Assembly (NCBI GenBank): GCA_951406725.2
Contig: OX597815.1
Span: forward strand, 171,988,001-172,052,000
Reading direction: 5' to 3'
Source of the DNA: Octopus vulgaris
Taxonomy: Eukaryota
Length of the DNA: 64,000 nt
Numbering within the stretch: the first letter of the stretch is position 1; each line of letters opens with the position of its first letter. The notes beneath the pieces are model-generated. The model saw only the letters and a program-made list of their open reading frames with translations, was not told the origin of the DNA and did no database searches. Below are positions 1 through 64,000 of the stretch, one piece after another. Position numbers and translations under genes: made by a program.

Positions 1-374
1 ACTCCAGTTTAGGTACTAAAGTAATGTAAAATGAAATGACTGGATTCCACACAGTTTCCAACTATCAATTTCTTCCACAGGCTTGGGTTCATTTCAGACT
101 CCATCAGTAGCCATTTGTATTGTGCAGTGAGGTCAAACTGAAAAAAGGAACTTCTTGAATATATATACATGCATATGTACAAACATAAATATATATGAGG
201 TACAGGTATAGTTGTGTGGTTAAGAGATTTACTTTGCAACCATAGGTTTTCAAATTTGATCATACTTCTTGATACTTCGAGCAAATGTCTTCTACTATTG
301 TTTGGATTGGCCAATTCCTTGTGAGTGTAAAATTTGGTATACAGAAGTCTGTTGTATATATATACATATCTATC

Positions 375-415
<41 letters not shown>

Positions 416-676
416 ATGGTGGTGGTGGCTGTTGATTCAGGTGAGTGTCAAGGGTTTTAAGTCAAGTGTAACTTACACAACACCACAATGACTCACTAGC
501 AATACCAAGGATCTCGTAGACAAGCAAAACAAAATATCAGGGTCAGCAGCAGGTTGCATAAACGAGTTAGCCTTCTCTTTGAAGAATATCTTAACAAAGA
601 ACAGGAGTCCTTCACTGCCAGTAGGTTTACTGCAACCTCAGACACCAGCCCAAGTATTTCTACACACATACATATG

Positions 677-712
<36 letters not shown>

Positions 713-721
713 TATACATAT

Positions 722-1163
722 GTGAAATAGAAAGATGAATAATCTTGTTGCAGATTAATCAAAAGTTTAACCGATACCTTGGTAGCAAAAATCACAGCAG
801 AAGACAGCACGGTTGGAGGTACAACCATATGGTGTTGCAACCGTGCGTTGGTGCAGATAATTGAATTTTAATATTATTAGTGAATTGAAGAAATGGAGTT
901 GAACGAAGATTGAACAGAAATCGTTTTATTTCATTCTACACGTGTTTCGAAAGGCACAATTTACCAAATTCCGATTGAATAATGAGACCATATTGTGTCT
1001 TTCTCTTCTATTCCTATTTCTTCCTGAAGAGAAAGACACAATATGGTCTTATTATTCAATCGGAATTTGGTAAATTGTGCCTTTCGAAACACGTGTAGAA
1101 TGAAATAAAACGATTTCTGTTCAATCTTCGTTCAACTCCATTTCTTCAATTCACTAATAATAT
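722..1163. mobile_element. Non-coding fold-back element carrying a hammerhead (PLE terminal-repeat-like)
   Basis: Inverted arms 871-1008 and 1026-1163 (138 bp, one mismatch) around a 17-nt spacer. Flanked by (TA)n tracts. Confidence 0.75.
1015..1107 (+). ncRNA. Type I hammerhead ribozyme
   Basis: tatttcttc-CTGAAGA(1024-1030), stem II gaaagacacaat/attgtgcctttc, GAAA(1086-1089)-C-ACGT-G-TA, then gaa(t)gaaata. Predicted cleavage after GUA at 1097. Confidence 0.8.
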
Positions 1164-1185
1164 ATATATACATATATATATATAT

Positions 1186-1752
1186 CATCATTTAATGTCT
1201 GTTGTCCATGCTGGCATAGGTTGGATGGTTTGACCAGGCTGGCACACTGGAAGGTTGCCCCAGACTTCAGTTTGATTTGACATGGTTTTCTATGGCTGAA
1301 TGCCCTTCCTAACATCAACTACTCTGAAAGTGTAATGTGTGCTTTTATGTGACACCGATATCTGTCACAACTGTGATTTTGCTTGGCTTGATGGGTCTTC
1401 TCAAGCATGACATAATGCCAAAGATCTCAGATATTACCTCCATGAGGCCCAACACTCGAAAGGAACTCAGCCACTTTGCCTCCGTGAGGCCCAATGCTTG
1501 AAAGGTGTTCTTTATGTGCCACCAGCATGGGTGCCAGTTACCATGATTATGATTTCACTAGGTTTGATGGGTCCTCTGAAGCACAGTACATTGCCAAATG
1601 TCCCAGTCACTAGTTACTGCCTCTATGAGGCTCAAAGTTCGAAGATCATGCTTCACCACCTCATCCCATGTCTTCCTGGGTTTACCTCTTCCACAAGTTC
1701 CCTCCACAGTTAGAGATTGGCACTTCTTTACACAGCTGTCCTGGTCCATATG
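1186..1752 (-). mobile_element. RTE-clade LINE 3' end (same family)
   Basis: ORF 1558-1758 'VEGTCGRGKPRKTWDEVVKHDL' and the shared 3' UTR. Confidence 0.85.
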
Positions 1753-1883
1753 CCCCACCTTTTCCCCAAAATTTCAGGCCTTGTGCCTATAGTAGAAAGG
1801 GATATGTAACATGATTTGAAAAGTTATTGAAAAATTAAAGAATTATAAGCCACAAAAGTTATTTTAACTCAAAATACAAATAT

Positions 1884-1917
<34 letters not shown>

Positions 1918-2203
1918 ATCAATAATTGAGGGTAAAATTAATTAGTTATTAATTAATTTCACCAAGTAGTGTTCAGTATGTAAAAGGACCATTTAAGGCG
2001 TATTCAAAATATTACATTATGTAATTAGGGCTTAGTAAAATAAATTACTTTGCCACATACTGAACTTTCTAGAAATAGCAGCCAAAAAGTTTTTTAGCCA
2101 TTTCCACTACTTTAAGAAAAATTCTCCTAGATAATGTTTACTCAAAAATAACTCAAGAAGATATGGAGGTAAAACAGTAAAATATCACAAGTACAAAGAT
2201 CAT

Positions 2204-2265
2204 TTGAGAACGTCACGTTTCTAGATTAGCTGAAATAAAACTCAGCATTTCCTTCGTCAGCTCAA
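2204..2265 (-). ncRNA. Type I hammerhead ribozyme, inverted copy of 2583-2644
   Basis: The reverse complement keeps CTGACGA, GAAACGTGACGTT and the ttgag/ctcaa stem I. Confidence 0.7.
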
Positions 2266-2582
2266 CATTTCTTAATTTTGGACTTGAAAGCACTAAAAGA
2301 ATGAACATACCTGTCCGGCAATGTATCACCTCAGACAAACACCCTCAAACTGCCAGTACTAGCAAATTCAAAATGTACAAGCGAAGATTCATGCTCCTTT
2401 CCTCTTCCACCCACGTGAGTTATCTAGTAAACATACTATAACGGTGAGAACCGTAGTAACAGGACAGGGAGAAAGGAATTATAATATCAATAATTGAGGG
2501 TAAAATTAATTAGTTATTAATCAATTTCACCAAGTAGTGTTCAGTATGTAAAAGGACCATTTAAGGTGTATTCAAAGAAATG

Positions 2583-2644
2583 TTGAGCTGACGAAGGAAA
2601 TGCTGAGTTTTATTTCGGCTAATCTCGAAACGTGACGTTCTCAA
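2583..2644 (+). ncRNA. Type I hammerhead ribozyme (GUU triplet)
   Basis: ttgag-CTGACGA(2588-2594), interrupted stem II, GAAA(2627-2630)-CG-TGA-CG-TT, then ctcaa. Confidence 0.72.
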
Positions 2645-2839
2645 ATGATCTTTATACTTGTGATATTTTACTGTTTTACCTCCATATCTTCGTGAGTTAT
2701 TTTTGAGTAAACATTATCTGGGAGAATTTTTCTTAAGGTAGTGGAAATGGCTAAAAAACTTTTTGGCTGCTATTTCTAGAAAGTTCAGTATGTGGCAAAG
2801 TAATTTATTTTACTAAGCCCTAATTACATAATTTAATAT

Positions 2840-2887
<48 letters not shown>

Positions 2888-3074
2888 CTTCTATCTCTTA
2901 CTTGTATCAGTCATTTGACCACCTTGAAAAATTTGTGTCAAATGAATTGAGTCCAGTACTAATTATTTTTGTAAAGCTTGGTACTTATTTTATCGATATT
3001 TTTTGTTGAACTGCCAAGTTACAGAGATTGAAACATACTAACATCAGTTGTCAAGTAATGGTGGATGACAAGCA

Positions 3075-3128
<54 letters not shown>

Positions 3129-4572
3129 CAATGGGCTCCTTTCAGTTTCCATCTACCAAATCTACTCACAAGACTTAGTCAGCCTGAAGCTATAACAGAA
3201 GACTCTGTAATATAGCAGATTTATTTTTCCTCTTTCCCACCATTAAGTAAGAAAGAGGAATCCTCTTGAGCCAATATGTACACCTCTAGAAAGCTGTTTT
3301 AGCTATCAAAATAGACAATGCGCCCTCAAACCACTTTCTTACTAACTTGAAAAATGGCACAATGAATAATTTAGTCCAGTATAAATCATTCCTGAAGAAG
3401 GGAGTTTGAATGATCATGGATTAGATACTTTTGATCATAGATCAGACATGGATAACCTTTTTCAAGCAGTGGGCTACATGAAACATGCCTCATCATCATC
3501 AGGTAGTCTGTACTGCCAAAAAATATGCAAGGTAATTTCAGAAAGCCTCACAGGACACAGGTTGCCCATGACTGCCATAAATCTTCTAAATTAGGACAGA
3601 CTTGAGGCTAAACAACAGCAACAACAACAACATCAATAATAATATGCAAGTAGTCATTTGTATAGTTTATTTCTTTATTTAAAAGAATTTACACTGCCGC
3701 TCAGAAAAGCTATAAGTAGCTGATAATTTACAATGTTCTTTTATGAACTCCCATCATATAGATTGGGAAATACTATGTACAATAGTCTTCTATGTCATCA
3801 AACAAACATTTTCAAAACCACAAATGTATATGACTGCATTATTTTAACAAAGAATGTGAAAATATCCAGATGGTGCACACCTTAGTAGTTACTGAAATGT
3901 TGCACATGTTTGTTGTGATGTCAAATAAATGTTGAAGAAAACCATATACAGGTAATTAGTTCCAAAGCAAGAAGATATTATAAACGAGAAAATGCTTCTA
4001 TATTTGTATAAAACAATTGCAAGAGAAAATGGTGAAGAGCATTTTTACATTCAAAAGATTAATTTAGATTGGAAAATTGGTCTGAGAAAACCAAATATAC
4101 CATTGGTTACTATTTTGAATTAGTTAAGTCAAGTACATTTACATCATGTTGTAGGGACTATGCAAAAGATTTCACAAGTTTATAAGGATCAGGTCAGATG
4201 CATTATTAGATAAACTGAAGCTTTTGACCTTATTATCAATGACAAGGAGCCCAATAACAAAGCAGATCATCTGGTATTGAGTGCATGGCATCTTTTATAT
4301 TATGTACCATTCCTTATAGAAATGGAAGAGGATTTCAATGCCATTGAACATGATTAGTGTCATGATGATGTTGATCCTTACGATCAGTAATGATCACCAC
4401 TATCACTACCTCCTCCCCCCTCCTCCTCCACCACCACCACTACCATTTATCTGTTTAGCCATGCTGCCACAGTTTGGTTGGGTTTGCAGTAAACTATATA
4501 TCTAAATCCTGCATCATTTCAATATCTGTAAAGCCAAACATTTTGAAATCTGACTTTGTTTTGCTTACACCC

Positions 4573-4576
<4 letters not shown>

Positions 4577-4653
<77 letters not shown>
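4577..4653. repeat. (CT)n microsatellite
   Basis: Direct reading. Confidence 0.97.
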
Positions 4654-4661
<8 letters not shown>

Positions 4662-6454
4662 ACTCTCTACTAATTTTCATACAGAGAGAAATTCTTCATT
4701 GTCAACAATTCAGTTCCACCTTTTCTTATTTTAACTACTATAATTTCAAATGCAACATCCTCTGGCATTAAGTGAGTTCGATTGATCAGAGAAACTGTCT
4801 GATTCATTTAGCAAGTTATCTGTGCAGTTCATTGACCATTTTATGGATGTCCTTCTAATGACTACTTCAGTTCATCTAGTATATTTGGTATTCTATCACT
4901 CTCTCAGAGATCTCACATCATCTTATAGGTACCATTACTTGCTTCAATTTCTCTCTTACAAACAAAAGCACTTTAGTCTTTGCAATGTTAACTTTCAAAT
5001 TTTAGACCATTCTTCTAGTTTTGGAACATAAGAGATTCATAAATGAGAACAAGGTCATTAGCATATAAAATTCCCAACACAAGAACTTGTTTTAAGGTCT
5101 TCTAATAAATTGCAGGGAACTAATGACAGATCTACACCAATCTGTACACTTAATTCATTACTGAATTCACTTCTAAATCCTTTCTTACAGGACTTTTACC
5201 CATGGCTGAAACAACAACACTCTCAAGCTAACTTTCTTCTTAGCATTTCCAGACTACTGAATTTAAGCTTTTTCTAAAGTGTGAAATAATGTGGTTTTTT
5301 TTTAATATTTGCAACGTCACAAAGTAAGTCAGCAAGATGAAGCATATCTCTCTTTATATCAGAGATTTTACCTACTATTTTAGAAGTAAAATATGCAATT
5401 GTCACATGCATGTCTTCTCAAGTATGTAAAATGATTTTCTCCAGTAACTAAAACTGGGTCTTAGATTGATTGGCTCTCACAAAGTACCCATCACCAGAAA
5501 AAATATTTAATTTATGAAAGTACTAAACATGAAAAGAAAGCAAAATCCCAAACAAACCCAAATCATCAGTTTCTGAAATAACCTAAAATCATACGATGGC
5601 AAGAGAACATTTAAGTCCATAATTATCTCTAGATTAATCATTTAACTGTAAAAGTAAATTTCATGGTTATTTCTATAATCATGTTAAATATCTAGACTAT
5701 ATAGACTGGATATTTTGTGTAGGTCACGTTACCTCAATAAATTTGACATAACTCAACAAAAGATAGATTAAGGTTATTTCTGCAAAGGTAATGAGATTTT
5801 GAGCAGATACATCTGATTTCCACTGTAAAAGACTTCAAACACAAGTCAGACTCATACTCAGATTTCTAAATGTTCATACAATTATCTAGACCTGTGGCTA
5901 CTTCATCAGAACAGTGCTCATTTAAAATAGATGTTTTGATTGCCTAATAAAAAATAATTTATTAGGAAAGTAGACTTAGGTTTATATAATAAAAGAATTT
6001 CTGAATCAAAATTGATTTGAGGCTTATAATACCATAGCATCTGTAAACAAAGGAAGTTGCAATAACCAAATCGATATTAGATGATCGTTTACAAACCAAA
6101 ATTAAAAGAAAACAGCAACGCAATTTCAACCAATAATCTATCGGTGTGCAAACATTGCAAATAGAATATTGTTGAGTTTTCGACAATTTCATTCAGCTCA
6201 ATTGAAAGCCCAAACCAAATATTTCATATTTAACAACTTTATTTTAGCAATAAAAAGTTACACATTTCACAGTTATTTTCATACAAAAAAAAAAAAAATC
6301 TAATTTTCTTATTAACCTGAATGCTCTTAGTTTTCAAATATTTCTGAAAATATTTCTGGGAAGTTTTCTTTATTACTTAATTTTAAAATTGTAATATTAC
6401 AGTTTTTTTAATTTTTAATTTTTTTCCATTTATATATTTTTACAGAGATTCTTG

Positions 6455-7402
6455 TCAGTGGTTAATAGGCTGCACTGTGGCCCTTTTGAAACAAGTATTC
6501 AAACGTAACATCCGAATAAACGCATTTCGAAATTTTGGCACTTTCCATCCATATATAACTGGGTTGACAGCAGAATTAAGTAGCTGGATGATGATGGAAA
6601 AACGAATCAAAACTTCATTTGCATCCGGACTACTAAATACCTGTACTACAGCCAAAATGCAAGCTGGGAAGTTTAAAATTCCGAAAAGAATGGTGATGCA
6701 ACACAATTTGTAAGTGAAACTAATGTCATCTGGGCGATGGCCAGTTACTGACACAGCGGAGTGACGAGCATAGTAAAAAATACGGGCATAGAAATAAAGA
6801 GTTAATAACAACGGTGAAAAGAGTAATGATAGTGGCACCATCAGAAGGGCTGAAATTGTTGCATTTCCTCTCAAAAACACACATGCACGTGTCTTGTTGT
6901 CATAGGTGACATTAAGTGCTCCAGTCCACATGACAGCCATGAAGGAAGCACCAAAAGCCAAACACCAAACTGTTGATAAAATGAGGAACACGTTACGTTT
7001 AGTAAAAGTGTTCTCGTACTGAGACCTGGTCTTCATCGTCAATACAAAACGATTATATGAAATGGCAGCTAGTGTATTTATTGAAGTATAGACGAAGGTG
7101 GCTTGTGCTACCACCGTTACATGACATAAGCCAAAAGGTTGTCTGGCAAACATCATCATTGTACGTAGAGGAATTACGAAGAGGCACAAAATCAGATCAG
7201 CGACAGCTAAATTACATACAAAAGACTTTGCTTTGGTTCGAAGTTCATCAAACAAAAATATAGCCAGGATGACTAAAGAGTTGCTGAATGTGCCCACAGC
7301 TGAGATTAGTCCCAATAAGGTGACCTGAAGGGCAACAGTCCAGCAACGTGCAAAATCACACGAGCTGTCGGAGTTCACTTCTTCCATGGTTAGGTTATCC
7401 AT
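6455..7402 (-). CDS. Intronless class A (rhodopsin-like) GPCR, 315 aa, melatonin-receptor-like/orphan type
   Basis: Seven hydrophobic segments. TM1 'FSNSLVI', TM2 'NLAVAD', Cys at the top of TM3, 'ISYNRF' at the DRY position, TM4 Trp, ECL2 Cys 'RACVF', TM7 'NSAVNPVIY' and helix 8 'PKFRNAF'. N-terminal NLT sequon. Confidence 0.93.
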   Translation of the reverse strand: MDNLTMEEVNSDSSCDFARCWTVALQVTLLGLISAVGTFSNSLVILAIFLFDELRTKAKSFVCNLAVADLILCLFVIPLRTMMMFARQPFGLCHVTVVAQATFVYTSINTLAAISYNRFVLTMKTRSQYENTFTKRNVFLILSTVWCLAFGASFMAVMWTGALNVTYDNKTRACVFLRGNATISALLMVPLSLLFSPLLLTLYFYARIFYYARHSAVSVTGHRPDDISFTYKLCCITILFGILNFPACILAVVQVFSSPDANEVLIRFSIIIQLLNSAVNPVIYGWKVPKFRNAFIRMLRLNTCFKRATVQPINH

Positions 7403-7684
7403 TCACAAAGCAATCAGTTAAAAATCAGTTATAATGCTTAAATTTTTATCAACAGCAGCAATAAGAGCAACAATAACAGCAAAAGAGAGAAATATAGATA
7501 TGCATACATATATATGTGTTTGTGTGAGAGTGTATATGCGTGCGCGCACACGCGCACGGAGTTAGGAAGTCGCAGAAAGAGAAAGAGAAAGCTAAGAAAT
7601 AAATTGAACTATAGTACAAAAATATGTTGTCTTGAATAAAATCTGAATAAAATATTATCCAATCAATGTTTTTTGCATATATCA

Positions 7685-7760
7685 AACTTCATAGATGTAG
7701 ACCAACAATTTGGAAGAGAAACAACTTCATAGATGTAGACCAACAATTTGGAAGAGAAAC
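7685..7760. repeat. Perfect 38-bp tandem duplication upstream of the GPCR
   Basis: AACTTCATAGATGTAGACCAACAATTTGGAAGAGAAAC x2. Confidence 0.95.
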
Positions 7761-8563
7761 AGCGAAAATTGTATTCCAAGTTAAAAATATAATTTTTCAG
7801 GTAGATTTCAGAAGATCTTTTGCATTATTTAGCAGGCGATTCTTAATCACCTTATAAAAAGGGAATTTATTTTCAATACAACAGTTGAAAACGTTCATTA
7901 TTATTGATATTTTATTATTAATTTACTAATTGGAATAATATTGTTGACTGGATGCCAGTTTGTTGACTGAAGGTGTGTTGTAGATAAAAAATATTTGTGC
8001 TATAGCTACAAAAAGGTAAAGAGATATTATTTTATGAGCAGCACAGATTTGGTTCTGAATATTATTTTGTAGAATGAATATATATCTGAATATACTGTGT
8101 GTGACAACAAGCAGTTACAAAGGTATCATACAATATTTATTGATATTGGTTACTAATAAATTTCAAAGACCAATAATATTTTGTTGCACAAGATGTAGGA
8201 AAAAACTTTTTGATGACTTGATAATTAATTTAGATAATATTTAGAAAAATAAGCAATATATTATTATATGTTTGTTATTTTTGCAATTATTTTTCTAAAT
8301 AAATATGTATGTAATTTCATTCTTTTCATTGATGTCACACAACTATTTCCAATAATTTCTTCATATTTTATCATTGTTGCCGGAAATGTTAAGCAACCTC
8401 TTCTTTCTTTCTGGTTTTAGAAGAAGTAGATATATCCGAGTTAGTTATTCTAAAAAGAAAGCAATAATTAATTTTAAAATCATTTTATGAATAAAATAAT
8501 AACAAAGAAACGAAAATATGTTGTTAGTGTCTTTGTGTGTGTATAGAATTGAAATAGTTAAGT

Positions 8564-8641
8564 AGTAGTGGTGGTGGTGGTGGTGGTGGTGGTGGTGGTG
8601 GTGGTGGTGGTAGTAGTAGTAGTAGTTGTTGGAGGAGGAGG
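8564..8641. repeat. (GGT)n/(AGT)n compound microsatellite
   Basis: Direct reading. Confidence 0.95.
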
Positions 8642-11242
8642 AATAGCGTCCATGATGTTTGATAGACTTTCTTTGACGGGTGAGATTGGTCATGTCTGAT
8701 CATAAGTAAGTCAATGTTTGGGAGGAAAATTGGAAGCAAAGAAGGAACCAAGAGGGGAAGGGTATTTTTCCAATCCCTTTAACAGAATAAACTCCACCAC
8801 ATATGTTTCGAGGATCTGGTAGTGTCATAAATTTATTGTGATGCCAGCACAGGTGACAATCAGCGAGCTAGCAGATTCATTAGCATACTGGACAAAATGC
8901 TTCGCAACAGTTCTTCTGGTTTTACAATCTGAGCTCAAATTTTGCTGAGGATTACTTTGTCTTTCATCTTTTCAGGGTTGATAAAGTAAGTGCCAGTTGA
9001 GCACTGGGGTTGATGTAATTGACTAGGTGCTTCCCCAAAAATTTCAGACCTTATGCCTATAGCAGAAAAAATTATTACTATAAGTTCAAATCCCACCCAT
9101 GTCAACTTTGCCTTTCATCCTTTTGGGGTTGATAAAATAAGTACCAGTTGAGCACTGGGATCAATGTAAGCAACTTAACCTCTTCCCCAAAATTGCTGGC
9201 TTTGTACCAAAACTTGAAACCAACATAAAATTATAAAAAAAAAAATGAGGAGAAAGATGCATGTATGGTGGAAAGAGGCAGAGATGCAGCAGAATAAGTA
9301 CAAAGAGAATTAATAGTTTAACAGAAAATAAAAACTTTGGTTGTATCATTAGTTATGAGCTGGTTGAATTCATTCATTCAAATTTATGCTTTTCACAAAA
9401 GGCGTTTTTCACTAGTTGTGTAGTGTGTGTGTGTGTGTAAAGGAGGAAGGGAGAAAAAAATAACTGATTTTTACAATCATGTTATGCAAACAATATTCAT
9501 TACTATACATTTGTAGATACTCCAAAAATATTGTAATATTGGATTGTCAAATAAAATCATTCAGTTTTTTTCTTTTTTCCTACCTATTGAATCCTTTCCA
9601 ATGTTATTTAAATTAACACAAAAACTATTTTTATTGCAGTGATTTAAGCTTATTTTTTTGTCGCTCTATTCTTTCTCTGCAGTTTTTGCTTATTGTCTTT
9701 GAAATTTGAATAAATTTTACCTCTTTTTAAACATATAACAATGGAAAGCCAAGTATGTAACAAAAAAAAAATGAACAACCTTATCTGACTATCCAACAGT
9801 TATGCCCATGTCATATCAAAGGTCGATTTCCATGCAGGAGAATTTAGTTTTAAAGTATTTCACCAGACAAAATTGAATAATAATTGAAAGTCTATAATAC
9901 ATACTGAAATATGCAACTCATAAAAGCTTATCTAACTATGCTCTGCTCAGTCATACATCTTTATCTTTCTCTAACTACTTAATTTTGTTAAGTAGTCTTT
10001 CTTAATAAAATTTTGATAGTTAAAAGAGTATAAAATACCTGAAATTTTTGAACAATATGGTTTTATTTTTTAACATATCTTTTGTTAATATTTTATGTAT
10101 TTTTAATATATATAAATTTAATACACTTAATATATTTTTGATATACAACATAAATGTATGGCATGTTGGCCAAAATGCTTAGCAGCATTTTGACGGTCTT
10201 TACATTCTAAGTTCAAATCCTGCCAAGGTTGACTATATCTTTCATCCTTTTAGGGGTTAATAAAACAAGTACCAGTTGACCTCTGAAGTCAATGTAATTG
10301 ATTTATCCTTCCCAGAAATTGCTTGCCTTGTGCCAAAATTTGAAACCTATATATATATATATATATATAAATGAATTTATTATAATATTTGATATATTTT
10401 AATATATATATAAACTTCATCTTTAATATATCAAAAAGAAAAAGACAATATTAATGTTTAGAAAAAATCACTATAAAACTTTTTAACCAGACACATGGTC
10501 ATTTTTGTTATTCTTCACTCATCCACCCTTACACACACACGCATATACAAACCACATAATTAAAACTTATGTCTAGTATGATTTTGGAAAAGAAACAAAT
10601 GATTTATATCATATTTTTGTTAGTTTTACTCAATATATATTCCATTGGTCTAAAATGAAAATGGAATCCTGTTCTGAGACAGAAGGACCCATATGGCTAG
10701 TCTTTATGTTCGGTTTCAATAGAGTACAAACATTTCATGGGACATAATGTTTATTTAGTACATGTAGGTTTTTGTCCTCGGAAGAATCCAACAATGCTTT
10801 TGCTGTATACTTCTGTGAATTATAACTCTAACTGTATCTATTCATATTTATAGTTAACATTAACAGCTGAGTGTCTACAAGCCACAGACTAAACTTACTA
10901 CTGATGATAGCATACAAACTGTGGACTCTTTGCCTTGTTATTCATTGCCTCATTAACTTGAGCTTTTTATATAGAGTGATCAGGTGCATTATAACTCATT
11001 GGAAAATGGCAAAAGCAAGGGCAGAAAACAGCAATAAGTCAAGTAAAGGAACACAACTATGAACTCCAAAATCAAACACAAAAAGATAGAAAAGGAACAG
11101 TAAAAGAGTTATAAAGACAAAAGGGTGCATAGGCATGTCAGGAGTAGTTATTGGCAAATATTGGGAAGCATGGAATTTTTGAAGAATGCAATGTATTGAT
11201 AGCTAACCACTGAGGTGGATATACTTCCTGTTTATTTATGCA

Positions 11243-11347
<105 letters not shown>

Positions 11348-11960
11348 TGATCTAATTTACTAAAACATTACCTTCAAGAAAAGATTACAGGATATCAGTC
11401 TTGGAATTTAAAGTGCTCAGTCTGTTACTTTTTGAAGTTTGACATATTTAATTTGACACATGCCCGTTGCTAAGGGCAGCACTGTCCCTCACTATTCACT
11501 AGTGTACCCTCAGATTTACTCCACTTTAGTGACTTCACTTTAACATTATTACAAATTAGTGCTCACCCGGAAAATTCTGAAGCACTCTTAGGCACCAAAG
11601 TCTGATGACAAGCTTGATTTGACTCTATCTGGGGATATTAAAGCTCCACAAAAAGCAGAATGCATGTTATTGGATTGAACATTTTCCCAGTTGAAGAAAC
11701 AAAAAGTTTTGTCTTAAGAATGCTGGAGATACAAACATGGTCATATGGATAAGTAATGCATATACATACTGCGTTAAAATCTATTATTAGTTGGTTGTTG
11801 CATAGATTAATGAAGAAAGATTGGAAATGAAGTTGAGTTAGGAGTTGATGTATGATATTGGATGGAGAATGGCAAATCAGTATAATCCAGGCCAGTGTTG
11901 TAAAACAATCATGAAAGTAACAATGATAATAATGAACATGAGGAATATGATGATAATGAA

Positions 11961-11997
<37 letters not shown>

Positions 11998-12560
11998 TTG
12001 ACGACGATGGTAGTAGTTGTGACAATGGGGGTGGTGATTGTTGTAGTGGTTGTTACAGTAATAACGATTATGAATACAGCGGTGAATTCGAAAATTTTTA
12101 ATATAAATTTTTACAATGATGTTCAAATAGTTTGAAATGAAATTAAATATCCAAATTGAAACTAAAAGCATACACATTCAGTGTTGGCCTCTGTACCCCA
12201 CAAACAGGTTACAAGTTTCCAGATTATGTCTGCTTTGCATTCATTCTAACAATATTACCTGTAATTGTTTCTCACATTCCATATACTTATGTGCAAGTAA
12301 TACACATTCCCTCATGACTACAATGCGTTTTTAGAAATACATTGAAGATTATATTTCATTTCTATTCTGATCTCCACATTTGATTCTAATGATACTTTGC
12401 AAGGCTTACAACTTTTGATGTAATAATGCAGAAACATAAGCATTAAAAATGCTTTTGTAGAGCAGGAATCCCCCAAGCACCAGGCTGTGAATCATTTGGT
12501 ACTGGGCCACTCTGTAAGAATAAGTTTTTCAATTTTATTTCTGATTTTTTTTTGGTGGGT

Positions 12561-12898
12561 GAAGGTGCATGGCTCAGTGATTAGAGTGTCAGGCTCACAA
12601 TCACGAGGTAATGAGTTCGATTTCTGGACTGCGCTGTGAGTTGTGTTCTTGAGCAAGACACTTTATTCCACATTGCTCCAGTTCACTCAATTGTAGAAAT
12701 AAGTTGCGACATCACTGGCATTTACTGTATCGGCATTTACCCTTCTCTAGAATAATATCAGTGGCATGGTGAGGCAAGGCTGGTATGCATGGACAACTGC
12801 TGATCTTCCATAAATAACCTTGACCAGACTTGGGCCTCGAAGGGTAACTATCTAGAAGCAATCCCATGGTCATTCAGACTGAAGGGTGTCTTTACCCT
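12561..12898 (+). mobile_element. tRNA-derived SINE family E (related copies at 34750-35080 and 39445-39780 on minus)
   Basis: TGGCTCAGTG A-box and GAGTTCGATTTC B-box, then the TTCTTGAGCAAGACACTTTATT core. Confidence 0.78.
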
Positions 12899-12943
12899 TT
12901 TTATTTCTGTTTTAAAGACTTGCAGTCTGCAGGATGTTTTTGC

Positions 12944-12945
<2 letters not shown>

Positions 12946-13030
<85 letters not shown>
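12946..13030. repeat. (TA)n microsatellite
   Basis: Direct reading. Confidence 0.96.
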
Positions 13031-13033
<3 letters not shown>

Positions 13034-16000
13034 GTAATAATTGAATTAATATATTTTGCACCTTATAGTGTTTTGTTATGCACATGATCCTCTGGTCTGT
13101 GGAAAAATTGCTGGCAACTGCTGCTTTAGAATATTTGATTTCTTCTCTCTAGATTCTGGATTTAAATCCTACACTTTTATTTTATTTTTTATTTATTTAT
13201 TTTCAGCTCACAAGCTGTGGCCATGCTGGGGCACCACCATTTAGATTATGTTCATTCTTGTAAAATTTATTCCTGGTCTTGCATCAAAACAAAAATAAAG
13301 ATAATGTTAAACGATCCTATCAATAAGGAGAGGGGATTCACACCAGTGATAAGGTCTGGTGCACAGTAAAGCTGTTGAGAGAAAGCCCCATAACATTATA
13401 CAATCTCTTGTGATTACTACAAGTCATCCTACTGCTGTCCAGTATATGGAGCTTTCAAATGGCAGTGCTTGCACAAACAAGCTGTTTGCAAGTGCTTATG
13501 ACTGTAGCTTTCAGGCAGAAGGAAAAAGTTATCAGGTGGTATCCAATTTTCCTTGGGTATTTCTATATTAAACTACAATATTCTTCTGTCAGCAGTTATA
13601 GCCAGTCACTGCTAATTTCTGGTTTCCAGTTCAACTCCCACTGCTTGTTCCAGAGCCCAACTAATCCATAACACTGTCTCATTTCGATATTTTAGTTGTT
13701 TTGATTCACATTTTACATACAAAATGTTTGATCATCACATTCGCAAGAATCATTAGTGAAAAACTGGATTTTAATAGAACCTCCAAAACTGTTAGGAGGA
13801 AAGGAGAAAGTTACCTTCATACAAGAAATGTGGCCCTGAATGCTTGCAACAACAAAGAATGTTGAACTGAGTAGTGTGTTAGAATAAAAGAGCAGTAGAA
13901 AAAAAGAAGGATAGTTTAATGATATCATTTATATAGAGAGATTCATAAAACTCTGAGACTATGGTAGTACTGACAGAGTAAACTGGAAGTTTAATCATAT
14001 GTTATGAATAAAATGTTTGCAGGCAAAGAGCTGATGGAGAGGGGAATAAAGATCTAGTCTTGTCATGCCTTCTGCTTCCATTTCATTAGGACTTTGGCAC
14101 TTCTAATGCAAATAAATCTCATATTAATATTTTCCTTTTATGTACCTTCCAAAGGTTTAGTATCAAATAAATACTGTTTAAAATAAATACTTTTTCAGTC
14201 AAAGAAAATAGGTACTTTTTTTAAGAAAAGGAAATACATAGCACATAGGTTTTATACAATTTAAAAACCAAAACGATGAATCCTTCTATAAACTACAAAA
14301 GTCTATAGAATGGTACTTATCTCCATTTACTGAAATGTTAGATAGAAAAGAAACTCATTTTTACTGGGAAAGGGAGGTTAGACAATCATAAGCAACTTAG
14401 AGAAGCTGCTGTCTAATCTGTAGCTGAATATACTAAGGTAAGTAGAATGAATTATTTCATAAGTAGAACATGATTTGGAAGTCTGATGACTTATGGAAAG
14501 ACTTTATAAGTTATCTATTTTTACAGAAATCTTAAACATTATCATAAATTATGAATAGTTTAAAGAAAGGTATTGCTTGTAAAACTCTGTTTAAACAGTT
14601 TAGAATTATAAAGTATGAAATCACTTAACAAAATCTTTTATTTTACAGGTAACTTCAAAGCTGATTTGCTTATAATATATATCATTATCTATTGGCCTCA
14701 TTCATAAACTACTTGAAAAGAAATTATAAATTCTATAAGATTAGATTAAATCACTTTTTAAGATTTATGATAATTATTGTTTTTCTTATAGCAACCTGTC
14801 AAACTTGTTCAAATTAACTTCCATGATTTTAACAAAGTTTTACAAATGAATATAAAAAAGTACTTTGTACTTGAAGTAAGTTTAATATTTTTAAAGAATA
14901 ATCTCTTAGTTTACAAGAACTGCTTGCTGAAACTGTAAAGATTATAGTTTTAAACATTAATTTCTTGTTTGAAGATTATAATATGATTTTGGTTAACTTA
15001 ATAATGTAAGTTTCACACATTTTTCAATATATTTTTGATAACAATAGTTGCTTATATTTTATTAAAACTACTCACCTGTACAATGATAGCAGCGTTTTTC
15101 TCGCACACACTCGCACTTACTAGCAAAATATCCTTTACAAAAACTTCTGGTTCTATATTGTTAGAGTTTGGTCTCCATAGAGATGAATAAAATATTACAC
15201 TACATCACATGATGGGGATAGGAATCATTTTGAAAGCAACTAACCATTAGAGGAAAATTTTAGAGATGCCCATTAGTTTAATTGTCCAGCTCTAGAGTCG
15301 GATTAGTTCTTGATCAAAAATAGTCAAGGAGAAAAACAATAACTAATTGAAGTAATTAGCTATTTTCCATTTCTCAAGAAACCAACTACATATAAAAAAC
15401 AATCAAAAACATATAACAACCATGACACATCTCTGTTGCACACATAAGCTTTCTTATAACTGATTGAACCAGCGCCTGTCTTCTTTCCTTCATGTTCCTC
15501 TGTCTTTTATCAGAAAACTAATCCGAGAAGTAGTTCTCAAAGGAAAGCAACATAACAATTAATAACCGTAAAGATGTAGAGACCTGCTAGACATTACTCA
15601 TAACAATTGGTAACATTGGTATTCTAATATCTATAAATTATTCATTAATCTAAGAAGTAATTACATTCATTTTTAAGGAAGCAATGATCTGACATTATCA
15701 GAATATCAGAAATAAAGCAAGCATTGATTTTAATTTTCTTATACAACAACCTAACTCCAACAGGCATCACAAAACCATTAAGCAACAAAAACAGGCACCC
15801 ATTTTGATAATTTACTCAGAAACTAGGCATTGCCCCTCTGCATGCACATGCATGTGCGCACACATGCACACACACATGCGTGCTCGCACACACATACACA
15901 CACACTAACTATTTCCTATATAAGTTGAGGTAGAACTGATTCAAACTTCCACTTTCCCTATACCTAGCATCATCGCATCATTGAAAAAGAAATATGCTTT

Positions 16001-17261
16001 AATATTTTAAGAAAATCTTAGTTGTGGTTCATAAAAGCAAAATTGGACAGTAAGAGTAGGACTGGATCTTGGCAAGTTTAGTTATCAACACTAAAAATGA
16101 TTGATAGTGCATGTGACTGATCATAACTTACACTGATGTTGTCTCAATATAATTTCTTTGTAGATCAAATCATCATAAATGTATTAAAGTATAATATCCA
16201 TGCATGAAACATACATTAAAGTATAATATCCAACATAGATTGTTGGGATAGTGCTTGACTCTAGTTTTAGTTCTCATGAACTGAAAGCAAGATAAACTCT
16301 CCCTTTGATAGAACACCATCTTAGGTTAATATAACCCCAATAAAGCCTAGTACATTCTATTCAGGACAACTAAAGGAAGTGAATTTTGTAGAATGATTTA
16401 CCCAGACACAACAAAAAGCTAGTAATGTTTAAATACTTGATGTAGGAGATAGTTGTCCAATCCTTTAGCCATAGGCCATTTACCTCTTCTCATTCATGTA
16501 AAGTATTTAGTGACTAATTAACAAAGTTTAAATAATTGTTGATATCATTAACTGAGTTATTCTTTTGACAATTAGAATGATATATTTAAACAACACAATA
16601 TATTAAAACAATACAAATTGTTCATTGTGATTTATGGCTGCTCTTCTATGTTAACATGGGTTAGATAAATACATTACTGAGGTATTGTTTTACAGCCGGA
16701 TGTTCTTGACATTAACATTACCTGTTTTACAAGTAAGAGATATTTTATTCCATGTGCCTTCAAAGGCACAAAATGAGCAGGTGTTTTATTGACAGGAGAA
16801 ATGCCAACAGAACACTATGTAAAGGCTGTGACTTTCAAATAAGTAAGTGGTAAGTAAGCACATAGACAAACACACTTGTATGCACATGCACATGCACACA
16901 CACACATACAAACATATATAATATGACAGGCTTGTTTTGCAGTTTCCATCTACCAGCTCCATTTACAAAACTTTGGTCAACCTAGGGCTATTGTAGAAGA
17001 CACTTGCCCAAAGTGCTGTATAGTAAGACTGATGAAACAATGTAGTCGGAAATAAACTTTTTAATCACAAGAAATTATTCATTCAAAACTTTGTATTTCT
17101 TTATTATGTATTGAAGTTAATATTTCTAAAGTGACAGAAGTGTTAGAACACTAAAAATAGTTTGAATAATATCCAGGTTTATCCCTCTATATTCAGAGTT
17201 TCAAATCCAGTGGAAGCTGACTTTATCATTCATCTCTCTGGGATTGGCAAAATTAATCTTT

Positions 17262-17470
17262 TCTACTCTAGGCACAAGGCCCGAAATTTTTGGGGAGTGG
17301 GCCAGTCAATTAGATTGACCCCTGTATGCAACTGGTGCTTAATTTATCGACCCCGAAAGGATGAAAGGCAAAGTCGACCTCGGCAGAATTTGAACTCAGA
17401 ATGTAGTGGGAGACGAAATACCGCTAAGTATTTTGCCCGGCATGTTAATGTTTCTGCCACCTTACCGCCT
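17262..17470 (-). mobile_element. SINE family B copy
   Basis: Reverse complement of the family B body. Confidence 0.8.
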
Positions 17471-18869
17471 TATGAATATCACTCATACACTAGTACCACT
17501 TCTGTATGGTATCTTGATTAAGTGTCCTTTGTCATAACCTTTGTGACAAAGGACATAAAAGCTTTGTGAGCGAAATCTGATAGATGGAAACTGCGTGGAT
17601 CATATGTCAGAGGGACCATACTTATTCTTGGGTAGGAAACTTAATTCATTGCTTGGTTTAATATTACCACCTGGCCCACCTGTTAAACTTAATTCATTGC
17701 TTGGAAATATTGTGTGTGAAGCACACTGTTGTAAATATTGGGGATCTGCAGTCTGCAGATCACTTTTTCCCACAAGTTACAAAGTCCCTAAAAGCAGTCA
17801 TGGGTGCTTCCTTTGACTACATCATATGCTTTGTTTTGTTTTTTTTTTGACATATTTCAGCAAGGGTTAGTTTGCCTTTCATTTATCCTTATTTTGTTTT
17901 GTCCCTTAACATTGTAACACTGCTAAAAACTGAACTTTGCAATTCATTTGTATTACATTTCTAACAAAATTGTCTATGTAGTTCATCCAGGCATTTCTAA
18001 GTTTACCTGTTTTTCAGAGATCCTGCAGGTTGTTGCTTACTGTTCTGGGTGACCCATAAATGTAATGAGGTCATTATAGTGAGTTACTGGGAAACAAAAA
18101 CAGATGTGCAATCTCTTATCTAAAACCTTTGAAACCAAACACATTTCAGAATTTCAAATGTTTTTCTATATTTTTGAAATCACAGCACAGTACATATCCT
18201 TTATCATGAGCCATGGTTCCCAGGAATAGCTTAGGTCAACCCTGCCCCAACTTTGAAAACAAAATTCAGATTTGTATGCATTTCAATCAAAGGTTGAACT
18301 TCAGTTTCAAGTCCATAGAGATATTTTCATCAACCGTTGTTAATATTTTTTAGGATCATAGCAACAGTAAGGAGTTGTTTAATCTGCATTGTAAATTTGT
18401 TTTGGATTAACATTTTCATTAGATACCATCTTGGTAAATTTATCAGTGTAACTTTCAGCTGCATCAAATCAGCAGATGCTTTTCCACCACAGATTTTCAG
18501 GCATTTTACATTATGACATTTCTTAAAATTTCTGCTGCCAACTTCCTGCCACCTTCAATGTTTAGTTCTTCAAGGTATTTTCTAGCTTATTTCATATCCA
18601 TCAATCCCCAGACAGTGACATATGTTCAGTTCTTTGCTACTGAACCAATTCAATCTACACACAGTCAAGATCTTCATTGTTTGCCCTCTGCAATGTTTTC
18701 CAATTTTTCATTAGTTACAACTTTACCAACTTATCTCATTGTTTCTTAATGTCATACGCTGTGGTAGTTCTCACACTATAATCTTCTGTTAGACACTGTA
18801 GAGATACACTATGGTCAAGCTTCTGCAGCAAATCTACTTATTATGCTATTGACAATGACAGACATTTCT

Positions 18870-19177
18870 TTTTGTGATACCTGTGCCAGTGGCACATAAA
18901 AAGTACCATCCAAATGTGGCTGATGCCAGTGCCGCCTCGACTGGTAAAAAGCACCAACTGATCATGGCTGTTGCCAGCCTCCCCTGGCACCTGTGCTGGT
19001 GGCACGTAAAAAGCACCCACTACACTCACGGAATGGTTGGCATTAGGAAGGGTATCCAGCTGTAGAAACACTGCCAGATCAGACTGGAGCCTGGTGCAGC
19101 CTCTTGGCTTCCCAGACCCCAGTCGAACCGTCCAACCTATGCTAGCATGGAAAACGGACGTTAAACGATGATGATGT
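18870..19177 (+). mobile_element. RTE-family 3' UTR copy
   Basis: GTTGGCATTAGGAAGGG.ATCCAGCTGTAGAAAC...GTTAAACGATGATG, shared with 30410-31345. Confidence 0.8.
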
Positions 19178-20459
19178 TACCCATACAGAAATCTGCAGCT
19201 CTTTTTAACATTTTTAAACATTTTTAGTCCTCAAAGTTACAAAAATCATTAAAAAGATATATATCAGCAAGCAGCAGAGACACATCTAACTGGGAGGATT
19301 GTTGAGATACAAATAGTATGGGTTGAGTGTGGCTCATGCCCTGACATATTTGGTGCCAAATGTGGAGTGTGGCGTAAGTGTAGTGTAGGTTTCATGTGGT
19401 CATGTTTGACAAGCTCTATGAAAAAAAATTGCATTTTTGGAATTTTGAATAAAAGATTGTGTACCTGTATATTATCAGTGAGGAAGCATGGCCTAATGGT
19501 TAGAATGTGCTCTGCAATCACTTCAAAACCTGATTCCTGGTACACCATGCACCTGTTCAGGCAACATCCATTTTATGGAGGGAGTGAGCTAAAGTAGAGC
19601 ACATACATTTGATCACTATAAATAAATTATTTGTACAGGTTGTTTGGCAAAAACTGAACAGTCACACATCATCTTCAATGGGAGATTCCATCATATGGTC
19701 CATTGTAGAAATATCAAATATGGTTGTCTTGACCAATTCCATCATGATAGTGTGATCAGGAAGTCTGCAGTAAAGTGAAACAAACATATACATGTATATT
19801 AAAACTGCTGTATTATATCTTTATAATTATAAATAACAGAGAACAGGTAAATTTGAACAGGAGCATATGAAAGGCAAGCCAAGCAACTATGTTAAAATGT
19901 CATCAACTTTTCTCTCTGTAAGCTATCAACTATGGTCACATTTGTAGAATTGACACTTTATGAATACTTTAGATGCTGCGTTGGAAATTGAGACGTTCCT
20001 ACCATTTACAAAGTATTTGCAAACGGGTACTAATTATCTAAGAAAGTTAAGTAAAATGATTTTAGTCAGGATCCAAAAGATTTAGTTCACTAGAAACTTT
20101 ACCATTTGAGAAAAATTTGGTTTTTTTCTCAATTTTTTTTTAATATTATTTCTTTCACATCAATTATGTTGAATAATTAAAGAAGATTTTACAAGTTTTT
20201 TGATTTAAAACAATTTGTATTCATGACTGGATCTATTGTAATTTCTGATTTGGGTCTGCAATGAGAATATGATTATTTCATGGATATAGTCACAGCTGCG
20301 GCTGTGTGGTTGAGAAGCTTTTATTGCAAACATCAGGTCTTGGGTTCAGTCTCACTGTGTGGCACCTTGGGTAAGTGTCTTCTACTATAGCCTTGGGCCA
20401 ACCAAAGCCTTGTGCGCAGATTTGGTAGACAGAAAATGAAAGAAGCCTGTTGTGTATGT

Positions 20460-20808
20460 GAATTGAACCAGCCAGGATCCCTGGTCTGGTGGTACGTAAA
20501 AAGCACTATCCGACTCGTGGCCGATGCCAGCGCCGCCTCGACTGGCTTCCGTGCCAGTGGCACATAAAATACACCAATCCAACCGTGGCCGTTGCCAGCC
20601 TCGCTTTGCACCTGTGCAGGTGGCACGTAAAAAGCACCCACTACACTCACGGAGTGGTTGGCGTTAGGAAGGGCATCCAGCTGTAGAAACATTGCCAGAT
20701 AAGACTGGAGCCTGGTGCAGCCTTCTGGCTTCCCAGATCCCCGGTCAAACCGTCCAACCCATGCTAGCATGGAGAACGGACGTTAAACGGTGATGATGAT
20801 GATGATGA
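20460..20808 (+). mobile_element. RTE-family 3' UTR copy nested in a SINE
   Basis: Same 3' UTR and (GAT)n tail. Confidence 0.8.
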
Positions 20809-20888
20809 TATATATATATATATACATACATCTGTGTGTATACATGTGTGTGTGTATATATGTGTGTGTGTGTGTATACATATATATA

Positions 20889-22274
20889 TTGGGTCATCCC
20901 ATAAATAATGCGGTTTTTTTCAAATGCATGAACTAAAAGTCAGAGTGGGATGGGATAAACTACCTGCATCAACTTGCTATAAAAGTAGGTAGTAATTTTA
21001 CCTTGTGCTTATTCTTAGGGCAAATTTTGAAGAGTTCTATTTTAACAGTTCTTTTCTGGAAATAACAAGGGAGCATATTCGGCATATTTTACTTTATGAG
21101 TTCAATAAAGGCAACAACACAAAGTAAAGTGCGAGGAATATTAATGCAGTATATGGGGATCAGACAATAAGTGTAAGCCAGTGTCAACAGTGGTTCCAGA
21201 AATTCCAAGCTGGAAACTACAGCCTAGAAGACGAGCCTTGTCCTGGAAGATCTGTAGAGCTCGACGAGGATGTCCTGCAAACCCTGGTGGAACAAAATCC
21301 CATCGTAACTGTTGAGGAACTAGCAGAGAAGCTTAGATGTGGTCATTCAACCATTCATCAACACCTGCATGCCATCAGAAAGTCAGCAAATTGGGTCAAT
21401 GGGTCCCTCACATACTTTCCAAGTCTAATCGCACACAGAGAGTGAATGTGTGTTCTTCTTTGCTGTCACATCTCACAAATGAACCTTTTTTGGACCGAAT
21501 AGTAACTGGTGACAAGAAATGGGTTCTCTATAAAAGTGTCAAGTGCCAAAGACAGTGGGCAGAGAAAAGAGAAACACTGGCATCCCAGGCTAAAGAAGGT
21601 CTTCACCCACATAAGATGTTATCTGTTTGGTGGGATATGAAAGGTTCCACTTTGTTATCATTTGGTTTGGGTTTAAAAGTTCAAAGTGGAACCTTTCATA
21701 TCCCACCAAACAGATAACATCTTATGTGGGTGAAGACCTTCTTTAGCCTGGGATGCCAGTGTTTCTCTTTTCTCTGCCCACTGTCTTTGGCACTTGACAC
21801 TTTTTTGTCACCAGTTACTATTAAACCCAAACCAAATGATAACAAAGGAAATCTACTGTGTGCAATTGAGTTAATGCTAGAAAGAAAACGACCATCTCTG
21901 GTTTTTCAAGATGAAAGGTGTTCTTCAATCAGGAAAATGCTCAACCACAAATAGCAAGGAAGACATTCCAAAGGCTGGAGCAGTTTGAATGGGAAAATGC
22001 CCTACCCACCATATTGCCCCATCTGATTATCATTTATTGTGCAGTCTTCAAAATTATTTGAATTCTGTAGACAAGATCAGAACAGTACTGGAGGAGTATT
22101 TTCTGTCATGGACAAGTGAATTTTAGAGAAGGGGCCTTGCAAGTCTACTGGATAGATGGAAGAGCATTGTAGAAAATGAAGGAGAGTATATTTTAGATTA
22201 AAAAAGAACTTTGTTTATCTAAATTTTGAAAAATAAAAGTATAAAAAAGCCACATTATTTGTGTGATGACCCAA
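20889..22274 (+). mobile_element. Decayed mariner (Tc1/mariner) DNA transposon
   Basis: TIRs TTGGGTCATCCCATAAATAATGCGG / CCACATTATTTGTGTGATGACCCAA in a TA context. Transposase remnants 'KLGQWVPHILS', 'FLDRIVTGDKKWVLY' and 'LSVWWD' with frameshifts. Confidence 0.9.
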
Positions 22275-22789
22275 CATATATAAGTATATATCTATGTGTG
22301 TGTATCTTTGTGTCTGCATTTATCCCCCATTACCGCTTGATAACTGGTGTTGGTGTGTTTATGTCCCCATAACTTAGCAGTTGACAAAATAGAGACAGAA
22401 TAAGCACTAGACTTAAAAAATAAGTCCTGGGCTCAATTTATTTGACTAAAATCTTCAAAGTGGTGCTTCAGTATGGCCACAGTCAAATGACTAAAACAAG
22501 AATAAAAATAAAGGAATATATATATATAATACATGGATATGTATGCATGTGTGTGTTATGTGTACCTTTGTCTAAACATCACACAATGGTTGTAAATGAG
22601 TGTCGTTGTCATACAAGTGAGGTTGACCATTTCCAGTCCTCTGTGAAAAAGGGGAAAATGTTACCTTGCTTCGAAACAGATGAAGGTTGACAACAGGAAG
22701 AACACACAACTGTAGAAAAATCTGCCTCAATAAAACTCCGTCTGACCCATGGAAGCATGGAAAGTGACCATTAAATCATGTTGAGGACA

Positions 22790-22820
<31 letters not shown>

Positions 22821-23227
22821 CGACGACGACGACGATGATGACGATGATGACGATGATGATGATGAGGATGATGATGATGATAACTCTGTCATCTCTCCAG
22901 CAAGCTAAATTTTGTGAGAATTCAATAATGTACTATTGAGTTCTTAATAAAGGTTAAGAAATGTGAAGTATAACTATTTTTATGTAATTACATCTCACTG
23001 GAAAGATTCTCTGATATAAATCAATATATGTATTTTCTTTTTCTTTTCTTCACGTCACTCGATCTGCTAGAAATAGCAGTCGAATCTTCAAATTACATTA
23101 GTCTAGAATAAATATTTGTCTTGTGTCTTCTGATACTCAATCCTTTATTATTTACAGTTACAATGGGGCATTATATTCTAGACATGTGAGTAACACACAT
23201 TCAAAACAATAGAGTTTCAAGAAATAA

Positions 23228-23706
23228 TGTGTGTGTGTGTGAGAGAGTGTGTGTGCGTGAGTGTGTATATGTGAGTGTGTGTGTGTGTGTTTGTGGTGTG
23301 TGTGTGTGTGAGAGAGAGAGTGTGTGTGTGTGTGTGTGTTTGTGGTGTGTGTGTGTGTGTGGTGTGAGTGTAAATGTGCATATATGTATATGTGTATGTG
23401 TGTTTGTGTCTGTGTATATGTTTGTGAAGGTAGATATACATACATAATATACACACATACTTACATACATACAAATATATATATACACATACATACATAC
23501 ATATGTGCATACATACCTGCAGATATACATACATGCATACATACATGCATACATACATACATAAATGCATACAAACATACATACATACATACATACATAC
23601 ATACATGCATACACACATACATAAATACACACATACATACATACATACATATATACATACATACATACATACATATATACATACATACATACATACATTC
23701 ATACAT
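23228..23706. repeat. (TG)n followed by (CATA)n compound microsatellite
   Basis: Direct reading. This explains the spurious MYVC and HT ORFs. Confidence 0.96.
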
Positions 23707-23996
23707 TTGTTACATAGTGGGTGAAGTGCCAAGCAATCCAAGTGGAAGGAGCCTGTAGCAGAGGAAATTGTATTAAAAACTAGTGAAAGCTGATCTTAAG
23801 AAACAGAAGAGACTGTAACAAATGGTGAGGCTTTGTGCTAGAGAAGATCAGTCTAAACTATGTATCATTATCATCAGCATTGTAACACCTACTCTTCTAT
23901 GCTTGCATGGATTGGACAGAATTCATCAAGGCAGAATTTCTAATGCCAGGTACCAACCCTTGCCTGTTTCAAGTAAGGCATTATTTTCCCATAAAA

Positions 23997-24207
23997 GGCG
24001 GCAAGCTGGCAGAAATGTTAGCATGCCAGGCGAAATGCGTAGCCGTATTTCATCTGCCGTTACTTTCTGAGTTCAAATTCTGCCGAGGTCGACTTTGCCT
24101 TTCATCCTTTCGGGGTCGATTAAATATGTACCAGTTATGCACTGGGGTCGATATAATCGACTTAATCCGTTTGTCTGTCCTTGTTTGTCCCCTTGTGGGT
24201 AGTAAAG
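23997..24207 (+). mobile_element. SINE family B (~210 bp)
   Basis: GGCGGCAAGCTGGCAGAA...GAGTTCAAATTC (B-box)...GACTTTGCCTTTCATCCTTTCGGGGTCGAT. Many copies in the window. Confidence 0.85.
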
Positions 24208-24399
24208 ATATTGGTAATATTTTCCCATGATCAGCCATATTTTCACAGATGATTGCAAGTGAAAGGCATTGCTTTTATGAAGGTGACACACATTAACAAC
24301 TAACATCAAAACAAGGAGACACTAACACTTGTACATACACACATACATACACTATCTAGCTAGCTAGCTATCCATCTGACTGTCTATCTATCCATCTAA

Positions 24400-24474
<75 letters not shown>

Positions 24475-24701
24475 CACACACTACCCACCCACCCACACAC
24501 ACATGCACACATTCGTTTTTGGAACAGTGAATCACAAAGTGCATAAAGCTATAAATAGCAGTGTGCAAATATATGGTTGACCAGAAGAAGTTGAAGGCTG
24601 CTTTATTTGCTTTGAGATTCATTATTTTAAAGAAGAATTATAATATGTGCTCCTGATGTTTTTAAACTTCTTATGGCATCAACAACAACACACATACACA
24701 C

Positions 24702-24734
<33 letters not shown>

Positions 24735-24736
<2 letters not shown>

Positions 24737-27017
24737 CGGGAAGCTTTATGAAAATAAACAAAAGACGAAGGCAGGTGGAAAACAAACGAACAATTGTATT
24801 AGTATGGCGCTCAGGAAATATAAATAAAACAAGTCTTTAACGTTTCGAGCCTACGCTCTTCAACAGAAAGATACACAGAGAGAAAAAACACAGAAAGAAG
24901 GAGAGAAAAAAAATGCGTGCAGTAGCTAACGAATCAACATGGCGATCTGATTTCGGCCAGAGGTCAAAGATCAAACATGAGACGCGAGAGCGAAATAAGG
25001 GGAGATAATAGGGTTGATAAAAGGGTTGAGGGACCAGCTAAAAGTGCGTGGGAGGGGTCTGGATGTGTGTATGTATAGGGTTGGTGTATGTATTAGTATG
25101 TATAAGGGTGTGTGTGTGTGTGTGTGTGTGTATGAGAGAGTATTAGTGCGTAAGATTGGTCTGGACGTGCGTATGTATGGGGTTGGTGTATGTATTAGTA
25201 TGTATTAGTATGTATTAGTACGTATTGGTATGTATAGGTGTGTGTGTGTGTGTGTGAGAGAGTATAAGTGCGTATGCGGGGTCTGGACGTGTGTATGTAT
25301 AGGGTTGGTGTAAGTATTAGTATGTACTGGTATGTATTAGTACATATTAGTATGTATTAGTTGGTGTGTGTATTAGTATGGCACATCATATGTGATGTGA
25401 TGTGTAAAGTCATGTGGTGTAGTGAGGAGAAGAGGGGAGGGGGGAGAAGAGGGGGAGAGAAGGGGGAAGAGGAGAGGATGGGGGAGAAGGAAGGGGAGGA
25501 GGGGGATGAAGGAGGAAAGAGGGAGAGGGGGAGAGAGGGAGTGAGGGAGCAGAGGGAAGGGGAAGAGGGAGGGAGAAAGAGGGAAGAAGGGAAGGGGAGT
25601 AGGGGTGAAAGGATGAAGGACTGTAGAAGTAGGGGTCGGGGGAGAAAGGATAGGTGAGGAGGGGGGGAGGGGGGTTAGATGAGGAGGGGGGGAGAGTTGA
25701 GACCAAATGGCGTATAAGAGCGAAGAGAGAAGATTAATTCCTGTTCACGGCGCAAACGGGAATCCGGATGGCCTCTGTGTAAGGACAAACCGAACACAGA
25801 TAGGTGTTGCAAGGAGTGACCGGTGGAGCGGAAATGGCGTGAGACCGGTGTGTCGTTCGCAAGGTGGATGTCACGAAGGTGTTCCGCGAACCGGTCAGCC
25901 AAGCGGCGTCCCGTTTGTCCGATATACAAGGAATTGCAGAGAGAGCAAGAGATGCAATAGATAATATTGCTGGAGGTGCAGGTGAAGGAGTGGATGATGG
26001 GATAGGGTCGATGGTGGGTGCTAGTGAGGCGGGTGGTGTTGGAGAGGTAAGGGCAAGTGCGGCAACGTGGGCGGGAGCAGGGGAACGAGCCGGGTTGGGA
26101 GGTAGGGTCAGGGAAGGAGCTATGGACCAAAAGGTCTCGAAGGTTGTGGGCTCGTTTGGAAGAGGGGAGGGGTCGGTTAGGGAAGAGGTGTGAAGTGGAC
26201 GGGTCGGACTGGAGATGACGGAAAGCTCGAAGAATGGTGCGTTGGAGACGTAGGGTCGTGGGGTGGTAAGTGAGGGGAAAAGGGAGGCGGGAGACTACAG
26301 GGCGGGTTCGGGGAGAGAGAGCAGATACACGGTCCACGGACCGTGCTCTGGCAAGGGCGGTGTGGATAGTGGTGAGGGGGTATCCACGTAGGGTGAAGTG
26401 GTGAGCCATACGTTGAGACTGAGTCTCAAAGTCATGGTCGTCACTACAGAGCCTACGTAGACGGAGGAATTGGGAATAGGGGATGGAAAGCTTGGTGTGT
26501 TCTGGGTGGGAGGAAGAGAAGTTGAGGTATGAGTGTGAGTCTGTGTGTTTGTAGTGAATGGAGGTGGTAAGAGTGGAGTGAAGAATGCTAACCGAAATGT
26601 CGAGGAAGGAGACAGAGGTGTTGGAGATAGTGGAAGTGAAGTGGAGGGCTGGATGGAAAGATTGGACGAAAGAGAGGAAGGAATCTAGATGTTCGCGGGA
26701 GAGTGAGGTGGCACCGATAATGTCGTCAATATAACGACCATATAGTTCAGGAGTGGGACCAGTGAAATTAGAGAATATTTGGGCCTCAACATAGCCAACG
26801 AACAGGTTCGCATAGTTGGGGCCCATTCGCGTTCCCATGGCCACTCCCGAGACCTGATGGTAGAACTCGCCCGCGAACGAGAAGCAGTTCAGAGTAAGGA
26901 CAAGTTCGGCCAGACGAATGAGTGTGGAGGTGTCAGGTACAGGGTTAGAGCGGAGGTCAAGAAAGTGTCGAAGGGCCTGCAGTCCTTCGTGGTGAGGGAT
27001 AACAGTATAGAGGCTTT

Positions 27018-27020
<3 letters not shown>
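24735..27020 (-). mobile_element. 5'-truncated Penelope-like retroelement (Neptune-type) inserted in a (TA)n tract
   Basis: RT plus GIY-YIG ORF, GC-rich relative to the flanks, (TA)n on both sides, and a hammerhead-like motif in its 3' region. Confidence 0.92.
24833..24872 (-). ncRNA. Hammerhead-like motif of the Penelope element (variant core CUGUUGA)
   Basis: Minus strand reads TCTTT-CTGTTGAA-GAGC gtag GCTC-GAAAC-GTT-AAAGA. This is the layout of minimal PLE hammerheads, but with U at core position 6. Confidence 0.65.

Positions 27021-27021
<1 letters not shown>
25675..27021 (-). CDS. Penelope-like RT + GIY-YIG endonuclease, C-terminal part with an open frame
   Basis: The frame extends upstream of the tracked ORF without stops to 'IQSLYTVIPH'. 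Motifs: 'GVAMGTRMGPNYANLF', 'RYIDD', 'FLD', 'SIPYSQFLRLRRLCS', linker 'CSRPRCRTC', 'IIYCISCSLC..LYIGQT.RRLADRFAEH'. Confidence 0.93.
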
Positions 27022-27054
<33 letters not shown>

Positions 27055-27399
27055 GTATATATATATATATATAAATATATATGTGTGTATGCATATATAT
27101 ATATAGATAGATAGATAGATATATGTATTTTATTTTTACACACTCACACACACACACACACATACATATACTAGTAGCTAAGCCTGGTTTCACCCAGTCT
27201 GTTTGGATGATGTGGCTGTGATCGTTTTCAGTTAGTCATAATCTATAACAGCATTTCCAGGTCCCTGTTTTGATTGAAGCTTCTTTCGGTTTCCATCTAC
27301 TAAATCTATTTGTTCCTAATACTTATGTTAAGGGTTCAAACTTTTAACAACAGCTCCACTGGGCACTCTATTCCTATTTCTTTTATATTCTTCTCAATA

Positions 27400-27757
27400 T
27401 CTTTTGATACTGTCCTCAAGGCCCCAACAGTAGTTGGGCACTATCTTCACCTTTTTCATTTTCCTTTGTTGGGCTAGCTTGTATTAAAGAGGATTATTTC
27501 ACCTTCCTTCTGAACTAAAAACGGGTCACATGGGCATGCAACATTAATTATAATGCACATGTGGCTTGCCTTGTCCACAACCATTTGGTCTGGCTTGTTG
27601 TGCACAAGCACCTGTTCAATTTGGACTGAGATATCCCACAGGGTTTTGCAAGCCTTCAACCCAGTTACTGTTTCAGTGGTTTGTTTTCATACCATTTCTT
27701 GCCTCTCTCTTTAACCCACACTTTTCACACAATTGCCAATGCCACACTTTCTTACAA
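27400..27757 (-). mobile_element. R4/Dong-like (restriction-like endonuclease) non-LTR retrotransposon fragment
   Basis: 'HWQLCEKCGL' and 'LWDISVQ.EQVLVHNKPDQMVVDK....CIIINVACPCD' match the RLE 'WD....RPD' and 'D...P.D' motifs. Confidence 0.75.
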
Positions 27758-27811
27758 ACTATTATCATTATTATTATTATTATCATTATCATCATCATCA
27801 TTATTATTATT

Positions 27812-28371
27812 GAGTGAGAGAGCAGTGCATGCCACCAAAGTAACACTGGAGTAAAATATACAAAACCCAGTAAATCCATCATGACTACTTGTCTGATAAG
27901 GGTGCACCAGGCACAAGGATCTCAACCATATGTGCACACAACATGGCGATCTCATATCAAGATAAACAGCACATCACCTTGCAGGCGGGGGGAGGGCAGA
28001 TAGAATTTTCTTCAGGTCAAGTAGCCCATCCCACTCAAATGGTCCTTGAATAAAGGTTGTTTAAGAATGTGAACAAAACATCCCTGTTTCCAGAGGTGAA
28101 TTACGCAAGCTACAAAAAATTCCTCTCAACACATGGCTATGATGCTCCCTGACTACTTCTGCTCATGATCAGAGATGCACTTATTGTCAGCCACCAAAGG
28201 ACATGCTCAACTGGTTATGGTCTAACAACGGACAAGCAATTCTGTAGAATTGAGCAGAATATTTGCTGTAGCCCATCTTTTATACTAAGACAAAACAATG
28301 AACATAATAGCACTTCCAATCAGTTCAGACCAGAAGCCATGAGAGCCACTGCCTGGTACTGCATCAGGGCA
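27812..28371. mobile_element. Unclassified ~560-bp insertion between (TTA)n and (TAA)n tracts
   Basis: GC-richer block with sharp boundaries in trinucleotide microsatellite. No convincing ORF. Confidence 0.5.
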
Positions 28372-28373
28372 AT

Positions 28374-28468
<95 letters not shown>

Positions 28469-28586
28469 GCTGCCTTAATAATAATAATAATGATAATAAT
28501 CATCATCATCATCATCATTATCGTTTAGGCGGACGCTAAACGATGATGATGATGATGATTATTATTATCATTATTATTATTATTAA

Positions 28587-28799
28587 GGCAGCGAGCTGGC
28601 AGAATTGTTAGCATACCAGGTGAAATGCTTAGCAATATTTTGTCTGCCGTTACATTCGGAGCTCAAATTCCACCGAGTTCAACTTTGCCTTTCATCCTTT
28701 TGGCGTTGATAAATTAAGTACCAGTTGAGTACTGGGGTCGATGTAATCGACTATTCCGCTCCCCCAAATTTGAGGCCTTGTGCCTATAGTAGAAAGGAT
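28587..28799 (+). mobile_element. SINE family B copy in (TTA)n
   Basis: Family B body with an (ATT)n tail. Confidence 0.82.
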
Positions 28800-28881
28800 T
28801 ATTATTATTATTATGATTATTATCAATGTCATTATTATTACTACTACTACTATTATTATTATTATTATTATTATTATTATG

Positions 28882-28933
<52 letters not shown>

Positions 28934-29149
28934 TATGTTTGACTTTTGTTTTACATTTGCACAAGCTGGCTCCAAGTCTCACCCAGAGACCTCAAGAGAC
29001 AACAAGTTGGAAGTTCATGTTGGTGTTATGACTAGGGTGCCATATATTTGGTTTTGTACTTAGTGTTGTACTAGTGAATGCCTAAAAAACCATACGAAAA
29101 TTATGTTTGTTTTAAAACTTGAGATTACAAAGAAGTATTTTGCGTAGGA

Positions 29150-29150
<1 letters not shown>
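28934..29150 (-). mobile_element. 3' terminus of a (TAA)n-associated R4/Dong-like LINE
   Basis: Minus strand starts with 'ILRKILL', followed by a 3' UTR that runs into (TAA)n. (TTA)n on both sides. Confidence 0.55.
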
Positions 29151-29231
<81 letters not shown>

Positions 29232-29233
<2 letters not shown>

Positions 29234-29761
29234 GACGAAGAGTGCGATTCGATTGTAAGATATTTGATTGAACGATATTTCAACAGTACGTCTGTTTTTG
29301 TCAAATTCAAAATAAGAAGTGATAAAAATTCAGAAATTTAATTTCTGATTCATATTTGAATGGCATGAAATCCATGGGCCCAGGATTGGGTCCAACACTG
29401 GGGTCTAGCAAAACTAACAGGGCCGACAAGCCAACCGTGAGAAGGAATAAAACGCAAAAGCTGTAATTTACATTACGATTTTCCTTAGACACCCGGCTGC
29501 TTTGGTGACTTCCAGAATTTCTATATGTTCCAATTCTTATTCTGTGTACCATAAAATCAATCATCTCAATCTACTTGATTTTTATATTTTAAAAAAGGAT
29601 TGATGTAACTCTTCACAAAGGTAAACAGTCAAGACGAAGATTGTAAGATATTTTATTGAACAGTATTTCAACAGTACGTCAGTCTTTGTCAAGTTCAAAA
29701 TAAGAAATGATAAAAATTCAGAAATTTGATTTTATGGTACACAGAATAAGAATTGGAACAT
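29232..29761. mobile_element. Unclassified element with terminal direct repeat plus inverted segment, next to (TTA)n
   Basis: Imperfect ~100-bp direct repeat 29232-29340 / 29631-29728. Inverted repeat 29525-29560 / 29727-29761. Confidence 0.55.
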
Positions 29762-29914
29762 TCAAATTCTGCAGAGTTTGACTTACTCTTTCATTCCTTT
29801 TGGGGGTCAATAAATTAAGTACCAGTGAAACACTGGGGTTGATGTAATCAAGTAGTCCCCTCCCCACAAATCTGCGGCCTTGTGCCTGCAGTACAAAGGA
29901 TTAATTATTATTAC

Positions 29915-29954
<40 letters not shown>

Positions 29955-30409
29955 TCATCCTTTCAGAGTTGATAAAATAAGCATCAGATCAGCAGTGGGG
30001 GGGTCAATGTAATTGACTTAACCCTCCCCCAAAATTGCTAGCCATTTGCCAATATTTGAAACTATTATTATTATTATTTAATAGTAATTTCATTTGACTC
30101 AATGCAACTTTAAATTTCATAGGCTTGTCAAACGAAAACTATCTCATCAAGCCCTTATCAAATAATAATATGTGTAACTCCTGCCAAATGTGTTGAGTGC
30201 CACTTTCTTTTGTTTGTCCACTCAGCAGTATATGTATGTGTGTGTGCATGTGAATTTGAAAGTATGCGCATGTATATACACATTCGCATATAATGTGCTT
30301 CTTTCAATTTCCATTAATTAAATCCACTCAGAAAGCTTTGGTTGATCTTTGGCAACTTGCCCAAACATAGTACTATATAGAGGCATGTGGTTGAGATGTG
30401 AACTTCTTA

Positions 30410-31345
30410 ACTATGGATGAAGACATCTATATGAAGAAGTGTCACACCCTGACAGTGGAGGGAACCTGTGGAAGAAGTAGACCCAGAAAGACATGGGATG
30501 AGGTGGTGAAGCACAACCTTCAAACTTTGGGTCTCACAGAGGCAATGACAAGCGACTGAGACCTTTAGAGATATGCTGTGCTTGAGAAGACCCAGCAGTC
30601 CAAGTGAGATCATAACCATGGCCAATGCCAGTGTTGCATAACTGGCCCATTTAAAAGTACCCTTCAATCATTGGACAATATGCTGTACTTGAGAAGATCT
30701 ATTGAGCCAAATGAAATCGAAGTCATGGCCAATGCTAGTGCCACTTGACTGGCACCCGTGCCGGTAGCATGTAAAAAGCACCATTCAAGCATGGTCGATG
30801 CCAGTACCACCTGACTGGCACCTGTGCCGGTGGCATGTAAAAAGGTTCATTCAAGCATGGCCAATACCAGTGCCATGAAATTGTAGTCATGACCAATACC
30901 AGTGCCATGTGACTGGCACTCGTGCCGGTGACATGTAATAAGTACCATTCAAGCATGGCTGATGTCAGTAATATCTGACTGGTACCCATGTCAGTAGCAT
31001 GTAAAAAGCACCGTTCGAACATGGCTGATGCCAGTACTGCCTGACTGGCTAGCAGCATATAAAAAACACCATTTGAGCGTGGTCAACGCCAATTCCACAT
31101 GACTGGCTCCCGTGCCAGTGACACATAAAATGCACAATTTGAGAATGGTCAAGGTCAGTGCCACCTGACTGGCTCTCATGCCAGTACACTCTTGGAGTGG
31201 TTGGCATTAGGAAGGGCATCCAGTTGTAGAAACCTTGCCAGATCAGATTGGAGCATGGTTCAGCCTCCCAGCTTACCAATCCTCAGTTAAACTGTCCAAC
31301 CCATGCCAGCATGGAAAATGGACGTTAAACGATGATGATGATGAT
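30410..31345 (+). mobile_element. RTE-clade LINE 3' end with (GAT)n tail and ~58-bp tandem repeats in the 3' UTR
   Basis: 'KKCHTLTVEGTCGRSRPRKTWDEVVKH' C-terminus. Repeated GACTGGCACCCGTGCCGGTGGCATGTAAAAAGCACC-like units at 30720-31185. Ends GTTAAACGATGATG. Confidence 0.85.
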
Positions 31346-32725
31346 CCCCATGGATGACAGCAAGCTCTAAATAAGTTTTCATCTTCATGTATATTTTGAG
31401 CAGTTAAAGCAAGTAAAATCCATTCTTCTCCAAGTTAAAACAACAGGAAGAGTTGAACTCAGCTCTGCAAGATAACAAAACACTGATTCCAATATAAGTT
31501 TCAATATTAGGCTAGCAGTGTTGTGGGAGGGGCTAAGTCATTTACACCATTCCTAGTGCTCAGCTGGTACTTATTTTATTGACCCCCAAAAGGATGAAAG
31601 GCAAAGTCTACCTCGGCATTTGAATTCAGAGCACAAAGAGAGGTGAAAAGCTGCTAAACATTTTGCCTGGTGTGCTAACAATTCTGCCAGTGCACCACCC
31701 TAACACTAACCCTGATATTCCAACCATTTATCTCTATGGTACCACTCTTCAACTTGGTGAATCTGACTGAACATTAAAAAGTGGATGATGTGGAGACATG
31801 TGGCTTAGTGGCTGGAGTGTTGCACTCATGATCATAAGACTGAGGTTTCAATTCCTTGATCAAGTGAGGCATTTGTTCTTGAGCAAGACACTTCATTTCA
31901 CATTGCTCCAGTCCACTCAGCTGACAAAAATGAGTAATTCTGTGACAGACCAGCACACCATCCAGAGGGTAGGGAATATATACACCACAAAATCCAGGAA
32001 ACGGCCTTATGAGCATATGGCTGGGGAAGAATCTTGATTTTTTTTTTAATTGCAGTTACTGTCAGATGATGAGCCATGTCTTATGCAGCCTGTCTCTCAA
32101 AAGAAGGTTACCCACGCCTGCTTTATATGTTCTCTAGGATGAATTTTTTTGCCACATCAAATTTCATTCTAGATTACTGGTAGATATATGTACAAAGGTG
32201 TAAACCTGCTGTACAGAAAATAATTAGGAATAATTTGGTGCTAAAAGCAAGTTGTCATGTCTTTACAGTAAGTAAGCTTGTTTGGTCTATTGATTTTTGT
32301 TTTCTTTTGAACTGTACATTATTATTTACCCAAATGTGAGTACTTTTCATATTAGCATATTTCACTAATCCTGGATTAACCAACAATAAATTGTGTGTGT
32401 GTGTGGGGGGGGGGGGTGAAGGTATGTAGTTAAGTGGTTATAGTGTTGGGCTTATGATCATAACATTGAGAATTCAGTTCTTAGAGTGAGCATTGCTTGG
32501 TGTCCTTATGTAAAGCATAACATTTCCTGTTGCTCCTGTCAATTCTGATGAAATGACTATCAGCCAAATACTGGTGCATTTCTTTTTTCTCTTATGAATG
32601 TTCTGCTGGATTTCTGAGATGTCTATGTATGCTCACAACTAAATAGGCAACTAAAGCAACTAGTGGAAAGTATGATGCCTGCTACCAAATCATACTCACT
32701 TGCAAGTGATAGCTGTAGTTTTTAG

Positions 32726-32762
<37 letters not shown>

Positions 32763-32802
32763 TGTGTGTGTGTGTGTGTGCATGTGTGCGTGTGTGTGTG
32801 TG

Positions 32803-32949
32803 TGCATGCATATGTAGGTAGGTAGGTCGGTAGGTAAGTAGATATATATGTTTTTAGGTATGTACTCATTATAATTTTCATATCCTTTGTTCAATAGTAG
32901 CACATACTGGATGGGTCTGCAGTATGACACATAATCAGTTTTTTTGTTG

Positions 32950-32991
<42 letters not shown>

Positions 32992-33143
32992 ATGTGTGTG
33001 CATGCATATGTAGGTAGGTAGGTCGGTAGGTATGTAGATATATATGTTTTTAGGTATGTACTCATTATAATTTTGATATCCTTTGTTCAATAGTAGCACA
33101 TACTGGATGGGTCTGCAGTATGACACGTAATCAGTTTTTTTGT
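32803..33143. repeat. Tandem duplication of a ~197-bp unit that includes a (TG)n tract
   Basis: GCATGCATATGTAGGTAGG...CTGCAGTATGACAC.TAATCAGTTTTTTTG occurs twice with few differences. Confidence 0.9.
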
Positions 33144-33697
33144 TTTGTTTTATATCATTAGTGAAGGCACATGGTGAAGTGGTTAGGATTTCCAGCTCAC
33201 AATCGTCATGTCATGAGTTCGATTCCTGGCAGTGTATTTTGTCCTTGAGCAAGACACTTTATTTCATGTTGCTCCAGTCCACTCTGCTGACAAAAAATGA
33301 ATTGTACCTGTAATTCAAAGGGCCAGCCTTGTCATATTCTGTGTCGCACTAAATCTCTCTGAGAATTACGTTAAAGGTATGCATGTCTGTGGAGTGTGCA
33401 ACCACCTGCATGTTAATTTCACAAGGAAGCTGTTCCATTGATCTTGAACCCTTGTCAGTGTAACCGACAGAGTGCCAGTTTTTAAGGAAACCCTGTTGTA
33501 GCACCTTTCACCTCATTACTTTTCATTTATGTACCGTCTCAGAACAAAGCATATTTATTTTCATCCAGTAGCTACCATTCATATGCATTTCATGTCGACA
33601 GAAGTACAACTACCCCGTCCTCCACATAAACCAATGCAGTTGCTTGACTTGCTGGAGATATTAACCAAATCTTACTTAGTTCACACCTTACACTTTT

Positions 33698-34100
33698 CAG
33701 GAGTGGCTGTGTGGTAAGTAGCTTGTTTACCAACCACATGGTTCCGGGTTCAGTCCCACTGCGTGGCACCTTGGGCAAGTGTCTTCTACTACAGCCTCGG
33801 GCCGACCATAGCCTTGTGAGTGGATTTGGTGGACGGAAACTGAAAGAAGCCCATCGTATATATGCACGTATATATATATGCTTGTGTGTTTGTGTGTCTG
33901 TGTTTGTCCCCATAGCATTGCTTGACAACTGATGCTGGTGTGTTTATGTCCCCGTTACTTAGCGGTTTGGCAAAAGAGACTGATAGAATAAGTACTAGGC
34001 TTACAAAAGAATAAGTCCTGGGGTCGAGTTTGCTCGATTAAAGGCGGTGCTCCAGCATGGCCGCAGTCAAATGACTGAAACAAGTAAAAGAGTAAAAGAG
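33698..34100 (+). mobile_element. SINE family A copy
   Basis: Colinear with 45087-45481. Confidence 0.88.
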
Positions 34101-34139
34101 AGAAAGAGTATATACGAAAAATATAAAAGGCATAATGAT

Positions 34140-34500
34140 GAGAAAAAGGGAAATTCCAGAGAGTTGTAGTTAAAGGTAGAAATGATAAAGTAAAATGCTT
34201 AGTATGTGATTTGGGGAGCTGAGTACAGCAGGAATGATAAGAGAGGAGGCAAGTGCAATATGTGGAGTTGTTAGACACTTTGCTAGTTTAAAAGAACAAG
34301 AGACATTGTAATAGTGAAAGAAGAGGCAAAGAGGAGAAACAGCATATCTTTGAGTTAATGGTAGTAGCAAGTTGTTGAATGAATGTTTGCAAGGGATGAC
34401 TGCACTGGTATGTACATAGGATGTGAACTGACAATGAGTTCTAGGTGAAAAAGTACCATATGCTGTCAATGTAGTGTACTATGAAAGAGAAAAACTGAAG
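34140..34500 (-). mobile_element. Decayed CR1/Jockey-like LINE C-terminal fragment
   Basis: Translated remnants 'RYAVSPLCLFFHYYN' and 'HFTLSFLPLTTTLWN'. Confidence 0.65.
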
Positions 34501-36188
34501 AATATGCAGAAGATGTGACTAAACAATTCAGATTCAGTTGTTTACATTATTGTTTTTTTTATCACAAAGAAAGGTAAACTTTAAATGGTTCCATTGACAG
34601 CAATACCAACATACTAGTGAAATCTTTCCATCTCCATTATAACTAATGATTGAAAGTAATAATTATATATAATCTTTCTATTGTAAGCACAAGGTCTGAA
34701 ATTTGTGGGTTGGGGGCCAGTCAATTACATCAATCTCAGTGCATTCTGAGACCCCCTTTGGTCATGACACAGACCATGGGATTGCACCTAGAAAGTTACC
34801 CTCCCAGGCAAAAGTCAGGACAAGGTTGTTTATGGAAGACCAGCAGTCACCCATCCATACCGGCCTCCCTTCTCCATGCCACCAGTGTTATCCAAGGGAA
34901 AGGCAACGGCCGATACAGCTTGGCACCTGTGACGTCGCAACTCATTTTTACAACTGAGCGAACTGGAGCAAAGTGAAATAAAGTGTCTTGCTCAAGAACA
35001 TAACACGCAGCCCAGTCCAGGATTTGAGCTCACAACCTCACAATTGTAAGCTTGACGCTTTAACCACTGAGCCTTCACCTCAGTGCATAACTGGTACTTA
35101 TTTCATCAACCCCAAAAGGATGAAACGCAAAGTCAACCTCAGGGGAATTTGAACTCAGAATGTAAAGACAGACAAAATGCTGCAAAGTATTTTGTCCAGC
35201 ATAACACTTCATGACTTTATCATAAGTCCTTGTAGATAATTAATATCTAAGTTCTTGCAATGAATTCCACACTAACTATACAATTAATAATTATAATTAT
35301 CTTCCAATGACTTGAATTGCTCTCACAAGCCATTCAATCATTTCTAGCTTTCTCATTTTCAATAAACTTCAAAATATACTGGAGGCATAAGTAAAACTCA
35401 GTTCCATCATATCTCATCTCATTATTTCTATAGGTTAAATTAGCTTTTCATTTTTAATTTGAGAACAGGATAGCAGTGTGTCTGGTTAATATAGACACTT
35501 CCAGGTTTTGGAAATCAGGACTGAGAGTAGTGTTGTTAATGGTTCATGTTCTTTAATTTTTTTTCCTGTGGTTTGGATAGTCTAAATGATTGGATTCAGT
35601 TAATATGAGTGCAAGCATGTGTGTGTTAAGTAAAAAAAATATACATATGATTATCTTACATAATATGTATATGAAACCAAAATAGTATGTAGACAATTTT
35701 CCAACAGAATATTTACTGCAAGTTACCAGCTAGCTATGAAAAAGCTCACTTTCACCAAATATTGCCTTGCACCTTTTAACATTATTAAAATGTTCTCTAT
35801 CTTTCTGAGCATCATAAAATTATGTCACATTCCTATTAATGCTATCGAATCTCTTCTTTCTAGCTTAACCAAAGTTTACCTCTATAATTGGTGAAAATAA
35901 TAGCATAACAACTAAACTTAAAATGTTTAGTCACAACATCACCAATTTTCTCTATATATCCTTCAGCTGTTCTCTTTCATGATACCTTACATCAATAAAA
36001 TTCTTTATCAAACACACATATGCATGCAGGTGTGGGTATGAATGTATGGTTAAGAAGTACACTTTGTAATCCTATGGTTTCAGGATCAGTACCATCACAC
36101 AGTGTCTAGGTAAGCGTTTTCTATCATAGCCCCAGACTAACCAGTGCTTTGTGGGTGAATTTGATAAATGCATAGAAACCTATTGTAT

Positions 36189-36560
36189 AGGCTCAGGAGT
36201 GGCTGTGTGCTAAGTAGCTTGCTTACCAACCACATGGTTCTGGGTTCAGTCCCACTGCATGGCACCTTAAGTAAGTGTCTTCTTCTATAGCCTCGGGCTG
36301 ACCAAAGCCTTGTGAGTGGATTTGGTAGACGGAAACTAAAAGAAGCTTGTCGTATATGTGTGTGTGCGTGTGTGTATATATGTGTGTGTATATATTTGTA
36401 TGCCTGTGTTTGTCCCCCCACCATCGCTTGACAACCGATGCAGGTGTGTTTACATCCCTGTAACTTAGCAGTTCGGCAAAAGAGACCGATAGAATAAGTA
36501 CTAGGCTCGACTAAAGGTGGTGCTCCAGCATGGCCGTAGTCAAATGACAAACAAATAAAA
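36189..36560 (+). mobile_element. SINE family A copy
   Basis: Colinear, with a small internal deletion. Confidence 0.85.
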
Positions 36561-36561
36561 G

Positions 36562-36595
<34 letters not shown>

Positions 36596-37004
36596 TAAAT
36601 CATCATCATCATCATTTAACTTGTGTGTGTGTGTATGTGTGCCTTTGTGTTTTTGCTCAGCTCTCACTGCTTGACACCAATGTAAAATACATGGAGACCA
36701 TAAATCTTCACCTGTTCCTGCTCCCCCAACAATACCTTGCTTTAAAACAACCACCATATCTTCTATCCTTCCTCTCAGACCAAGGTGTTCTTCAGTCTTG
36801 TAAGTACCCAGTACACAAAGTAAAGCAGTTGGCATTATGAAAAGCATTTAGCCATTGAAATCATACCAAAACTGTGACACTGAAGTGAGAAGTGCTCCTC
36901 TCACCAATTGAATCCAATCAAACGTCCAACCCAAGCTAGCATGGAAAGTAGATGTAAAATGATGATGATGATGATCAGCAGTTGTAAGGATAATAGTTTG
37001 AGCT

Positions 37005-37372
37005 CCACTTTTTGCATACCTTTCCTTCTTGGGACACAAAACTCTGCTTGCGAAGACCTGTTGAGGCAAGTGAAATCGAAATCGCTCAAAAATCAATGGA
37101 AATTGTAGTTGTGATACCAGTGCCGGTGGCACATAAAAGAATCATCCGAATGTGGCCATTGCCAGCTCCGCCCCGACTGGCCTCCGTGCCGGTGGCACGT
37201 AAAAAGCACCCACTACACTCACGGAGTGGTTGGCGTTAGGAAGGGTATCCAGCTGTAGAAACGCTGCCAGATCAGACTGGGCCTGGTGCAGCCTCCTGGC
37301 TTCCCAGACCCCAGTCGAACCGTCCAACCCATGCTAGCATGGAAAGCGGATGTTAAACAATGATGATGATGA
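37005..37372 (+). mobile_element. RTE-family 3' UTR copy
   Basis: Same 3' UTR and (GAT)n tail. Confidence 0.8.
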
Positions 37373-38167
37373 TTCACAAACATAAGAACAATAGTCTAAG
37401 CTATATAGTTACCCTTCATTAGTAAAAGAGTTAATTACCAAGTAGATGATGACTTTCATAAGGAATCAAACTTGTATGCAGAAAATGAAGGAGTATGCAA
37501 TGAGCACTTGTCTTCATTGTTGTTGTTGATGTGTAGTCTGAGTCAACTTCGATCAAGCAGACCTAATAGAGATATCATGAACATAGTTTGTGTATATAAA
37601 TGGTTGTGATAGTGAAGCATCTATAAATCTGAAGAAAGGAACTAGGTTAAGGAAATTACTGAAATCTGAGGTGTTCGTGATTTAACAATGCAGAATGTGG
37701 GTTAAGGGTTTTGTTAATGTGCTGTGATAGAAAATAGCAAAACAGTGAATAGAAATTTAACACTTGCTTGAATCTTGACAATATTGGAAACACTCATATT
37801 GTTACAAACATCACATGTGGTTGTATTGTTGTTTTGGTAACAAGATCAGAGAAGAATGTGGCCCAATTATTTAATTATCAAATGCCAGCAAAATATGTTT
37901 ACAACACCTTTTATCTGAACATCTAATTTATAACTAAAACATTTCTGGAATAAATCAAACTTTCTGGATTGTTCATAAAATCAGGATATCTAAAAAGTGT
38001 TTCAGTATGTCTTTTATAAAATTATATAATTTGGAAACAGAAAAAAATCTTAAAAAAAGCAAGAAACATCTTCAGATATTCAAACATATTTTTAATAAAT
38101 TATTATAATTTCTGATGGTTAGGTACATCTGGGTTTAGTAAGATATTTAATTAGCTTCTTCAAACTG

Positions 38168-38372
38168 CTAAATATTCAGATTTGGCCACCATGCAGGTAT
38201 TTTAGCTTTCACTTTGTGATTGTCCAAATCAAAATATCCATCTTGAATCTGTAGAACAGGTTTCAATTGCAATAAAGCTAAGCCATGTTTTCCAATGTTA
38301 CCTCGAAATTTGCCAATACTTTTCCCTGTAGAATCAACAATTGGCTTGTCTTTCATAATCTCTCCGGGCTCG
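38168..38372 (-). CDS. IBA57: IBA57-like terminal coding exon 6 (…GKSIGKFRGNIGKHGLALLQL…IPAWWPNLNI*)
   Basis: gtattttag acceptor, phase 2. Family C-terminal 'GKFR....GLALL' and 'P.WWP'. Ends at TAG. Total CDS is 1242 nt. Confidence 0.9.
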
Positions 38373-38517
38373 CTAAAATACAAAACAAAAACTATGAACA
38401 ATAGAATTAGCAGCCAAATGTTATTGACACAGAATCTGCCAAAATCTAGTAACTCACATTACAAGACAACAGAATGAACTACTAAATAAGCAATAACTTT
38501 TCAATTTTGAGTAAATA

Positions 38518-39037
38518 CAGGGAGTCCCAGAATGAACAGTGAAATTGGGCAATTTTTTTAAAAACTCCCTTTATTTAAGTATATTGTGTTAAAAGTGTAT
38601 AAATTTTAAATTTTGCTTATAATTTTATAATTTTTATAAATTCTTTTATAATTTTAGTTTCATTCTTTTTGGATCCCACTTATCTGCCCATGACAACTTC
38701 TTTTCAATTTGGCTGCAATCATTTTTTTTCTACCACTCTCCCCGGGATAGAGCAATAGTTAAGCTGAACTTAAAGAATGCATTCAGTTAGCAGTGCAGGA
38801 GATAACTCCTGAAATGCTTCAAAATGTGTTTTGCAATGCTAAGAATAGATTTGAAATTTGCAGGGATACAGACACAATACATGTTGAAAATTTTCAATAA
38901 AGTATCAAAACTTTATTGAAAATTTATAAATCTACTTGTCTTTGTATGATAATTAACTAATAGACATAAAATTCTGATTTTTTTTTTTAATTTGCTCAAT
39001 TTCATTGAAACAGAGAGTTAAATCTGGGATACCCTGC
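38518..39037 (+). mobile_element. Internally deleted Tc1/mariner-superfamily element
   Basis: TA-CAGGGAGTCCCAGA / TCTGGGATACCCTG ends. Remnant 'ELKECIQLAVQEITPEMLQNVF.NAKNRFEIC....HVE' is typical of a transposase C-terminus. Confidence 0.65.
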
Positions 39038-41299
39038 ATAGCATGTACTAAGCCTTAAGCATGTGATGTCTAACAATAATTGTGCAAAATAAGCTTTATG
39101 GTTTAAAGGTTTGTAATGCATCTTATTCTTTAAACATTATCTGGAATGAAATAAACATTGGTGATTCTTTGCCCCATGCAAAAACTGCAAGCGTAATTCA
39201 GAGATTTTACAAGCTCTCTTTCTAAATTCATTGCAATGTTGGAAGCTTTTTGTGTCATTAACAGGTTTCTTAGGGTCACAAACATTTTCCCCCCTTTAGC
39301 CTTTACAATTTGCCTGAGTGAAGTAGCAAGGACTGAACTAGTCCTCACCAATGGAAGGGTTCCACTTTTGGTCTCTTATCAACCATGGCCACCTTGAGCT
39401 GATTTCAGCAGCTGTGCCTATCTCTTTGGTGGCTTACCTGTTAAAAGGGTAAAGATCCCCTTTGGTCATGAATGACCATGGGATTGCATCTGGAAAGTTC
39501 CCCTCTGAAGCACAAGTCCAGGCAAGGTTGTTTATGGAAGACCAGCAGTCACCCATGCATATCAGCCTCCCCTCTCTATGCCACTGATGTTATCTAAGGG
39601 AAAGGCAAAGGCTGACACAGCTTGGCAGCAGAAATGTTGCAACTCATTTCTACAGCTGAGTGAACTAAAGCAACATGAAATAAAGTGTCTTGCTCAAGAA
39701 CACAAAACACAGCCCATTCCAAGAATCAAACTCACTACCTCATGATAGTGAGCCCAATGCTCTAACTACTGAGCCATGCCTGCTATATGTAAAACATAAA
39801 TTTTAAAAATGAAACAATCATTATCTGTTTAAGAAATTTTATTCTTCCTTAAATTTTTCTACCAGTATACATTTTTTTTCAAGAGAAATATCAACATTTG
39901 ACTTTCCTACATAAGTCGAAAATAAATAAACAATTCCAAACATAAAATATAAAATTTATTAAATCAGAACTGCTTCACTTTTTACTATGACCTCCTCCAA
40001 AAATGTATTTGCTGAGTTCCTTTTCTGTGGAAAAGCAAATGGAGATTCTTGTTACTTTACAATCTTTTCTCCTACATGGTGCATAACTTGCAAGTTCTGT
40101 CCTGCATTAAACAGAGGTGAAATGAATTGCTGTTTGGGAGACAGGTTCTGTGAGAATTTGATTCACACTTTACTACCACTCCGTCATTCACCTTGGGCAA
40201 TATTCACATTACCCTCTCACAGTTTTTTTTCCACTCTTTTACTTTTACCATTTTTTATTCTCAATTTTGTAAACAAGGCAACAACACTTAAATGTACCCC
40301 ACCTCTTTCTCTCTGAGATATCTCAGACAGGACAAGCACCCAAAATAGTAGAATTCACCCACTCTAACAGCAAATGAACTCGCAGAACTCTCCTATTTCC
40401 ATATATGTGGAGTTTACATTCAATTGAAGAATATCATAAGGAATTTTATTTACTTCAAAACATTTTCTAGAACATAAACTTTTTTTTTACACCAATAATT
40501 TGAAAACCACTTCTAAGCCAGAAAGAAGGCAACTAGAGAAACTGTAGCAATATTAACCTGTTTGCACACGAGTAAACATGTGAAAGTGCGCTATTCAACT
40601 TTATGAAGTTATAACGATATCCAGCACATTATGCCTTCTATGCATGATTTCTATCAGTGGTAGGTGATTCACACAAGAATCTGTGCTTAAAGATCCTGCT
40701 CAAATATTCTACCCAAGACTCTCACTCTTAAACTGGCAACATTCCATATAGTCTGCACATTAACTTTCAAGGATCACATCACAAGAAATGAATGAATAAA
40801 CTTGTAATTTTATGTCACTATTGATTACTCAACCACTTACATCATCATCATGTAACATCTATTTTCCATGCTGGCATGGGTTGGACAGTTTGACCAGAGC
40901 TGGTAAGGCCAGAGGACCACACCAGGCTCCACTGTCTGTTCTGACATGGTTTTTATGGTTAGATGCTCTTCTTAATGCCAACCACTCCACAGAGTGTACT
41001 GGGTGCTTTTTATGTGACACCAGTACAAGTGCTTTTTTAAGTGACACCAGCTCCAGTATCAATTCTATTGTGGCAGATGAGTCTTCTTGAGTACAGCAGT
41101 GTGCCAGATATCTTGATCCTTAGTCATCTCCTTCATAAGGCTCAGAGTGGCCTTCAGTGCTTCATTTCCTATCCTCCTCACTATAATTACATGTTAATTC
41201 TCTCATTTCCTGCCATCACATGTATGGAAGCAGGCATGGCTACCAGGCTATGTAGATTACAAACATATGATTCTGGGTTTGGCCTCACTGCATAGCATT

Positions 41300-41650
41300 T
41301 CATCATCATCATCGTTTAACGTCCGCTTTCCATGCTAGCATGGGTTGGACGATTTTGACTGAGGTCTGGCAAACCAGATGGCTGCACCAGGCTCAAATCT
41401 TGATCTGGCAGAGTTTCTACAGCTGGATGCCCTTCCTAACACCAACCACTCCAAGAGTGTAGTGGGTGCCTTTTACGTGCCACCAGCACGGGGGTCAGTC
41501 AGGCGGTACTGGCAATGACCTCGCTTGAATCTTTTTACATGTGCCAGTGAAGCGATGTTGGTAACGATCACGCTCGAATGGTGCCCTTTTACGTGCCACG
41601 GGTACGGAAGCCAGTTGGCTGCTCTGGCAACGATCCCGCCTGGATGGTGC
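41300..41650 (-). mobile_element. RTE-family 3' UTR copy
   Basis: Starts CATCATCATCGTTTAACGTCCGCTTTCCATGCTAGC. Confidence 0.8.
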
Positions 41651-42221
41651 ATTTAGTTAAAGTAAATAAAACTATAAATAATAAGCATGTGAAGCCTTCA
41701 ACTTTTACTATTCAAAGGATTTTAAACTCAGTATTTACTCACAATTATAGCTTTATATTGAGTTCCATATTTGAATTTGGCATGTTATGTTCCTTTACAT
41801 TGACATTCATTTTTATGAGTCAATAACAACCAGACAGGACACCAGGTTAATATAACTGATTGTAACACTCTTGAAGATAGTGCTCTGGCAGTGCACCAGT
41901 TCAATGAGTAGAACAATAAAAGAATTTAAGATTTTCTTTTTCACCTAAGGAGCTGTACTAAAATATAGGCACTTGAAATAAAGCTATAAATAATAGTGAG
42001 TAAATACTGGGTTAAAAACTCTTTGGATAGTAAAAGCTGAAGGCTTCACATGCTATTATTTATAGTTTTATCTGCTTTAAAACTGAATTATTTCACGTTC
42101 TCTCGAAGTTTCTAAAGTTCTTATGACATAAAAAGTAAACAATTTCTTTTTAAGCAATTCTATATAGATAAAAAAAGAGAAAAATTCTTTTGTTTTTTAA
42201 ATTGTATAAATCAGTTCTTAC

Positions 42222-42321
42222 CTTTGGAAGAAAATAGGCAGGAGACGTTTTCGAATAACTCCTCTATGATGAGTCCGAGCAGTAAGTTCTTGTCCAATGT
42301 AACAACCTTTTTGGAAACTCA
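42222..42321 (-). CDS. IBA57: IBA57-like coding exon 5 ([33 protein letters not shown])
   Basis: Contains the YgfZ/IBA57 signature KGCYxGQE. tttttttag acceptor and AG|GTAAG donor. 100 nt, phase 1 to 2. Confidence 0.95.
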
Positions 42322-43129
42322 CTAAAAAAAATAATAATAATTTCAAATTTTGGTACAAGGCCAGCAAGTTCGGGGGAGGGGGTAAGTTGATTACATTAAC
42401 CCTAGTGTTCAACTGGTACTTATCTACCCTGAAGGATGAAAGGCAAAAATAATAATAATAACAATGGTTTCAAATTTTGGCACATGCCAACAAATTTGGA
42501 AGGGGTAAGTTGATTACCTCCAATGCTCAACTGGTACTTATTTTATCAATACCAAGAGGATGGAAGGCAAAGTTGACCTCAGTGGTATGTGAACTCAGAA
42601 TGAGATACCACTAAGCATTTTGCCTAACATGCAAACATCTGGAAGAAATGATGATGAGATGATGATGATGGCGGTGGTGGTGGTAATGATGATGATAATG
42701 AGGAGGAGGAGAATTACATTGGCCAAAACAACTGCTGATCTGAGGAGAAAGATGTAACTGGCTAAACTTATCCAACAAAAATCAGTACAAACGTGTTCTA
42801 TTAACAGTAAAAAATAAGTACTAAAAAAATATTGCTTTTGTCTACTGATTCTATTGTCCTCGAGCAATAGGAAGGGGCGTAATTATGTATACCTATTATT
42901 TCTTCCACTCCACTCCACTACTCATAAAAAATTTAAGTAGAAAAAGGAAAATGACAGTAATGACAATAATTTCTAGACCAAGTGCAAAAATCCCTGACAA
43001 ACAGAGCTAATGTCTTTCTGAAGGTTCAGATATGGTTTCTGCAGTAAGGTGTAAACTCAAAAACTTAACGTCTAGAAATACATTATATGATCCACTCAGT
43101 GATAGCAATTTTCAGTAAGAATCATAATA

Positions 43130-43755
43130 ATTCTTCTACTACAGACACAAGGCCTGAAATTTTACAAGAGGGGGTAGTAACATTGACCCCAGTGTTCAAC
43201 TGGTACTTATTTTATTGACCCCCAAAAGATGAAAGGCAAAGTTAATTTGGTGGAATTTGAACTCAGAATATAAAACCAGAAGAAATATCTCTAAGCATTT
43301 TGTCCAGCATTCTTATTTCTTTATTGCCCACAGTGGGCTAAACATAGAAGGGACAAACAAGGACAGACAAAGGAATTAAGTCGATTACATCGACCCCAGT
43401 GCATAACTGGTACTTAATTTATCGACCCTGAAAGGATGAAAGGCAAAGTCGACCTTGACGGAATTTGAACTCAGAACATAACAGCTGACATAATACCACT
43501 AAGCATTTTGCCCAGTGTGCTAACATTTCTGCCAGGTCACCGCCTTACATTTTGTCCATCATTCTGCCAGCTCATCACCTTAATAATATTCATAATCTTT
43601 TCTACTAGAGGTACCGGGCCTGAAATTTTTGGTGGGGTTATTTCATTAACCCCAAAAGGATGAAAAGCAAAATTTGAACTCAGAATGTAAAGACAGACAA
43701 AATGCCACTAAGCATTTTATCAGGTATGCTAATGACTGTTAGTTCACTGCCTTCT
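43130..43755 (-). mobile_element. Cluster of nested SINE family B copies
   Basis: Three GGATGAAAGGCAAA...GAACTCAGAA-like cores. The copy at 43313-43545 is inserted into another one. Confidence 0.8.
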
Positions 43756-43844
43756 TATTGAACAGATTGATTTCTTTGATTTGCCACAAGCATAAAGAGA
43801 TATAGGGACATTACAAAGCCAAATTATAAATGATTATACATATA

Positions 43845-44609
43845 TAAAGTCTGATCAATAAGTATCCGGACTGCTGCTTTAGTAACAAAGCTAAAGCATG
43901 GGATGTGAAGCTGCTGGGCACAGATTGACCTTGAACACTACTGCGCATGCGCACTAAGTTTTAACGTTCTAGCTCACTTCTGCTGTTTACAGCAGTGCTT
44001 GGAAGGAAAGTGTGTAGCATGTGATTGCCACATTGACAATGACAGAGGAAGTTGAGTAGAGAATCTGCACCAAATTTTGCCAAACGCTTGGCGATACCTG
44101 CTCAGAGACCTAGGCAAAGTTTTCAAAAAGTTTTCATCATTCTCAACACAATCAAGGGGATCTTGTGCAACTGAAACCCGAGAGTCTTTTTTGGTCAGCT
44201 GAAAGCAGTTTTGACACAAACTTGGCAGACACATTCTCAGTGATAATAGACTGAACTGAACCGTAACTAATCTGTACATCCTCTGATAACTCACAGATGG
44301 TGATTCGATGATTTCCCCTCACAGCTGCAATGTTTTTCTCAGTTCTGCTGGTTGTGGGTCTCTCAGAAAATTCGTCACTATCAACATTTTTTCGGACATC
44401 TTGGAAATATCTGAACCACTCGTACACTTGTGTGCAGCTCATACCTTCCTTCCAAGCACTGCTGTAAACAGCAGAAATGAGCTAGAACGTTAAAACTTAG
44501 TGCGCATGCACAGCAGAGTTCAAGGTTAATCTTTGCCAAGTGGCTTCACTCTGCATGCTTTAGCTTCATTACTATGGTAAAAGTCCAGATATTTATTGAT
44601 CAGACCTCG
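43845..44609. mobile_element. Non-autonomous mariner derivative with ~165-bp inverted left ends
   Basis: Ends GTCTGATCAATAAGTATCCGGAC / GTCCAGATATTTATTGATCAGACCTCG-TA. Transposase N-terminus on + at ~44040 and HTH fragments 'QVYEWF..F', 'RITICELSE' and 'VSAKFVSKLL' on minus. Confidence 0.85.
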
Positions 44610-44615
44610 TATATA

Positions 44616-45552
44616 CACCCAGAATCACACTAATAGCTCAGAAGTGAAATTTAGGATTTCTCAGTTTTCTGTGAATCGATTTTGATAAAACTGTTCCCAG
44701 ATGGTTTGTACACTGTGGCAACACCATTGTTATGTATTTATTATTCTTCATAAAGTCCTTTCTTTTTTTATTTCAGATTCTTTAGTTTTTGGGTGAACCA
44801 GGCTAATAGCTTTTGAATGAAAATAACCCATCTAGACATTGTTTTTCAGAAAATGAAGGGTAATGATACATATTAAGCATACATTAAGTATATATTTAAC
44901 AGAAAACCATAATAATATTATAACATTTATTGACATAATGAATTATTTAGCCGTATGAGCACCAAGGAAATAAAAAAGAAAGGACGTTACACAGAATAAT
45001 GAAAACATAACAATGGTGTTTCCATAGTGTACAAACCATCTGGGAAAAGTTTTTTTATCAAAATCAATCCACAAAATCAATTCATAGGTGCAGGAGTGGC
45101 AGTGTGGTAAGTAGCTTGCTTACCAACCACATGGTCCCGAGTTCTGTCCCACTGCATGGCACCTTGGGCAAGTGTCTTCTACTATAGCCTCGGGTCGACC
45201 AAAGCCTTGTGAGTGGATTTGGTAGATAGAAAATGAAAGAAGCCCGTCGTATATATATATATATATATATATGTTTGTGTGTCTGTATTTGTCCCCCTAG
45301 CATTGCTTGACAACCGATGCTGGTGTGTTTATGTCCCCGTCACTTAGCGGTTCGGCAAAAGAGACAGATAGAATAAGTACTGGGCTTACAAAGAATAAGT
45401 CCTGGGGCCAAGTTGCTTGATTAAAGGCGGTGCTCCAGCATGGCCGCAGTCAAATGACTGAAACAAGTAAAAGAGTAAAAGAGAGAGAGAGAGAGAGAGA
45501 GAAACAAGAAATCCTAAATTTCACTCCTAAGTTATTAGTGTGATTCTGGGTG
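44616..45552. mobile_element. MITE with long imperfect TIRs, interrupted by a SINE
   Basis: CACCCAGAATCACACTAAT / ATTAGTGTGATTCTGGGTG termini. Inner arms 44670-44735 / 45005-45075 are complementary. A SINE at 45087-45481 splits the right arm. Confidence 0.75.
45087..45481 (+). mobile_element. tRNA-derived SINE family A (~400 bp with an internal TA/TG tract)
   Basis: Pol III A-box TGGCAGTGTGG and a B-box-like GAGTTCTGTCCC. Tail GAAACAAGTAAAAGAG. Many near-identical copies in this window. Confidence 0.88.
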
Positions 45553-45557
45553 GGTGG

Positions 45558-45627
<70 letters not shown>

Positions 45628-46009
45628 CATCATTATTGTTGTTTAACGTCCATTTTCCATGCTGGCATGGGTTAGACGATTTGATAGGAACTGGCCAGCT
45701 GGAGAGCTGCCGAGGCTACATTTGTCTGTTATGGCATGGTCTCTTCAGCTGGATGTCCTTCCTAATATCAACCACTTTACAGAGCATACTGGGTGCTTTT
45801 AACATGGCACCAGCCCGGGCACTTTTACATGGAACAGGTGCTTCTACATGACACCAACACAGGCACTTTTAATGGCACTGACAACGGTTGCTTTTATGTG
45901 GCACTGGCAGCTGCACCTTTGCTTGGCCCCAGCACAGGTGCTTTTACATGGCACCCCATATATATATAAGTATATGAATAAAAACTTCGACTGAAATGAT
46001 ACAACTTAC

Positions 46010-46135
46010 CACCATTTAAAAATACCAGATTACTTTCTAAAGGAAAGCAGCTGCCTGGTGGGAGATCAGATGTTCCTTCAGCAATACCCATTTCATATCG
46101 TCTTATGTGATATTCCTCTTCTGGATCTGATACAC
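46010..46135 (-). CDS. IBA57: IBA57-like coding exon 4 (…[36 protein letters not shown])
   Basis: Pyrimidine-rich catatag acceptor and G|GTAAGT donor. 126 nt, phase 1 to 1. Contains the conserved 'YH..RY..G..EG..DLPPG...PLESNL..LNG'. Confidence 0.9.
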
Positions 46136-46321
46136 CTATATGGAAATATGGAAAGTGACTATAATTATAATAATTTCAGATGGCATCATGAATATTACGG
46201 AAAGTTTACTTACCTTTGCCTCTATTACTGGCACATACAAATTTGATCATAACTACCACGGTTATTGCTATATTTGGAGATGGTCATCTTTTGTTAATTA
46301 AACATACACACTATTTATTTG

Positions 46322-46743
46322 AATAGAAATAATACATTTCTAAATATCTCAGAGAGATTTATGCAGTAGTGGTACGGTAAAGTAGTTGTATACTGTCAAC
46401 TTAATGTGAGTCTCATGAAGGGAATCATGCTACTGCTATTTAGCCCTAGGAAGCAGCAATGCTTCCTGTCGGCCTTGACACATTTCCTGTGTCCTTATGT
46501 TTACAAGGGGGCGATTAGCACCTTCACTCAGCTAAGCCTACACCCAGAGACTAGTTTCTGAGTCTTTGCTCATCATCAGTCTGGAGTAGCATGGCCTGCT
46601 AATTGGAGATGCCTATCTAGCTCTTGTAAACATATAGGAATTCTAATGAAATAAATTCACTGATTACAAAACTATAAAGGGCCTTTATCGTACCACTACT
46701 GCATAAATCTCTCTGAGATATTTAGAAATGTATTATTTCTATT
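46322..46743. mobile_element. ~420-bp non-coding element with ~61-bp terminal inverted repeats and an internal hammerhead
   Basis: Inverted repeats 46322-46382 / 46683-46743 (one mismatch), several internal hairpins, and no ORF. Confidence 0.8.
46544..46584 (-). ncRNA. Canonical minimal type I hammerhead ribozyme (GUC)
   Basis: Minus strand reads CCAGA-CTGATGA-TGAG caaaga CTCA-GAAAC-TA-GTC-TCTGG. All core nucleotides match, and stem III is palindromic (ACTAGT). Confidence 0.9.
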
Positions 46744-47068
46744 TCACATTAGTTTTATTACTACAAAAGAGAAAAATGGAAAAGGCAGGGCAAGAGGAGA
46801 CACATGGAATAAAGTGTCACTGAAGAGGTCACAAAATGTGTGACGGAAGGACTTTCACAGACAAATAAACTAAACAAAAAATAATACTAATATAACTAAA
46901 GTGAAGATCAAATAAATAGTGTGTGTGTGTTTACCTGGCAAAACATAACCATCCCCAAATATAAACATATTTGTTTCAAGAGACATTTTGACATCAAGAA
47001 TCTTGTAAAACAATACATAAACATACCGCAATTAACATTATCATTATTATGTAACAAAACATTTTGAA

Positions 47069-47460
47069 ATGCACATTTCAGTTTATACATGTATGCTAGT
47101 AGTTTTATATTTGTTTCTTGAGAAAATTGTGAGGCCCTGGATGGACAGAGTATGCAACAGAAGACTATGTGTCTTCCAACAAAACTATGCACTGTCTCAT
47201 AAAGCTAGGACAACCCAAGAGTGGGTGCATACTAATCTCCATGATCATGTTCTCCTAGCTCACCAGACCTCAATCCACTGGACTATTATGTATGGAGCAT
47301 AGTTGAGAGAGAGGTCAGTCAACACCCCCATAACACTATACAATCTCTCAAATCTGCTCTGTCTATATTGATAGAGATCATCTGATTCAGGCATGTCAAT
47401 GCTTCTGCATATTGAAGCAGCCATTGATGCAAATGGCAGATTCAATACATAAGTTTGATA
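47069..47460 (+). pseudogene. Tc1/mariner (maT/DD37D-like) transposase fragment
   Basis: 'LEKIVRPWM...VFQQNYALSHKARTTQEW', then after a frameshift 'PSSPDLNPLDYYVWSIVEREV..HPHNT'. Confidence 0.8.
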
Positions 47461-47690
47461 AAATGATTCCCAAGATTATTTCTACAGATTTGTTTTCAAA
47501 TACAGTTTTTCTTTGATGAGCTAAACATCTTTCTCTAAATTCATACAAATGACTCCCCCAAAAAGAAAAAAACTGATGCCCCATGCATACATGTATATAT
47601 GTATACATGCAAGTATGTACATATGTATTTATGCATGGACACAAGTATGTCTACAAATGCACACACACACGACAGGCTTCTTTCAGTTTC

Positions 47691-47920
47691 TTATTTCTTT
47701 ATTGCCAATAAGAGGCTAAACATAGAGGGGACAAACAAGGACAGACAAAGGGATTAAGTCAATTACATCGACCCCAGCGCGTAACTGGTACTTAATTTAT
47801 CGACTCCGAAAGGATGAAAGGCAAAGTCAACCTCGGCGGAATTTGAACTCAGAATGTAACAGCAGATGAAATACCACTAAGCATTTCATCCGGCGGGCTA
47901 ATGTTTCTGCCAGCTCGCCA
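47691..47920 (-). mobile_element. SINE family B copy nested in a family A fragment
   Basis: Flanked by duplicated CTTCTTTCAGTTTCT. Confidence 0.85.
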
Positions 47921-48716
47921 CTTCTTTCAGTTTCTGTCTGCCAAACCCAGACACAAAGCCTTGATTGGCTTGGAGCAGTAGAAGACACTAGCCCAAGTTA
48001 CTACAATGACATATGCAAAACAACCGAGAACTAAATTTTCACCATCCCACAATTGTTTGAAATTTTCACTACACGAAAATTAAGAAAGACTCACTAAATG
48101 GGTATCACAGGAGGTAACAAAATAAAAATAAAAAAAAAGAAAATTGATTTCACATTTGTTCTTGACATATATATTTATGTATCAGAGATGACATTCAATA
48201 TACAACAGAAATAAAGCATTCATATAAGAAACAATTCTTTAAACAACTCTGCTTTGTTGTGGCTTCAGTGTCATTGCACCAACTAGGATTGCTATTTTCC
48301 ATTGTGTAACTAAAGTAATTGTAAACTTGTTGCTATGACTACCATTATCAGTTGACAGTTAAACAATAAAGGCTTTTATTTAGGAAAAGAAGTAGTAAAA
48401 ACCAAGAATTAGATAATGCCGTAATTACCTCCAACAACAAAGGACCCAGATGTAGCAAACACCTTTTGAAAACATTAGACGTTAAATGATAACAATCTAA
48501 ATTCAGATACATTATTAGGACTGATGTGAAGGTACTGCATCAGGTTGAAAATTGTAATATCCATTATTGTATATCTATTTTTCTATGGTGGCTGCTCAGG
48601 AGCAAATGTTTTGGCAGAGTAGAAGTATTGATAGTATGCATTAAAATAAAGGTACTATGTTCAATCTTATTTCAAAGATATACTTTTTTTTTTTTTTTTG
48701 CTGTTAGTCAAGAGGG

Positions 48717-49060
48717 ATCATCATCATCATCATCGTTTAACGTCCGCTTTCCATGCTAGCATGGGTTGGACGGTTCAACTGGGGTCTGGGAAGCCCGAAG
48801 GCTGCACCAGGCCCAGTCAGATCTGGCAGTGTTTCTACAGTTGGATGCCCTTCCTAACGCCAACCACTCCGAGAGTGTAGTGGGTGATTTTTATGTGCCA
48901 CCGACACAGGTGCCAGACGAGGCTGGCGAACAGCCACACTCGGATGGTGTTTTTTACATGCCACCGGCACGGAGGCCAGTCAATGCGGTACTGGCTACGG
49001 CCACGTTCGGATGGTTTTCGTATGTGCCACCGGCACTGGTACCACATAACTACAAATTCC
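48717..49060 (-). mobile_element. RTE-family 3' UTR copy
   Basis: Starts CATCATCATCGTTTAACGTCCGCTTTCCATGCTAGC. Confidence 0.8.
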
Positions 49061-49892
49061 ATTAATGTTCAGTGCTTATGACCCTTCACAGATCCTTGGA
49101 AACTGGAGGGAAGGAGGAAGGTATTTTCAAATCAAATGCCTACATCAGAGTGGAATCTATTAAAGGGACCCCAAGGCACCAAGTGGTGGTGTTAGACAGT
49201 AATAGAAAAGGTCTGTCACTCATATAAGCCAGGGTGGAATTTGAATGCAAAACACAATGAGGAAGGAGGACACACAAAGCATCCAGTGCAACATTACTTA
49301 CAATTCTGATAATTGGCTGACATAGATTGGTACATTTGTGATCAACTCAAAAAAGAAAGAAAAAAAAAGAGAGGCAAGGTAGACCTTGGCAGGATTTGAC
49401 CTTAAAGCACAGGGGAGCAGAACATATACATAAGACATTCTGTCTGATTACTCTAACAACTGTGCCAATTCACCTACTACCACTTCACTGTCAATATGCC
49501 AACTTGCCACCTATTACCAACTCACTGCTGCCAACTCAGTACTTATTGCCAACCCACCACCAATTGCCAATTTACCATTTCATCATCATTTAACATCCAT
49601 TTTCCATGGTGGCATGGGTTGGACAGTATGACCAGAGCTGTCAAACAGGAGAGCAGCACCAGGTGCTGATCTGATTTGGCTTATTTTTCTATGGTTGGAT
49701 GCCCTTCCTAACACCAGTCACTTTACAGAGTGTGCTGAGTGCCTTTTACATGGCACTTGTACAGGTGCTTTTAATGTGACACTGGCATGGGTGAGGATGC
49801 TAATTGGAAATTAAAGCCAAGTCATAGGTTTAAATCTGTATTACAACTGTAGCCAACTTCTAAAGAATAAAAGCAATTAATAAAAAGTTATA

Positions 49893-50063
49893 GGCATAGG
49901 AGTGGCTGTGTGGTAAATAGCTTGTTTACCAACCACATGGTTCTGGGTTCAGTCCCACTGCATGGCATCTTGGGCAAGTGTCTTCTACTATAGCCTTGGG
50001 TTGACCAAAGCCTTGTGAGTGGATTTAGTAGACGGAAACTGAAAGAAGCCCGTCGTATGTATG

Positions 50064-50108
<45 letters not shown>

Positions 50109-50290
50109 GTTTGTGTGTCTGTGTTTGTCTCCCCCAACATCGCTTGACAACCGATGCTGGTGTGTTTACATCACCATAACTTAGAATAAGTACTAGGCTT
50201 ACAAAGAATAAGACCTGGGGTCAATTTGCTCGACTAAAGGCAATGCTCCAGCATGGCCACAGTCAAATGACTGAAACAAGTAAAAGAGTA
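49893..50290 (+). mobile_element. SINE family A copy
   Basis: Colinear with 45087-45481. Confidence 0.88.
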
Positions 50291-50978
50291 GAATAGAGAA
50301 TAAGATATCCTAACACCAGATTTCTTAGCTGTTTATTAGGTGAACAGAAATAAAACCATAGGCAAGAATAGCAGATTTTATTTAAATATGATAAATAATA
50401 GTTAATGTACTTAAACAAAGTGATTCATTAAATGACAATACATAACTTGTAACCAATGACAACATAATTTATATTACAACATTATACAAATGAGAAAAAT
50501 AAACTATGCTTTTCAATGTTTTAAGTAAGAAAATTAAATTTAAAACACAACATTAAATGAAATTTATTTCAAGTTTCCATGTGGTTTTAATTTTTGGATT
50601 TTATCACTCAATTAAAAACCCATCGTCAGTCATTATCAAGTTAACATCCACTATGCTATGCTTGCATTGGTCAGATGGAGTTTATTGAGGCAGATTTTCT
50701 GTCTGGATGCCCTCACTGTCAACAATCCTTGCCTGTTTTCAAGCAAGGTAATATTTCCCCATGGCCAGACTTGTTCTCACAAAATATTGGAAATGGAAAT
50801 GAATGATGCTGCTTGTATGACACGAGCACAAGAGGCATGAATATTAAAAGCAGGAGAAACAGAGACATAGGTGATAGACAGATGAATGATAAGAGCAGTA
50901 AGGAATAGAGAAGTGATAGAGGATGAATGATGGGTGTAGTATTCAAATGGTTGTGAATTATAACAGATATGAACAATA

Positions 50979-51157
50979 GGTGCAGGAGTGGCTATGTGGT
51001 AAGTAGCTTGCTTACCAACCACATGGTTCCAGGTTCATTCCAACTGCGTGGCACTTTGGGCAAGTGTCATCTACGATAGCCTCAAGCCGACCAAAGCCTT
51101 GTGAGTGGATTTGGTAGACGGAAACTGAAAGAAGCCAGTCGTATATATATATGTATG

Positions 51158-51190
<33 letters not shown>

Positions 51191-51400
51191 TTGTGTGTCT
51201 GTTTTTGTCCCTCCAACATCACTTGACAACCGATGGTGGTGTGTTTATGTCCCCCATAACTTAGCAGTTTGGCAAAAGAGACCGATAGAATAAGTACCAG
51301 GCTTCCAAAGAATAAGTCCTGGGGGTCAATTTGCTCGACTAAAGGTGGTGCTCCGGCATGGCCGCAGTCAAATGACTGAAACAAGTAAAAGAGTAAAAAG
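50979..51400 (+). mobile_element. SINE family A copy
   Basis: Colinear with 45087-45481. Confidence 0.88.
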
Positions 51401-51705
51401 GAGTAATGTAGGAATATTATCATCATCATCATTGCTTAACATCCCCTTTTCCATGCTTGCATGGGTTGTGTAGAACGTTTTGAGGCAGATGCCCTTCCTG
51501 TCACCAACCATCACCTGTTTCCAAGTAAGGCAATATTTCCCCATGACCAAACATTTCTCAGAAGATTGTAAACTAAGGGCACTTATGTAACAGTGACAAC
51601 TATCATGCAATGTCAAAGTAAAACACACACAAACAAGCACACACATATATATTTGTAAATATAATCATCACCATCATCATCATTGTTTAATGTCTGCGTT
51701 CCATG

Positions 51706-51742
<37 letters not shown>

Positions 51743-52258
51743 AGCTTCTTTCAGTTTCTGCCTACCAAATCAACAAGCTGGACGTTGGCCTGCGATGAAG
51801 ATAAAAGACACTTGCCCAAAGTGCCACACTGTGGGACTGAACCCAAAATCATGTGGTTGAGGAGCAAACTTCAAACCACACAACCACACCTGCATCTGTT
51901 ATATAGATTATGTATCATCATTATCATTATTGTTTAACGTCTGTTTTCCATGCTAGCATGGGTTGGACGGTTCGACTGGGGTCTGAGAAGCCAGGAGGCT
52001 GCACCAGGCTCCAGTCTGATCTGGCAGTATTTCTACAGCTGGATTCCCTTCCTAAAGCCAACCACTCCATTAGGAAGGGCATCCAGCTGTAGAAACAGCT
52101 GTATGAACCTAAATATAAATTGTGTGTGATCTGACAGTTTTTTATGGTTCATTCATTGCTGGAAGAAAAATCAGATGTTACCTTACTTTTCTCAAATAGT
52201 TATTTATTCCTAAGCTATTTTCAAAACGTATCACAAAATAATTATCAGTTTAACTTAC

Positions 52259-52430
52259 AAGAAGTATCATGAGGTAAAATTAATCTGGAACCAAAGTCTT
52301 GAATTCTAGGATCAGGCTCACAAATTTCAACCTTTGAATTCTTTTCAGATGACAATAAGTTTGAAAGTGCTAAAGGAGGACTAAATGAAGCCCATACTTG
52401 AAATTTGTCTTCAGTATTTTCAATAGAAAC
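52259..52430 (-). CDS. IBA57: IBA57-like coding exon 3 (VSIENTEDKFQVWA...DPRIQDFGSRLILPHDTS)
   Basis: tttttaaaag acceptor and GTAAGT donor. 172 nt, phase 0 to 1. Contains the conserved DPR...G.R motif. Confidence 0.88.
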
Positions 52431-53179
52431 CTTTTAAAAATAGAAAGATATAAATGTAAACATCATAATACTTCTTCATTAACTTGTATGTCATAATATT
52501 TCAGTTGACTTTTATAAATAGTGATCACAGTGTGGAAGACATATTAGCCATTCAGAAACACTCAAACACTTTTAACTTCATTTAAAAATTTATTGCTTGT
52601 AATATGATGTCAAAATTTTCATCACTCAAAACTGCAGTTTGATCACTGATAACATTACACTGCATCTAAACTGTGAGCTTAAAGAGTGATATATAAATAT
52701 AGTTTGTAAGGCTCTAGAGTTGGACAATGTCCAATGCAGGCCAGCAAGGAAAGCAGATGTTAAATAATGATAATGATGAATGTAATTATAAAAAGTTACA
52801 ATGCAGCAAATAGAAGTTCATAAATAGCATTACTATAAAAACTTTATTCTATAAACAAGTTTTATCTTACGTTCATACAGATGTTTTGTTATTAAACAAT
52901 ATGAAATCCGAATTCAAGGATTATAATATTTATATGTATTGATTTACAAAATACTAGTAAATGGTATTTGTTCAGGCAGGTTTTCTATGGCCAGATGGCC
53001 TTCCTGTCACTAACCCTCACTTGTTTCCAAAAAAGGTAATATTTCCCCATAGCTAGATAAGTTTTTGATGGAAGAGTGGAAACAAACAACATTGCTTGTG
53101 TGATGATCATGCTCATTTACAACCATCATGTCAAGACAAGGTTCACACAAACACACACACACACACGCATATATATATG

Positions 53180-53470
53180 TGGAGGCGCAATGGCCCAGTG
53201 GTTAGGGCAGCGGACTCGCGGTTTCGATTCCCAGACTGGGCATTGTGAGTGTTTATTGAGCGAAAACACCTAAAGCTCCACGAGGCTCCGGTAGGGGATG
53301 GTGGCGATCCCTGCTGTACTCTTTCGCCACAACTTTCTCTCACTCTTTCTTCTATTGGCCTGTTCGCTTAGCCAGCGGGGTGGCGTCATTTGAAAGCTAA
53401 AAACAATGTGAAGCGCATTGTGACCAGCGATATGTAGCAGCATCTGATAGCCTGGTCGGTCATGGTGACG

Positions 53471-53474
<4 letters not shown>
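53180..53474 (+). mobile_element. tRNA-derived SINE family D
   Basis: TGGCCCAGTGG A-box and GGTTTCGATTCC B-box. Near-identical inverted copy at 57346-57642. Confidence 0.85.
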
Positions 53475-53515
<41 letters not shown>

Positions 53516-53521
<6 letters not shown>

Positions 53522-53715
53522 TATATAGAAGGAGCTTCTACAGGACTAGAACTGTTTCATTCAAGAGAAATCTTCAGGAAGCTCCTGAAGATTTCTCTTG
53601 AATGAAACAGTTCTAGTCCTGTAGAAGCTCCTTCTATATAATAAATTAATTTTACTCTGCTATGTATTGAGTACCTTATTTACTGTGGTTAACCCCGAAT
53701 CAACCCGGGACCTAC

Positions 53716-53716
<1 letters not shown>
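53516..53716. mobile_element. Palindromic hammerhead-bearing element in (TA)n
   Basis: Perfect 64-bp arms 53516-53579 / 53583-53646 with a 3-nt loop, plus a ~70-bp unique tail. (TA)n on both sides. Confidence 0.78.
53531..53585 (-). ncRNA. Type I hammerhead ribozyme (GUA), with a mirror copy on the + strand from 53585
   Basis: Minus strand reads ggagcttc-CTGAAGA-tttc tctt gaat-GAAA-CAG ttctagtc CTG-TA-gaagctcc. Stem II is weak. Confidence 0.7.
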
Positions 53717-53775
<59 letters not shown>

Positions 53776-54242
53776 TTTTTCGGTTTACATCCAAATCCAC
53801 TCACAAGGCTTTGGTTGGCCCAGGGCTATATTAGAAGACACTTACTTACCCAAGGTACCTCGTAATAGGATTGAACCAAAACCACAGCAGCCACTTTGAT
53901 TATAAATAAGTGGAATTCATGTCTGTGTTTCTTCTGCTATAATGAACTCTATTCTTCAAAGTCTGTTTGCTACACCTTCCTCTTACTCCCACCCCCCGTT
54001 GCATCAATCTTCTTATTTATTGCCATTTACACAATGTTTCTTGCCTTAAACCCATCATGCAATTCTTTTTTCAGTGCTGTATAACTTTGTAGAAATATTT
54101 TCTCTTCTATAAGAGCTCACAACTCACTAGCTTACTATTTTTCAAACTCCATGTTAACATATCATGTTAATCCTCCCCTATAAACTCTTTATCAAAATGC
54201 TTCAAAATAATTAGATCCTGCATCTTTACACACTTCTTCTTA

Positions 54243-54660
54243 TTAATCCTTTTTGCCTCTTGTGGAGCATAGGGCCTCAACAGTTGTTTTCCGCTTTTTG
54301 CGGTCATTGGTGTGTTTCTTGGCTGCCTCCCATGTCAGGCCAGTGGTCCTGAGCTCGTCCAAAATGCTCCGCATCCATGTCTGCTTCAGGCATCCTCGCC
54401 TCCTTTTCCCCTGCGGGTTCCAGTCAAGTGCTTGTTGTGTCACATTTGAGGGTTCTTTCCGCAGTGTGTGTCTGATCCATCTCCATTTCCTTCATCTAAT
54501 CTGAACATGCATGGGCTCCTAGTTGGCCCTTTCCCACAGGTTGATGTTTGGCACTCTGTCGAACCACTTCAGATGGAGGATCTGCCGGAGACATTTGTTG
54601 AAGGTCTGGATCTTCTTGTAGTTGCTGCAGGTGGATCTCCATGTTTCAGAGCCATACAAA
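54243..54660 (-). mobile_element. RTE/BovB-like LINE 3' fragment (second family)
   Basis: 'TQQALDWNPQGKRRRGCLKQTWMRS...GLTWEAAKK...VEALCS'. Confidence 0.85.
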
Positions 54661-54861
54661 TTTCACTAATCTTTACATGCACACTTACACAAATGCATGC
54701 ACACACATATGAAGCACATGCACACACATATGCATGCATGTGCACATACACACACATACACACAAGGAAGTACCATATTTAAAAGAAGATACAGAACTAG
54801 TTTTAATTGCATGCGAGACTGCAAATTTCACTAATCAAGAAATAATGAAAATTTCTAAGTA

Positions 54862-55078
54862 TGAAGGGGCGCTGAAAAGTTCCTGGTTTTAAGGGTGTTG
54901 TGAAAGGCCTAGTTGAAGGCCCAGCCTTCTAAGTTCTTTTACAGAGCTTTAAAAAAATGAAGGGCTGCTGGAATAAGTGTGTGAATCTGAGAGATGAATA
55001 TGCTGAATAAAATCATAATTAACTGATCCACCTGTATTTTTTTTTACCTAAAGCCAGGAACTTTTCAGCACCTCCGAG
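54862..55078. mobile_element. Mariner-type MITE
   Basis: TA-flanked TIRs GGGGCGCTGAAAAGTTCCTGG / CCAGGAACTTTTCAGCACCTC. Confidence 0.75.
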
Positions 55079-55304
55079 TAGATGTGGATGATGATGATCA
55101 TATTTAACATTTGCTTTCTATGCTGGCATGGGTTGGACATTTTTACAGCAGCTGATGAACCAGAAGACGGTGTGAAGTTTTACTGTCTGCTTTGGCATGG
55201 TTTCTATGGCTGGATGCTCTTCCTAATGTCATCACTAGAAAATAATTTTACAAGTGTTGTTCAATGGTAATTTTTTAAAAATTAGACATATACAAAGCAC
55301 ATAC

Positions 55305-55433
55305 CTTTTTCCTAATTTTGTATCTCTTTAGGAGTTTTGTTACATCATTAATAATACTGGTATCACATTCCAGGAAGAAAGCTGAAGATTGGTTAGGAAG
55401 AGCATAGATGAAAATGTCATAGAGAATGCGGCC
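55305..55433 (-). CDS. IBA57: IBA57-like coding exon 2 (GRILYDIFIY...LECD...LKRYKIRKK)
   Basis: ttttcag acceptor and AAG|GTATGT donor. 129 nt, phase 0 to 0. Continues the NVQ-GR.LYD motif of the YgfZ/IBA57 family. Translated by hand; this frame is not in the ORF track. Confidence 0.9.
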
Positions 55434-55537
55434 CTGAAAATATTGAGTAAAATATCATTCATCAGCAATAACCCAATGTCATCTTCTCCAGTTTCTATAA
55501 TATAACATATAATTAAGTTATTTTTGTCATGGTTTAA

Positions 55538-55960
55538 CTCTTCAGCATTTAAACTGTCCATATCTAGCCTGGATATTTAATCGGTTTAATGCTCAAACTG
55601 GCCAGATAAAGCTTCTCTCACCTACCCTACAATGCCATTCTAATAATAAACAATCACATCGTTGAAATCTCAAAATTATGAGATAATGCACAATTAATTA
55701 AAAACAATGTGAATAAATAAACATTACATTTGACAATGTAATCTTATTTCTTTACTCCCCACAAGGGGCTACACACAGGGAGGACAAACAAGGACAGACA
55801 AACGGATTAAGTAATTATATTAACCCCAGTGCATAACTGATACTTATTTAATCGACCCTGAAAGGATGAAAGACAAAGTCGACCTTGGCGGAATTTGAAC
55901 CACCTTTAGTTTACATTTGATTATGTAATCATTTGACAATGTAATCTGAATGGTAAAGGG
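55538..55960. mobile_element. Second copy of the piggyBac-type MITE, with an internal SINE fragment (~55744-55900)
   Basis: TTAA flanks. The body matches 59859-60080 (ACCCTACAAT, CACATCGTTGAAATCTCAAA). Confidence 0.75.
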
Positions 55961-57345
55961 TTAACACATCATTTGATAAGTTTGTTGTTGTTTTTTAATA
56001 AATTATCTACTTTCTATTTGCTTTGTTTTTTTTTTTGACAACAAATATTACCAAAAAATTTATTTCTTGTGAAATAGGCACAGGCATGGTTGTGTGGTTT
56101 AAAAGGTTCACTTCCTAGCCACATGCTTTCAGGTTCAATCCCACTGCATGGCACTTTGAGCAAGTATCTTTTACTACAACCTTATGGCCTTTTACTAAGT
56201 GTCTTTAGCAAAGCCTTGTGAGTAGATTTGATAGATAGAAAATGTCAAAAGCCTGCTGTATGTATATATGTACATACAACATACATACGTGTCTGTGAGT
56301 GTGTGTATATTTGTTTCAGTTCATATGTTCTCTCATCATCACATATATTTGCTAGCTAGTTGTAAACAGTGATATTGTCATTTACTTGCAGTTCATGATG
56401 AAAACATGTCCAGAGATCTCGAAATGTCTTGACATGTAGCACAATCTTTGTACACAAAAGACTCATTCATATGGTGTTCTTTGTTTCAGATTCCCTGCAT
56501 AACCATGTCCTGGCTATTTGTCATATGACAGAAATTATTATCTCACTTGGAAACAGCTGGGGGGGTCTCAGGAAGGGCATTTGGTTGTAGAAAACTCAAC
56601 TCCAACATACTTTCATCAGACCATGCAAACATGGAACAGCAGACATTAAACAATGATGATGATGATGATGAAATGAATTTAATCCCAAGAAATTTTAGAA
56701 AAGAATGAAGATAGGATATAGCAATTCATTGTTACACTACACATATCCCTATTCATACCCAAAGGTTTTTGGTCAGACCATTGACCCATTGATCCTGCTG
56801 TCCTATCTTGACACCAATCAGGTTCTCTGTCAGTTTTAATATTTATTTTTGCCCAGCTGAATAAACTGAAGAAACATTAAGTAAAGTGCCATGCCTTCTC
56901 AAGAAATTCGATGATCAATGTCATTTTCCAACTGATAGTCCAACTATAGCTAAATTCAAGTAAATTCTCTCCCTTCAGAGAATATCAGCATTCAACCCAT
57001 CATTACAGTTAAAAAAACAGGACTCTCAAGGACAAACATGTAATGGTTCACCATTACTATCTCTTGGATCACTGCTCTCTGTTCTTCTTTGGCACACATT
57101 GCTAATGGAGTGGTCATGCTTACACTGTAAAGCCAGAAAGAAAAATGGCACAATCAGGCTCAAACTTCGATCACGTGACCACAATAGTACCAACTATAAG
57201 CATGCATGTGCAGAAGGCAGTGTGACAATAATACAGATATGTTATGGTGAAAGTGCAGTTAATTTTTATCTTCCTCTTGTATAACCAATCTTACGTAGAA
57301 ATGTTCCTATAAATATAGAAAGCCATTTAAATATTTCAATAATAT

Positions 57346-57642
57346 TATCACTGTCACCGTGACTGACCAGGCTATCAGATGTTGCTACACATCGCTGGTC
57401 ACAATGCGCTTCGCATTGTTTTAGCCTTCAAATGACGCCACCCCGCTGGCTAAGCGAGCAGGCCAACAGAAGAAAGAGTGAGAGAAAGTTGCGGCAAAAG
57501 AGTACAGCAGAGATCGCCACCACCCACTGCCGGAGCCTCGTGGAGCTTTAGGTGTTTTTGCTCAATAAACACTCACAACGCCCGGTCTGGGAATCGAAAC
57601 CACGAGTCCGATGCCCTAACCACTGGGCCATTGCACCTCCAC
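57346..57642 (-). mobile_element. SINE family D copy with 13-bp target-site duplication
   Basis: ATTTCAATAATAT at 57333-57345 and 57643-57655. Confidence 0.88.
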
Positions 57643-58434
57643 ATTTCAATAATATAGAATACCTTAATAATAATTGCTTTTCCTGTAATCTAATAAGCAT
57701 AATTTTTGTAGATTCTTTTAGCATACATAAATAGATAGATAGATAACTAAATGTCGTGATGTAGAATTTCTATGCTTATTTTTTTTTCTTTTGTTATCTA
57801 TTGACATCATCAAACTGGTTTTTCCTTCAATATTCTATTTTTTCTTAACATTCATTTTGTATGCATTCATGTATTATAGATATTATTTCAGTTCACTTTG
57901 AATTTAACCTGTTTTAGGTTACCTTGATAAGATAAGTATAAATTTTCTGATACACTGGTCTGATTGATATTATGTACCCTTTCTTTATATCTAAATATGC
58001 TGGCACAACAGAAATGATCATCAGCAATGTATGGTGTAATTATCAAATAAAGATGTGATTTTTCTCCATTCTTGTTCACATTGTTATGTATGTGTGTGTA
58101 TGTATAAACACATACATACACACATACAATGGTCTTCTTTTACTTTCAATTTTCCAAATCCACTTACAAGGCTTTTGGATGGTCATGGATTATATACAAC
58201 AGGGCATAAGAAGTATCAGATGCAGCATGCAAGAGAGAAAACTATATTTGTTTGGACATGTGATGCGTATGAATGAAGACAGCTGTATAAAGAAGTGCCG
58301 GTCACTTGCCTAAGATGCCATGCAATAGGACTGAACTCAAGACTACGTGGTTGGGAACCAAACTTCTTAACAACATGGCAACACCTGTGCCTATCATAAA
58401 CACTGACAAAATTACATTTGAAATAAAGTCTTAC

Positions 58435-58944
58435 CTGAACATTCAAAATCATGGCATACATTGTTCTTTTATTGTCTGTCTGAAACTGCTCCATATCATT
58501 TGTAATAAGGCCTTGTAGAAAACTAGAAGTATCTGTGCCAGCAAGCTGAATTAGGCCCCGAGATTTCAGATGAAACAGTTTAACATTATTCAGCTTTTTA
58601 ACTGAAGAATTCCCTACATCTGAGGTAAACGGATGTGATTTTATTCTATGATCAATCTTACACCTATTAACTATTTGATTACAAAATAAACGAGATGCCC
58701 TGAAACCACTGGAGCTTTTTGGAAAGCATCTTCTAAAGAAAGCATTTGAATAACTTGAGAAATATTCTTCAGATAAATATGACAAATGCCTCGAATAAAA
58801 ATTGGCTAAATTTGTTTCTAAAAGCTTTCTGGGGGTTCTTTGTAAAGACTTAAATACTGAATATGAACAACAATTAATGGCCGAAGATATGGGAACTTTT
58901 TTCAAAAATGGTTTCATAGACAGTGAGGTGAATTTCTGAAGCAT
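58435..58944 (-). CDS. IBA57: IBA57/CAF17-like mitochondrial Fe-S assembly factor, coding exon 1 (170 codons)
   Basis: The ATG directly follows a pyrimidine tract and AG acceptor. Encodes a basic Ser-rich presequence, then 'SRGLIQLAGTDTSSFLQGLITND...AMILNVQ'. Donor CAG|GTAAG, phase 0. Confidence 0.9.
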
Positions 58945-59487
58945 CTAGAAAGAAAAATGAAAAAAGACAAAATATGAAACATATCAATAAAAAATATAAC
59001 ATAAAAGAAATAATACAAATATAATATATAACAATATTTTACAGTAAACATCACTTGAAGTACTAATATTTCACAGAAAATAGCATTTCTGAAACTATTT
59101 TATCCCTTTGACCATATCTTTATTTCCTCTTAATTCTTAGCAAAGAAAATTAATATGCACCTAAAAAGGATGTTTTTGCTTAGCTCCAGTACCCCGGGGC
59201 AACTGTCTTTTACTATAGCTTCAAGAAAACCAAAGCTTTGTGAGTGGATTTAGTAGATAGAAACTGCAAGAAGTCCATCATGTGTGTGTGTCTGTCTTTT
59301 ATCTCCCACTGCCACCTGACAACTAGTGTTATTGTGTTTGTGTCCCTGTAACTTAGCAGTTCGGCAAAAGACATCAATAGAGTGAGTACCAGGTTTAAAA
59401 AGAAAAAGAAGTTGATTAGTTCAACTAAAATTCCTCAAGGTAGCACCCCAGCAAAAGAGATCACCAAAATAAGTACCAGGCTTATTA

Positions 59488-59705
59488 AGGTGGCGAGCTG
59501 GCAGAAACGTTAGCACACCAGGCAAAACACTTAGAGTTCTTTACATTCAGAGTTCAAATTCCGCTGAGGTCGACTTTGCCTTTCATCCTTTCGGGGTTGA
59601 TAAATTAAGTACCAGTTACACACTGGGTCAATGTAATCGACTTAATTCCTTTGTCTGTCCTTGTTTGTCCCCTCTATGTTTAGCCCCTTGAGGGCAATAA
59701 AGAAA
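59488..59705 (+). mobile_element. SINE family B copy nested in a family A copy
   Basis: Flanked by duplicated AAGTACCAGGCTTA. Confidence 0.85.
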
Positions 59706-59858
59706 AAGTACCAGGCTTAAAAAATAAGTACTGGGGTTGATTCATTTGACTAAAATTCTTCAAGATGGTACCCCAGAATGGCCGGAGTCTAATGACTGAA
59801 ACAAGTAAAAGAAAACACATAAAGATGCATTTGTTAAAGCAGAATTATCAAACCTTAA

Positions 59859-60080
59859 CCCTTTAGCATTTAAGTTGGCCATATCCAGCCAAAATATTCC
59901 ATCTGTTTTACATTCAAACTGAGCAGATCCAGGTTTTCACACATACCCTACAATTTTATTTTAAAAATAAAAAAATCACATCGTTGAAATCTCAAAGATA
60001 TGAGATAATGCATGCTTAATTCAAAAACAATGTGAATAGATAAGCATTACATTTGATAGAATATTCTGAATGCTAAAGGG
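59859..60080. mobile_element. piggyBac-type MITE (TTAA target duplication)
   Basis: TTAA-CCCTTTAGCATT ... AATGCTAAAGGG-TTAA. Confidence 0.8.
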
Positions 60081-61064
60081 TTAAACACTCAATAATGATA
60101 TAGGTGGATTTTTTCATCTGTTTATTGCTGTTCACCTTAATCTTGAGTGTTACCACCGTTATATAAATTCTCAAGCATATTTTCCTCTATACAAATCTAC
60201 CATCAATTGATGCTGCTTGACCCATTAGAAACAGTAACTTTGTTCCATATAAATAGTATTGTAGTAACTTACATAAAGGATATATTATATAAACTTGTAA
60301 GATCTTATATTTCTTATATTTCTATTTTTTCCTGTTTCAGTCATTATACTGTGGCCATGCTAAGGTACCACTTTGAAGAATTTTAGTCGAATGAATCGAC
60401 CACAGTCCCGTTTTTTTAAGACTGGTATTTATTCTGTAGATTTCTTTAGCCAAACCGCTAAGTTACGGGGACATAAACGCACCAACACCAGTTGCCAAGT
60501 GGTGGTGGGAGAACAAACACAGATATAAAGACACTCACAGATATATACATACAACAAGCTCCCTTCAGTTTCTGTCTATCAAATCCACTCACAAGGAATT
60601 CATACGATTATGAAAACAAAACATTTTAAAAAAATATACCAGCTAAAAAGTTTAAAAAGATTTTTTATAAGTCCTTAAAATCCAAAGTTAAAATACGGAC
60701 AATTCGAAATTTTAGTTGGACCATTAAATGTGTTTATTGGGAGAAAAATAATAGAAAACATCAAAACATGTCAGCGACAAAAAAAAAAACGAAAGGTAGG
60801 TGGTCGTGAGATATGCTAAAAATAACAGACAAATAGCACTTAAATCACACGCCTAAACATGATTTTGTTTCGTTTTTGCATAATTGTATGAATTCCCGTG
60901 AGTAGAAAACAAATTCGCAAAACTTTTCTAAAAATTCCAAAAAATAAAAAGGATACGAGGGGTTATACAGGGTGCTTAAACCAGGATTCCGCAGAAACCG
61001 GTTCTCACATGTCGCTATGTCCTTCAGAACACCATATATCTGACCACCTTATAAATTTACTCAC

Positions 61065-61140
61065 CTTAAAACAGCTTTAAGCGTCAAAAACAAGATGTAA
61101 AGATCAACTCTCGCGAAAATTGATACAGCTTATTATCTCG
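61065..61140 (-). promoter_or_regulatory. Probable non-coding first exon and core promoter of the IBA57-like gene
   Basis: Strong donor AAG|GTGAGT at 61065/61064 in a locally CpG-richer region. TCTCGCGA motif at 61109-61116. The first coding exon begins right at an acceptor, so an upstream UTR exon is needed. The 5' end is unknown. Confidence 0.55.
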
Positions 61141-62799
61141 AATGAACCGATAAAAGAACTACCATTAAAAAACCGTGTCAGGTTTAATTAACCATTACAA
61201 ATCCTTACAAAGTGGAACTTAGAGACAGACCTTAAAACTTCCTCATATAAAATAGCTAATATTATTTCAATGCATATCAGTTATTTAAAAGAAGGGAAAA
61301 TTACAAATGATTTCCTACCTTTAAAGACTAATCAGAAAGCAAAACGATTTTGACATTATTCACATTGAGATTTAATATTATATAAACAAAGTTACGCGAT
61401 CAAACAGCATAAACATGCCAAGAGAATTTATAAACTAAGGGGAGAGAACTGTGTGGAACCGGTGTCAAGTATTTTTTCAGATCTTCACAAGCAAGTTTTT
61501 CGGCCCTTACGCTAAGGGGTTCGCATCCAGGTCCCTCTGCTTCGACATTCTGTATCGTTGTCTACATTTAAGGTGCTCCGATCCACGATACCTTGGTGCT
61601 GTAACCTGTTCATTTGAAGACATTAGTTGATTTAGAGTAAATTATGCTTTTGAAATTCGCTTCTCTGTTTGACCAGATCCAGTTGGAATTCTTCTCAGCT
61701 GTTTCTTCTTCTGGTTCTGTACGTACTTCGTTCGAGTCATGTAAATTTTGTGTTTAATAAACACATAAAATTTTTTCCTCTTTTATTTTCACTTATTGGC
61801 GATGCTTCGGTATAGGTACACATGTGACTTTGTTTACATTTCTGAAGATAACAGAAACCCTTTTCTCCCACCCCTAACAACCCATATATATGAAAAAAAC
61901 AAACACTTTCTTGAAATGTATCCGGTACATATATCGAAGTTACGCCCACTTATTAATATTAAAGAGTGAGAGTATTGCTCGCATGATCGCGAGATCGTGG
62001 TTTCGATTCCCGTACTGGATGGTACTTTGTGTTGTCTAGCAAACCACTTCACTTAATGTTACTCTGCGATCACTAAATCTAACAGTGGTACACCGTACAT
62101 TTGTACATTCAATGTCGAATAGAGGAAGGGGAGTGAGTTCGTTTACACACAAGCATTTGATTATTATAAGCAAATCATGTGTTGGTTGATCAGTAATAAA
62201 TTAAGGAATCGTCATTCTCGGAGTCTAGAGACTACCCATGCAGTATAAAAGAATGTAATTCTGATCTCTACAATATTTACCGAGACTCTTTCATCTAATA
62301 TTTGTTGTTTAGTCCAATATCAATCGTGATCGAACACTCGATTATCATACTTTTCCCCAAACCAAGTATATCTAGGGCTACTTTATCCAGTGTCCTTCCT
62401 TTAAGACTATAAGAATGTGCTGTGAATGAGATTTTGCTCCTGTATCTAGTAGTTCAAGCAACCATGTTGAAGCTTTTCTATGAAGTTCAGTTATAAGCTG
62501 CGGTAATATTTTAATTACTATTATTTTCTGTCAAATATCAGTTTCTTACCAAATTAAACAGGAAACTAATATGAAATTTTAATGAAAGGCTTTAAAAGCA
62601 AATTTGTTTCATAGAACCAAATACAGTTTCATGTAGTTGGTATCTATATGCTACTTCAACTCTTTCAAATTATTCTGTAGTTACAACAATATTACCAAAA
62701 CTTTTTCTGATTTTTCAGATAGTTAATGTTGTTGCAATAAGTTTCATTAAAATAATGTTAGACCCTGGCTTCGCTAAAGAATGGACAGCAGTCATGACC

Positions 62800-63400
62800 T
62801 TTTGTTTTTTTAAGTAGTCTCTGATATTGGTCGAAAGAAGTTGCAGAAAAATTGTTTTATGAGTTTTTGCAGTAGAAAGTAGCACAACAATCTATTGAGT
62901 AACATTCAAAACAGAAACCAGTCCCAAATGATTGTAACAAGAATTGGCTCAACCTGTAACATAGCAAGGGAAAGGGCGAGGAGATGGTCCTTCCCAAGTG
63001 ACGTTTTTATGGGAGCAGCACTTTTGAGGCTGCTGTATCAGTCTGTATGGGGTCAGAGGCGAAAGCAATAAACTTAAAGGTTGCCCTGCACAGCTATATC
63101 AATGAATTCAGTTAAAGGCAGCCATGAGCAAGGTCGTGATGTTTAACTGGATGATAGATTACGTCTACTATTTGAATGTAGGTTGGGTCAATTGAACGGG
63201 GTCCCACACTATCTCTGTCAACTGGTTTTCACTCACAATGCTCGGGCAGTCATTTTAGACTTTCAAGTTTGTGGTGATGGTTTATTTTATTAGTAAATGT
63301 TTATATTGCAAGAACAACAGATGGCTCACATTACTCAATATCTTGATCCATCACTTTGGATTTCAACGCTTGTGCAATATTAAAGGTGTTTTGAATTATT
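62800..63400 (+). mobile_element. Highly decayed mariner-like remnant
   Basis: Only faint traces of the 'LYEF' N-terminus and a 'VPH.L' segment. No TIRs identified. Confidence 0.3.
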
Positions 63401-63667
63401 GATTTCTCATTTTGTTATTACTAATTTGAGCTCAGGCAATGAGCAAGCTGAATTGTTAGTTTCAGAAAAAAATATGCTTTGCAATATTTCTCCTGACTCA
63501 TTACATTCAGAGGTAAAATTCAGTTGAAGTGGACTTTTGCCTTTCACATTTTTGGGGTTAATAAAATAAGTACCAGTTGACTACTGGGGATGATGTACTT
63601 AACTTTCCCCTCCCCTAAAAGTGCTAACTTTGTGCCAAAATTTGAAAGAGTTATTACTAATCTACTT

Positions 63668-63903
63668 ATTACTCTTTTATTTGTTTCAGTCATTTGACTG
63701 TGGCCATGCTGGAGCACCGCATTTAGTCAAGCCAATCGACCCCAGGACTTATTCTTTGGAAGCCTAGTACTTATTCTATTGGCTCTTTTGCCGAACCGCT
63801 AAGTTACGGGAATGTAAACACACCAGCATCGGTTGTCAAGCGATGTTGGGGGGACAAACACAGACACACAAACATACACATGCATTCACACACATATATA
63901 TAT

Positions 63904-63956
<53 letters not shown>

Positions 63957-64000
63957 CATATATATGATGGGCTTCTTTCAGTTTCCGTCTACCAAATCCA
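63668..64000 (-). mobile_element. SINE family A copy (runs off the window end)
   Basis: Reverse complement of the family A 3' half. Confidence 0.85.

Follow-up and report, generated by a model that had tools for sequence, protein, structure and literature searches.

The stretch of DNA analysed here (the window) comprises 64,000 nucleotides of the Octopus vulgaris genome (assembly GCA_951406725.2, contig OX597815.1, positions 171,988,001 to 172,052,000), a genome of 2.8 Gb that is rich in simple repeats. On the minus strand, the window carries an uninterrupted 315-aa frame of the rhodopsin-family GPCR type (6455-7402; Pfam 7tm_1, E 1e-33) and a 242-aa open frame with no Pfam match (58216-58944), part of which may correspond to the N-terminal region of a mitochondrial protein of folate binding / Fe-S assembly. 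The plus strand holds the remnant of a mariner-type transposase (21337-21717; Pfam Transposase_1), and a decayed tandem repeat of ~50 bp at 45792-45955 matches a dispersed repeat found beside several other loci.

The element studied here spans positions 46322 to 46743. Its ends form an inverted repeat of 61 nt (46322-46382 and 46683-46743; 98% identity, one mismatch), with 300 nt between the arms, and the minus strand of this interior contains a predicted type I hammerhead ribozyme with a minimal palindromic stem III, ACUAGU (46544-46584), identified by pattern match, fold prediction and the co-changes of stem II in sister families. The 5' part of the motif consists of CCAGA (46584-46580), CUGAUGA (46579-46573) and UGAG/CUCA closed by a 6-nt loop, and the 3' part of GAAAC-UA-GUC followed by UCUGG (46548-46544), placing the predicted cut site at the 46549/46548 boundary of the minus strand. 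The core pattern matched once in the window against 0.02 matches expected. The inverted repeat enclosing a minus-strand hammerhead, proposed in an earlier sequence-only reading, was confirmed. An Rfam search, in gathering and E-value modes, gave no hammerhead family match. When the inner 300 nt were folded without the arms, the minus strand scored z = -5.3, compared with z = -2.3 for the plus strand.

The insertion lies within an older repeat family. Alignment to other copies identifies the target as an inverted arm of that repeat (46263-46321, minus strand), split by the insertion, and the family alignment assigns the rest (46744-47025, plus strand) to a remnant of the arm at about 46744-46762 and a direct piece at 46760-47025. 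Other copies of this repeat read AAAGTGAAGATCAAATAAATAG uninterrupted across the insertion site. The older family (1618 candidates, best non-self match 81%) has head-to-head pairs of its own, and a decayed hammerhead-like motif is found near 46820-46858. At the window copy there is no target duplication, and about 2-4 bp of the target are missing.

A DNA search for relatives of the element returned 2441 candidates, with a best non-self match of 92%, and exact hammerhead-core patterns gave 580 and 317 matches against 2 and 16 for reversed controls, counts that take in sister and more distant families. Ninety loci were drawn in three samples (best-scoring, exact core and exact 3' motif), leaving 75 after removal of 15 duplicates; this set is non-random, the best-scoring and exact-core samples requiring the ribozyme region, and its end positions are BLAST ends. 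Element positions are counted along the minus strand, with 46743 as position 1. Across the 75 distinct copies the repeat unit is 350 nt long (positions 73-422; 39.7% GC), and the window holds one full unit at 46322-46671 on the minus strand (40% GC), delimited by the partial tandem junction 422|73 that occurs in 31/75 copies. No ORF over 15 codons and no RT/GIY-YIG ORF was found on the hammerhead strand of the unit; its longest ORF being 15 codons, the element was rejected as an autonomous Penelope-like element (PLE).

The two sides of the unit behave differently across the 75 copies: 5' ends are scattered, and 67 of the 3' ends are confined to two fixed sites separated by about 57 nt. Of these, 47 map to site A (positions 358-367), where a GUUG..CAAC hairpin has its base (46377-46401, minus strand), and 20 to site B (positions 416-422), which likewise coincides with a hairpin base (UAGAAAU..AUUUCUA; 46322-46342, minus strand); the other eight 3' ends lie elsewhere. 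A minor clustering of 5' ends was seen at positions 73-76, the unit boundary adjoining site B (11/75), and at 143-161, just upstream of the ribozyme (12/23 core-selected copies), which may reflect a pause site or an effect of sampling. The unit layout is shared by sister families of 69-80% identity, in which the two end sites also look the same by eye. Long tandem arrays were not seen, the maximum being 1.7 units in the 350-nt family and 2.4 in a sister family; two complete ribozymes one unit apart occur at one family locus (L039) and one sister locus (L164), which could serve as sources of monomers. The hammerhead core is intact in 29 of the 38 copies not selected for it, and core sites in decayed copies had changed by 2.1% against 4.0% per site; this extra conservation is weak and may be due to composition. 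As members of an ageing dispersed repeat, the sampled copies are in decay and lie about 4% away from their source.

Hammerhead sequences are widespread in this genome beyond the family. Among the loci inspected (L132-L181) there are many further hammerhead families with GAAACUAGUC in common, including a 314-bp tandem unit (L135/L136). A 339-bp sister subfamily was also found, its matches among those listed clustering on contig C3 at about 4-7 Mb, and a 1.4-kb near-perfect palindrome (98.6%; L151:1-1395, G000:C1 near 167.89 Mb) is flanked by two hammerhead-like motifs placed head-to-head.

A head-to-head inverted piece is present at the 5' side of 37/75 copies and missing from the other 38. The inverted arms span 18 to over 280 nt, a single 518-nt span being explained by a later insertion, and 24 of the 37 inverted outer ends lie at 406-422. 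In the window copy this piece is an inverted copy of the last 61 nt of the unit (the tail, positions 362-422), placed at 46683-46743 on the plus strand by alignment across copies. Thus, what had been read as a second terminal inverted repeat is the A-to-B tail copied in reverse, in the window insertion only. The sequence at the inverted junction (46672-46687, minus strand) consists of an 11-nt linker (46672-46682) overlapped by a 5-bp mini-palindrome, TAAAG-GCC-CTTTA (46687-46675).

Target duplications of at least 9 bp were found at 16 of the 42 loci without simple-repeat flanks, whereas 60 shuffles of the flanks gave 1.7 (maximum 5). With two (TA)n cases left out, 14/40 scorable copies have duplications of variable length, about 11-16 bp; they accompany 12 of 19 copies with an inverted arm and 2 of 21 without one (P = 0.0007). 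The flanks of the 42 scored loci are 75% AT, simple repeats form the 3' flank in 36/75 copies, and visual inspection suggests an overlap of a few bases with the target at several junctions.

The window copy taken alone, with its 98% identical arms and no ORF, fits a MITE, that is, a non-autonomous DNA transposon with 61-bp terminal inverted repeats and, by coincidence, a hammerhead inside. Non-autonomous DNA transposons of this kind leave a short, fixed target duplication. The duplications of the octopus family are variable and absent at the window copy itself, half of the copies are armless, arm spans vary, 5' ends are scattered and partial tandems account for 31 copies, all of which makes a MITE extremely improbable. 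The DNA-transposon-like ends of the sequence-only reading, and the constant termini that it had proposed as a check, did not survive this comparison; its other two suggestions, a retrozyme-like RNA element and a PLE-type terminus with an inverted 3' piece, are supported, the first by the low-GC, self-paired, non-coding unit with its type I hammerhead and the second by the two fixed 3' ends, the inverted pieces and the duplications. Plant LTR retrozymes, which have a type III hammerhead in their LTRs and a 4-bp duplication, were discarded given the type I motif, the missing LTR pair and duplications of 11-16 bp.

To get a view of the RNA structure, paired positions were counted in an alignment of 27 rows (13 family and 14 sister copies), cleaner than the gappy 20-row alignment on which RNAalifold had been uninformative. 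The window copy supplied the structure evaluated, and because the changes follow subfamilies they represent few independent events. In this alignment 87.8% of the cells are paired, and two-sided pair changes occur in 63 cells, compared with 27 in shuffles and 7-15 in slid-partner controls; by a stricter count, 14/78 pairs show a two-sided change, a value matched by 35/500 shuffles. A long imperfect rod of about 145 nt is predicted to extend stem I around the ribozyme (positions 107-160 with 199-250; 46494-46637, minus strand), with compensatory changes in sister families at pairs 112-246, 117-241, 121-237, 129-229 and 153-205, and the stem II pairs 172-185 and 174-183 change in concert in the same families. 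Two further hairpins (46442-46493, minus strand; alignment pair counts) are formed by positions 251-267 (GACACA) and 270-302 (GGAAGC). The second varies in a compensatory manner (282-291 is GC in 13 rows and AU in 13; 278-295 is GC or AU) and the first is conserved within the family and partly in the sisters, which upholds both hairpins of the sequence-only reading, as well as its expectation of covariation outside the core (rod and GGAAGC hairpin). Its nested blocks extending stem I are all present as sequence and fared unequally: TATGTTTACAAG/CTTGTAAACATA is a family feature with compensatory changes, and CTAC/GTAG and ATTAGCA/TGCTAAT rest on substitutions private to the window copy. Element position 204 is C in 62/63 copies, position 142 is C in 46/49, and TGCTAAT occurs in 1/27 aligned rows. 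The closed rod of 420 nt is likewise private to the window copy, since it exists only because that copy has its inverted arm.

The hammerhead, earlier described as perfect, has its core, and the U-A pair that closes stem II is found in only 19/62 copies, with a C.A mismatch in 39/62 and U.U in a sister family. The fold with the lowest predicted energy has an alternative pairing that spans the core, with the hammerhead fold 2.9 kcal/mol above it, and the ACUAGU palindrome of stem III is predicted to self-pair at -6.2 kcal/mol. Both the self-pairing and the non-minimal energy of the hammerhead fold agree with the dimer model given in the available text of PMC6765202.

The outer ends of the head-to-head copies follow a simple rule. 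For 30 of the 37 loci, each outer end could be assigned to A (356-368) or B (405-422); L020 and L021 are possibly one duplicated insertion. Of the 30, 28 combine one A end with one B end (21 A/B and 7 B/A), B/B occurs twice and A/A never (Fisher P = 1.8e-5). The tail is thus carried at one end only in 28 of 30 copies. The tail sequence lies in the B-ended arm of the 21 A/B copies, whose A-ended arm often extends further 5'. Neither arm appears to have been copied from the other, because the arms are often not nested (73-363 and 259-420 in L002; also L016 and L017). The family has two subfamilies in a 31:25 ratio, and the arms belong to one subfamily in 17 of 18 callable loci (four more were uncalled), with an arm-arm divergence of 7.9% against 8.4% between copies. 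Twelve of 14 A/B loci have target duplications. Taken together, the A/B ends point to two-ended priming at two RNA start sites, and we infer that both nicked target strands would be primed on one kind of RNA, in a single event using A and B. A tail "often at one end" is already stated qualitatively in the available text of PMC8557442; no count of A/B pairing and no two-ended model was found in the main texts of the open-access literature searched.

An origin of the arms by self-priming, with a cDNA folding back on itself or on an antisense template, would leave the class of the element unchanged, and has been proposed for inverted arms in the available text of PMC3846280. The window copy, one of the two B/B exceptions, conforms to it: its short arm is nested in the long arm, 60/61 bases are identical and the mini-palindrome sits at the junction, so that a fold-back origin is plausible for this arm. 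Locus L014 also fits, and the shared subfamily of the arms agrees with this reading. As a general explanation it is nevertheless unlikely, since in many A/B copies neither arm contains the other (the three non-nested loci named above), and the strict A/B pairing together with the duplications argues for two primed ends.

The relation of the copies to the ribozyme cut site was evaluated in the 3'-motif sample, where 17/29 insertions cross the site and one starts there (counting the longer arm for L065); the cut site is therefore not seen as a 5'-end hotspot in this sample (1/29). Since a cut linear monomer cannot template copies that cross the cut site, the template would be an uncut multimer or a circle, two forms that DNA alone cannot tell apart. 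Assembled contigs from four runs (three studies, their RNA origin being guessed) cover 22-25 of the 29 bins of a family copy; such contigs cannot show strand, ends or circles and carry no weight in the present reading.

The genome was searched for an autonomous partner. It does contain autonomous PLE families whose frames are open, and none with the terminus of the 350-nt element was found in protein searches that were saturated by two large families, a more distant query protein returning the first of them again. The first has a copy in the window itself (25675-27015, minus strand, continuing downstream to about 24730), 5'-truncated and belonging to a very young family of at least 150 copies at 99-100% identity, with a 4.47-kb tandem unit, frames of up to about 1200 aa, a CxxC linker, insertion in (TA)n and an atypical hammerhead-like motif in its terminus; this family is presumably Neptune-like. 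It was rejected as the partner because its DNA shows no homology to the element, its motif differs and it has a single end, in (TA)n. In a second autonomous family (L216-L241 and L246) the frame is 781 aa long, and visual inspection places a hammerhead-like motif, with a UUGAUAA core, close to the (TA)n end; this family and several older GIY-YIG families were set aside, their ends being unrelated to the element, and the one weak match to the element, at L230, was attributed to a distant sister repeat inserted nearby. The sampled autonomous families thus have different hammerhead-like motifs, (TA)n ends, no homology and no two-site ending. As no sampled partner shares the terminus, the case for PLE mobilisation rests on the insertion signature and not on homology.

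The same search bears on whether the copies are an independent unit at all. Truncated PLE insertions look much like them, and an origin of retrozymes from such ends is proposed in the available text of 10.64898/2026.07.22.740005, so that the octopus copies might be 5'-truncated ends (solo pseudo-LTRs) of an autonomous PLE. Every copy that reaches past position 73 (31/75) continues into position 422 of its own unit, and no PLE coding sequence lies upstream in frame in the 125 loci scanned, PLE fragments near three of them being read as separate insertions; we therefore hold this origin to be improbable.

Considering the fixed 3' ends, variable inverted arms, partial tandems and duplications of 11-16 bp, which together constitute a PLE insertion signature, the window element is very probably a non-coding hammerhead repeat of 350 nt, likely a non-autonomous passenger of a Penelope-like retrotransposon and of the animal non-LTR retrozyme kind, whose arm is likely a by-product of insertion. 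The features of PLE-mobilised sequences that are present comprise, besides the fixed 3' ends, 5' truncation, partial tandems, inverted arms and AT-rich or microsatellite targets; those of retrozymes comprise the type I hammerhead, a non-coding unit of 170-400 nt with GC below 45%, a self-paired RNA and rare tandems. Judged from genomic copies, every sequence feature of animal non-LTR retrozymes that can be looked for is present. Several observations count against the PLE-passenger reading: no autonomous PLE with this terminus was found among the families sampled and the tail measures about 57 nt against the published 30-40; long arrays were not seen, the hammerhead fold is not the minimum and stem II is mostly C.A; the window copy lacks a duplication and departs from the A/B rule; the 14/78 pair changes were reached by 35/500 shuffles and reflect few independent events; and cleavage in vitro was absent in 8/9 retrozyme dimers tested, according to the available text of 10.64898/2026.07.22.740005.

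A mechanism can be proposed along these lines. The usual template would be a tandem or circular RNA, and not the cut linear monomer. A PLE protein, combining a reverse transcriptase with a GIY-YIG nuclease, would make one nick in each strand of AT-rich DNA, with about 11-16 bp between them. One nick would prime reverse transcription at site A, and its counterpart would do so 57 nt further 3', at site B; A would be the first and B the second start of reverse transcription. Joining the two truncated cDNAs head-to-head would yield the inverted arms and the target duplication, and priming from a single strand a plain truncated copy. The ribozyme, probably dimeric through its ACUAGU palindrome, would cut multimeric transcripts into monomers able to circularise. 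The window copy would then be an unusual product with two B ends, for which fold-back on its own cDNA is a possible origin. That the copies record how Penelope-type enzymes insert animal retrozymes, with a single asymmetric complex priming the two nicked strands at two different fixed sites of one circular or tandem RNA, strictly one strand per site, is a tentative proposal to which we give slightly less than an even chance. If true, this one-site-per-strand rule would jointly explain the one-end tail, the head-to-head repeats and the 11-16-bp duplication, and would tie retrozyme circles to PLE machinery.

PLEs have been called a "strong candidate" for the mobilisation of animal retrozymes (main text of PMC7229834), and the origin of the tandem, inverted and tail structures of PLEs is called undefined in the available text of PMC8557442. 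Both which enzyme mobilises retrozymes and how PLE structures form would become testable, the substrate for such a test being small: an RNA of 350 nt whose two end sites are mapped and whose A/B rule is obeyed by 28/30 loci. For annotation, the family is a warning that lone PLE-type insertions can look like MITEs.

The element class is already known and the window copy as such is ordinary, the A/B end rule standing out more than the MITE-like shape; no description of the 350-nt family was found in the papers searched. Repeats of 350-390 bp in Mytilus and of 331/353 bp in the axolotl are reported as animal non-LTR retrozymes in the main text of PMC7229834, where the word "inverted" is absent. 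The octopus element shares with them, as that text presents them, the type I hammerhead, the low-GC and self-paired non-coding unit of 350 nt, duplications of more than 4 bp and the coexistence of PLEs in the genome, and the weak base of its helix II, with U.U or C.A variants, resembles the U.U mismatch of the axolotl HHR_Amex2. It differs in that its copies are mostly dispersed monomers and partial tandems, half of them head-to-head; its own cleavage and circular RNA are predictions.

Insertions of EN+ PLEs and their pseudo-LTRs, as described in the available texts of PMC8557442 and PMC3846280, show the same 5' truncation, partial tandems, inverted 5'-truncated copy, optional tail at one end, variable duplications, microsatellite bias and hammerhead. 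In contrast to them, the octopus unit has no RT/GIY-YIG ORF, its tail is about 57 rather than 30-40 nt long, and no matching autonomous element was found. The pLTR-related retrozymes of Xenopus (available text of 10.64898/2026.07.22.740005) have in common with it the proposed origin, a similar unit size and dispersed monomers; there, the evidence consists of co-occurrence and pLTR phylogeny, whereas the octopus case is built on insertion junctions, no homology to a pLTR having been found among the families sampled.

An experimental parallel is Poseidon PAc of Anolis, whose tail is defined in vitro by two internal start sites lying downstream of the hammerhead; extension there affects both DNA strands, uncut RNA serves as the main template and a dimer is predicted (PMC11167929). 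The octopus element is likened to it by its two sites downstream of the hammerhead and its AT-rich targets. No homology between RNA and target was seen for Poseidon PAc, whereas the octopus junctions, by eye, overlap the target as described above. Likewise, in vitro, Poseidon PAc displays no strand preference between its start sites, while the ends of the octopus genomic copies pair strictly A with B (PMC11167929).
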